In this document: in pieces, positions 1 through 64,000 of the stretch
How positions within the stretch are numbered: the first letter of the stretch is position 1
Layout of the letters: every line of letters begins with the position of its first letter
Assembly: GCA_003971905.1 (NCBI GenBank)
Contig: RSEE01000008.1
Span: 930,001 to 994,000, forward strand
From: Moniliella sp. 'wahieum'
Lineage: Eukaryota
Reading direction: 5' to 3'
Length of the DNA: 64,000 nt
Translations under genes and position numbers: made by a program
Notes under the pieces: generated by a model
What the model was told of the DNA's origin: nothing
Seen by the model: only the letters and a program-made list of their open reading frames with translations
Databases searched by the model: none

Positions 1-1141
1 GGGCCGAATAAAAGCGACGCGGAAAGAAATCGTTCACAGTCTCTATCAGATGGCCGCATGACGATGGATGTTTCTTAGCATCCACTGGGCCCCTTTTTGG
101 CATGAGGGCACTTTATTGTCCCCAACTTTACGAACAGTGCAACTCAGAAGAGGGCTGGCAGAACACGATCCACAAAAAAGCAGAGGTCATCCTCATCGTT
201 TACACCACATTTCTTGTGGGCCACCGAGACTCCAGTTTTCTCTTCATTTTCAGCTCGCCCCTATACATGCGCTTCCAACCTGGAAGCTGATAAGTGAAGT
301 GCATGGTATTAGGATGAATCCCATCCGTGAGGAGGGCCAACCACATATCCGTACTGACGAATACCTTCGACCCTCGACCGCGCTACAGCGACTCCTCGGG
401 GGGGGGGGGAGTTGGCCCAAAGTATATATTTGAGGGATCCCCACATGGGATTGAGAAAGATTGACGTTGCCTTACTACGTCCTGGGAGCTTAGCGCGTTC
501 CCCTGCCTAGCAGTCCCTTATCGGTGACCTGACGACCGGTGATCCAGCGAACTCACTCCGAGGGCAGCACAGGAGCAGTGTGAAGGAAAACACTCCGTCG
601 GCCCTGGGAATGATCGATGACCGGTGACCGGTGACTGGTCCATGGGGCTGGGAGCATGGAGGGCCTTCCTCAAGCTTGGCGCGTGATAATCATGCATGGC
701 ACGTGACGCTGCAGTGAGCACTTCGGTACGCGCCTCCATACAGGCGCATCGGTCGCTTTCTCCCACCTCCGTCCCCATCCCCATCCAGCGCGTTCAGTCC
801 GCGTGTCGCCAACCCAGCCACCGTCAGCACGCCCAAGAAGGAAGCGACCATGGGCTTAGGAGCACGCCTTGCATTTCTGCTGACGCCCATCGTGGCCATC
901 GCGCTTGGAACTGTTGTTTTCAAACTGGACGACAACGAATCGGTACGTGCAAAGTGAATCTCACCATCTCACATTCTTGCCATCTCACAAGGCTTGCCGC
1001 GCTGACCGCTTCGCTTGCCGCACGTGTTCGCAGTTTTGGTCCACTCCTTCCCTGGCGTGCGAGCGGGAGAGTACGCAGGCCGTCCAAGCGGTGCAGCGCG
1101 TGTTGCTCTCTGCGTCTCAGCACCTCGCTTCCCTCCAGGAG

Positions 1142-2214
1142 ATGACCGCCCCCCACTTGTCCCTCTCTTCTTTCCAGGCCATCCCGCACAGCCCCGCACT
1201 CGCCCGCACCATCACACGTGGTGCACATCACTTTTGTGCTACAGGCGAGCTTGCTCCTGCCCGCCGAGCCTTGTTTTCCCTTGGCCTCTCCATTGCCCTT
1301 CCCTGGACCTTCCGATTGGGTGAGACGCTCCCCTGGCTCGCCGAGGTCTATCTCTTCTCCTCTCTGGCCAGCATGGGGATCGGTCTCCCAGCCTTGCTCA
1401 CGCTTCCTGTGTATGCGCTGCACCTCTATACTCAGGTCGGTGCGCGTGTCTCCCCATCCCCACCCGCGCGGCCCGGACGACAGTGCCTCTGCTACTGCTG
1501 TTCTCTATCCCATTTTGCTCGTTCTGGTGGGGAAGGATGTGCTCCCCTGGGTTGCCCTGCCCTCCTGGGTAGCCTTCTTTCTCGCGGCTCTGATGTCTGT
1601 CACACGCTTGTCGCCCGCCCATCTGCCACGGGATGAGGAACAAGCAGCGGAGAAAGTGGCCGAGGCGTATGAGCACCGCTGGGTAGCTTACCGGCGGATC
1701 GCGTTGCTGTCCCTCATGCTCTGGGCGTACGGGCTGTACGGGTTGGCACGAGCACCAGAGTACACGTTGCGGGCTGCCCAGACCGCAACGCGCTATCTCC
1801 CTGCGCTGCCAGCAGGTTTGCACTTGCCTTCCTGGGATGTCCCTGTCCCATGGACCGAGCTTGATACCGCACTGACCATGCACACTGCCCGCCCTGCTTC
1901 TCTTGCCAGTGGGAGTGCTGGTGCTGGAAATGTTCTCGACTCGTGCCGAGCCACACGGCCTGCACCCGCTCACCGCCCGCCCGTTCCCAGCGGTCGAGGC
2001 GCGTGCGCAGCGGGCCCTTGCCCTCGCTCCAGCCGGCGCTCCGGCGCTGGAAGCCGGGTTGAGGAGGCCCGGCGTCTCCTTGTTGCTTACGCTAGTGGGA
2101 GGGCCTGCTTTCCCCTCGCTCTCTGGTGGTCCGCGGGGAAGAGCGCCAGGGCTGGTTGGCGCGCGTCGCGGCGCGCCAACAAGCCCAACATTTCCTCTAG
2201 CACTGTCGTCTTGA
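1142..2214 (+). CDS. Hypothetical membrane protein (frameshifted; boundaries approximate)
   Basis: Consecutive overlapping + ORFs (905-1636, 1218-2483, 1903-2214) give several hydrophobic segments (e.g. AVLYPILLVLVGKDVLPWVALPSWVAFFLAALM, RIALLSLMLWAYGLYGLA). No family recognised. Confidence 0.35.
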
Positions 2215-2517
2215 GTTCGATTCTGTCAACGGTTTCTTCAAATAGTGGACTGTGTTGGGCAATAATTAAAGAGCATAGACCAGAACGTAGGGCAGAGCTA
2301 TTCCCGTTCCCCCCCTCCGCCGGCCTCAAGCTACCTGTCCGATCTCTCCTGTCTGCTCTGCCTAGGGCAGCTTCCTTTCCTTTTCCCAGTCGAGCTTGTG
2401 CAACCTACATGCACCAGTTGCAAGTAAGGCCAAAAGGAAATGCATCGCGCCCAGTGCGAGAGGGGTGGCACAGAACATGGTGAGTTTCCCTTGCCTTGGG
2501 GGAGGACCTAGGTCGCA

Positions 2518-2968
2518 TTACTTGAGCACCTTCTTCTTGCGCAGCTGCGATGAGTGGCCGCACTTGCGCTTGCGGCAGTTGGTCGCACGCGGCGGCAGAC
2601 GAGCGTAGCACTTGCGGCAAATTTGCTTCTCGACATTCGTCTTGGACGCAAGCACCTTGAGCGAGGGCTCAATGATACCTCCCAGTAGGCTGAGGAGCCA
2701 TTCGCACGTTAGTTCCCAGTGGCCAGACACGCGACAAGAGGTGGACAACGTACCTCAACGACATGTGCAGCGTAGCGTCCTTCTGGATGCCATAGTCGGC
2801 AAGGGTACGGCCGTCGGCCAGCTGCTTGCCCGCGTAGAGCAGGCGCTGCTCCGAGGCGGGGATGCCCTCACGGGCAAAGTTGAGGGCCTTGACCGACTCG
2901 ACCGTGGCCTCAGGGGCCACAGCGTGAGCCAGGGTGTTGCCCCGGACAGAGTTGACAAAGATTTGCAT
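2518..2968 (-). CDS. RPL40: Ubiquitin-like domain fused to 60S ribosomal protein eL40 (2 coding exons: 2968-2754 and 2689-2518)
   Basis: Exon 1 [13 protein letters not shown]...[31 protein letters not shown]; 64-nt intron GTACGT...CTAAC...CAG; exon 2 [56 protein letters not shown]. Spliced length is 128 aa = 76+52. A probable 5'UTR intron (GTAAGT near 3087 to CAG just before the ATG) is also visible. Confidence 0.95.
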
Positions 2969-4222
2969 CCTACTGCGAATGGTGGAGGGGTCAGCGGAAG
3001 CCGGAAGGGGGGGCGGTGGATGAACACAACAAGGGAGGGAGGGGGAAGGCGCTGGGGGTGGCGCCGCACGCGAACACGGGCACTTACCTTGACTTGCTTG
3101 GTGGTGGACAGGCGGCAGTACCACGTCCGGGCGTCGGGAGGCGAGGCGGGCAGGGGTGCCCACTAGTGCCCTGAGAATTTGCGAGACTGGCCAGGTGCTG
3201 AGGGGGAAGAGCGGTGAGTGGCCTGATGCGGGCATGAGTTATTGCGCCGGCCCAGCCCTAGCCTGCGCTAGCACTGGCGCCGCGGCGGTAGGGTCTGGCT
3301 GGCCGGGCGGACGGCGCAGTTGAAAGTTGCAGGGGATGGGAGGCTGGTTTTGAAATGTGGAGGCAGGGGGGTCGGATGCAGGAACGGATGGGCGATGATC
3401 GATGATAAGCGAGATGGATGATATGGGCACGGGATGGGCGCTGGGCGGCAGAGCAGTGTGCGGTGGAAAGCAAAGCTGAGCACTCGAATGCTTAACCCCG
3501 CTGGGGCAGCCGGGGAGACTGGGGTGACGAGGGTGACCAGGGTGACTACGGGGCAGCATGGAGCAGCAGCCAGCGCTCCTCCGAGGGAGTGGATACCGAG
3601 GACAGAGTGAGTTACCACTGTCATCGACCATGGAGGATCACTTCGATCACTTGTCCTCATTCCTCAGGCCGCTCTGGCAACACCACCGCCTCCTTGACGG
3701 GCTGCGGAGGCCATGGCTGTGGGCAGCGCCATTGGTGTGGTGGTTGCATGGCGCGACGAGCAGAGGAGGACAAGGCAAATGAAGCCAAGCAACAAGGGCC
3801 AGGGGCCTATTGTTGCAGATACACATGGCAGCGCGCAGAAGGCGTACGCAGACAATGCCCGCGACGAGGCTCATCCATCTCATCATCCGTGGGGGAAGGT
3901 GGGCTGATATGCTGCCTGTGGCGCTGGCTGCTGCTCCAGCGTCTACACGGGCAATATGAGCGCAGCTATGGACGGCTATCGACTGTCGGCTACCCCGGAT
4001 GTGAAAGGGCGGGGCGGCACGGGTGGTGTGGGGTTAGGTGGCCGGCATCTGAATCCGGCGGCGGTGGGGCGCACGGCCAGTGCGGGGCAGGTTATTAGGC
4101 TACTGGCGATTGGTCAGCTCTTATAAAGCAGCACTGCTGCTTGCGCCCCGCCGCAGCACCCGCCTTCTCCTCCCATCCCCCTTGCCCCACCCTTGCCACC
4201 CCCGTCTCCACCCCCCATCGCC

Positions 4223-5863
4223 ATGTCCGTCAAAACCTTTTCCCGCGACGAGGTCGCCAAGCACAACACCCCAGGCGACACATGGTCGTGATTGATGCGA
4301 CCGTGTACGATGTGAGCAAGTTTGCTGCCATGCATCCGGGCGGCGAGGCGGTCCTGTACGACCCCGAGGTTGCTGGCGGCGATGCGACCGAGGCGTTTTA
4401 TGGCCTGCACCGCGCCGACATTTTGAACAAGACCATGGCCAAGCGCCTGGTCGTGGGGCAGATTGAAGGGGAGGAGCCCGAGGTACGCACCAAGGCAGTG
4501 GTGCGCCTTCGCCTCCCTTTTGCCGAGCCCACCTGGCTGCACCCAGTGTTCAAGTCGCCGTACTACAAGGACTCGCACCGGCGCTTGCAGCGCGAGTTCC
4601 GCGCGTATGTCGAGGAGCACGTTATTGCCGTTGCGCGCGAGTGTGAGGCCAATGGCAAGCGTCCTCCGCTCGACTTGGTCAAGGATATGGGTGCCAAGCA
4701 GATCAACGCGATGCGCATGGGGCCTGGCAAGGTGCTCAAGGGCCGCAAACTGTTTGCCGATGTCAAGCCCGAGGAATTTGACTATTTCCACGAAATGATC
4801 TTGACCCAGGAACTGTCGCGGTCGGGCGTGCGTGGCTGGATGGATGGCCTCCAGGCGGTATGGTTATTGGCCTCCCGCCCATTATCAACTTTGGCACCCC
4901 CGAGCTGCAGAAAGAGATTATCGAGCCCGTTCTTGCTGGTGAAAAGTTCATCTCGCTTGCTGTCACTGAGGCCTTTGCCGGGTCGGACGTCATGTCCATC
5001 CGTACCACTGCCCAAAACAGAAGGACGGGTCGTACATTGTTAACGGGACCAAGAAGGTACGTTGTGTTGTTGCTAACCAAGCCCCGCCCCTCACCCTCTC
5101 GTGAGGACATGCATGACGCTGACGCTGACATATGGGTTGGGTTTTTTGCAGTGGATCACGAACGGTGTCTTCTCTGATTACTTCACGACGCTGGTTAAGC
5201 TCTTGGACGAAGAAGGCGAGGAGGGAGGGTTTGCAGTGCTGTGTATTCCGCGTGTGGAAGGGGTGGAGACAAAGCAGATCAAGACCCAGTATTCGACCAC
5301 TGGCACAGCCTTTACGTTTGACAATGTGCGCGTGCCATCCAAGTACTTGGTGGGCGAAGAGGGGATGGGGATCATGGTCATCCTCTCCAACTTTAACCAT
5401 GAGCGATGGGTATGTGCTGCGGAACGATCCGTGGCGCCCGCCTGATGCTAGAGGAGTGCATTACGTGGACCACCCAGCGCAAGGCATTTGGCAAGCCGCT
5501 GACGTCGCAGGCGTGGTGCGGCAAAAGCTGGGCCAGATGATGAGAGTGCGAGGCGGGGCAAGCTTGGCTCGAGGCTGTCACGTTCCAGATGAACCAATGA
5601 GCTACAAGGAGCAGGCCAAGTACCTGGCTGGCCACATGGCTTTGCTCAAGAGCTGGTCCACCGAGATCTCGACCAAGACGGCGAACGAGGCGATCAACTT
5701 GTTTGGTGGACGTGGCCTGACCAAGACTGGGCTCGGCGCCCTGGTTTCGGCGGCCCAGATGGGAACCAAGTTTGACGCCATCCTGGGTGGCACGGAAGAC
5801 ATTCTGCGTGACCTCGGTGTCCGGCAGGCACTGCGCTTTATGCCCAAGACGCACAAGATGTGA
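4223..5863 (+). CDS. Cytochrome b5 domain / acyl-CoA dehydrogenase fusion (frameshifted, intron about 5057-5151)
   Basis: N-terminus MSVKTFSRDEVAKHN...VVIDATVYDVSKFAAMHPGG (cytochrome b5 heme motif). ACAD motifs: LAVTEAFAGSD, WITNG, ILSNFNHERW, LFGGRGLT, AILGGTEDILRDLGVRQA. Confidence 0.9.
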
Positions 5864-6222
5864 GAAGAAGCACACTGTTCTTGCCGTTCAGGGTGAACGT
5901 GTGACAGTGAACTCACACTATGGCGAACTTGCAAACTTGAATGTTGATTGTTGACGACTGAATATTGATTGACCTACGCTTACACCACTTCGTGGCTCCG
6001 CTCCACTCACTCCGTTCTTTGCGGGACTCGCTCAGCTTTTATTTGTCAGACTCTGTCATCTTGGCTGTGCTCAGCCACGATTCTGTCTCCATAGCACGCC
6101 TCCCATTCCCATTATTACCTCAATGCAGACGAAAAAGGGTGGAGGGGGTTGGCGGGAAGAATGATAGATTTGAACGAAAGAGGGGGGTACAACGAAGGGT
6201 ACGACGAAAATGGAAAGTAAAC

Positions 6223-8793
6223 CTATCCCTGCAGCGCTCGCAGGAAGGAAGATTTGCGGGATGATTTGGCCTTGGTTTTGGGCTTGGCTTGCCCACCTCC
6301 GGCCAGACGGGAAGCAGGAATAACACGCTTTTGCGACGAGGCGGCCGCAGTGTGGCGGGAGCGGGTCCCGGCCGCCTCGGTGTCAGAGCCCGAGCTCGAG
6401 TCGGAATCCGAATCGGAATCCGAATCTGAATCCGAGTCGGAGCCCGAGGAGCCGGAGCCCGAGTCGGAACCGGACGTAGACGAGCCCGAGGTGTAGGCGT
6501 AGGCGCACGACCGGGCTGCGACGCTCCGTCCCACGGGCCGGCGACGACGGAACGTATCTGCGTTCATCTCGCTGAGGCGCGTGTGGCCCGACAGCCGTGG
6601 CTTCGGCCGCTCGGGCTGCGACAGACGCCCTTTGAGCGGCACCTTGGCTTCCGGCGTGGGCGTGAAATGCTCAACCACCGTTCCGTCCCCGGGAGTGGGC
6701 GTGGGGCCACGAGGGTGGGCATCAGCGCCCCCAGCGGGCGTGGAGGGCGCCTCGGCCCCGCCCCCAATCGAAAGCGAGGGTGAGCGGAGCACCATCTGGT
6801 TTGAGGGAGGAGGGCGCGAGGGCGATCGAGAGCCATGGCTTGAACCAGAGTCCGAGTCCGAGTCCGAGTCCGAGCCAGAGCCAGCCAGAGCCAGAACCCG
6901 AGTCAGAACCGAATCAGAATCTGAGCCCGAGTTGGAGCCTGAGTCTGAGCCCGAGCCCGAGCGAGAGCCCGAGCGAGAGCCAGCGGAACTTGACCGACTT
7001 CCACTCCGACTGGACCTAGACGAATGGGTGCGAGAGCTTCCAGACGAGCTGGCGGGCGACCCAGAGCGGGAACCGAGCGGGAACGGGAGCCAGAGCTCGA
7101 TCGGCTGGAGCGAGAGCTGTGGGAAGAAGAGGGTGATGGAGAGCGGGAGTGTACAGGTGAACGAGCTGGGCTGCGTCCCCTTTCTTTCTGGGCCGACGGA
7201 GGGGTGAACTGTTCCTCGTCGCTCTCGAGGCCCTCTTGGGCCTTGGCCAGGGCTGCCAGATCTTCGTCTCCTCCTCACCTTGGTCGGGCGTGGCCTGGGC
7301 TAGCGGTGTGTCAGGTGTGGGAGAGGGGGAGGGATTCTTGTGTTTCCGGAATAGGTGGGAGCGACCTGAACAGGTGTAGGTTCGCGCACAGGCTCAGTTT
7401 CAGGCTCGGGCTCGGGGTTTTCGGGTTCGGGTTCAGGCTCGGGTTCGGGCTCGGGCTCTGGCTCGGGTTCTGGATTAGGTACAGCATTTCGCTTGCGCGC
7501 CCGGGGCGTAGGAGGCTCAATCTGATCAACTAATGCTTGAGTGGAATCGGGAAGGACGTCTCCTTGCGTCTTCTCGATGGGTTCAATCGGATCCTCCTCC
7601 ACCTGTGGTGCCTCTTTTGCGTTTTTGGCAGTGCGACCCGGGTAGCCGCGGCGCGCTTACTGCCTTTTTTGGGGGTGGCAGCCGAACGCCGTGACGCTGG
7701 CGCCTGGGGGCTCTCAGGGCGGGTGAACCTGCTGGGGACTTGGATGAAGTCGATGGGGGGGGACTTTGCGCTGTGCCATTTCCCACAGCATGTGTGGAAG
7801 ATTGATTGGGCTGCTCCGCCTCTGGCCAAGCGGGCAGCAGATCAGCCCTTGGCGGACGGTATGCGCCCACCAGGGCTGGGCGCGTTGCACCGCGTGCGCG
7901 TCACGCGGACCCAACGTCTTGTTGCACGCGACATACGCCACTGCCGCGTCGAGGAAGGCACGGAGCACATTCTGTTCCGGCACATTGCGCCGCATTGTCC
8001 TCGTGGCCTCACTGCGCTTTTATCCAATGTCTCCTTGATGGCGTCCTCGTCTGCCTGGGGAGGGGTCGGCTCCTGGGGGGAAGAGGGACTAGGTTGAGCA
8101 GGTGCGGCAAGGGTGCTGGGCCATTCGGCTGGGTGTCAGGGGGCGCAATGCTCTCTTGGTCCTTGGAAGGGGGGGCTGACGTTCCGGGGAGGGCTCCCTG
8201 GTCTCATCGGTGGTGGCCGAGGGGAGCACCGTGGGCGCGGGGATCGGCGTCGGCGATCGCGCAGCAGCCGGACGGGGGGACGGAGGGCCGTCATCGAGCG
8301 GACGAGGCTGACGTTCAAATCATAAACTCGGGGCGAAAGTGCTCGACGGTGGCGCATAGGCATCGGCATCCTCGGCATCCGCCATGGTCACCGCTGGGCC
8401 AGAGGCGGGCAGACTATAGGAGAGATGGTACGGCAGCGGGCCCAGGCGGGAGGCAGCGCGGCATGGATCTGGGCCACGGAGCGCGCGTCGGAGAGAATGC
8501 GGGCAAAAGAAAAGCCAGGCACGGCATCGGTCGTAAGAGGCAGACTGGCAGAGACAACGAAGCGGACGATGGCGCGAACGGGGGCGCCAGCGAGAGGTGT
8601 TTGGCGCCGGCTGCTGTCGCCGTCGAAGCGGAGCTGGGTTTGGAGCTGGGCCCAGTGCTGGCGGGTGGCCTCAATGCGAGAGCGCTTGCTGGGAGGGGGC
8701 TCGGGGGTGGGGGGTGGCGGCGTGGCGGTGGCGGCGCTGCCGGCGCTGTCGGTGCTGTCGGCGATGCGCTTGCGCTTGAGGTGCGTGGGCATG
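6223..8793 (-). CDS. Hypothetical large low-complexity protein with (SD)n, (PE)n and Ser/Arg-rich tracts (frameshifted; limits approximate)
   Basis: Chain of minus-strand ORFs from MPTHLKRKRIAD (about 8793) to KSSFLRALQG* (6223). Hexanucleotide repeats encode SDSDSD (about 6390-6470 and 6845-6990) and PEPEPE (about 7400-7470). Confidence 0.45.
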
Positions 8794-9004
8794 GGCCGGT
8801 GCTTGCGGAGAGGTGGTGGTGCGGCTGGGCAGAATTTGGGCAAAATCCACCGCCCAAAAAAGCTGGCATCGATCGGTGCAACCGGCGCCTGAGCGCTGAG
8901 GCTCAGTCCGCAGCCTGAGGTAAGCAGCCTCGCTCGTTCCGGCTGCGGGCAAGAAGACGGGGCTCCGCTCGCTTCTCGCTGGCATCCACGCCCGCCAGCT
9001 CACC

Positions 9005-10582
9005 ATGCGAGCGGCCACACGCGTGCCCGCCGCGCCCGCGCTCGCCCTCCGCCGCAGCATCAGCTCGGCCGCCGTGGCCCGGGCGCCGGCGCACGCCACC
9101 AACACCCCGGAGCCTCCCGCCCCCGATCGCCCCGCCTGGGAGATCAACAGCGCTGCCTATCTCGCCCGTCCGCTCCCCTCGCTCCGCGAGCTGCGCGCAA
9201 CCCCCCTGACCGAGACGCCCTCCAAGGCCGTCCTCAGCAACCTCGAGCCTGCCTTCACAGCCGAACCCGGCCCCTTCTTTGACCAGCATATGACGTTTGT
9301 TGGTGGCCGCCCTCGCCCGGGTATGACCACGTTCTACATGCGCGACCCGTACTTTGAGGGCGCCATGATCCGCACCGGCAATCTGCTCGAAGAGACGCAA
9401 CGCCGTCTCGAGGTGCGTGGAATTTTGCGCGCACGCGAGCTTCCGCCCCCCCGCCTGAAGAAAAGTATCGTCACAACACCCACTGGGTCAATGTGGAGCT
9501 CGCCAGTGCCCGTTTGGCCGGAGCCAAACCAGGTCACGAAGATTCATCGGAAAAAACTACGTCACCTTGCGGCGCTTCCAGTTTGTTGAACTGCTGGATC
9601 GGCTCAAGGAAATTGCTCGCTACCTGCCCTACATTGCGCCTGGTGGGGTGCTTTCTGGATTGCCACCACCCTTTGGGACGGAGCCCCACCCGTCGATTAT
9701 CGGCCAGGAGGCCGCGTCGGACCGCGAGATTGCACTGGCCAAGCAGCTGAACGAGGAACTGGATAATTTCGCTGCGCCGACAACGGCAATGGGCCAGGCC
9801 CGCAAGGCTCGGTTCAACATTGCGCTCAATGCACCCTCGGATCCGGACGTGGAAGTGGTACGCAACCAGCCCAACCCAGGCGCCATTCTGCAGGCCCGTC
9901 GGCCCGAGGACCGGTTCGCCAAGATGTGGACCATGGACGTCTCGGGCCGTATCCACAGTTCGGGAGCACGCAAGCATGCCAAGGCGTCTGTGTGGGTCGT
10001 GCCATCGCGCACGCGGAATGCGCCGGGGCAAAATGGCTTGGCGGTTGAGGAGCTGCAGCCGACCAGTGAGGCGGTGGGGGAAGCTGTTCTGAAGGCCCAC
10101 GAGGGGGCACAACAAAAAGTCGATTCGTTCAACCCTTGCCTCCTGAGCACATGCTCCGCACGGTGCCCCAGGGCGTGGGCTCGATCCTGGTCAATGGTGA
10201 ACAATTGGGTCGGTACTTTAGTAACTACAAGGACACAGCCTATGTTCAGCGCGCGTTCAACGTCTTGGGTCTGGCAGGTGCTTTCAATGTCTATGCTCTG
10301 GTTTCCGGTGGTGGCATGACAGGTCAGGCGGGTGCGATTGCCCATGGTCTTGCTAAGGCCCTCGTTGGCGCTGCCCAGGTTGGTTGGATCACCTCCAAGT
10401 CTGCCCCCACCGGAATCGCTACCACAGCAGACCAACAGGCCAAGGCTCAAGCTGAGTTGGCAGCGAAGATTCTTGCTGTTCTGCGTAAGGATGGGGTGCT
10501 GCGTCGCGACCCCCGCATGCCCGAGCGGAAGAAGACGGGCAAGCCCGGTGCTCGTGCCTCCCATACCTGGGTCAAGCGTTGA
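9005..10582 (+). CDS. MRPS9: Mitochondrial small-subunit ribosomal protein uS9m (frameshifted)
   Basis: Arg/Ala-rich presequence. S9 motifs: SSGARKHAKASVWV, GSILVNG, VSGGGMTGQAGAIAHGLAKAL, RDPRMPERKKTGKPGARASHTWVKR*. Confidence 0.92.
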
Positions 10583-10674
10583 GGGTCACCAGGTGTCCAT
10601 ATGGGAGAATCTACCATCCATAAGTCCCAGGTATGCTATGTAGTGGTAGAAAGCGCGCCATCGGATCCATTTCA

Positions 10675-11697
10675 TCAGTGTGACTGGTACTCGGGTGGTA
10701 CGTCTTGCTTGCCCTCGTCCGGTCGCGGTTGTCGATTGTGGTACTCGACAAAGGACTTTTCCCAGGCAATGTAGTCGTGCCAATACTTGTCGATCGTTTG
10801 CTCTTCCTCTGATTTTTTCGCCGGTTCAGAGTGGGTTGGGGTGGGCTCAGCCTGAGAGGGTGGCGCAACGGACTGATCCTCCCCCACGACAGCAGTGGCG
10901 GCGGAAGAAGGGCCGGGCACTACAGCGGGGGAAGAGGAGGCTCCAGCATATGTCCATACCCTGCGTCGGCCGAGGGAGTACCGCCCTCATAGAAAGCCTT
11001 AGTCTTAGCATACTCTTCCCTTACCACTTCCATCAAATCCTCGGCCAACTCTTTGGCCTCTTGAACTCGGCCCGCATCAGGACCAACAATGTGAATGTGC
11101 ATCGGTTCATCTGCTTCCATGCCCGTGCTGTACTCGGTGTACCCTGACCCGCGCCCCTTGATCTGGACCCGGGTGCCAGTCTCTTCTGGATGTACTTGAC
11201 AAACATGCCCCCAGGTCCGACGACCTTGGAACGGACATTGAACCAGCGCTTGTGCGACTCAATATCGATGGCAACCTTGGCCTCGGGACGACGTCCGGGG
11301 CGCGGAGCCTCCATCCGTTCAGGCACCTTGTTCATCAGCGTCCGCACGGCCTCCACCCCGCGTCGCACCTCATCCGGCGTCTTGGCTGTGATCTCGAGAA
11401 AGAGAGGGGGCTCGCCCCCCGGAGGCGCAGCGGAGCGGGACGGGTACCAAACGCCTTTGATGCTAGTACTGCGCCCGTGTCGCGGTGTATCTCGGCTTGC
11501 ACCGGGCCCTTGGTCAGGGCGGCGCGGTTGACAGCATCGTTAATGTCCACCTTGGCGAGGAACTCAGCCCCGTGAGGCACAATCTCATCGCCCATGTCGG
11601 GAGCATCTGCCGAGGGTGCTGTCAGCTCTGAACTCGTGCTCGGCAGCACATGCTGCGAAGGGGCGCGCATACCTGTTCCCGAGGCCCACCGGCTCAT
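10675..11697 (-). CDS. KH-domain RNA-binding protein, KHDC4/BLOM7-like (frameshifted)
   Basis: Motifs: VDINDAVNRAALTKGPVQAEIHRDTGAVL; FNVRSKVVGPGGMFVKYIQ..TGTRVQIKGRGSG; EADEPMHIHIVG...EAKELAEDLMEVVREEY. Confidence 0.8.
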
Positions 11698-11967
11698 GTT
11701 GGACAGCAAGCGGTGGTATGTAGGGATCCGGTGAAGAAGCGAACCCTGCCCAGGGCACCTCGACCGATGAGGGGTGCGTGACGCGTGCCGCCCGCTCGCT
11801 TTTGCCGCCCAGGCCGGAAAAGTTTCTGCTGAGCTAAGCATTATTCCGCCGTCAACATTCTGGCCGGCTTCTCGCACCCGCCTGGGCGACGGGGAGGCAG
11901 AAGGAGAGGACGTCGCTCCCCACGTTCATCCGACCCTCCTCCTCGCCCCCCCAACCCCCTGGCGACC

Positions 11968-12486
11968 ATGCGTGCCACCCCTCCGGCCCTGCTTCTGATC
12001 CCCATCATCAAGGGGATACCGCCGCATGTGCTGCGCACGGCCGCGCTGGTCAAGCCCCCTGTGCTCGGCCGGCCCTGCCCGCCTCGATCGCCGCGGCGTC
12101 CAAAGCGTTGCAGCAGTCCGAGACGCCTGCTCAGCTGGCCCAGCGGACCGACCTGAGCGCTGAGCAGAAGCAAGAACTTACCAGCGAGTACGAGAAGCAC
12201 ATGACTCGCATCCACGCCACCCCGTGGCAAGACTTGCGGGACGCGCATGTCCACCCCCTTGACGTCCTTGCTGTGCGGCGGGCGCAGGAAGACGACTTCC
12301 CGCCCAACCTGCGGATTGAGCGGAGGGTCAAGGCCAAGTACCTTTCTTGGAAGGTACGTCTGCCTGTTTTGATTTTTTCCCCGTATTGCGCAGGGAGACA
12401 GGCTGGGCTAGATGCTGACATGTGTTTGTGTGCAGGTCAACGAATCAACCAAGAGGGAAATCATCAAGCTGGTCAAAGAAAAGTGA
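11968..12486 (+). CDS. Small hypothetical protein, possibly mitochondrial (intron about 12354-12435)
   Basis: ORF segments ending DFPPNLRIERRVKAKYLSWK, then a GTACGT...GCTGAC...CAG intron, then VNESTKREIIKLVKEK*. Confidence 0.5.
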
Positions 12487-13153
12487 ACCACCCCATGCGA
12501 ATGCACCCTTACACGCACACTCTATTGCGGCTTGGTGGAATGGAACGCGGGCGCCAGCGCAAGGTACTAGCTGTAGTGCGTGTCCCTCAACACGTCGTGT
12601 GGGGAGCCCGGGAGAGTTAGGAAGAGCCGGTCTTGAGTGGCATACGGCCGCGCCCGTGTGGAGGGCGGACCATCTGATCATTGCCCCCTAGATACCCTCG
12701 GACTTGTGCCCATGGGATGTGTGGTTACGGATACGGTTATAAGAGCAGATGCGATCGAGGATAGAGCCCGCCGCTGTGATCATGGGAAGGCAGCTTGCTA
12801 GTAGGTACCGGACCATGGGCTGCCGCCGGCGCCTTGTGATTCACTGGGTTTGTTCAGGGTTGTGCCAAGCCGTAGCGCGTAACCCAGAAGCGCAGCCACC
12901 TGCTGACATCGTCTCGTCCCTCAAAGAGCAGTTTTTGGAATTGTGTTCGGGTGCAGCGCGCAGCAGGCGGTAGTTGAGACGCTGAGAAAAGCAACTTATA
13001 AATGAGCTGCTTTCGTAATAATCCCCTGCCAGTACGCCAGTCACCGTACCCCAATTACGTCGTCAGCGAGCGAGACGCGTTGAGTGAGCCAACAACTTGC
13101 TTAAGAGGCCTAATTGTAGCGGCGTCACATTCTCCCCTCCCACCACCACCACC

Positions 13154-14029
13154 ATGAGCGACCTGCGACAAGAAGTGCTGACCGCTAGGCTGGAACGCAC
13201 TGTTTTGCGTGACCGCAGCCCCGACGAGAGCGAACTAGTCGGTGTCCGCACTGCGCCTGGCACGCCCGCGCTCTCCCGCGACACATCGCCCACCGGCTCC
13301 CCCGCCCTCTCACCCGGCGCCTCGAATCGCGCCACCGCACACGAGATGGCCTCGATCCTCTTCGCCGTTTTCCGCCTGAGGTGCGTAAGCCCCCCTCCCC
13401 CCGCCATCCACTTTCTCCTGCCTCTCCCCTCCCCTCTTCCCCGCGTTGGGTACGCCACTGACACGAACGCAGGTGGCTCAACGGATCTTCCTCTCATTGC
13501 CAGTAGAGACGCTGGCCAATTGTTCGCTGGTGTGTCGACACTGGCGTCAATCCGCCACGCTGAACTATGCCTGGTTCCGCCACTGGGAAGAGGAGGAGCG
13601 ACTTCCTCCTCCTCCGGCCAAGGGGTATGGGCGTACGTATCTCCCCTAAGTGGACTGCTACTACCTCCGCTGGGCCAGGGCGGGGCCAAGTGGAGCAAGC
13701 GCCAGAGCCGGACCGATTGGAAAAAGGCCTACATACGTTCCGTGCGCGAACGGCTGTTCCCCAGGGAAAGCCTGGCGTCGTATGGGATTCGAACTGGGGC
13801 GTCGCGTGTCCAGACCGTCGAGAACAAGTCCCGGTCGGAGAAGATGGCTGATGCGGGCGTCCTCTCGGCCACCGCGTGGAGGCAGCAACAATGGGCCGCA
13901 GAGGCACGCGAAGAGCAGTGGAGCAAGGAGGACATGCGTGAGAGTTACAAGGTCGGAAACAAGGGTGGCAAGGTCAAGGGCAAGTCCGCCAAGGGGGGCA
14001 ACAAAACCTGGAACGAGTTTGCTCGATGA
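13154..14029 (+). CDS. F-box protein (intron about 13381-13471, frameshifted)
   Basis: DPLRRFPPE|VAQRIFLSLPVETLANCSLVCRHWRQ is a typical F-box consensus split by an intron; C-terminus is basic. Confidence 0.7.
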   Translation: MSDLRQEVLTARLERTVLRDRSPDESELVGVRTAPGTPALSRDTSPTGSPALSPGASNRATAHEMASILFAVFRLRCVSPPPPAIHFLLPLPSPLPRVGYATDTNAGGSTDLPLIASRDAGQLFAGVSTLASIRHAELCLVPPLGRGGATSSSSGQGVWAYVSPLSGLLLPPLGQGGAKWSKRQSRTDWKKAYIRSVRERLFPRESLASYGIRTGASRVQTVENKSRSEKMADAGVLSATAWRQQQWAAEAREEQWSKEDMRESYKVGNKGGKVKGKSAKGGNKTWNEFAR

Positions 14030-14599
14030 GATCATCCAGCTCGGCTCGGGACGCTTCCACGTTTTAGGGCGATCTTGTCGCCTGCCATATCCTGCTACTC
14101 TGTTGTCGACGTCTGTTCCATTCTTCTCGTGATACCTCTCTGGTGCCTCTCTGGGCCCCTTGCGACTCGTTGGTTTAGCCTTCTAGTATCATATTGTTCA
14201 ATCTGGTTCGCAGGCTTGGTTGGAGCTGCATAGTATGTCAAGATAGGTCGACCAAGGGGGTGGTTGTGGGGGTGTGACTCATCAGAACGGCTCGAGGTCT
14301 CAAGCTTTAAGCTTCAAGCTTCAAGCTTCAAGGGTTATAGTTCTTGTGGGTCCAAAGGTCAACCCAGAGGCCAGAGCCTTGAAACGAGCAGTGAAGCGTG
14401 TCATGGCGGCATGCTCCATACTACCCCACAATCAAGTCCACTAGACACCCACCAGCTTTCACGCCGTTTGGCAGTATACCTAGCCCCCATTCCAGCGTCC
14501 GGTAACCGGCAGGTCCATATCCCCATCTTGTACTGTTGCTTCTCTTGGAGTCCTATTATATAGCCAGTTATGCCCGAAACCTTGGTCCTTTTTATAACA

Positions 14600-15335
14600 G
14601 AAGACCATCCGTCCCGCGCCTCAAGCTCTCTGACCAGCAGGTTCAGGTTGGTCTCCAGCACCGCACGCTGTGCCGCACCGCACGCAGCATGTGCAAGTGC
14701 GGCGTTATGTCCTCGCTGGAGCACATCATGTCTTGCACCCGCTCCCAGGCCAAGTTTGGTGCGTTGCATAAGGCAGTGTGGGAGCCCATTCTCCAACTCG
14801 TGCGCTCCATCCCCGACACCCACGTCCGCAAAGAACCAGCTGTGGAGGAAGAGAATGGGTCGAGGCGCGGGCGGAAAGCGCAGCGCACCGACTACCGCGT
14901 GATGGGGCCCGGAGCGCTCGGAGGATCAGGAATGGAGGTAGACGACATGCTGCGCGACACGGAAACCAGGAGGCGCAGAGCGCGTACCGGAGGGTGGTGC
15001 ATGAGAGCACCGCAGCGCCCTTGGAACGCCGGGAGAAGGAGCTGCTTCGGCTGCTTGAGCAAGCATCAGAATGCGACAAGAACGCCCAGTACCAGGGACG
15101 CACTCAAGAGCCATTTTTCCTCCTGGTTTTGACGACCCGAGGATACTACGGCACCAAGACAGCGGGCAAGATGTTTGCGCATTGGAAGAATTTGGCTACT
15201 AAGTCTCAATGGAAATGGTTCCTCGCTCGGATGTCAACCACGTTCATCCGTGTCCACACGCGCTACCTAGGGTACGGGACAGGATGGCGAGAACCAGAGG
15301 GTCCTGATATCCTGGCGATCCCCTTGGTTCCTTAA
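14600..15335 (+). mobile_element. Degenerate 3' fragment of a non-LTR retrotransposon with restriction-like endonuclease (CRE/Cnl1-like)
   Basis: LSDQQVQVGLQHRTL...CKCG-x6-H-x3-C zinc knuckle, then (R>L)H, KEP, RTD and EVD, then K..QY and PFFLLVLTTRG. This is the motif order of RLE C-terminal domains. No RT is present and there is one frameshift. Confidence 0.6.
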
Positions 15336-15455
15336 CCTTGGTGGCGCTTCCAAGTAACCCCCGCAAGATGAACGGTTCGGTTTAGAAGTAGCGTTTCCCC
15401 TGTCCCAGCCTTAAGCTCTGTCAATAATATGGACGCAACAGAAGAATAATCGAAT

Positions 15456-15585
15456 TGTCATGGGGGGAGTCCCGAAGAGAGGTGGGACCCCCCCTGTAGT
15501 TTAGGGGTATAAACCCTTGGACAGATCAATCGGTGGCTCCTACGTTAGGTCCTGCTCCAGATCCTGGTTGAACCGAGGGTGAGAA
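15456..15585 (-). mobile_element. Truncated LTR end (about 130 bp) of the family at 57069 and 58168-59012
   Basis: TGTCATGGGGGG...CCCTGTAGTTTAGGGGTATAAACCCTTGGACAG...CAGATCCTGGTTGAA is near-identical to the reverse complement of about 58895-59012. Confidence 0.75.
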
Positions 15586-16268
15586 CTGGTATCTTATACG
15601 AAGCCACTGAAGTACTTAAGCTTGAAATGTGACAGAGGAAACGCACTGGGGTTGGCTCAGACGAGTAATCGTCGGAGTGGTCACGCAGCTACATTTCTCC
15701 TTGGTGCACTCGCCAAAACAATACTGTTTCATCTTGCCTGGTATGCCCTCTCGTTCCCCATATAATTCTCCCCATTATCGCATAATCGAGAGACGGACGT
15801 ATATACAGAAGCACTGGATGTACATAGCCGACGCAAGCAAGCACATATCCTCTCTTTTTAACAGCCTGCTACCTCACGATTTTGTATAAGAGTCGCCTGC
15901 ATGTACTTCAAAACGTCATGGATCGTGATCATGGCTCACATGCACACACTACACATTCCCGTGCCTTCCTAAGCCTTTCTGAACGGAACTTGGAGTGCAA
16001 CTTGGAGCGTAATACTAGCACTACGTTGATCCCCGACACAAAGGCGTGTGCACCAGAACAATTTCTGTCATGCATGTGATGGTCTACTAGTAGTGTATCC
16101 TGACATGGGCAAGGTGATGCATGGGATACAAAAATTAGAAAAGAAAACCGAGTTTATATTGAAGCACGGCAGTGGGGCCGTGGTGGGGCGTGATGTAGCA
16201 CAAATGGTATGAAGAGGCGGACAACAACCCTGTGTGGAGGGGTGAAAGGAAAGTGGAAAAGTTGATTA

Positions 16269-16357
16269 TGGTGAGAAACAGGGAATCGAACCGTATCGAC
16301 CCCCGGTCTTCCAGAATTAGCCCAGGATGTGCTTTGGACCACTGACTGCATTATTCA
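16269..16357 (-). pseudogene. tRNA-like, probably degenerate, Pol III element
   Basis: Minus strand has an A-box-like TCAGTGGTCCAAAGC, then GGAAGACCGGGGGTCGAT, a B-box GGTTCGATTCCC and a TTTT run shortly downstream. Stems are imperfect and no anticodon can be assigned. Confidence 0.3.
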
Positions 16358-18068
16358 GTCTGCCAGATATGAGTGTCAGAGGCCGTCAGGAGAGGATGAT
16401 ATTGGCCTCCAACAAGGGGTGTAGCGCCGGGTACCGGTGCAAACCGATGGCGCCTCAGGGCTACAACACGCCTCAACACGGCCTTTGGCGGAGCCGCCTG
16501 CGCGCCTGAGCGCCTCAAGCTCGCGCTTGAATCAAAGCCGTAAGGTGTAGCATGTAAAAGGGCATCAGATACATCGGACACTGGAAGACCGAGTTGGGAT
16601 GTTCTCCCTGTTCTCCCTCGCAGCCCCGCGAGCGCAAGCCACATAGAGGCCACATGCTCAGTCTAATGGAAGGATCATCGATCATCAATCACCAATTAAT
16701 CACCAGCCAATGCACTATGCAGCAGACTGACGACATAGCGATCGAATATCATGCATCATGCGTAACATCTTCTTACACATGGGCCAAGCTGGAAGGGTGT
16801 TCGGATGCGGCGCTTTTTCCGAAGTATTCGACTCCAGCTTACTCCAGCTCGCACAAGCTCGCACCCTTCACTCACGCACGCCCTTGCACATCTCAGGCCC
16901 CTGAGGGCCTGAGGCTGACGCTGACGGAGGCGGAGGGATGCAACAGTATAGGTATGGATCGATAGTACATCTCGATACTCGACTCATACCTAGGGCTGAG
17001 CAGCAGTGCGGAGAAGGTGATGGAAGACTTGATGCGTGGCGCATGATGCATGGTGGAAAGGGGTGCCATGGTGCGAAGTCTATGATGTGCATTCGGCCAG
17101 CTCGTCACGCGTATAACGCGTAACGCGTAACGCGTAACCCGCCCACCGCCGCTCAGCGCTCACGCGTGACGCACCACCGCAGCAATCTCCCAGATGTTCG
17201 TGACTCGAACAATCGAATCTTCCAGCGGTGCATCGGGACGCTCACGCGTCACGCGTCAGGGGGCAGTGGGCTGGCACAGGCTGGCACAGGCTGGCGCGAG
17301 AGGCGCAGGGTGGCAGAGGCGGGCGCGAGGCGCAAGGTGGTAATCGATCGAGCCCTCTTGCACCGGGGGGCCCTGGCAACGCAACGAAGTGCGATCACAT
17401 GCAGAGTCTCTCACATGTCTGGTTCGCACAATTCACCAGGTGCTTCTTTTAGCGCTTGTTGCTGAGCAGGATCTGCGGTTCAGCACCCGCACGCCGCCAG
17501 TTTAAGCCTCTTGGCGAACGCGAGTGCTCCCCAGTGCGACCAGGCCACGCAGCGCCCGACTCACCTGCAGTCTTAAGTCGCACCGCGGGGGCAGTGGGAG
17601 AAACCATTCTTCGGGCCAGCACCTGCGCAGTGTGTGTGCAGACAGCCCTCAAGCTAGCACAGCGTGGGGGCCAATAATTGATGGCGCGTTACGCGCTATG
17701 TGTTGGGCGGCTAGGGGCGGGCGGCCGGTGAGGGCGCGCTCACCGGCGCAGCGGCAGTCCCTGGCCGCTGCTGTGTTGGCACGCGCATGGTGCATGATGA
17801 TGATGCATGATGCCGATCTGTACAGACAGTTTGCGCCCGCTATTACGCCGCCCACACTTGCCTTGTGCCGTCCCAGGGCCACAGGGGCCTCAGGCTGAGG
17901 CCCCCCGTCCTCCACGTTTCAGCCTTCCCACCCGCCTCCGGCCCGCCTCGACCCTCTTCAAGCTGGCCTGGCCTTCCGACATCTTCCATCCCTCCCCCCA
18001 CCTCTCCTCCCCCTCCCCCTTCCCCCGTCCCCTTTCTCCAGCTCCGGGCCCACGTTCTCTACCAGGCC

Positions 18069-19543
18069 ATGCTCAACGTTGCTTCCCTCGCCCTTGTCGG
18101 CGGCCTGCTTGCCGGTCAGGCTGCCGCCCACCTTGGTCATGGTGTCCCGGGCCACCTCACCCCTCGCATGAAGGCGGAGGCGGCCAAGCGCGGCATGGAG
18201 CGTCGCCAGACCTCGTACAACGACCAGACGTGGCAGTCTGTTTCCTCTGCTGCGGCAGAGTGCGGGGTTACAACTATGCTCCCACCTCTTCCTTCAGCTC
18301 GCACTTCCCCGAGATGTGGGAGATCGCCTCGATTGTGTCCTCGGACACGGAGGCGCAGAACGTATGGAAGCAGATCCAGTCCTCCGGCGCTATCCCCAAC
18401 ATTGCACCCAAGGGTACCCCCACTTCCTCCGAGCAAGGCACTCACTATGATGAGAATACCGACCCCGACTGCTGGTGGACTGCTACGCTTTGCACCAAGC
18501 CCAAGCACCCCAACCTGCCTGTCGACATCATCGACTGCCCTACCCCGTCCACCTGGGGTCTGACCTTTGATGACGGGCCCAACTGCACCCACAATGCTTT
18601 CTACGACTTCCTTAAATCCAAGAAGCAGACGGCCACCATGTTCTACATTGGCTCCAACGTGCTCAACTGGCCCCTGCAGGCCCAACGCGGTCTGACGGAT
18701 GGCCACCAGCTCGCCGCCCACACCTGGTCGCACCGTTACACCACTGCCCTCAGCAACGAGCAGGTCTTCGCTGAGCTCTACTACACAGTCAAGGTTATCA
18801 AATGGACCACGGGTGTCACCGTGACCTCGTGGCGCCCGCCTTACGGTGATGTTGATGACCGTGTCCGCGCCATCGCCAACGCGCTTGGCCTCGACACCAT
18901 CATCTGGACCGACGACACGGACGACTGGAACGTGGTCCCGTACGTGACTTGCCCCCTTTGCCTCTTAGCCTCTGTGATTGCCTGTTACTGATTCCTTTTC
19001 TTTAGTGGTGGCACGGCTCCTACCGCTTCGATCCAGGCGAACTACAACAGCATCATTTCCAAGGGCAAGGATCCCGCCGCCACGGGTGGTGTCGTTGTTC
19101 TCACCCACGAGATCAATGCCCAGACGATGCACATGATGATGAACGAGTACCCCACCATTGCTTCGACTTTCAAACACATTGTGCCCGTGCACGTGTGCCA
19201 GAACAAGACCCAGCCGTACCGTGAGGGCTCGTATGTGTACCCCAACTTTGAGCAGTACATTGCTGGCACCATCTTGCCCTCGGGTGTGCCCGACCCTACC
19301 GAAATCACCGCCTCCGCCGTCTCCTCGATCCAAGTCGGTGCCATCTCCTCGTCGGCCCAGGCTACACTCAGCATCTCTTCCTCTGCAGCCCCTTCTTCGG
19401 CCGCTGGCTCTTCTTCGGCCGTTGCCCAGGCGTCGCAAGCGTCGGCAAAGTCAGACAAGGCCAGCGGTGCCTCCGCTGGCGTGGCCGCTGCTGGCTCGGT
19501 GGCTCTGGCAGCCGTGGGCGGCGCGGTGGCCTTGTTCGTTTAA
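18069..19543 (+). CDS. Chitin deacetylase (CE4/NodB), secreted, probably GPI-anchored (intron about 18940-19005)
   Basis: Signal peptide MLNVASLALVGGLLAGQAAA; CE4 motifs TFDDGP, HTWSH, WRPPYGDVDDRVR, VVLTHE; Ser/Ala-rich stalk and hydrophobic C-terminal tail. Confidence 0.92.
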
Positions 19544-20311
19544 GTCTAGTTACTATCTCTAGTTATTAGTCAAGGTTGGGGGGTCCCGAAGCATCGATGT
19601 GTTCTTGTCGATCAGCTTGGGCACCCCTCCGCTGTCGCATTCCAGTTCGTCTTTTGGTGCTTCCTAATCATTCCCCCACTTTGTTTCGTTTTGCTTGCGC
19701 ACTGCACCCTTCTTTTATCCACTCGTGCCAGGTCGTACCTGTCTCCTGCTATCCATCATTTGTGTTCCCACATTCATCCCCACGACGGTCGAGATTGAGA
19801 TTGATCCAATGACCATGCTAGTTTTGTCTGCGATGCTATACATACCGGCAGTAGTATGCCTTGCCTTTGTTCATCGATAGTAGTAGAGGGCAACCCGTCA
19901 ATTGTTGTGCCAGCGTTGTTGGCTTTGCCTTTTGGCTTTCAGTGTTTCTCTATCATAGCCTGTTGTTTCTCGCCAGTCCGACCGCTCTTTGACCCCGGCA
20001 TCACCCCCTCCTTACCCTCTCCTCCCCTGAATAGAACATCAATAGAAATTGCGTCGCGTGGTCGTCGCGTGCTCCCGCACGCCCAAAACGCGGGGGTATA
20101 TATGTGCACGCGCACTGCCCCGTCCAATTGAACGCTATGCACTCGAAAAAAAGAGGGGACCCCGGCACATTCCTTCCGTGCCGCCGAGCACTGCACCAAC
20201 CAAAGCACCCTGGGGTCTGCCCCATCCGATCCAACAGCCCGGTCCCCCCAAGTGGGTACCGAGGAGAAAATACACAAGCGGATCGTGGGCTTGATTGGTG
20301 TCCTCCCTGCC

Positions 20312-22252
20312 TCACACTGGCACCGGTTTGCGGCGCACCGGGGGACGATGGCTGCCCTGGTGCGACAAAGCAGACAAAGGCGGCTTGGACAGGCTAGGAG
20401 AGTAGGCGCTCGGGATGGGGCCGTCATACCAAGATACACTTGAGGTCACCACGTCTTCGTGTCCCGCCAAAGAAGGACGAAGCGGCTGGTGCGTACCCTC
20501 CCCCTCGACGGTGGCGGAGAAGGAGAGGTTGGTCTGGGTACGCACCGATCCGCGCCGGGGGGGGCGCGGTGGGCGTACAGGTGCGCTGGAGAGGACCGAG
20601 CCGGAACCATACAGAAGCGGAGAAGAGAGTTGGGTGGGTTCGCTTCGGTGCGGCGCATCAGGAGACGAAAGCGGTGTGAGTGCCAACTGGTCCAAGTTGT
20701 TGTCGGCAGCAGACCGAAGAGGCAAGCGGGGAGCGGATGGAGTAAGTGGAGCGGGAGCTTGGGTATGCGCTTGAATCCGAACCGGCTCCGAGGCCGGGGC
20801 TGAGGATGGAGCCGGGGCGGAGGGATAGCAAGGTGGGTCAAGGGACGGAGGCGGGGGTGGGTGAGCAGGGGTCGGGGCAGAGTAAGGTAAAACGACTGTG
20901 TTGGATCTGGTGGTACTGCAGGTCCTGGTGTGAGTCGGGGAGAGCGGTAGGGGAGGGATTATTAGGTTCGGTGGCTGCCTTGTGGACAAACGTGGTGGCT
21001 ACCAGCGTTTCCCATGCATCCGCTCGGACGTCGCGGTTCAACTCGTCAATGTGGGCTTGGCTGGTAAATTGTGTCTGGTACTGCTCTCGCCGGGCTTGAA
21101 TCACAGGGTAAGCGCTCGCTACGGCCAGTATCACATCGGGGCAATCACGAAAAATGTCGATGCGGGGGTTGGCGTTCATGCCTGTCCAAACCGACCATCC
21201 AAGCATGGTTAGTGGGCGCGCGCTGGGGTCGGGACCAAAGAGGGTATCGGAAGACAAACGTACCAAAGCTCAGAAACGCATAGCTGGGTCGGTTCCCATC
21301 CTTGTCAGCCGTTACAGGACGGAGAAAGAGGTTGCCGTGCAGCATGCCCTTCCAGGCCCATTCGCCCCAGGGGGTAGTGAACTGGTGCTTGTGCGTATTG
21401 AAACTCTTGGTCAGCGTGCCCACATGCTGGCCTGGCGTGTTCTCTCCCCCCCCGAAGGAATGGTGATCTCAAATGGCCCACTCTTGTCCCCGGCCGCTTT
21501 GCGTACAATGGCCAGAGGCCGTTGGGAACTGTGTATTGAACGGAGTTCGACGCTCCACTGCCAAGCAGTCAGGCCTGCAGGCGAAGCGGAACGGGAACGG
21601 GAACGAGCGTCGCCCCCACCACGTAATTTGCGTAGCAACGACTTGCCCCCGCCCTTGGTCGTTCCAGCCAGGCTCGGCTCAACCATCGACACCATACTGC
21701 CCTGGGACGAAAGTGAAGAGGATGGCACGGACGGGTTGGCAACTGTGCAAAACGTCAGACAAGGCACCGAAGCCGAGGCGCGAACACTGGGTGCCTTGCC
21801 ACGCGTCGGGGTCTTGGGTGCCAAACTTTCCCACTCTTCTGCGCCATCGTCATAAGACATGCTAGGGCTCAGGCTGAGCGGATCGGCGGCGGAGCAGAGG
21901 CTGTGGTAATCCCCGATCATGGGCGCGCTGCCAGCGACGAGGTAGGGGGGGGAGCTACCGAGGAGGAGATGGAGAGCGAAGCGGGTTGATGATGCCGGTC
22001 CAGCACAGGCATGGTTGCTAGCCCGTCCGGCGACCGGGCAGCAGTGTTGGGGCGAGCGGAGAAGGCAGAGCTGGCATGCCCAGCGGGGGGAAGAGGCGTT
22101 GAGTGTCCGCCACACACGCCAGGCGGAGGAGCACCGGCATAGGGCGCGGGCTCGGTGATGTACAGATGGAGCTGGTCGGTGTAGCTGTCCGAGTGGCCGA
22201 GGGCGAGGGAGATGGTGCGGGTGGGGAAGGCCAGGGGCAGGGGAGCGTCCAT
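20312..22252 (-). CDS. Hypothetical protein (frameshifted; 3' end uncertain)
   Basis: Chain of minus ORFs from MDAPLPLAFPTRTISL through FTTPWGEWAWKG and LGWSVWTGMNANPRIDIFRDCPDVILAVASAYP to a Pro-rich tail. Confidence 0.45.
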
Positions 22253-22731
22253 GACGGGCGGGGGTGGGGTGGGGGAGGAGACAGAGGAGGGGGAGGAGGT
22301 GGTGGTGGCTTGGACGTGGTTCGAAGGATCCTTTTCCAAGGGGGTGGCCGGCAAAATACCAAAGCAAATGCAACCGTCAACGGGGGAACATACGTATACC
22401 TTCACCGGGCAATCGGTGAAATTGATGAAAGAGTAGGAGGCGTAGAAGCCACAACCAGGCCCTGTGCCTGTCTAGCGTGTGTGGGGCTCAACTCTAAAAA
22501 GCGAAAAACTCCTCTGCCCCCATAGGTGTCTAAGTGCAGGAGCAGCAGCAGGCAGCAGCTCAGCGGCCAAATGGCAGAAGCGCCGCACGCAGGCACATGC
22601 CGCACTGGGCCAGCGCTCAGTCGAGCACTGTTCACCGATCAGTGAAACTGAGTGGCGTCGGACGGGTGACGTGCTTGTGTGAGATGGCCACGTGCTCTGT
22701 TGGCCGATTATTAAATCGATTCGATGCTGGG

Positions 22732-22830
22732 CGCTGGCAGGAGCAGGGCAGGGCGGCCACGGGACTCGACATGCTCAGCGCTGGCAGGAGCAGGGCAGGG
22801 CGGCCACGGGACTCGACATGCTCAGCGCTG
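22732..22830. repeat. 47-bp perfect tandem duplication (2 copies plus a few bases)
   Basis: CGCTGGCAGGAGCAGGGCAGGGCGGCCACGGGACTCGACATGCTCAG at 22732 and 22779. Confidence 0.95.
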
Positions 22831-23153
22831 ACAGGGCCGCCCAGCAGGGACATGGACTCGGACCTATTGGGGCTGGGACGGGGGGCGGGAGGGCTGGAGG
22901 GCTGACAGGGTTGGGCGCCGGGACCAGCTGGACACCCATGTGGACGCAGTAGCATGATGTGGTGCATGATGTGGCGGCGCGGGAGTTGCTAGTTAGGCCT
23001 TGGGCCCTAGGAATTGCTGGAGTTCCTCTCGTTCCTAGTTCCTACTGGCTGCTGCAGTGCCCCTGCTGCCTTCGGTCCTATATAGGCGGCCAGCAAGCAT
23101 GTGGTGTTGCGGCCGGCTCCACCAGGTCCACATCACCTACCTTACCCACCCTA

Positions 23154-23267
23154 TCGCCTCCAGGGGCACTTGTGTACCTTGCCAGCGCGATGGCCAGACG
23201 CGTGCTGCGTGCCGCTTTTTAGTATTACCAGAGTACAAGCCTGCCGCCAAGCCCTTCAGACTCTTTC
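23154..23267. repeat. 114-bp direct repeat, left copy, flanking the LTR array
   Basis: TCGCCTCCAGGGGCAC...CCCTTCAGACTCTTTC is identical to 28744-28857. Confidence 0.95.
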
Positions 23268-26200
23268 TGTCACGGGCTGCGGCGGACACGAGATGGTCCG
23301 ACCCAAGCTAAGGCCCGCCTGCTCCGCACATGCCCAGTAGAGCGTGCTCCGCAGGCCAACCAAGTGTGATGATGGTTGGCTAAATCAAGTATCGTGGCCG
23401 AAGGGCCATGCTCCGCGCGACAATAGTCGCCCCCCGCCCAAGTCCAAGTCGGCCGGCCTAAATAAGGCCACCGAGCTTCCAGTGCCGTGGCGGCATCTGC
23501 CGTCCCGTCCCCGTTTCCGTTTCCTTTCTCTGTCGCGCCTGCGGCGACCAACCCCGCTTTTGACATGTCTTCCTTTCTACACCCCCTCTTGTATCCGTTT
23601 CCCTTTTGATCCTGCCTGTACCCCTGGTTGATGGGGATCTTTTCCCCCACCTTCCATTCTCGTCCCCACTCTCGTCATCTCTCGTCTCCACCTTCGTCCC
23701 TTTCCCGCCTATCCTGTCCGACTCCTGCCCGTTTCCAGCCAATTGATCCAGTACAGGCAGCTCTTCTTGTTAGCGTCCGACTTCTCCTCCGACCTCGTCC
23801 TCCAGCCCTTCGTCAACCCCATCGCGCGAGCCCTCCTTTGGCCGCGGCGATTCCCAGTCTCAGTTAAGGCAGTGTTTGTCCGCCGCTGCCTCCTCCCGTC
23901 CCTAAGTCCCGGAGGCTTCAGACACGTTACTACGGCCCAAGCCGGTGCAGACGCAGCCTTGCCACACGTGCAGCCGCCCCACCAAAGGCCTCTCCTCGTC
24001 CCTAGCTCCGCTCGGATACACCAACCAGCCCAAGCCCGAAACTACCGTGAGTCGTCCTTCCGTCTCCTAAGGGATTGTACCCCAAAAACCCCAGGGCGGG
24101 CCCCTGGCGGCGCCCGCCCGTGACATAATGGAAGGTCCGGGGTTCCCAAGGCAGGTCCTCAAGGTTCGTCGTTATTTTGGGCTGGTCCCTTTTCAAGCCT
24201 GCGCAAGTCGTCGGCCCGTTTCCCCATTCCCGTTTCCCCCTCCCGTTGGGCAGACGTGCCCTCCCCGTTTTTCACCCTCAGTCCTTGAGCGCATCCCCCG
24301 TTCGTCGTCCCCGATGCCAAGGCGCTCTTCCCTTTTCCCGCTTTCTCCCCTCCGTTGCGACGAGGCCCTGGATGGCCCTCCCCAATCGTTGCACCCCCGA
24401 TGGTTTCCCCGGCTCCCGATGACTCTGAGGCTTGGCCAGCTTCTTGCCCTCGTTGCCGCTTCAAATTCGATCAGCCTTGAAACTTTATCCTCGGTTCGTT
24501 TGTTTTTTTTCTGGGTCGCGTCCAATAGCGCGCCCGGATTGGTTGCTTTCCATCACCACCACTCGCGCATCAAGCAGTACCAGTCGGCGTACGATTCAAG
24601 ACGCTCGCGTTCACCCGGCTGCTCTACCCTCCAAGTCCCCGCGCGAGGTGATTTTCATTCCCTTCCCCGATGGACGACTCGAGCCTGGCCTGATGGCCAA
24701 CCGGTTTCGACCCCAGCTCATCGTCTCCAAGTGAGGTCCAACCCTCGACCACTCAAGACCCTCGGACGCTCGCGACGGTTTTCAACAGCTCAAGGCGAAT
24801 TTTTTTTTCAGGATCTTCGCCCGTGACGTCAATTTCGGTTGCTCTATTCCTTCTTTCTCGATGGTTAACTCCTGTCCCCCCCTCGGAGAGGGAGGAGGCC
24901 CAGGAGATGCGCGCGGACGCGCATAAGGAGGATGGGGCGTGGGAGCGCCGGTCGCCATAAGGCGAGGCGACGGCTGCAAGCCCAATTACCGTGTTTATCC
25001 TACCAAGTAGGCATGTGGGCATGCCTTGTGAAGGGGAGCGTGATGCGACGGACGAACGCTGGCAGGCAGGCCAGCGGAGCGCGCCGATCCCCTTCTAGTC
25101 CACATCAAGCCCTGGTATTCGTGCGAGCGAACGTTGGCAGGCGGGCCAGCGGAGCTTGTACTCTCCCCCAAGTCTCAAAGGAGGCGAGCATTAGCCGGCG
25201 GGCCAACAGCGCCTCTACCTCTTGGTTTCTCTGCTCTCAAGATGGCTTTGACTCGCACCCCCGATGCTCGAAGGAAGGAGGGGCGTGCGAATGAGAAGAG
25301 AGCTTGACACCCCCGACGCTCGAAGGAAGGAGGGGCGTGGGAGCAAGAGCCTGAACCGCACCCCCGACGCTCGAAGGAAGGAGGGCGTGCCAAGTATCCA
25401 AGTACCCAATCCCCGTTCAAAGTTTGGTCGGCGCGAAAGGAGTTTGACGCCGATCGTATGCCCAAAGACCGAGGGAGCGAAGGGCATACCTCGCGATTGC
25501 TTTACCATGGAAAGGAGAGATGTGCGCATGGGTAAGCGTACACTCCTTCACCCCCTCCCCCGTTGCTATTAGGAAGAGGGAAGCCCATCCATGGAAGGCG
25601 TGCGGACACGCCTTGTGAAGAGGAGCGTAATGTCACGGGCTGCGGCGGACACGAGATGGTCCGACCCAAGCTAAGGCCCGCCTGCTCCGCACATGCCCTA
25701 GAGCGTGCTCCGCAGGCCAACCAAGTGTGATGATGGTTGGCTAAATCAAGTATCGTGGCCGAAGGGCCATGCTCCGCGCGACAATAGTCGCCCCCCGCCC
25801 AAGTCCAAGTCGGCCGGCCTAAATAAGGCCACCGAGCTTCCAGTGCCGTGGCGGCATCTGCCGTCCCGTCCCCGTTTCCGTTTCCTTTCTCTGTCGCGCC
25901 TGCGGCGACCAACCCCGCTTTTGACATGTCTTCCTTTCTACACCCCCTCTTGTATCCGTTTCCCTTTTGATCCTGCCTGTACCCCTGGTTGATGGGGATC
26001 TTTTCCCCCACCTTCCATTCTCGTCCCCACTCTCGTCATCTCTCGTCTCCACCTTCGTCCCTTTCCCGCCTATCCTGTCCGACTCCTGCCCGTTTCCAGC
26101 CAATTGATCCAGTACAGGCAGCTCTTCTTGTTAGCGTCCGACTTCTCCTCCGACCTCGTCCTCCAGCCCTTCGTCAACCCCATCGCGCGAGCCCTCCTTT

Positions 26201-28743
26201 GGCCGCGGCGATTCCCAGTCTCAGTTAAGGCAGTGTTTGTCCGCCGCTGCCTCCTCCCGTCCCTAAGTCCCGGAGGCTTCAGACACGTTACTACGGCCCA
26301 AGCCGGTGCAGACGCAGCCTTGCCACACGTGCAGCCGCCCCACCAAAGGCCTCTCCTCGTCCCTAGCTCCGCTCGGATACACCAACCAGCCCAAGCCCGA
26401 AACTACCGTGAGTCGTCCTTCCGTCTCCTAAGGGATTGTACCCCAAAAACCCCAGGGCGGGCCCCTGGCGGCGCCCGCCCGTGACATAATGGAAGGTCCG
26501 GGGTTCCCAAGGCAGGTCCTCAAGGTTCGTCGTTATTTTGGGCTGGTCCCTTTTCAAGCCTGCGCAAGTCGTCGGCCCGTTTCCCCATTCCCGTTTCCCC
26601 CTCCCGTTGGGCAGACGTGCCCTCCCCGTTTTTCACCCTCAGTCCTTGAGCGCATCCCCCGTTCGTCGTCCCCGATGCCAAGGCGCTCTTCCCTTTTCCC
26701 GCTTTCTCCCCTCCGTTGCGACGAGGCCCTGGATGGCCCTCCCCAATCGTTGCACCCCCGATGGTTTCCCCGGCTCCCGATGACTCTGAGGCTTGGCCAG
26801 CTTCTTGCCCTCGTTGCCGCTTCAAATTCGATCAGCCTTGAAACTTTATCCTCGGTTCGTTTGTTTTTGTTTCTGGGTCGCGTCCAATAGCGCGCCCGGA
26901 TTGGTTGCTTTCCATCACCACCACTCGCGCATCAAGCAGTACCAGTCGGCGTACGATTCAAGACGCTCGCGTTCACCCGGCTGCTCTACCCTCCAAGTCC
27001 CCGCGCGAGGTGATTTTCATTCCCTTCCCCGATGGACGACTCGAGCCTGGCCTGATGGCCAACCGGTTTCGACCCCAGCTCATCGTCTCCAAGTGAGGTC
27101 CAACCCTCGACCACTCAAGACCCTCGGACGCTCGCGACGGTTTTCAACAGCTCAAGGCGAATTTTTTTTTCAGGATCTTCGCCCGTGACGTCAATTTCGG
27201 TTGCTCTATTCCTTCTTTCTCGATGGTTAACTCCTGTCCCCCCCTCGGAGAGGGAGGAGGCCCAGGAGATGCGCGCGGACGCGCATAAGGAGGATGGGGC
27301 GTGGGAGCGCCGGTCGCCATAAGGCGAGGCGACGGCTGCAAGCCCAATTACCGTGTTTATCCTACCAAGTAGGCATGTGGGCATGCCTTGTGAAGGGGAG
27401 CGTGATGCGACGGACGAACGCTGGCAGGCAGGCCAGCGGAGCGCGCCGATCCCCTTCTAGTCCACATCAAGCCCTGGTATTCGTGCGAGCGAACGTTGGC
27501 AGGCGGGCCAGCGGAGCTTGTACTCTCCCCCAAGTCTCAAAGGAGGCGAGCATTAGCCGGCGGGCCAACAGCGCCTCTACCTCTTGGTTTCTCTGCTCTC
27601 AAGATGGCTTTGACTCGCACCCCCGATGCTCGAAGGAAGGAGGGGCGTGCGAATGAGAAGAGAGCTTGACACCCCCGACGCTCGAAGGAAGGAGGGGCGT
27701 GGGAGCAAGAGCCTGAACCGCACCCCCGACGCTCGAAGGAAGGAGGGGCGTGCCAAGTATCCAAGTACCCAATCCCCGTTCAAAGTTTGGTCGGCGCGAA
27801 AGGAGTTTGACGCCGATCGTATGCCCAAAGACCGAGGGAGCGAAGGGCATACCTCGCGATTGCTTTACCATGGAAAGGAAGATGTGCGCATGGGTAAGCG
27901 TACACTCCTTCACCCCCTCCCCCGTTGCTATTAGGAGAGAGGGAAGCCCATCCATGGAAGGCGTGCGGACACGCCTTGTGAAGAGGAGCGTAATGTCACG
28001 GGCTGCGGCGGACACGAGATGGTCCGACCCAAGCTAAGGCCCGCCTGCTCCGCACATGCCCAGTAGAGCGTGCTCCGCAGGCCGACCAAGTGTGATGATG
28101 GTTGGCTAAATCAAGTATCGTGGCCGAAGGGCCATGCTCCGCGCGACAATAGTCGCCCCCCGCCCAAGTCCAAGTCGGCCGGCCTAAATAAGGCCACCGA
28201 GCTTCCAGTGCCGTGGCGGCATCTGCCGTCCCGTCCCCGTTTCCGTTTCCTTTCTCTGTCGCGCCTGCGGCGACCAACCCCGCTTTTGACATGTCTTCCT
28301 TTCTACACCCCCTCTTGTATCCGTTTCCCTTTTGATCCTGCCTGTACCCCTGGTTGATGGGGATCTTTTCCCCCACCTTCCATTCTCGTCCCCACTCTCG
28401 TCATCTCTCGTCTCCACCTTCGTCCCTTTCCCGCCTATCCTGTCCGACTCCTGCCCGTTTCCAGCCAATTGATCCAGTACAGGCAGCTCTTCTTGTTAGC
28501 GTCCGACTTCTCCTCCGACCTCGTCCTCCAGCCCTTCGTCAACCCCATCGCGCGAGCCCTCCTTTGGCCGCGGCGATTCCCAGTCTCAGTTAAGGCAGTG
28601 TTTGTCCGCCGCTGCCTCCTCCCGTCCCTAAGTCCCGGAGGCTTCAGACACGTTACTACGGCCCAAGCCGGTGCAGACGCAGCCTTGCCACACGTGCAGC
28701 CGCCCCACCAAAGGCCTCTCCTCGTCCCTAGCTCCGCTCGGAT
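23268..28743 (+). mobile_element. Tandem array of a non-autonomous LTR retroelement: LTR1 23268-24125, internal 24126-25630, LTR2 25631-26486, internal 26487-27993, truncated LTR3 27994-28743
   Basis: Period is 2363 bp with near-identical copies. LTR termini TGTCACGGGC...GCCCGTGACA form a perfect 10-bp inverted repeat (TG..CA). A purine tract GAAGAGGAGCGTAA precedes LTR2 and LTR3. No gag/pol motifs recognised in any frame. Confidence 0.85.
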
Positions 28744-28857
28744 TCGCCTCCAGGGGCACTTGTGTACCTTGCCAGCGCGATGGCCAGACGCGTGCTGCGT
28801 GCCGCTTTTTAGTATTACCAGAGTACAAGCCTGCCGCCAAGCCCTTCAGACTCTTTC
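28744..28857. repeat. 114-bp direct repeat, right copy
   Basis: Identical to 23154-23267. Confidence 0.95.
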
Positions 28858-30432
28858 CAAGCTTTAAGCTTTAGGCTGCACGCTGCAAGCGCCACACGCT
28901 GATCTCCATCTTTTTCCTATACTGTGCTAACTATATAGGTACTACTTCAGCTTCAACTTGAAGCTTGAAGTAGTTTCAAGCTGAAGGAGTACCTGTTGGT
29001 GCCAGCCCAGTATTACTGCTTGGCACAATTCCATCCCACTATCCCACCTGTGGTCCACTATTCGCAGCTTCAAGCCTTCAAAACCTTCAAACTTTCAGCC
29101 GCGGTCCAAGTCTCCCATTCCCCACACGCCACGGCTGTCCGCCGTTGTCCGCTATTGTCTGGTCTCCCGTGGCCGTGTCCCATTCAACAGCAGTCCTGGG
29201 TCTCAGGATGGTCAATGGTATCTCTTGGGCCTGATCGGCTGTTGTCCCCACTATCTGCATCAACTTTTGCCGACTCTCTGGCAACGGCAACAAACGCATC
29301 TCAGGCCTCACCCCCACACATCGACCGCCATACTTGTATCATTGTGATCGATGAGACAGGTAGAATTGAGACTTGCCGATGAGGCACAGGCAGGTGTGAT
29401 TATGATGCGAACTATGATGATGTGTGCTTTGGTTGTGAGGAATACAGTAGGCACGCATAAAGAGAGTAGTACAATGCCCCCTAAAGCGCGGCTGTTCTGT
29501 TTCCGCCGACACAAAGGAAAGACCTCATAAAACGCCCTCTTCAAACACAAAGAGCAAATATGTCAAAACGTCTCAGTGCTGGAAGGACGAGACACCTCTC
29601 TCTGTTAATAGACTTGCCTCTGTGCTTTTTTCACCGATGGCCGTGTTGAGTTTGAACCCTTTCATTGGGGATCCCATAAAGGGAACAAGCCGTGGATAGT
29701 ATGCGCTTTCTGTTTTCGGGGAGCGAATACATAGGCGATCTGGTGCTGAAGTGGTTTCTTTAACGAAAAAGGGTACTGATTGAGCTCAGAAAGAAGTCCC
29801 TGTGTTTTGTTGTGTGTGGTTATCGAATTGTTTTGCTGCTGCCCCACCTCTTTCCCGTCGTAGCATCATCGTATTTTGCCCCGTATACTTTGGGCTGACT
29901 TTTGACGCCTTGAACTATATGCCTTGTGTTGTAGGACGGCGCAGGGGAGTTGCTCGGCGCCATGGAGCAAGCAGGTGCGTTTGGGAGGCCACCAGACGAG
30001 ACGATCGGGGGGAGAGACGGGCAGGAAGGAAGTGCGTGTGTGGTGTGGATGAGGTGGATGAGGGGCGGTTGCGCAGTGCGGCGTGTGGGATGGGTGACAG
30101 CGCTGATGGGATGCTGTAGAGGATGCATGCTGGCTGCTAGGGTTGGTGTGCGCTGTGCTGCAAGGTGGCCTCAGCGGCTGAGGCGCCGAGCAGTTCGCTG
30201 GAGTCTGGGCACTCCAGGCCGGTCGGCTCAAGGCTCGAGGGCAGCTGGAAGCAAGCCTAACGCCTGCGCCGACCGCATGGCTGCATGCCCAGCAGTCGGT
30301 CCGAACTCCGTCTTGAGTACATCCACCATCACCACCACCACCACCTCCTCCTCCACCACCACCTTCACCACCTACCTCCACCCCCCCCCCAACCGCCGGC
30401 CTCCCCCCCCCTCGCCTCGCTCCGCCGCCAGC

Positions 30433-33400
30433 ATGGCCGACGCCGCCATGGCTACCCGCCAGCGCGTCACCTATGTTCTCCCCGCTCCCCCGAGCTCGGC
30501 GGCTGGCGCAGCTCCCTCGGCCCCCACCCACCCGCTCCCGCCCACCACCCACACCTTTGCCGTCCCCCCCCTCCTCCACCCGCGACGCCGCTCGCCTCGC
30601 CCGCCGCGGCCCTCTTCTCATCCCTGTCCCCCACCCCTCCCACGACGCCCTCGCCGACGGCGACCACTCCGATGCCGAGTCAGACGATACCGCCGGCCGG
30701 TCTGACCCCGTATCTGCCACGGCTCGTCCCCGCCCATCCGCCCATCCCTCTTCCACCCCCCACCCACGGCACATGCTCCCTGTCACATCGCTTGCCCTCG
30801 ACCTCACCACCTGCGTCGAGAGCGCCGATGAGCCCCTTTCCGAGCCTTCGCCCGACCCGCGTCCCGACCAGGCAGACGACTTTCTCCCCCCTTCTCTTGG
30901 CGGTGGTGGTGCATCATCGCGCATGCGCACACCCCATCGTCCTCGCGGCCTCTTGTACACGGCTGGGCGCGATGCCCTGACCGCGTCGTGGCAACTCGAC
31001 CTCCCTCTAGCCTGGACTGCGGACGCCTATCGGGACCCCGCTCAACCCAATTCTCGTCCTTGGCGAGTGAAACAACCCTACTGGACTCTCCACCCTCCTG
31101 ACTCGCTCAGTTCGGGACGTGCCTTGGAGTCCGACCCCTTGTTGCGTCGCCCCTTATTCCGACAAGGGATTCAAGCCCACTCGGAGTGGATCAACGATCT
31201 GCTCCTCGTCAACGGCAACCAGACTGTCATCTCTGCCTCGTCTGACAGGCTCATCAAGGCGTGGAATCCACACGACTCGGCATCTCGCTCTACCTCCTTT
31301 ACCCTCGGTAGCCATGACGACTATGTCAAGTCTCTTGCCGCGCCAGCCTGGCAACTTGGCGCTGGCCAGACTCACACTATCGTCTCGGGCGGACTGGATC
31401 GGACGGTCAAGGTGTGGGACATGAACGCCAAGCCTGCCAAGAAAACGTCATTGTCCAACGCCACTTCGAGTTCTGGGCTTGGCGCTGATGACACATCGGC
31501 TCTCCAGCCCGTTCTCACGCTGACGCAAGAGGAAGATGAACTTCCGTCCTCAGTCTATAGTCTCAGTGTCAATGGGCCAGGGACCCTGATCGGAGTGGGG
31601 TGCTCGGCGAATGAGGTGTCCGTGTACGATACGCGGAGCCGAGTGCGGGTGGCCAAGCTGGTGGGCCACACGGGTTATGTCCGTTCGTTGCTCATGTCGG
31701 CAGACGGGCGCCATCTCCTGTCGGCCTCGTCAGACAGCACAGTGCGGCTGTGGTCCATCGCAGAACAGCGTGCGCTCCACACGTTTGAACACCATTCGGA
31801 CTCTGTCTGGGCTCTGTACTCGAACGACCCGTACGAAAAGGACACACTCACCTCCTTTTATTCGGCTGATCGGGTGGGCGACCTTTGCAAGGTCGATTGG
31901 TCAGATGAGCCCGACATTGTGAGCGGCGAATGTGTTCTGCTGGCTCGCAATCGTCCTTCGATGTTCAACCGACGCGGCAGCCACGTGCCCATTCCGATCG
32001 GCGAAAGTACCACCACACCGGCCCACCCACACCACGGAGCCAGTCACCAAGGTATCCATCGCATCGTTGCCGCTGACGATGCGTTTGTTTTCACTGCCTC
32101 AGACACTTCCTCCTCGGTGCTAGTGTGGCCCGATGTACCCAAGCGCAAGGATCGGCTAGCCAAGTACCCCGCCATTGCCGCACGCGACATTTCTGGTTCC
32201 GCTGGGGGCGAAGCCAGCTGGGCGAGCCAGGCCAAGGAAGCGATTCAGTCGAGCCAAACTAACCCAACCGACATCTCGTCTGCTGTCGAGATGGCTGGTG
32301 TGCCCGCTTCTAGTCTTGTTTCTCTGGGCGATGACCAGAGCTTGTTTGACGATCGCCCGACCGACGATGGGTCCAGTCTACTCGACCGGCCTCCCACTGC
32401 GGCGGGGCAACGTGCGCCTGGGCGGATGGCGCTGCTGCGTGAGGTGGCGGATGTGGCGGTACCGCTGTTCCGGCAACCCTGTGCTCGTGTGTCGGGTGGG
32501 GTGGGCTTGATCCGCAGTTCGATGCTCAATGACCGTCGGCATGTTCTCACCATGGACACGCGTGGCTCTGTTGGCATCTGGGACATTTTACTAGGCGTGT
32601 GTCTTGGGTTTTTCGAACGGAGAGCGCTTACCCAGCTGGCGCTCGACGAGGAGGCTCTGACGGGCACAACACCTATCGGCTCGGTTCAAGCCCAATCAGC
32701 CACGGACATGACCCAGGAGGCGATCACAAATTTGCTCACCCATTCGCCTGCGGACCTTCTCGAGCTGATTCGCGAACGAATCGAAGGGTCAGATGCGGCG
32801 CCGTTTTGGTGCACGACCGACGTGCGTGCTGGCTTGCTCTCGGTTCACCTACAGAGCAACAAATGCTTTGATGCCGAGATGTACATGGACGATGTCGAGT
32901 TTGCCAACAAAGCCGGTTACAAGGAGGACACCCGAAGTATGCCCCTCTCCCCTCCCCGCCTCTCTTTGCATTTGTTAGTTTGCTTCCCTCTCTTGCCGTA
33001 CTGACCACCACTTTCTAGTCAACATGGGCCGCTGGGTCCTTCAGAATTTGTTTAGGGGGTTCATTGAGCAGGAGATTTCCGCTCGCAGTGGTTCCTATCG
33101 TGACGGTCACTTACAACCGCCGACAGTGACGCAAAAGGACCTGCTGGCAGCTGAGGAGCCTACAGCCTTTTTCCGTGCGGGAGAAGTTCCAAAAGCACTC
33201 GCTGCTCCCCTGGGGGCTAGCTTGGCAATCCCACCTTCTGATAAAACCGTCGTCCTTCCCCCGGGTTCGGATCGAGGGCAGCCGAGTGCTTGGTCACCAT
33301 ACAGCCCTTCCGTCCCATTGGCGGTAGAGGTACAAATGAAGACCCTCCAAGATGCCCGTGCGGCTTTGCAACTCGCTCAATTGTCTGCGCCGCATATGGA

Positions 33401-34662
33401 GGAGGAACACAGTGTGGATGCGGGCGATGCCAACGCCCATGGTTCGTCGGCCAAGTCTGGCGGGGGCTTTATGTCGCGTTTCAAACGGAAACACAAAGAC
33501 AAGGACAAGAAGCCCGCTGGCGATGCTGCTTCAGCGGCGCAACGTGCGGCCAGAAGGAATGAACCATTGCATGTCCGGCAAATCCGTGACATTGTTTCCC
33601 GAGTTGCCTTGCTCTCCTGCCCTACCAGCTGGCTATGGCGTGAATGATCTTTCCCCGTCCCAAGCTCACCCTCTACTGGACTTGCCTCCTCTTCCTTTCC
33701 CGTCAGGCGTGATGGTCTTGTTTGGTGCCATTTCCCCTCAGGCGGGGCAGGCGCTTCCTGCTTACCGCGAAACGACGGGACGAATGGGGCAGGATGTTCC
33801 GCTTCTTGAACTGGTGGCCTCGTCTTGGCTTCTGGCCAATTTGCTCACCCCGCCACCAGCTGCCGAGCCTCCCACTTCTCTTTCTCCGCCCCCAGCGACC
33901 ACCCCAGCCGCGATCAAGGACCCGGCCGCGTACGAGGCAGCTGTGCAAGATTCTGCCGCCCTCTTTCGCCGCGAGGTGGTCAAGATCAGCTTTATCCTCA
34001 CGCCTTGGCTTCCGTCTGGAGCCGACGAGTCATCAGAGACACCCGCCCAACGATCCAGCCTGTTCCTCCCCGAACTTCCTGCGAGCACGACCCGCTTGAC
34101 GGCGACGCAGATGCTGCGCATGAAGAAGGTGTCGGCGTATGTGCTGGATAAGCTGGCATCGCGGCAGCAAGAGGCCGTACATGAAGTGCCACAAAAAGGC
34201 ATGAACCATGCGCAAGCTGTCGCCCAGCTGGCCGACGTACGCTACTGGTCCACGTTCAAGCTGCCCGCCGAGGATGAGATTGTGATCTTGTGCAACGACA
34301 CGGTTGTTCCCCCCGATATGACGCTGGCCCAAACCAGACGCTTCCTCTTCCGTCAGCCAGGCGACCTCAAACTCGAGTACCGCCGGGCGAAACCGGGCGA
34401 AACCCTTGCCTTCTCCCGCGGTGCTGCGACTTCGGCGCCACAGCCCCTGCTCTCGCATCTGTTCCCGCACGGGGTCTCGGCCCCCCACAGCTCTTCTTCC
34501 GTCTCGGACGCTGGCTACATGGGTCGTCCCTCCATCGCGGATTCGTACGCGCCTGCTGCCGATTCGGACGAGGGAGAGAGCGAGACGGACACAGAGGCCG
34601 AGTTGGACAGCTACCGTGGCCCCACCACCTCGGCCCCGTTGCATCGATTGGGGTACCATTAA
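30433..34662 (+). CDS. WD40-repeat deubiquitinase activator, WDR48/UAF1 (Bun107)-like (intron about 32937-33018, frameshifts)
   Basis: N-terminal RQRVTYVLP; LYTAGRD; AHSEWINDL; ISASSDRLIKAW; KLVGHTGYVRSLL..LLSASSDSTVRLWS; LNDRRHVLT. C-terminal RLTATQMLRMKKV and ILCNDTVVPPDMTLAQTRRFLFRQPGDLKLEYR are DUF3337-like. Confidence 0.88.
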
Positions 34663-34973
34663 ACCGGCAGTCCTGGTCGATGGCGCTCATTCCCAATCTT
34701 TTTTTCCTCATCGCTCGTCCAGAGTTGTCTTGTGTGTGGAAAACGAACCATCCCTTTCCTTTTTCCTTTCCCATTTCATGTCCCTTTTCCTTTCCTCCCT
34801 CTTCTCTCCTTTCACTTCCTTTACCGCTCTGCCTCTCTTTTCTTCCATTTATCCCGGCCCAGCTCCCTCTTGTGTGTGCACACTACTATCCATCCCCTCC
34901 TTTAGTCCTGGACCACCATGTTTATCGTGAGCATACCAAAACGAATGGTCAAGTAACCAAGTGGACACCGTAG

Positions 34974-35966
34974 CTAAGGCAGACGGATCGAGTCGATGCG
35001 AAGGCGCGTGTACTGTTCTTGGTGTGTTGAGTGACGCTTCCACTTGCGCGGCATGTGCCGCACCTTGATCCATACGGGCGAATGAGTGTGTTCGACGACG
35101 GTTGCCTCGATTTGCACGATCGGTTGGGCGGCTTCTCCCACCGCGCCAGCGAGGGCAGCCGAAGAGTACGGCTCCGATGGCGTCGCGCGGTTCCCAATCC
35201 GCTCGGCTTCGACGGGGGTGAGTCCAATGAGCGCAGACAGCGTAGCACCCTTGTTGGCAATTCCATCCACCGACGCAGCGTTGGCCTCCCAACTGTTTTC
35301 TTGCTGCAGGCCTCGCTGCACGGCATATTGCATCAGCGACTGGGTCCCGGGGGGCCCGGGCAGTTCACGGAACGAGCCAGGCACACGCAACCGCAGTGCC
35401 TCGAGTTCGGTATTGCGCAGCTCATTGGGCAACAGCACATTGTCCGCCGTCTTGCGCAGCTGCTTGGCCTGCAGGCGATGGTGCGTGCGACGCCAGAGCG
35501 ACTCTTGGGCACGCAGGACATAGTCCCGCGTACCAATTTCGTGGATGCGGTCCAAGTGCAGCACATCCCCAACGTGCACATCCGTCATGCCCGGCACGGT
35601 CACCACGTCGCCCGGCGCGACGAGGTAGGTCTTGCCCAAAAAGGAGACAACCGCATAGAGGTGGGTACTTTGGGATCGCAACAGCTCCACCGCCGTTTGG
35701 CGCTCCACCGCCTCCAGAGGCGTCTTCTTGTCCACCTTATCCGCGCGGAAGGACTTGGAAGGCACCTTGTATCCGGACCGGCTCATGATGTAGTGGCCGC
35801 GCTCCAGCGCGCTCGGCGTCACCTTGACTGACTCGGCATCCGTCTCGATTTCGTGGAGGATGAGGGGGCTGCGGCGCGGCGGCTGGGACTGTGCCTGGTG
35901 CACAGCGCAGGAGGTGGAGAGGGCGCGCACAGGCACCGCCCGCGCGGCCGCCGCCGCCCGGAGCAT
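34974..35966 (-). CDS. Mitochondrial large-subunit ribosomal protein bL21m
   Basis: Presequence MLRAAAAARAVPVRALSTS; L21 motifs LYAVVSFLGKTYLVAPGDVV, IHEIGTRDYVL, IEATVVEHTHSP, HQEQYTRLRI. Confidence 0.82.
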   Translation of the reverse strand: MLRAAAAARAVPVRALSTSCAVHQAQSQPPRRSPLILHEIETDAESVKVTPSALERGHYIMSRSGYKVPSKSFRADKVDKKTPLEAVERQTAVELLRSQSTHLYAVVSFLGKTYLVAPGDVVTVPGMTDVHVGDVLHLDRIHEIGTRDYVLRAQESLWRRTHHRLQAKQLRKTADNVLLPNELRNTELEALRLRVPGSFRELPGPPGTQSLMQYAVQRGLQQENSWEANAASVDGIANKGATLSALIGLTPVEAERIGNRATPSEPYSSAALAGAVGEAAQPIVQIEATVVEHTHSPVWIKVRHMPRKWKRHSTHQEQYTRLRIDSIRLP

Positions 35967-36394
35967 CGCGCCAGAGCCGCTGCGGACGAGGAGGACCATC
36001 GGGAGAGCAGTGGGCAGCGGGAAGAAGCGTGTGTGGGTGCAGCGCTTGCAGGCCCAGCGCAGCAAAGCCAACCTTCCGACGGCCCCCAGCGGGCGTTGCA
36101 CACCGATCGGCCGCGCGCTAGGGTTGGCGCTGCGCCCGACGCGAATATTTCTAAGCCTCAGCTGCGGCCGCTGCGCCCGCCGCGCTCACGTAAGCAAGCG
36201 GCCGGGCGCAGGCGGCCACGCGCGCAGCATCACCCACCACGCGGAGGGCTCATGCGTCAGCCGGCTGCCAGCACTCCGCTGCGCCGGCTGCGCACAGCGC
36301 CTGTGTCCGCGCCGCGCACCCCAGCAGTGTCGCTGGCGGGCAGCCGCTCTCTTCTTCTCTCCTCCCAGCCCTGCTGTGCCCCGCCTTGCCAAGC

Positions 36395-38140
36395 ATGCTC
36401 GCCCGCCCCGCTGGCCTCGCTGGCCTTGCTGCCCGCGTCGCTCCCGCGCTGCTCTCCGCGCTGCCCCCGCTGCTGCCCTCCGCGCTGCCCTCCCCTCGGC
36501 CTCCGCCTCGGCCTCCGTCGCCCGCGGCTACGCGACCAAGGCGGCTGCGTCCGAGGTGTCCTCCATTCTGGAGCAGCGCATCGCTGGTGCCGAGAGCGGC
36601 TTTGATGTCCAGGAAACCGGCCGCGTGCTGAGTGCGTAGCCTCCCTCCCTCTCCGCCTTTTCTCTCCTTGCTGTGCGCCGTCCCACTGACTCTCCGCCTG
36701 CCCCGCAGCGATTGGTGACGGTATTGCGCGTGTGTACGGCCTGCGGAATGTGCAAGCGGAGGAGATGGTTGAGTTCCAGTCGGGCGTGCGTGGCATGTGC
36801 CTCAACTTGGAAGCGGACAATGTGGGTGTCACCATCTTTGGTAACGACCGCAGCATCAAGGAGGGCGACTCGGTCAAGCGGACGGGCCAGATTGTCGATG
36901 TGCCCGTCGGCCCGGAACTTTTGGGTCGGGTTGTTGACGCTCTCGGCACCCCCATTGACGGCAAGGGCCCCATCAACGCCACCACCCGCCGCCGTATTTC
37001 GCTCAAGGCACCTGGTATTCTGCCCCGTCGCTCGGTCAACGAGCCCATGGCCACGGGTATCAAGCCCATTGATGCCATGGTGCCCATTGGCCGTGGCCAG
37101 CGTGAGCTGATCATTGGTGACCGTCAGACTGGCAAGACGTCGGTCGCGCTCGACACCATCCTCAACCAGAAGCGGTGGAACGATGGGGACGAGGAGAAGA
37201 AGAAGCTGTACTGTGTCTACGTTGCTGTGGGCCAGAAGCGGTCGACGGTGGCGCAGTTTGTCAAGGTGCTCGAGCAGCGGGACGCGATGAAGTACTCGAT
37301 TGTTGTCGCTGCCACTGCCTCGGAGGCTGCCCCGCTCCAGTACCTGGCGCCCTTCTCGGGCTGCGCCATTGGCGAATGGTTCCGTGACAATGGCAAGCAC
37401 GCGCTGATTGTGTACGACGACTTGTCGAAGCAGGCCGTCGCGTACCGTCAAATGTCGTTGCTGCTGCGTCGTCCTCCCGGTCGTGAGGCTTACCCCGGTG
37501 ACGTTTTCTACCTCCACTCGCGTCTGCTCGAGCGTGCGGCCAAGATGAACGACTCGCTTGGCGGCGGCTCGCTCACGGCTCTGCCTGTGATTGAGACGCA
37601 GGGCGGTGATGTGTCGGCGTTCATTCCCACCAATGTGATTTCCATCACCGACGGCCAGATCTTCCTCGAGGCCGAGCTGTTCTACAAGGGTGTCCGTCCC
37701 GCTGTTAACGTGGGTCTGTCCGTGTCGCGTGTGGGTTCGGCGGCCCAGACCAAGGTGTACAAGGCGGTTGCCGGTTCGCTCAAGCTGTACTTGGCCCAGT
37801 ACCGTGAGCTGGCTGCGTTTGCGCAGTTCGGCTCGGACTTGGACGCCGGCACGCGTTACACGCTGGAGCGTGGTGCGCGCCTGACGGAGCTGCTGAAACA
37901 GGGCCTGTTCCACCCGCTGGGTGTGGAGATCCAGGTGCCGATCATCTATGCCGGTGTCAACGGTCTCCTCGACACGGTGCCCGTGGACCAAATTGTGGCA
38001 TGGGAGAGAACTTCCGCGAGTTCCTCACCACCAAGCCCGAACTGCTCTCGGAGATTGCCAAGGGCACCATGACCAAGGAGCTCGATGCGCAGATCAAGTC
38101 GGTCGTGCAGGAGCACGTGGCGGGCTTCTTGGCCAAGTAA
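36395..38140 (+). CDS. ATP1: Mitochondrial F1 ATP synthase alpha subunit (intron 36632-36708; frameshifts near both ends)
   Basis: [29 protein letters not shown]-loop [45 protein letters not shown]. Confidence 0.98.
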
Positions 38141-38641
38141 ACGCCCAGCAGCGCGGGAGCTGGCTGGTTGGGAGGCTGCGACCAAACAATCTACATGCAA
38201 ACAGATGTGAGGGAGGGGAAGCGGGGGGGTGGTCGATGACGTAGGGGGGGGAGGGGGGGGGTGACGCGGTGACAGGTGTGCGTGTAAGTACTAAGTGGCC
38301 GAGCGGCGGCGGGGTTGTGTTACGTTAGCTAATCGTAATCGATAATCCAGCATGCACTGAGGCGGTGCTGTGCGCAGTGCTGTTCTCAGCTCAGCCTGAG
38401 CTCTCAGCACTCGGGGGGCCGGCTGAGGCACGGCACGGCTGGCCAGGGTGGCCGTCGGTTGGGCACGCCGGCCGGTCGGAGTATCTGACACGCTCTGTGA
38501 TGTGATCTCGATCCAATTTCCAACCCGTAGCCCATCCCGACGTCCGTGCAGCCCCCGCGCCCAACCGTCGTCCTCATCCTCGTCGTCCTCATCTCCATCC
38601 TCATCCTCATCCTCATCCCCATCGCCATCCCCACCGCCACT

Positions 38642-38755
38642 GCCATTCCCACCGCCATTCCCACCGCCATTCCCACCGCCATTCCCACCGCCATTCCCAC
38701 CGCCATTCCCACCGCCATTCCCACCGCCATTCCCACCGCCATTCCCACCGCCATT
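38642..38755. repeat. 12-bp minisatellite (GCCATTCCCACC) x9.5, preceded by a (CATCCT)n-type tract
   Basis: Direct inspection. Confidence 0.95.
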
Positions 38756-39369
38756 GCCGGCTGGTTGACCGTATCCGGCACGCCTCCGGCACCCATCATG
38801 TACGTTGCAACCCCCCCCTCGCCAGCAGCCCCGTGGCAGCGGCTGGGACAGGCGGGTCCATGAATGCTGACTGCCATGCCCTTCGCCAGCCTTTTGCTCC
38901 GCCTGCCCTCATCCGTCGCCCCTCCATCCCATCTCCCCGCAGCCGCCACGAGGGGAGCATTCGTTCTCTTCCCCTCAACCGCTCCCACTTTTCACTACCC
39001 TCCTTCCCCCCACGCCCTTTCCTCCGCATCCCTAGGTCCCAAAATGCAACCTGATAACCGCACACCCTTTCCACATGCACCAGCCTCCCGCCGGCACTCG
39101 TCGCGCCCCCAGCGCACCAATCCAATCGCCGGACCGCCTTCGTTAGCGTTGGACCCCGACTCGGATTCGGCTCCTGGCTCACGCCACCCAGAGACTCGAC
39201 CTTGTCACAGCGCACCATCCCGCCCCGATCGAACCGCCACTCCATTTTTCCAATGCTTCGGCACCGTAGTTTGGCGAAAGACAGCACCCGCCAACGAATC
39301 AAGAGCACCTTGTCCGCTCACTCTTCTGCCGGCTCCGTTCCACCACCGTCAGCCCCAAGTTCGAGCTCT

Positions 39370-42300
39370 ATGACGAGCCACGAGCATGCGACAGAGTCTA
39401 TGGAGGAGGAGGTGGATACGGTGCCCATCACGACCATACTGACCCCCTCCTCGTCCAACTCCTCCCTCTCGTACCTTACCCTCCCAGGAGGACGCAATGC
39501 GGTGAGTGCTCCCATCGTCCCCAACAGTGCCTCTTCACTGGACCAGGGGCGGGGCAGTTCGAAACATCACAAGTTCCATATCGTGCGTCTTTTTGGGCGT
39601 CGTGGCAAGCAGCACGGATCTGTGGCATCAATGGGAGGTCACTCTTCTCGCAATGGCAATACAGGCCCGCCTTCGCTCCCTGAATTGCACCAGCCCGTAT
39701 CCACGCCCTCACTCGAGGGTGCTAAGCGGAGCAGGAACAAAGTCAATACGCCCTCGGTCCGAACGACCGCAATTGCTGGCGTTCGGCATGCCTACCAGCG
39801 TTGGTCTTGACGTTGAACTAGAGGACGCAGAACGCGCAAGGGCTGCGCCCGCTGCGCCCCCCACGCCCACTTCCCAAGCTCCGTCGTTTTCCTCCTTGGC
39901 CCAGCCCCCCGAGGGTTCAGCTGCTTCCAGCCAACCTCTGCTCAAACCGGCAACAAGCCGCAACTCAGCTCCCCGGGGCAACCCTTCCAATCCTCCATCG
40001 ACTTTGGAAAGTGGTCATGGGACGACCCTGCCGTACCTTCAAAACCCTCTCAGGCCCCGCTTACTTCTTCGGCGGCCACTTCCTCCATCCCTCCCATTCC
40101 ACCTCTCCCTACCCCTGCATCTTCGACGCTCCCACCAAGGCGCACCTTTGTCTCGGGCCACGCTTCAAAGGAGTCGGCGTCCTTGCTGGCGCAACGCTCA
40201 TCTGCCATGTCTCCCCCCCCGCCAAGTGTCAAGCTCTCTGGCGACGTGTCCCAGCCGAGTCCACCACTGCCCGACCTGGCAATCTTACCTGCGAAAACTG
40301 CCTCGGGTGAAACTCGGTGGCGATCCAACTCGGAGTCGCGACCTTCAGCTTTTTCTCCCATAGACGCTTCGCCAGGCTCATCCCGTCGTCCGTCGCGCCA
40401 ATCCGCATCACGCATATCCCCATGCACGTCTACGGCCCACATTGAAGCAGTTCGCTTACCTAGCTTCTCCCTCCCCTCGTCGGGAAACCGGGACCAGGTC
40501 TTTGTCGCTTCTCCTTCAACCGTTCCGGATCCAGGCTTTGCCGGTCCATCCAGGGCTGGGAACAGACACTCTTCGATTCCTGATACTGCACCTCTCCGTG
40601 TGGCCCAGGGAACGGGTCCAACCAGCTCGGTCAAAGACATGTCTACCTCCCCAGGATCCGGAGCAACGGACCCGCTAGGGCGCGGACCTTCCAATTGGTC
40701 CGCTCCGCCCAGTTGGGCGGTCGAACCGGTCGGCGGGACTAGTGGAAATGGACCATCCTCCCTTGGCAAGGTCACCGGCACTTCCAACTGGATCGCGCCC
40801 CCATCCTGGGCGGTCGAGGGGGAGATGCAAGGGCAACGGCGATCAACCTCTTTCAGTTCTGCGTCTGTCCCAGCGGGCGAGCCCACGGCCACGGGCACAT
40901 CCACCTGGATGGCGCCGGACTCGTGGGCCGTTCAAGCGGAGCAAGGCGCTCGCGAATCGGGTGACTCGGATGAGGAAGACTTGTCTCGGCCCCTTGAATC
41001 ATTGGACCTCGCTAGCGGCTCCCGTCTGGATCCTGCCTCTGGGCGGGCCAACCGGGCTGCCGGCTCACCTCTCAATCCTGGCCACCGTTCACGTCGGCCT
41101 GTCCTTTGGATGGGACACGTTGAGTTCGCTTGCGCCCCGTCCAGAGCCCCGTCACGACCCATCTGGACAAAGCCCTTCGCACGACCGACTTGGCGGGACC
41201 CACTGGGTTCGAACCAGAGCCTGACCTGCCAGGTCCCGCCGTCTTGTCCTCGGGCCTGGACCGCGGCTGATGCCGACGCCCCCCCTATCTCAGTGCAGTA
41301 CGCCCACATCCTCCTTCCCTCTCCCATGAGTCGGGCTCGATCCGCCGCCCATCAAATGCTGCCTCGACGGCCCCAGCCCGCTCCGTCGACACGATCGAAG
41401 AGGTGATGGGCCCGCTTCGGCCGGCCCAGGCTACCCGGTCGCGCGGACGGACGGAATCGCCGTCTCGTCCCGGCTCGCCGGACCGCTCCCTCTCTCGGCT
41501 GCGCCGCAAAGAGGAACCGGATGAAACAGGGACACGAACGAGTGCGTGGACGGATGCGCGTGCGGATGCCGGCAGCTTGGCCAAGCTGGCCACCAAGCCT
41601 CGGGTGCCCCCACGCGCCACCACCCCGCGAGGCCCAGTGGCGCATTCGCAGCTGCTTCCGGAGCTGTAGGAACGGCGTCCCTCTTTGGGCGGCGTACTGG
41701 CTCGCCACGCGTGCCTGGTTTGGGTCGATGCCATCAGCATCACCATCAACATCACCATCATCGCGATCGAGGGGAGCGGGAGCGGGCGGGACCATCCAGG
41801 GAGCAGCATGGTTGTGGGAGGGACGAGCGACCAGTTGCCTGGCCAAGCGGCATCGCGTCCTCCTCCTCATGGTGCATTTGGTAGTATCATACAAATCGGG
41901 TACGACGCGGCTTCCATTGACTCGCTACAGTCGGTGATGGGATGAGTACCTTTGCCCCCCCAGCCTCAGATGAGGAGGACCTATTAAGCTTGTACCGGCA
42001 TATTGCCCACGCAAGGAACCCATTCGTCGGCTAGGTCGTTCTTCCGTCCAGCTTCCAATGCGAACGCATCGGATGCTGCTTCTACATCGAATCGGTTGAC
42101 GGACCTCAACTTGGTCCGCATTTACCGTCCTGACGGAACCTTTGCCACGCTCCGTCTCACGCTGCAAGATACAGCGGCCGAGTGCAAGGCCATCATCTCG
42201 CGCAAGGTGTCGTTCATGTCGGCTACCACGTCGGCGTGCCGTCTCTTTGTTAGAGACAAGGGTGCCGGTAAGTCTGGCTCCTGTTTTGCCGAGTGTGTAC

Positions 42301-45300
42301 TGACCTGTGGGACTGAAAGAACGCCCATTGGGCCCCAACGAGAAGCCTGCGATGATTCAGCGCGACGTCTGATCCAAGCTGGGTACAACGACTCGGACGG
42401 ACTGGAGGATTGAGCAAGGAAGACCTTTCCTACTTCATCAAATTTATTTACCGCCCTGACATTGTCCCCGGTTCGATTCGGAAAGCTTTGGGAACGACAA
42501 GGCACGCTATGCTCATCTCGACTTGCACAGTCGCAATCTGGAGATGGTCCCCATCTTTCTCTACCGACATGCCGACTGGATTGTATCTCTGGACTTGTCG
42601 GGCAATCCAATGTCGGATGTTCCGGCGGACTTTGTCCAGATGTGCACGCACCTCCGCCGCCTTCGCCTCGCCAACTTGACACTCAAACGGATCCCCCCGG
42701 GGTGCGTGTCTCGTCGTCGCTCACCCATCTCGACCTGAGCAGCAACGCATCCTCCAGCTCGAACCCTCATTGGAAGGGTGTCGGGCCCTGCAGTCCATCA
42801 ACGTGCTCAACAACCGTTTGTATCAATGCCCCCCTGGGTACCAAGAGTAGACACGCTGCGCTCGCTCAACTGTCCAATAATCGCTTTGACACCTTCCCAC
42901 GCATCGTCTCGGCTCTGTCCAATCTGGCCGAGCTGGATCTTTCGTTCAACAGCATTCGTCAGCTTCCGCCCGAAATTGGCCAATTGCAAAGCCTAGAGCA
43001 GTTGATTCTGGTGGGCAACTCGATCGAGGACCTGCCGGCTGAGATGGCCCAGCTGAGTACTCTCCACACCATTGATTTGTGCCGCAACTTGGTTCACGAT
43101 GTCAGCATTCTGTTTCACATGCCCCGGATTAATGTGGTCAGGTGCGGCCACAATGCGATTCGTCACTTTGAGGCGACGCTGGGGGAGCGGATGCGGATCC
43201 TCGAAGTGGGCCAGAACCCGATGACCAAAGTTTCTCTTGCCGCCCCCTCACGTCTGACTTGACCAGCCTCAACTCAGCTCGACCAACATGGCCCGTCTGG
43301 ACGAGGGTCTGTTCCGTCTTTTGCCCTCGCTCACCGAACTCGTATTGGATCGCAATTTGTTACCCTTCCTGATTCGCTGGGCGAGCTGGCTAACTTGGCC
43401 GTATTTAGCTGCAACAACAACAATTTGGCCACTCTGCCCGACTCGATCGGAAACTTGCGCAACTTGTCCAGGCTCAACATTCAGAACAACAACCTCAAAC
43501 GCCTTCCTGCCTCGATCTGGAATTGTGCTTCTCTCAAGCACTTGAATGTCACCTCCAATTTACTCGAAGCATTCCCATTACCACCTTGGTCCCTGGTCCG
43601 TCTACTGCAACCCCAGCAACCAGCTCCATCTCGTCTAACCCTGTGATGCATCAACAGGCACTGTCCTGGCCCCGTTCGAGTCGGATCGGAAAGGTTCCGT
43701 TGCTTCGCTTCAGCCCCCTGGACCGACTGGATGGCCCACTCGGTTGAGGAGGCCCGTCCGTTAGCCAAGAGCTTACGCCAATTCCGAGCTGGCGACAACA
43801 TTTGGCCGACGATGTGTTTACCATTCTCCGTCTCTTTAAGCATCTGGAAGTGCTCAATCTGAGCTTTAACGAGATTTACGAGGTGCCGCCCCACACCTTG
43901 TCCCAGCACAAGCAACTTCAAGAGCTGTACCTGTCTGGAAACAGTCTTGCTAGTGTTCCCGAGGACTTGTCAGAGTTGCACAACCTCAAGGTGCTCTTCC
44001 TCAATGGCAACAAGCTCCAGACCCTGCCGGCCGAGCTGGGGCAGATGAGTGCGCTGGTTGAGTTGGACGTGGGCAACAACAACCTCAAGTACAACATTGC
44101 CAACTGGGCGTACGATTGGAACTGGAACAACAACCCCCAGCTGCGCTATTTGAACCTGAGCGGCAACCCCCGCTTTGAGATCAAAGCCAAGATCTTACGA
44201 TCAACGGTCGCCGCAAGAACATTTCTGACTTCAACGATCTGCGCTCGTTGCGCGTCTAGGCCTGATGGACGTTACGTCGCCGCGAAATCGACGCCGGACG
44301 AGTTGATCAACCGTCGTGTGCGCACCTCCCTCTCCAAGGTGAACCACATGTCCTATGGCATTGCCGATGCGTTGGGCGACCGAGAGGAGATGAGCACGGT
44401 GGATGTGGTGGTACCCATGTTCCGCAAGGTCGAGACAGAGGCACTGCTGGCCATGTTTGACGCGCGCGGACAAGTATCGTATGGGGGAAGTAAGATCTCT
44501 CGCTTCATGGCCGAGGCAATTGCGATCCAGTTTGAGAAGCAGTTGGCGCTCCTGGGTCCCGGAGGCAATGGTGCGACGGTGGAAGATTGTCTTCGTCGGA
44601 CCTTTTTGCAACTCAACAGCATCTTTACCGACTTCTCTCCGAGGAACCCGAACGCCGCACCTCCGATCTTGCTTCCGTCGACGCTCTGAAGACCATCTTC
44701 CCACTAAGCAGTTGGATGGGGCGTCCACCCCGGATTGGGCTGAGGGTTGCTCCGCCATCGTGGCGTACGTTGCGGACCATATGTTGTACATTGCCAATGC
44801 AGGCGATGCGCTGGCGGTTCTGTCGCACAATGGCGGTCAAGCCGAGTTGATCGCGACCAACCATTCGCCCTTTGACCGAAACGAGACCCAGCGAATCCGT
44901 GCGGCCGAGGGGTGGGTGTCTCTGGACGGCTGTGTGAACGGCCAGTTGGAGGTGTCGCGCGGGTTTGGGTACTACAATCTCTTCCCAGTGGTCAACGCGG
45001 CCCCAGCGGTGCACACGGTGCATCTGTCCGATTCGCACGAGTTTGTGATTATTGCGAATCGGTCGTTATGGGAGGTTTTGTCCTACCAGACGGCCGTCGA
45101 CATTGCGCGCATGGAACGGGACGAACCAATGATCGCGGCCCAGCGACTTCGGGACCTCGCCATCTCGTACGGCGGAGATGAGAGCATCATGGTCATGGTC
45201 CTCTCGGTCGCCGACTTGTTTGGCAACCGACGCGGCTTTGATCCGCTCGCTGCCGACGTGATGCGACGGCAACGCTTTGGTGCTGGCGCTAGCTTGCCCG

Positions 45301-46612
45301 CCGATCGTACCCTCGCCCGCCTCGAACGCGAAATTTCTCCCCCGATTGGTCAGATTGCACTGGTATTCACCGACATTAAGAACTCGACCCACCTGTGGGA
45401 AACCAACTCGGGCATGCACACAGCCATGCGGATCCACAACACGCTCCTGCGACGACAGTTACGTACCGTGGCGGGCTTTGAGGCCAAGGTGGAAGGCGAT
45501 GGCATGATGGTACGTTTCCCAGTCTGGGTTGCTGGGGAGGAGATGATCTGACAAAACATTCTGTTGGCGGCGCTTTCAGGCTAGTTTTTCGTCGGTTGCG
45601 GCCGCATTGTTGTGGTGTTTCAATGTCCAGATTGGTTTGCTGCATGAGGACTGGCCGCAAGAGTTGCTGGAAAGTGAGATGGCAAAAATCTGTGACGAGC
45701 ACGGCAACGTGATCTACCGTGGACTCCGTCTCCGCATGGGCATTCATTGGGGCAGTCCCGTGTGTGAGCCGGATCCGATCACGGGACGGATGGACTACTT
45801 TGGTCCGATGGTCAACCGCGCCTCGCGAATCGCCAGTGCGGCCGATGGAGGCCAGATCTTGTCAGCAACGACGTGGTGCAAGCGTGAGCGAAACGATTGG
45901 TGCGTTTGATCGCTCCAACCAGATCCGCAGCATGGATGGGGAGGACGAGTATCCCATGTCCAACGTCAACGTCAATCGCAACGTGATCCTGTTGCGTCGG
46001 ATGGGCTTTGAGATCACAGAGATTGGATTCCGGCGACTCAAGGGGCTGGAAACGCCCGAGCTGCTGTACCTCGCCCTCCCGCAGCCGCTTATTGGCCGGT
46101 TGAACAGCGATCACACCCTGCCCATCGAGGCCCATCCGGCTCATGTGTTTGAGCCAACGGTGCAACTACTCAACGCTCGCCAGGTGCACGAGATTGGTCT
46201 GCTGTGCTTGCGCGTCGAAGCTCTTAGTAATGGCCATCCCTTCCCGGGCATCATGGCCATGCACGGAGGACAAGCCCGGATGCGGTACATTGAGGATGCC
46301 GTGACGGCCAAGCCCGAGATTCTCGTTTGTATGATTCATGACGATGCATCCGACAAAGAGTTGGCCTTGGTCCTGATCCAGCTCACCGTCCGTTTGGCCA
46401 ACGCGGTGGCCAAGATGACGCTCGACATGGTGGTACGCAACATGCCCCGTATCACCTCCTCCCCCGACGCTTCGGGCTGGAATGCGGACATCCCCGTGCC
46501 CATCTCCCAGGGCGAGAACGCTGGACAGCCACAGACGGATGCGCTGGGCTTGTCCCTCGGCGAATTGCAGCACCTCGTACGTCACCTACAAAGCCTGACC
46601 CAACTACTGTAA
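39370..46612 (+). CDS. CYR1: Fungal adenylate cyclase (RA domain, LRRs, PP2C-like domain, class III catalytic domain); start uncertain, many frameshifts, introns near 42268 and 45510
   Basis: RA-like VRIYRPDGTFATL; many LxxLxLxxN repeats; YNIANWAYDWNWN; PP2C-like LYIANAGDALAVLS and LEVSRGFG; catalytic IALVFTDIKNST, KVEGDG, GLRLRMGIHWG, MDYFGPMVNRASRI. Confidence 0.95.
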
Positions 46613-49315
46613 CTCAGAGCGCGTCTCACAAAAAAACCCAAGATTCACGACCTTCTGCACATCATATTATCCTCCCGTCTATCGGTGCTTCCCTCTTGCT
46701 CCGTTGCTCCTAGCACCCTTTCCTTTCATCCTTGCCCTGCATGTTTGCTTGCGCGTGTTGTCGCCTGTGGTGGGGTCTGGGGCGCTGCAGCCTTGGTTGC
46801 GCACAACAGAACGGGTTCTAGTCACCTCTTGTCGACGCATCATCTTTCTCACACCTATTCTTCATTCATTCGTCATTGCTGCTCACATCGTCTGTGTGGA
46901 CAGGACACAGACCCGTCGTAGAGTAGCTCGTATCTCTCGCCTCAGGACCCACGGACTCACGCGTCCGCCCTGCGTTGATCGTTGCAAAAGCCGCGGCACT
47001 GCTGCCCACGCTGTCAGAGTGCAAGAGCGCCAGCACAGGGCCTGTGTGGGGCGTGCTCGCGTCTGCAATGGGATGAGGCCGGGGTCCCGCCCCCGGCGCC
47101 ATGGGGGCAGTGTGGCTTGTGCCTGTGCGCTCGCGTAGCCAAAAGTTGGAGCTGCCGTATAGACCTCTGTCCTCGGTAACGTCGCAAAAGACGGCAAAGC
47201 CACTAGGATTCGTATACTGCCGCTTGCAGAGGTCGCTTGGATGCATCTGGTGCATCTTTCCATCACCGCCCCACCACCACTGGTACCAGTACGCTCCCCC
47301 GCAGCTCACCTGTTCTCGCTTTCCCGTCTCTCGTCTTTCTCTTTGCCTTCCCATCCGTCCCCACCATGCCCCCCCGACACCTCGGTATCCAGCCATGGGA
47401 AAGAGGCGCCCACCACCCCTCTCAACGACCGTCTGCACACGCCCCTTTTATTCATCTACAACGAGGTGCAGGAGCTTAAGCGCAAGACCTCCCAGCTTGA
47501 AGCCAAGCTCGACTCGCTGACCACAGCGCCACGCCCAGCATCCATGCTCATTGGCAATCCTGCCTCTGTGCTCCGTCGTCAGTTGACTGGAGGTGGGATT
47601 CGGGGGGATCTCACCAGACTAAGCAAGATCCCCGGCGCCCCTTCCAGCACAAAGGGAACATCTATTACCTTTGCGGAAGCAGTATCCTCTATGAGCAGCA
47701 CCTCCACCACTAACAGGACTTGTTACTTCCCAAAAAATGGGTTGGGCGTTCCCGTCAGCCAAAAACGCTACAACGCATTCAAGAGGTGGAGCAGTTTTAT
47801 CCCCATAGCCATACGTGTCATCCTCTCCCCTTACCCCCGCCAGGTACGTTATAGTCACATTGAATGCTGTCCATGAGGGCTCGCGCTTCCAGCCCCTCAC
47901 TCCCGGCCGGCATTCTCGTCTTTGTCTGCCTCTCGAAATCTACAATGTTATTGACAATCTGATCGTCATGTCCGACATGAAGGCCACTGCGATCCGGACA
48001 ACAACCAGTGAGTTTGTTTGCCAACATGGACTCCCAGACGATCTCCTTCCTCCTGAAGAAGCCCTAGTAGATTCATACTGGCTATGTTATTCTTCACGGC
48101 AGAATGTGCGCAACAAGTATCCGTGTCAGGTTCAATGAGAGCCAAAAGGCACACAGTATAATGATGAAGTTCGGGGGGGGAAACGACTAATATCAGAGGT
48201 TGTTCCATTTTCTCCCCGCTCTCTCTTGGGTCGATTGAGAAAGGCATTGACCCACTCTTTGTTTTTTCTACGGCATTTTATATTAATTGTCGTCGTTCTC
48301 CTCCTCTCTTGTCCGTGATCATTGCAGCTTCGCTCTCTTCATCATACAAAGACGGTTTTCCTTTTTGTATCAGAGGGATCCATTACTTTCTTGATATGGA
48401 TGTTTTGACCGTGCACTGTGATTGTCGTTTTTGTGGCATCTTGCTGAGCAGCGGACAGGTTCCTCTCCATTACAGGTAGTGACCCCTTCGCAGAGGGACT
48501 TGGCTCTCTTCCTCATATTTTGTAATCGCGGGAGGCGATTGATCACGAATCGTTTTGGTGGAAAGAGGGTTAATGAGAGCGCAATCAACGAGAGAAGCAA
48601 TGCGTAGGCTGAGTATGATGCGCATATGTATTCAGGCAACTGATACGAGTTGTGAGCGAGAAGCGTCAGATCGGAGCTTGGACGACAACACGTTTTCGTG
48701 GACACGCCCCCTACTAGAGGCTGCTGCAGGTATCGTGCGAGTTGTGCTCCCTCCAGTCGAGTGGGAGGTTGGGGGCGCCAGGCCACCTCAGCCCCGACCG
48801 GCTTGCCTCAGACCTGAGCCTCAGGCCTCACCGTCAAATGTCCACGGCAACGTCCTCGGTCTGAAGAGGGGTTGTTTACCTGGCAGAGAAGCCGTCTTGG
48901 GCCCTCGGCCCCCAGCACGCAGGGCTCACCGGTCACCGCTCGTCCTCAGGTGGGTGAAGGGCGGCCTCAGGCCTCAGGGAGGGGTGCCGGCCTCACCGGT
49001 CAAGTCGGAGGCTTGGGCCGTGCGGGAGTCAGAGCAGCGCCTCAGCTGGATACGGGGCGCGCACGTGACTAGTGACTAGGGCCTCGTTTATCTGCCCGCC
49101 ACCGCGCGAGGCTGGGCTCAGGAGGACACAAGCCACGGCTGCCCCCTTTGAACGTTTCATGGTCTTTTTTCTGGCCGTCACATGCCACATGCCACATGTC
49201 AGCTTGCCAGGTGCCGTCGCCCGTCGCAGGCCTAGTGACGCCGACGAGGGACTGCCAGCAACATCCATCGGTCGTCGTTGCCACCATCTGCTCTGCCCCG
49301 TTCTCCGTCGACAAC

Positions 49316-51030
49316 ATGGCCACGCTGGGACGACGCAGCATGCCTGGCGAACACTCTCTGCGTGGTTCCGCTGAGCTCGGTGAACATGGCTTCCCTGACA
49401 CGAGCAGCAATTCGTCCAACAGCTCCGACTCCTCTGACCGCGCTTCTCCTTTGCCCCTCTCGCCTCTGGCCGTACCTGACCCCGCAGGCAGCATTGGCCA
49501 GCCCCACACGCCCACCCACGTACATGATCACTACTCTCCAGCCTTGTCTGCACATCATGGAGAGAGGCTCAAGACGTACTCCTTTGATCATGCACCTGGT
49601 GGCGGTGAGCCTGTATCGCGTGGTCGCCCCCACCGCCGCGCCTCCTCCCGCCATCCGTCTAGTTCCCGACCGTACCCCAGCCCTTCCCAGCGATTTCCCT
49701 CGACTGCTTCGATTCATTCCCATTCTCACTCGCGCCTGGGATCTCGTCGTCACATGGACTCGATGCTGGAGGCGACATGGCGCGACCTGTTTGACAATCC
49801 ACTCGACGATCTCCTCCACACGGCCTTGCTCAATTTACTGGCGGACCCTACGGTACTGAGTACGCCCGAAGCCATCAGTTCAGCGTCAGCCGTGTTGGAT
49901 GGGCATATGGGCAAGCCATTGGATACCCAGATCTTTGACCCCCACCTCCACCACGACATGGTTCCTCCTCCTGCCGGCCATGATGCCGCATCGATACCAG
50001 GCCAACCTGGACGGGCATCGGGACGACTGCTTTCGACAGCCACGACGGCCGACGAGACAGGCAGGACTGACTATGTATCTTCGGAAACGCTCCAACCTGA
50101 CGGGACAGGAAGAGAGCACCGCCATTCGCTCCACTGGACAGCCCAAAGACAGCTAGCTGGATTCAACTACCAATCGGCGTATTCTCTCCTTACCCATCCC
50201 GGTCGCCCCCGACCCAGTCACCTACAGCTAGGTCGCCAGCTCAGCGCTCGCCGGCCCTTCCACCTCCTCACTCCCCTTCCGGACCACCGCGGTCCTCTCC
50301 CCCCGTCTCAGCTCGAACGCACTACCGTCCTGCGTTACCTATTTCCACACCCTCAGCCCCGCCCCATGTTGCGCCTGGTACCGTCTTGCCCGGCCCGATG
50401 TACCCAAGCGAGCGGGGGTCGAGCTTCCAGGGCAGTGGTGGCCATACCAGTCGCGGCAATAGCGTCACCTGGACCGCGGGCGGAAGCCGGAACGCCAGCT
50501 TTGGAAGCGGCAATGGCACTGCCAGCCGGGGTGGAAGTAGCACCTGGGCCGCAAGTGGTAGTGGCCCCAGCCTTCACAGCGCAAGTGGCTCGCCGTCTCG
50601 CGGAAACAGCGCCACTTGGGGCGGGACTGGGGAAGATGCGCATCGTGCCAGTTGGAACCGGCCCACGAGCGGCATGGGCGCCAGTCGAAATGGCAGCACA
50701 AGTCACTCCACCGGCCCGAGTTCAGGACCCGAGGTATGTACGACCGAAGCTCGCGAGGCAACTCCAGGCTTTCCGGCACCGAATGCGACGCCCTTGCCTC
50801 TCCCCTTGCCTCCGCCCCCGTTACTGGGCCGGGTCAATCGGACCCACGCGTCGTTGCCCGACATTCGCATGTCGAACCGCCCCCGCTTCTCGAGCCAGCC
50901 TACCTTGCTTTCCGGCCCGCCGCAGTCAGGACCTTCGGCGCCGCACGCGCCACCCAGCGGCTTTCCCGCCGCTCCCTATCCGTTGCCACCACGATCTTGG
51001 ATGCCCCCGCCTCGAAGCCACATGCGCTAA
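49316..51030 (+). CDS. Hypothetical Ser/Pro/Gly-rich protein (frameshifted)
   Basis: Long + ORF 49148-51037 with an overlapping ORF 50386-51030. No recognisable domain. Confidence 0.4.
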
Positions 51031-51767
51031 GCGCTAAGGGCCTGTTTGGCCTGCGAGAAAGGGCCTTTGGACACCAACGTCAACATTGCTCACACTTATT
51101 AATAGTCGCACGGTGTACTGATGATTGGGCGGCCTCAGCGTCTCAGCGCTGACTGGCTAGCCGTGACGCGTGACGCGTGACACGTGATCCTATGATCGCA
51201 TGGGGTTGTTTTTGCCCGGCAGTAGTTCCTGTGGCATGTGTCAGAGGATGCCTTGATTCGTACGAAGGCAGGTGCGACACTTGGATGGGAAGTGGAATGG
51301 CAGGGTGCGTGAAGCTAGTGGCCGGCCTGACCGGCTGACGGAGCTGCGTTGGGTTTTCCCTCCGGAGGCTGTCCCGCCAGTCCACACCAAGCGGGTGATT
51401 TTGGACGATTGTGGGTCCAACTTTCAAATCGGCGCATTCCGTGCTGCCCATCACTGGTGCAGTCACGGTGACTCTGTCTCCGTCACCGGTACGACGCCTG
51501 AGCCTCAGGCCCAAGTCGATCTGGATATGGCAAGAAGTGCTTGAAGCTGGACCAGGTGGACATGTGGACACGCCACGTCGGCACGATTGGTTGGTTGATC
51601 CGTCCCGCGAACGATTGCCTGATAGCCGATAGCATAGCCTCGATAACAGCCGGCGGAAATAGATCGGCCAGCAGCCACAAACCCAAGCTCACGCTAAAGC
51701 TTCCCGCCTTCCAGCTTCCAGACGCACGCCAGACGGACCCACCTCGCTCCATTGTAGCCCTACCACC

Positions 51768-53022
51768 ATGTCCTTCCGTGCCATCCCCGAAGACGCTTTC
51801 AGCGCCGAGCTGGGCCAGACCACGACTGAGGTCTCGTCCAACGCGCTTGGCGGCCGCATCCTTGCCGCCAGCGACGAGTGGTTTGCCCCGGCCACGGACC
51901 TGATCAAGCCTGGGCCGGCAGTGTCGCTCAAGGGCCAATTTGGACCCAAAGGCGCTCTTTATGATGGCTGGGAGACCCGTCGTCACAACCCGGCAGGTGT
52001 GGATTATGCCATTGTCCGACTCGGTCCCAAGGCGGGTGCGACCGTGTGCGGATTTGACATTGACACCTCCAACTTCAACGGCAACGAGGCTCCTGCCGCC
52101 GCCGTCTTTGCCTTGGCTCAGCCCCCTGAGGAGGAAGCAGCCGGTAAACAGATCGCTGCAGACGACCTTAGGGTGTGTCGTTTTCCCCGTGCTAGGTTGT
52201 GCTTGTGTGCTGACCGTTTCCCCTCCGATTCAGTGGCAGCAATTGCTCCCCGAGGTGCCTTGTGGTCCCTCGCGCCGGCACATATTTGCCCTCACCGCTC
52301 CTTCGTCTACTGTCTTTACCCATGTGCGGCTCGACATGATCCCCGATGGCGGAATTGCTCGCTTCCGTGTGTATGGTCAGATTGCCCCGCCTCCGCCCGG
52401 GCTTGGGTACGAGGAACAAGTTGATGGCCCCGAGGCGGCGCTAGGCGTGCTGGACCTAGCGCATGTGATGAATGGTGGCCGCGTGGTGTACACGTCCGAC
52501 CAGCACTTTGGCGTGGGCGCGAACGTGCTCCTGCCGGGTCGGGGTAAGGACATGGGAGATGGATGGGAGACCAAACGTTCCCGCACTCCGGGACACAAGG
52601 ACTTTATTGTGATCGCGTTGGGTGAAGCAGCGTTGCTCTCCTACACGGAGATTGATACGCTGCATTTCCTAGGCAATTTCCCGCAAACCGTCGAGCTGTT
52701 TGGCACCTCTCTTCCCGAAGGCGCCGCCTGGCCCGTCGCGCCCGGCGCAGGTGCAGGAGAGCAAGCGGCCGGCATTCAGTGGACTCAGCTAGCGCCGCGC
52801 ACACCCATGGGCCCGGGCAAGCGGCACTTTGTCCCCTTGGCCCCCGCCGGGCCTATCACCCACGTCAAAGTGGTTATGCATCCGGATGGTGGGATCAAGC
52901 GGGTACGGCTGGTGGGCAGGCGGGCCAAGCCGTTGGCCGGCTACAAGGGCCCGATCCCCTCTGTGCCTCTGCCAATCAGCCCCGACGCGGAGCCGGCCAC
53001 GTCGGTACGGTCCGGGCTTTGA
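51768..53022 (+). CDS. DAL2: Allantoicase (intron about 52173-52233)
   Basis: Two allantoicase repeats: SDEWFAPA..YDGWETRRHN..DIDTSNFNGN..PDGGIARFRVYG and SDQHFG..MGDGWETKRSR..IDTLHFLGNFP..PDGGIKRVR. Confidence 0.95.
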
Positions 53023-53471
53023 GCCGCTGGACCTGACACAGAGTCGCGGGATATCGTTTGATGGGAGATGCTGGCATGTTGATGGAGGGCGCTGTCCAAG
53101 GACGAGGTAGGAGGCGAGCAGCCAAGGTGTCCAGGTGGGGACTTGAACTCAAGTAGTTTGTCACGTTGTGCGCTTTCGGGAGCAACACATCCAATCCAGC
53201 ATGATCAGTAGTCTTAACCTCAACTCCCCGTATATTGCCTTCCACTCTTCCGGCTCTCTATGCTTTGAGTGCTCACCAGGTAATCTAATGCACATTGGCA
53301 TCTCTTCTGTTGGGTTGCTGTTTGGAGACCAAACGCGTTGAATTAGGACCAGTGTCTATTTCTGGAGGGAGGTGGGCCGCAATGCCGACAGCCGCATCAC
53401 TAACAGAAAATTGCATGGTGCGCCAGCGACGGGTACTGGCAAGAGGCCATAGCCCGTCTAGCCTAGTGGCG

Positions 53472-54886
53472 CTAGGCATTGAATTCAGCATCATCATCCG
53501 ACTCGGGCTCCGCCAGGACAGCCGGGATCGTTTCGGGATCTTGAGGGTCACACGACTCAACTTCCTTCTGCCCCTGCTCCGGTTTATCATTTTCCTCCTT
53601 CCCGAGGCTGGGTCCGCCACTAGGGCTATCTGTGGCCCTACTGGCAGCCCGGTCCGATGGAAGCACGACTTCTCTGAGCTTGCGTACTGGGAACGCACGA
53701 GCCAACGCCTGGGGCCAATCCTCCGTCTCTGCCAGCCAGAGAGGATGTCGAAGACCTGATTGACCGTCAGTACTTTGCGGGACGCCAGTTCGGCGCCATC
53801 AGCTAGGCGCAAGGTCTGGGCATTGATAGGTAGACGCATGGTGCGGATGCCCATCGCACGGGCCTTATTCGCACACAAATTCTTGTACCGATTGTGGTCC
53901 ACATCCCACCGACAATGTACGTCTTTCCCCTCCAGCGTCTCGGCTGTCTCGGTGGCATCGGCAGTGAGGTAGATCAGGTCCTCCTTGTTCCATCGACGGG
54001 TTCTCAGCTCTTGTTGGTATGGCGGGACCTGTTTCCCCTCGGGCGCGTCCGGAGGCTGGAGAAGGCAAGATCGGGAAGAGAGGATGGGTCGGCATCAGTG
54101 GGCGCAACAAGCGCCTCTATCCCCCCGCTGGACAAGACCGCTACCGATTTCCACCGGCCCACATGGCATCCCAATTGTTCTCCATGTGCTGTCCCAAGGC
54201 AGAATCGAGCAAGCTTTCTGGCTGATGGCCTTCAGCCTCGGGTTTGGGAGAAGAGGAATGAACGTACGCCCGGCCCGGATGGTCCCCCTCACCCAGAAAG
54301 TAGAGGTATTTGAACGGACGATTCGAGTGGCGTTGGGTCGAGTAGAGGTGGCCCAACTGGAGACACATGGAACGTCGTTCCTACCAACACAACGACACGA
54401 GCATAGTCAGGGATTCCCATTCATCAATGGTTTGGGCGCAAAGCAACGCAATGAAACCAGAAGCCAACCTACTCGGTCCTCCATTAAGCTATCAAAGCCG
54501 AGATCGATAATGACGCCCACGTCGAGCGGCCGCTTGGGCTTGCTGGGCTTGGCCCGCTTAGGTTCCGGTGGTGCCATTTCGCCCGCCTCGATTTTGGCTT
54601 GCATCTCCTGGTAGCGGGCACGCTTATTTGCCTTTCGCCTCTGCTTTTCGGCCGCGCGACGTTCCTTTTTCAGTGCCTGGGCTTTCTCAAAGCGCAGCTG
54701 CTTCTTCCACTGGTTCTTGCTCATCCCAGCAGGCGGCCCGCCAGTGGTATCAATGTCAGCGGGCCGACGGGGGTCCGTGTGGGAGAGAGAATTGGTGGTG
54801 CTGCCAGGCGAAGATGGGGAGGCCTTTTCGGGCGCAGCGTCAGCCGCGCACGCAGGCGAGTCGGACACATTGGGTGCGGCGGACAT
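53472..54886 (-). CDS. TRM10: tRNA (guanine(9)-N1)-methyltransferase Trm10 (intron about 54383-54472, frameshifts)
   Basis: MSKNQWKK; IIDLGFDSLM; QLGHLYS; DHNRYKNLC..ARAMGIRTMRLPI; RKVLTVNQVFDIL. Confidence 0.9.
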
Positions 54887-55317
54887 GGTGGTTCAACGGC
54901 TTCTCACCCCACTCCCAGCCCCACCCCCCAAGAGAACAGGTGTGGTCTCCAGCGTGGCCAGACAAAAAATGACGACGGAACACGTAGGCGGAATTTGAGG
55001 GCCACTGCGACAGATTGCTGGGCGATGACGATTGAAATTTGAAAGAAGGCTCAGTCTGCCACAGGAATGCATGACATGTCACATGTCACATGTCACATGT
55101 CATGCATCAGATCTGAGATCTACTCGAAGATCTAACATGCTACAGACAAGTCAACGCGTCTTCTAGCTTACTCAGTAGAGTGGTTGAGTAGTACTCAGTA
55201 ACAGTACCCATTGTTCACTAGACTCACTCGAGCCATCAACAGAACGCCAGTCTATAGTCCCAAGAGCAGGAGCCCAGGCTCTCAGCTTGAAGGGCGTTCA
55301 TGGATACAAGGGGGCCT

Positions 55318-56334
55318 TTAGTGCTTGGGTCCCCCTGCCTTGGCTTGCGCAAGAAGCTGCGGCAGAATCTGGTCAATGGACGTGACGTTGGGCGTAAAGC
55401 CGACACGCTCATTGTCCGCCTCATCCGCCATGCCTCGACCGGAGAAGACGTAAAGAAGCACAAAGTTGCGGAACCCTTCAAAGTCAAATGCCCCGGCCAG
55501 CTTGGTTTGCTCCTCCGCATCAAACGGCTGCAAGGTCCAATGGTCGGGCGAGTAGTTCGGGTCCAGCTTGCCCAACTTCTCCAGCAGCTCGGGCGTGCTT
55601 ACTTTGAAGCCCGACACGATCCATGCCTTGCCCAGCGGCCCAGCTGACGACCCCGGCGTGGCGAACTTTTGAGTCGTCACCACATGGTGCACGAAACGTC
55701 CGATGTCACTCAACGTCGTGGACGACACCTCGATTCCCTTGGGAGGCAGCGTCGCCGTCTTGTGGGCGAAGTCAACTGCGTTCCATGGTGAAAGAAGATA
55801 CTCCGCAAACGACCCGTTCACAAATTCAGCCCAAGGAAGGCCAATCTGTTCCAAAGCAAGACCAGTCAGTTGTGCTCAGCGGCCAAAAGGAAGAGAGACG
55901 GAACAGGAAAACCCACTTGATCCAAAAAGTCGCGGAAGGCCTTTCCACCACCAAAGAAAGGATGGAGCGTGTCGAGGGGTTCCGGAGGTAGTTGCAACCA
56001 CCAAACCCAGAGGGACAAAAACCTTGGCGCCGGCGGCACGGGCAGCCTTGGCGGCATTCGCCTGGCCCATTCCTCCGACAGCGGGGTGGACGGTGGAGAT
56101 GACTCCCTGGATCGAATGCTTCTTGAACGCAGCCTCCAACGCGGCCTCGTCATCGTATGCGGGAATCTGCTCAATTGCGAACCCGCGCGAGGCAAACTTC
56201 TGGATCTCCGGGTTCGAAGCGTTACGTGTGAAGATCACAAGCTTGTCGTGGGCCTGGTCAAAAGCCTCAGCGACGTTGGTGCCAACATCGCCCATTCCGA
56301 GCAGGGCAAAAGTGGTGATGTCGTTGCGGACCAT
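55318..56334 (-). CDS. NmrA/isoflavone reductase-like NAD(P)-binding protein (one probable intron near 55860-55915)
   Basis: N-terminal Rossmann motif FALLGMGDVG; VISTV..GQANAAKAARAAGAKVFVP; LPWAEFVNGSFAEY; TTLSDIGRFVHHV. Confidence 0.75.
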
Positions 56335-57068
56335 GGTTGGATGTGTTGAGTAAAAGCGGATCAGAAAAGCGGCTCGGGGAGAGAGGGTGGAGGAAAGGAT
56401 GGATGTGGTGGTGGGGGTGAGGCCTGGGCTTTATGCTTTTTGGCCTGAGCAACGGGTCATCGCATCCAAGATCGGGGGTGGCTGGTGGTTCAGGAGGTTC
56501 ACATGAAGTTCGCGTCATAGAGGTTTGCAGGAACACCCTTGGTAGGGTATGCACAATGCATCATGCATCGCGGAACGAAGTAGCACATGAATCTGCATGG
56601 CCACCCATTCTGGAGCGCTCCGCCCACTCCGCGGCATCTGCGGGAGGCTCAGGCGCCCAGGCCTGTCGGACATCGCCGGTGAAACAACGCGGAGTGCCGC
56701 GGCCAGCTGCGTTGCTTGGGGCCTCAGCCTCAGACTGAAGGCCCTGCGACAGGCCTGCGTCGCTTAATGAAATTATGATCGCATATATCGGACATCTTCG
56801 GTGAAACAGTCCCGAGGGCCACGAACACTGGCGCCGTGTCGCGTCACGTATCATACTTCGTCCGTCGTGGCCAGAGGCACCAGCCAGCGTATCTCTGCTG
56901 AGAAGCACCCCCGACGGGAGTACGGAAACACATACTGTATAGTCGCTAGTCACTATCACTAGTCACTTGAAGCCTCGAGTGGCCCAAAGCCATCGGCCTT
57001 TCAACGTGCTTGCCTGTGAGGTCATTGAGTCTCGTTTCTATACAGCCGAGTTGGTCAACGTGGTCACA

Positions 57069-57730
57069 TGTCATGGGGGGCCCCCAGGGGGGACCCGACC
57101 CGGTATTTACGGATATAATAATCGGAGCCACGTACGGTATGTCCGGGCTCAGATCCTGGTCGAACCGAGCGGGTGTAGCCTATAGAGGCAAGGGAGAGAC
57201 CCTCTTAGTTTGGGTGGCTGCCTGCGTGCAAAGGGCGCAGCTCAACAGGCCCTCCGGGGCAGGAGCAGCTTACGTGGGTCGCCAGACCCGTTGAAAGGGT
57301 CCAGGAGCTCCGGTCCGCGGTAGCGTTACCACACTTGACGCGCTGTAATAGGCGGAATCAGACGGAGCCACCAGCGCTACTGAGAGTAACCACAGCTTGC
57401 AAAGTGGTCGACGTAAAAGTTGTAAATTCGCAAGAGTGGTAGAAGGTGGAATCGGTGTAACAAGGTGAACGGGTGAACAGGTACATGCAGTACAGAGGAT
57501 GCTGGTCGATAAGGACCACAGCAAGCAAGCCTTAGACAAGGCTGACCGTACTAGAACAGGCATCAATAGGAGGAAAGGGAACTTTCCAGAGAGAGGAGGT
57601 AAAGACTATAATACCCAGCCCGCGTGCTCTCAAAGGCGCTGATGTTGTGCAATCTGGCGTAGCAGCCTGGTAAAGGGTGTGAGTTCAAGGCTGGGCACGA
57701 TGGGCACAAAGCATCGCACCTGATGAGACC
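57069..57730 (-). mobile_element. Diverged LTR copy, inverted relative to 58168-59012; far end not determined
   Basis: Begins TGTCATGGGGGG and aligns by eye to the reverse complement of 59012 down to about 58330 (shared TAGTTTGGGTGGCTGCCTGCGTGCAAAGG, GTTGAAAGGGTCCA, AAGGACCACAGC, GCTCTCAAAGGCGCTGA, CACAAAGCATCG). Confidence 0.75.
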
Positions 57731-58167
57731 TGAAGTCCTGATGGTCCTCGAGGGTGATGCAATCGCACTGGTGGTGGTGGTGTGGCAACCAGCAATGCCT
57801 ACAGAGGAACATCAAGCAGCGGGTCGCCATCAGGGCTAAGCTGCAGGGCAAGGAGAAAAACAGGAGAGGGAAGACAGTGGAACTCCTAGGCCTGAGGAGG
57901 AACTGAAGGGACCTTGGCCAAGCACGAGCCACTTAGCTCAACACAGCACATACTGTGGCCCAGTTTCCACTGAAAACCAAGGTTGCTGTTCTTTGCCCCT
58001 ATTGGCGCACGATCGGCATCTTAAGATACTGAGTATTGACGAGTTCAAAAGAGCGCCCTTTTTTATTGGAAACCCATTTCAGTGCGTTCTCTCCTACTTG
58101 ATAGACGATCTCATTTTCGCTCCTGTATATCCACTCTAAATACATCTCGCCTTCCTGGCAGGGCAAC

Positions 58168-59012
58168 TGTTATGGGGCTCTCCCGTTATCTTCGGACGCT
58201 GAGCCCCGCATGTCGTAGACATCTCAGCCCAACACGCGTCAGTCCTGTTAGACTACTAAGCGAGAGAGAGCCAGTCGACACCTTGTCCATGCTATGGATA
58301 TCATCCGCGGCCCGCCATGGTCGCATGGGCTCATCGGTACGATGCTTTGTGTCCATTGCGTCCAGTCTTGGCAGAACCCTTCCTGCTCCGCTTGACTACG
58401 TAGCGTCAGCGCCTTTGAGAGCATGGACTGTGCATTAGTCTTTACCTCTCTGGAAAGTGTCACGCACTGTTTATACCTGTCATGAGGCACTTGAGGCCTG
58501 GTTCCTTCTGTTGTATATAAGCAGCCATGTCTAAAGCTTGCTAGCTGTGGTCCTTGTCGACCATCCTGTCTTTGGTCTCCCGATTACCCGTTCCTCTCTT
58601 TCCCTTCCACCTTCTACCACCCTTACGCTTATGAATTTACGACTTACGCCGAGTCCGCTGCAAGCTGCGGTACTCTCATTAGTAGCGCTTACTCTTATTT
58701 AGGACTCTGTCTGTTTCCGCCTACTACAGCGTACCGAGTTTGGTAACGCTACGAGGAACAGAGTAACTTCGGAGTTCTTGGACCCTTTCAACTGGTCTGG
58801 GCCTACGTACGCGGCTCCTACCTCGGAGGGTCTGAGCTGCGGCCTTTGCACGCAGGCAGCCACCCAAACTACAGAGGGTCTCTCGCTCCACACCCGCTCG
58901 ATTCAACCAGGATCTGAAGCGGGACATGCCGTGCGTGCAGTGGCTCCGATTGGCTGTCCAAGGGTTTATACCCCTAAACTACAGGGCCTCGGGACCCCCC
59001 CCCCCCATGACA
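58168..59012 (+). mobile_element. Solo LTR, 845 bp
   Basis: Termini TGTTATGGGG...CCCCATGACA; flanks GCAAC/GGAAC (5-bp TSD with 1 mismatch); internal TATA box (TGTATATAAG near 58512); 3' part resembles the 3' part of the LTR at 23268-24125. Confidence 0.8.
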
Positions 59013-60369
59013 GGAACCATATTCCCTTCGATATGTCGCTGTAACAGTCGGAGCTAGACGAAAGAGACCAAGGTCCAGACACGGGGGAAATTACAAGCTC
59101 ACATTCGTGGGGGAAACAGAAGGCGTTGTTGGGCAGTGAGAGAACAGAAGCAAACGGAAAGGAAAGAGCGAGAGACACAGGATGCAGAATTGAAAATTGG
59201 AGTGAACTTAGTCATTTGGTGACAGTCGCCACAGGGAGTTCTCTCCCGCACATGGCTGCGCCACATGTCTCGCTACCATCACTCGACGGGTGTAGCAAGG
59301 AGAGGTATCGCGTGTACCATACGCATCATCTTCTGCTCGCCCGTGTCTCGCCGGCTTCAGTTCGTTTTGAGAGATGCAGAGTTTTTTTGGTTGGAAAACA
59401 CTTCTACTACTGATGCAACTTGTGCCACCCTTCTGCACAAGGTCGCTCTGGTCTTCACTGCGGCCATATAGGCTAGCCGTTTTAAGAAATCCATGTGTTC
59501 GTGTGTTGGCCTGGATGAATACGTTGGGTGGGTCTGGAGGTGGTACCGGCAAGTACCGGTTGTGCGGTTGCCTGCGCTCACGCGAAGGTGTTAGATGGAA
59601 GGTGTGGCGCTGTGTGGCGCACAGGCAGCAACAAGGCACAGGAGGGCCATTTCGTGGCCAACTCTGGTTCCGCACAACATAAACGTACACGAGATAGCCA
59701 GCAGAACGCACGTGCGCATAGTCCCCGCAGATCTCCGATCGGTCGGCATGCATGGTAAAATGCATGAATGATGCACCTGTCGAGACGCAGAGGCGCAGTG
59801 CGGGAGTGTCGCATGTCGCAGTGGCATGTACATGTCAGCCACTCAGTCTGGGTCGGAGTACTCGGTTGGTAGGCGGCTGCGGGCCGACACTTGCCCCGTG
59901 CGTGGCGCACCACGCCAGAGTTTATGCAGCTGCATGCAGCGTGCTGTTCGGCTCACGCGTCACGCGCCACGCGTCACGCGTGCTTCTGTCGAATCGGGTG
60001 TCGACCGCTCCACCGCCGACTGGCATGGCTGATCGATCAGATATGGGTGATGGGTGGTGCGGGATGGGCCTGGTGTGGCCTGCGATGGCCTGCTGTGGCC
60101 TCTGCATGGGCATGGCGGGGAAACGACATGGTGTTTGCCCCAAACACCACTCGCTCGCCAGCACGCCTCGGTCTCCTCTCATTCCTGCTACAACACCCCA
60201 ATGCGCCCGCCTGCCCCTGGCCGGGGCGTGTCGGCACTGGGCCCCCATGCACGCGCCGTGCACGCCGTTGCTGGCCTCGGCGGCAGCGCTACGGCCCGTG
60301 TCGCCGCCCCAGCGTTTCGTCTTTGCCCGCCCCCGTCCGTCTTCTCCGGCACTCCATAGTCCCCTCCCG

Positions 60370-62258
60370 ATGGCCAGCACCACACTCCCTTCCAGCGTTC
60401 TTGGACATCAGCTCCATTGCCTCCCTTGTCTTGCTTGGCGGGTGTCTTTGCTGGCTTGACTCTCGGCTGAGGACTCGACATGGTCAACCTGCGTGTGGTG
60501 AGCACGAGCGGGACCGAGACTGAGCAAAACAATGCCCGAATTGTCCTCCGTCTGCTTGAACGTGGGCGACATTGGGTGCTCGTTGTCCTGTTGTTGGGAA
60601 ACGTGATCGTCAATGAGACCCTGCCCGTCTTTCTCTCCGACTTTGGCGGCGGCTTGAGCGCCGTCTTATCTTCCACCTTGCTTATCGTCATCTTTGGGGA
60701 AATTGTACCCCAAGCCATCTGCGCCCGGTATGGTTTGTCCATCGGTGCCTACTGCGCCCGATGGTGCATGCATTTATGATTCTCCTTGCCCCCGTCGCCT
60801 GGCCGACGGCCAAGCTGGACTGGTGTCTGGGCGAGGAGCAAGTACGGTCTACCGCAAGGCAGAGCTCAAGGCATTCGTCTCGCTCCACCAAGCCATTGGG
60901 ACCGAAGCGTTGACGGAAGATGAGGTGTCCATCATCCGAGCGGTGCTGGACCTGAACGACAAGACGGTGTGGACGTGAGACACCGATGGATCAAGTCTAC
61001 ACCCTCGCGTCCGACGACAAGCTGGACGAGCGGGGGATTGACAAGCTGGTCCAACTGGGATACTCTCGCATTCCCGTCCACGAGGCGGGGCATCCAGATG
61101 CCATCTTGGGCATGTTGCTGGTCAAAAACCTAATTAGCTACGACCCCGAAGACGCCGAACCCGTCTCCTCTTTCCAGCTCACCCCCCTTCCCGAGGCATC
61201 CCCCACGCTCACTCTGTTTGACTGCCTCAATTACTTTCAGCACGGTCGCTCCCACATGCTTCTCGTCTCGGACCACCCTGGCGAACCAAGAAGCGCGGGG
61301 CATCGTGACGTTGGAGGATGTGATCGAAGAGCTGATCGGGCGGGAGATCGAAGACGAGTTTGATGAGCACGATGATACGGCCCAGCGGACCGGGGGCGGG
61401 CAATGGGAACCGTTGCTGCGCGGGATCATTGAGCGGAGATGGAAACATGTGCCGAGCTTGTATGGCTTGCCTACGGGCCTCGCTTTGCCCGCCAAACGTT
61501 CACGTTCCATCTCGCGCCCGATGGGCGCGCAACCAGGCGCATCTGGTTCCTTGGGAACGAGCCAATCGCTTCAGCCACAGTTGGCAACCAAGTCTGATGA
61601 TGACCCCCCAGGACCCAAACCAACGCCTGCCACGCCTTCTCCTGCCGTCATGGCGGCACAGCCGACGCCTTCTGCTACGCTCTACTCCCCTGGTGCCTCA
61701 ATATCCACCTTCAAGTCGGGCTCGGTCACCAACACGCCCAAACTAGGAACCCCAAGGTTCCGCGTTCCCGATACCCCGCGTACCGGCGTTGGCTCGGACC
61801 TTGGCAAAGCTAAGCCCGCCACCAAGCTCGGTACCCCCCACGCGCGCTGGGCCGAGGTACCGACGGTGCCGAGGTGGGATTTGGGCGCGCCTGGGTTGCC
61901 CCTGCACCAAGCCGAGGTACCAGCTCGGCCCAGAGCGGGCTCGGGCGCGGCAAAGACAAGCGTGCCGGCTCGGGCTTGGACCCCAAGTTCCCTCCTTTTG
62001 ACGCCAGGCTCGGCCACGACCATCGCGCTTCCGCCGACGACCGTGGCAAAAAAGGTTGAGGAACAGACGTGGGAGGAGACCTCCTCCTCCGACCCTTCCG
62101 GTTCTTCCCCCACCCGCTCGTCCCACAGGGTAGAGGTGGAGCTCGCCGCTCCATCCACACCCACCTTGGTAGATCCTTCGCCTGAACCATCCGTCCTCGG
62201 GCACGCTACAGCTGCCGCTCAGACAGAGCCAGGGCCGGCGGCGGGGGGGGCAGTGTAA
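60370..62258 (+). CDS. CNNM/Mam3-family DUF21 + CBS-pair metal transport protein (frameshifted)
   Basis: [97 protein letters not shown]. Confidence 0.9.
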
Positions 62259-62612
62259 TTTTTTTTTTTGCTCACACAATGTACCATAGTACCCTATATG
62301 GCATGTGGCGGTGCGGCAGAAGAAGCGAGGGAGAAAGTCATTGCGAAGCATTGGTACCAACGATTGAGCGGATGAGCTCACCATGATAGTACAACTACTC
62401 AAGAGACTTGCCCCAACCATCGCGACTAATAATATTTTTGCCAGAAAAGTCTATATCGGAAAACTGTGGGTGTTGGGCCCGGTCTCTTCCATCAGTGGGT
62501 CTTTACTACAGATACGGAAACCAGATTGTCTACTCGTCCTGGAACCAATAACAGGTGAATCAAATCTTCACTCGACTGATGAAGCTCATCGATCAATCGA
62601 TATAGATGAGCT

Positions 62613-64000
62613 TTACCGACTGTATCGACTGTATTGCTTGTTGTGTCGTCCACATGCGGACTTGCTGTGCAGCATATGTTGTTGTGCGGACGCAGACTGC
62701 GTCTGCTGCTGGCCTCGCGACCGCCAGCGCGCAAGCAGGACACGAGGCGAAAAGACACGGAAGAGGTAAAAGCACACAAAGCATGCTGCCCAATTGAACG
62801 CAATGTAGATGATGAAGATCCACGCATTGCGACTGGCGTGGTCCATGGCCATGCTGATCGTGTTCAAATACTCGTCTGCGTAGGCAAACGCACACCACCC
62901 ACAGCCTCCCGATGACAGGGGCACCCAATACCCCCGGCCGGAGGGGACTCGCTTCGCCCCAGCGCACGCGGGGTAACGTTGTCCAACGAGGGACTAAAGT
63001 TGTCGAGGTAATCGGAACACGTCAGGCCCGGGGGAGGGGATATCGGAACCAGCTCTTGCGGCGCACAGAGGATCGGCCGACCGGCCATCGCATTGCCCAT
63101 CTGCGCTTCGACAAAGTAGTGCACCGGTGTGGCGGTAATAATGCGACGCCACAAACTGGGCATGACGCTGGGTGGGACCGTGACGCCGCTGAGGAGGAGG
63201 CAAAACGAGTAGAGTAGAAGGCCGAAAACAGCACGCCCCCCAGGACGGGACTCTGGACCACATTTGCACCGACATGGCCATCAAAGGCCAAAAGCTGTAA
63301 AACAGAAAGACTGTCCAGGCAAAGGATTTGCCAGCCGACCCCACTTTGCCTCCCATCAACCACCATGGAAGCCAGTACAAAAAGCCACAGAACCAGTCCC
63401 ACGGCACCTCAACCGCCATGTACGTCGCAACAAATACCACCCAAGAGTAGATCTTGGCCCCCTGTTCCCTGGTTTTCAAACACCTCGCGCATACTGGTGT
63501 AGTGAGGTAACATATGCGAAGCCAAGGGCACCCTACCACGGACTGCATGTGGAACCACATTCACAGAGGGGAACAGAGCGGTTATGTGTTGTGACAATAA
63601 TGGAAGTTTAAGAGGCTCTAATAAAGTATGCGCGGCGTGAAGATATTGTTATGCGTGTGCACGTACCGGAAAAGTGGGAAAAGAGATTGACTTGGAGACT
63701 GGCTAGGCTCGACTTACTGCCCTGCTGCCAAAATGACGATCCAATGAAGAGCCCGGCAACGAGGTTGAGTGCCATTTTGGAGCCCAAGTAGGCAGGACTG
63801 CGCCAAAAGTGGATCCAGGTACGACGGAAAACAATTATGAATTGGCCCAAGAAGCCCACGGCGTATTCCGACTCATCTTTCTGCCTACTTGAAGTGTCGG
63901 TCCCTAGGTTGCCTCGGCGGTCCTCGAACTCTTGTATGTCATTCTCGATCCTGGCCGCCATCTCACTTTGCTGGTACACAGTTGTCCAATCCTCTTGCTC
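62613..64000 (-). CDS. PDR-type (ABCG) ABC transporter, C-terminal transmembrane domain; 5' part lies outside the window
   Basis: EYAVGFLGQFIIVFRRTWIHFWRSPAYLGSKMALNLVAGLFIGSSFW; RE..AKIYSWVVF; PVHYFVE; C...E.....PPPGLTCSDYL; DEYL......RNAWIFIIYIAFN. Confidence 0.88.

Follow-up and report, generated by a model that had tools for sequence, protein, structure and literature searches.

Ubiquitin is among the most conserved of proteins, and the fungi are the textbook example of this constancy. The reason for its constant fusion to two ribosomal proteins, eL40 and eS31, is debated: the fusions may serve as a ubiquitin source, the ubiquitin moiety may act as a cis-chaperone, or fusion may couple the supply of ribosomes to that of ubiquitin. 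The canonical Ub-eL40 precursors (UBI1/UBI2 of S. cerevisiae, human UBA52, and UBI1 of Cryptococcus neoformans) are 128-residue proteins in which a ubiquitin identical or nearly identical to the other ubiquitins of the organism is joined at GG|IIEPS to an eL40 having a characteristic Cys pattern. The ubiquitins of different loci are described in one review as generally identical through concerted evolution, with exceptions (PMC8122580). In yeast, eL40 lacking its ubiquitin moiety is reported to be made only poorly, Smt3 can partly take the place of that moiety, and ubiquitin has been proposed as a possible cis-chaperone of eL40 (PMC6721733).

The closest described relatives in kind are the divergent L40-fused ubiquitins of parasites. 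According to Dalhuisen et al. 2023 (PMC10457151), which cites Catic & Ploegh 2005, highly divergent S27a-fused ubiquitin occurs in various protists; divergence of the L40-fused ubiquitin was previously known only from Giardia and arose twice in Plasmodium, in the P. vivax and P. ovale lineages, with at least 15% of sites changed. Loss of any of the seven lysines is the exception in the Plasmodium proteins, and their 8/44/70 patch is intact but for a single conservative change (PMC10457151). As in the gene described below, the ubiquitin part of the Giardia lamblia and Plasmodium Ub-eL40 genes has escaped conservation while the predicted fold is ubiquitin-like, and the authors pose the question that arises here, namely whether such a domain is a chaperone only or is still a modifier; chaperoning of the ribosomal protein is suggested as a possible retained role (PMC10457151). 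A second comparison is FUBI-eS30, the FAU product of holozoans, in which a small ribosomal protein is preceded by a ubiquitin-like domain that has diverged strongly and ends in GG. FUBI is cleaved off and is not used as ubiquitin, as stated in a study whose title names USP36 as the protease (PMC8354635).

The gene analyzed here lies on the minus strand (2968..2518) of a 64-kb window, the window being the whole stretch of DNA that was analyzed, and is a real, intact, and spliced Ub-eL40 gene of two exons. Exon 1 (2968..2754, 215 nt) runs from the ATG at 2968-2966 to the AG of codon 72 and encodes residues 1-71. The intron (2753..2690, 64 nt) interrupts codon 72 in phase 2 and has a GTACGT 5' site, a CTAAC branch-like motif, and a CAG 3' site. 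Exon 2 (2689..2518, 172 nt) begins with the C that completes AGC, so that the split codon AG|C encodes Ser72, and continues with L73, L74, G75, and G76, the tail of the ubiquitin-like domain (2689..2677), after which the presumed cleavage point would lie. The eL40 coding part (2676..2521, 52 residues, IIEPS...VLK) is joined directly to Gly-Gly as GG|IIEPS, has all four zinc-ribbon cysteines of the CxxC...CxxxxC pattern, and is followed by a TAA stop codon (2520..2518). The joined coding sequence is 387 nt and encodes 128 amino acids plus the stop. Exon 1 matched the Pfam ubiquitin family PF00240 (E 3.1e-21, profile positions 1-68 of 72) and exon 2 matched PF01020, Ribosomal_L40e (E 9.9e-29). 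The architecture is thus that of a Ub-eL40 precursor: an N-terminal ubiquitin-family domain, a 52-residue eL40 attached directly to Gly-Gly, and an intron in codon 72. The 76-residue domain reported in the preliminary description agrees letter for letter with the translation of the spliced coding sequence, and the frame, length, and splice sites, which were there called intact, proved to be so. A putative 5'-UTR intron (3087..2973, minus strand; GTAAGT...CTGAC...CAG) ending 4 nt before the ATG is predicted from sequence, upstream of the part covered by contigs.

The predicted splice junction was borne out by a contig from one of four public sequencing runs (X1-X4) that were aligned to the locus at 80% likeness. 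The contig, from run X1 (record 5; depth 3.2), is 196 nt long and aligned to 2648-2689 and 2754-2907, with the intron 2690..2753 exactly absent. The junction is flanked by 42 and 154 letters, only four letters differ from the window, and the ends of the skipped segment read CT..AC on the plus strand and hence GT..AG in the direction of the gene. This contig is most simply taken as RNA-derived, an intronless DNA copy being the alternative. A 182-nt contig of run X2 aligned to 2782-2963 with five other letters, and thus exon 1 is covered by both X1 (2754-2907) and X2 (2782-2963) at 97-98% identity. As the same diverged codons are present in these independent contigs, the sequence is not a read or assembly error, in agreement with the earlier statement that it was no indel artefact. 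Run X3 gave only canonical-ubiquitin pieces, over 2778-2838, and no X4 contig aligned to the locus. Public runs matching the locus occupied nine rows, each with 0.05-0.08 of the sampled words; none is listed as RNA, and these matches have no bearing on expression.

The ubiquitin-like domain is strongly diverged. Identity to human ubiquitin is 43/76 (39/70 by manual count on the HMMER alignment plus four of the last six residues), and a canonical basidiomycete precursor, P0255, agrees with the domain at 42/76 positions of its ubiquitin, such that 34/76 positions (45%) are changed. In contrast, the eL40 part is identical to that of P0255 at 46/52 positions, which upholds the view that a well-conserved eL40 stands beside a diverged ubiquitin. 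Four of the seven lysines are lost (K6N, K11N, K29L, and K33R) and K27, K48, and K63 are retained. The hydrophobic patch is changed at all three positions (L8V, I44L, and V70S), and the tail LRLRGG has become LSLLGG (R72S and R74L). The domain therefore has neither the seven lysines and L8/I44/V70 of ubiquitin proper nor its LRLRGG tail, which was likewise absent from the spliced contig of a relative (below), and it lacks the near identity to canonical ubiquitin that marks the ubiquitin moiety of ordinary precursors. All of these lysine, patch, and tail changes, including the split codon 72, had been listed in the preliminary description together with an identity to human ubiquitin of about 43/76, and each was found in the translation. 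Relative to canonical ubiquitin the alanine count has risen from 3 to 11 and the number of acidic plus basic residues has fallen from 22 to 14. Unchanged are R42, I36, H68, L71, L73, and G75-G76; the retained K27, K48, K63, R42, and GG would suit a modifier too.

R72 is the chief determinant of Uba1 recognition, to which R74 contributes less, and the L8/I44/V70 patch is required by most ubiquitin receptors. Given these roles, activation of the domain by the ubiquitin E1 would be expected to be poor or absent. The R72S replacement could be explained by a single base change in codon 72 (CGY or AGR to AGY). As Arg74 is absent, trypsin would not produce the customary diGly remnant but, judged by sequence, one of 13 residues that extends from behind K63 to G76.

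The changed residues are compatible with an unaltered fold. The AlphaFold2 model, built with a 52-sequence alignment, had a mean pLDDT of 95.8 and the ubiquitin order of strands and helix, with a TM score of 0.96 to ubiquitin. Foldseek matched the model to ubiquitin chains with TM 0.92-0.98, rmsd 0.6-1.5 Å, and 48-56% identity in 49 of the 50 matches listed. As the input alignment consisted mostly of ubiquitins, these values give compatibility with the ubiquitin fold rather than independent proof of it.

Relatives of the gene were found in other assemblies. A word-indexed search with exon 1 among proteins of 44-142 residues, a range that leaves out polyubiquitins, gave 95 matches at E<=0.001 among 98 candidates. 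Three of these, the Logan exon-1 ORFs P0003, P0004, and P0005, are 87-89% identical to exon 1, whereas the next best is 62% identical. The window domain and these three ORFs are each identical to canonical ubiquitin at 38-39/71 positions and to one another at 58-63/71 (window versus P0003, 9/71 replacements), and all four depart from canonical ubiquitin at 28 common sites of the 71. These common derived sites indicate that most of the divergence predates the common ancestor of the four. Within the group, 35/39 of the sites that are still canonical are invariant versus 19/32 of the derived sites (Fisher p 0.0045). The 17 variable columns include site 11 and two positions of the hydrophobic patch, 8 and 44, whereas Q2, F4, T12, I36, R42, G47-K48-Q49, H68, and L71 are kept in 4/4, as are K27 and K63. 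P0003-P0005 all terminate in ...HMSLR with either a stop or YV after it, as expected if AG|GT(A) is read through, which places an intron at the same position in all three.

The tail encoded beyond that intron was recovered from a second X1 contig (record 2), which has 13 other letters in 108 over the eL40 part. Manual decoding of its loose end (at 2685) gave D-S-T-L-H-M-S-L-S-L immediately ahead of L74-G-G-I-I-E, so that the contig is a spliced form from a relative. It has the same S72-L73-L74-GG tail, G75-G76 included, but Ser72 is encoded by AGT rather than by the AGC of the window. Of the 12 nucleotide differences listed in the near-identical and related contigs, a number too small for dN/dS, ten are synonymous and the others give E34V in the ubiquitin-like part and E92D; the eight that fall in the eL40 part of the relative's contigs are all at third codon positions, seven being synonymous and one giving E92D. 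The derived residues common to the three relatives and the tail retained with a different Ser codon argue that the new sequence has been maintained by selection and is not decaying. The preliminary description had spoken of FUBI-like decay, and the second word of that label is contradicted by these data: the same derived residues recur in P0003-P0005, 28 sites are common to all, and S72-L73-L74-G-G is kept. The FUBI-like half fares better, given the strong divergence, the changes at the flagged residues, and a role as a cleavable leader as the most economical reading.

Judging from these sequences, the divergence is old, constrained, and common to a small clade near the Ustilaginomycotina that has no annotated members. 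Since the common ancestor of the clade the new sequence appears to have been held, with relaxation at a subset of surface sites. The position of the lineage was also examined with a WDR48-like ORF of the window (30317-33004). Its best relatives, at 75% and 69% identity, are not especially close and may or may not come from the organisms that gave P0003-P0005; its best named matches are Tilletiaria anomala (38%), Sporisorium (39%), and Tilletia (45-48% over part of the query), and Ustilaginomycotina matches rank ahead of those from Pucciniomycotina and Agaricomycotina. The G+C content of the window is about 60%. These matches assign the window to a G+C-rich basidiomycete lineage close to or inside the Ustilaginomycotina, for which the collections searched contain no close relative with annotation.

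The intron bears on the origin of the gene. Four read-through ORFs of canonical basidiomycete type (P0252, ...LVLRYV...CSLRGG; P0271, P0274, and P0278, ...SLRGG), read as ORFs rather than as DNA, are consistent with an intron that interrupts codon 72 behind its second base. An intron of this site and phase, consistent with the position in canonical basidiomycete Ub-eL40 genes, points to descent from the ordinary locus or from a DNA-level duplicate of it. Origin as a retro-copy was ruled out by the same intron.

Together these data lead us to consider it fairly probable that the gene is a functional precursor descended from the ordinary Ub-eL40 locus, in which a cleavable domain of ubiquitin fold serves as a cis-acting leader for eL40 and probably no longer belongs to the ubiquitin pool. 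The ubiquitin moiety would have escaped both its constraints and sequence homogenization in the ancestor of a small fungal clade, and would then have settled into a new conserved sequence. The protein would be synthesized as a Ubl-eL40 fusion, and the leader would act in cis, helping eL40, a small and basic protein that binds zinc, to be made and to fold. Cleavage after Gly75-Gly76 by a protease of the deubiquitinase type would follow, and eL40 with its usual Ile-Ile-Glu-Pro N-terminus would enter the 60S subunit; such cleavage is suggested by the conserved GG and the normal eL40 N-terminus. The released 76-residue domain would probably no longer supply the ubiquitin pool (Ser72, Leu74, and Ser70 are present and 4/7 lysines are gone), and the leader retains what a cis-acting, cleavable ubiquitin fold would need: the core, the GG, and the I36/L71/L73 and Q2/F4/T12 surfaces.

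By analogy, the gene most likely works as FUBI-eS30 does. The likeness is one of mode and not of membership, as the partner is eL40 (PF01020) of the 60S subunit rather than eS30 of the 40S subunit and the origin is independent. FUBI, which had been offered as the precedent, thus stands as a parallel in working mode, but a closer precedent is in print in the L40-fused divergent ubiquitins of Giardia and two Plasmodium lineages (PMC10457151). Compared with the Plasmodium proteins, the domain described here is far more altered (34/76 positions, or 45%, four lysines lost, V70S, and both tail arginines gone) and its host is a fungus. A stronger version, which we advance tentatively and hold to be possible rather than probable, is that this is the only eL40 gene throughout a clade of early-branching, Ustilaginomycotina-like fungi and carries a non-ubiquitin leader, making it an independent fungal counterpart of FUBI on a large-subunit protein. 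Other loci would then be the sole source of free ubiquitin. The leader would owe its survival purely to the need of eL40 for a cleavable ubiquitin fold ahead of it, and a tail with Ser72 and Leu74 would have to be acceptable to the processing protease. More boldly, the released domain would have become a private modifier having its own E1 specificity.

A rival account concerns copy number. The gene could be a diverged paralogue of a canonical Ub-eL40 gene located elsewhere in the genome, a DNA-level duplication having kept the intron and freed this copy; the other copy would then supply ubiquitin and standard eL40 and this one may make a specialized eL40 variant or a minor form. We find this doubtful, though it has evidence on its side. 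In further contigs of run X1 (loose ends at 2679 and 2641), a canonical ...TLHLVLRLRGG tail runs into the ...K-YNCE of a canonical eL40 start, and their depths, 26.5 and 20.8, exceed the 3.2 of the diverged spliced contig. Their source could be either a canonical paralogue within one and the same organism or a second organism in the sample. Two distinct diverged forms (98% and 88% alike) occur in X1 as well, so that the run is probably a mixture or else contains paralogues, and contig depths are not comparable across the organisms of a mixture. The eL40 part has unusual replacements at places that are usually conserved (KYNC[DE]K is KTNVEK and RPKKK is RKKKV), and these would fit either a specialized paralogue or a deep lineage; an eL40 identity of 46/52 looks unremarkable where the WDR48-like protein of the lineage reaches just 37-48% identity to annotated relatives. 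The eL40 is, moreover, strongly constrained (8/8 listed differences at third codon positions). No second ubiquitin or eL40 was found in the 64-kb window, the stretch to which the search for a second copy was confined, the next best tblastn match having an E value of 0.83 or worse. Extra Ub-like/eL40-like genes do occur in grasses (P0047, P0062, P0095, and others), in which a diverged ubiquitin precedes an eL40-like sequence as it does here. However, the grass genes contain insertions, their GG is separated from eL40 by additional residues, and their eL40 is often truncated; the present gene shows none of these features. Divergence of a sole copy has its own precedent in Plasmodium (PMC10457151).

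Two further accounts concern the diverged domain itself. A dead or decaying copy, whether a pseudogene under neutral evolution or an artefact of assembly, would explain the change of 43-45% of the ubiquitin positions and the shift to alanine (11 versus 3), which is what drift in a G+C-rich genome would give. Such a copy is extremely improbable: start, frame, GG junction, four zinc cysteines, and stop are all intact, the frame, intron site, and derived residues are retained in three other assemblies, and there are two spliced contigs and a preponderance of synonymous differences (10/12 of those listed). Another proposal makes the domain a novel relative of ubiquitin that is still conjugated, through a tail of distinct specificity (S72, L74), after activation by a co-evolved or different E1, and takes fusion to eL40 as only its route of production. 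The window and the contig of the relative both have the GG, there is no change in any of the 4/4 members at K27, K48, K63, R42, I36, H68, or the Q2/F4/T12 surface, and conservation of the derived residues themselves implies selection on the surface as well as on the core, all of which a modifier would show. Position 72 is the main site by which E1 enzymes discriminate ubiquitin from NEDD8, and Ser72 fits neither. Sites 8, 44, and 11 vary within the clade, unlike those of any established modifier, and a cis-chaperone role by itself accounts for a stable fold and the GG. We regard a modifier as very unlikely, and retain the leader function as the preferred reading.

NEDD8/Rub1 resembles the domain in being at a similar distance from ubiquitin and in having a residue other than Arg at position 72 and Tyr45, but NEDD8 is not fused to eL40 and the tail here is LSLLGG. 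Identity with NEDD8 was set aside on the basis of the best 60 PDB sequence matches and the 50 fold matches listed, all of which are ubiquitin or its variants.

A full-text search of the literature turned up no fungal example of a diverged L40-fused ubiquitin. Genes of this kind are known, though rare, and the present one would be an unusually extreme fungal case common to a small clade. It would extend divergent L40-fused ubiquitins from parasites (Giardia and Plasmodium) to free-living or insect-associated fungi, and it bears on a question raised in PMC10457151, whether such escapes of ubiquitin are commoner than realized. If a domain with about 45% of its positions changed and its tail arginines lost is nevertheless under selection, the role of a fold placed before eL40 would here be naturally separated from the role of supplying ubiquitin. 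Such a gene is surprising for fungi and experimentally useful, even though the mechanism proposed above is deduced: its sequence could be used in complementation of yeast ubi1/ubi2 strains and in studies of deubiquitinase tail specificity and of E1 discrimination at position 72.

Searches of wider collections gave little beyond the three ORFs. A metagenome scan with the clade alignment gave 483 pattern matches, of which three were confirmed (L001-L003) at only 36-37% identity, and no orthologue. An exhaustive HMMER search with exon 1 gave 24,710 matches at E<=0.001, and the 150 listed were all multi-domain polyubiquitin-like proteins (4-20 stretches), which are uninformative on orthologues; the ESM Atlas gave generic ubiquitin clusters only. 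Among annotated proteins of at least 99 residues, neither the diverged domain nor the KTNVEK variant of eL40 was present in the best 120 of 1117 eL40 matches, 12 of which were fetched. Of those 12, the four that have a whole ubiquitin (P0250, P0252, P0255, and P0266) are canonical or nearly so, seven are shortened or partial forms with canonical ubiquitin or ...LRGG tails, and P0249 is moderately diverged. The closest eL40s among the matches listed (86-92%) came from basidiomycetes, namely Cryptococcus depauperatus, Moesziomyces, Sporisorium, Parajaminaea, Malassezia, and Mycena.

When window positions 2516-2907, which cover most of the Ubl-eL40 gene, were compared with the contigs of one public sequencing run (X1), three forms were found. 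These were a spliced form near-identical to the window (98%), another spliced diverged form (88%) and contigs having the canonical Ub-eL40 junction, which were present at higher depth. Either the run represents a mixed community or several paralogues are present.

Other diverged fusions of ubiquitin to ribosomal proteins were found among the database matches. P0249, a 130-residue protein from a JGI metagenome, is a Ub-eL40 whose ubiquitin, diverged to a moderate degree (52% to the domain of the window), ends in LRLLGG and is followed by canonical eL40. This protein suggests that drift of L40-fused ubiquitin, including loss of R74, has occurred in further unreported cases. A second JGI metagenome protein, P0090 (98 residues), is a rare Ubl-eL41 fusion, composed of a diverged ubiquitin-like domain with a GG end plus a short Arg/Lys-rich peptide annotated as PF05162 (ribosomal L41). 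The Ub-like/eL40-like proteins P0047, P0062, P0084, P0088 and P0091-P0095, some from named grasses and others from metagenomes, look like a distinct family of diverged Ub-eL40 paralogues. Their ubiquitin parts carry acidic insertions, additional residues are found past the GG and the eL40 part is often truncated.

5'-UTR introns are common in the ribosomal-protein genes of fungi, and upstream of the Ubl-eL40 coding region the sequence alone gives a candidate 5'-UTR intron of 115 nt (2973-3087, minus strand; GTAAGT ... CTGAC ... CAG), the 3' end of which lies 4 nt short of the ATG. About 1 kb upstream of the gene and divergent to it is an ORF (4099-5043, plus strand) encoding a haem-binding domain that is cytochrome b5-like (PF00173, E 2e-12).

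Taken together, two long plus-strand ORFs (30317-33004 and 33340-34662) encode a WD40 propeller with DUF3337 (PF11816) after it, which is the architecture of deubiquitinase-activating proteins of the WDR48/UAF1/Duf1 type. Their top named matches are from Ustilaginomycotina (37-48%), and the JGI names among related matches include 'WD repeat-containing protein 48'. These ORFs are 27 kb away from the Ubl-eL40 gene and we claim no link between them. Domain matches also identified ORFs with the domains of a polysaccharide deacetylase (17804-18991, plus strand), a bacterial-type L21 that is probably mitochondrial ribosomal (34974-36185, minus strand), a PP2C phosphatase (44394-45551, plus strand) and an allantoicase (51904-53022, plus strand). 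All are ordinary housekeeping genes of fungi, several of which are clearly split by introns.
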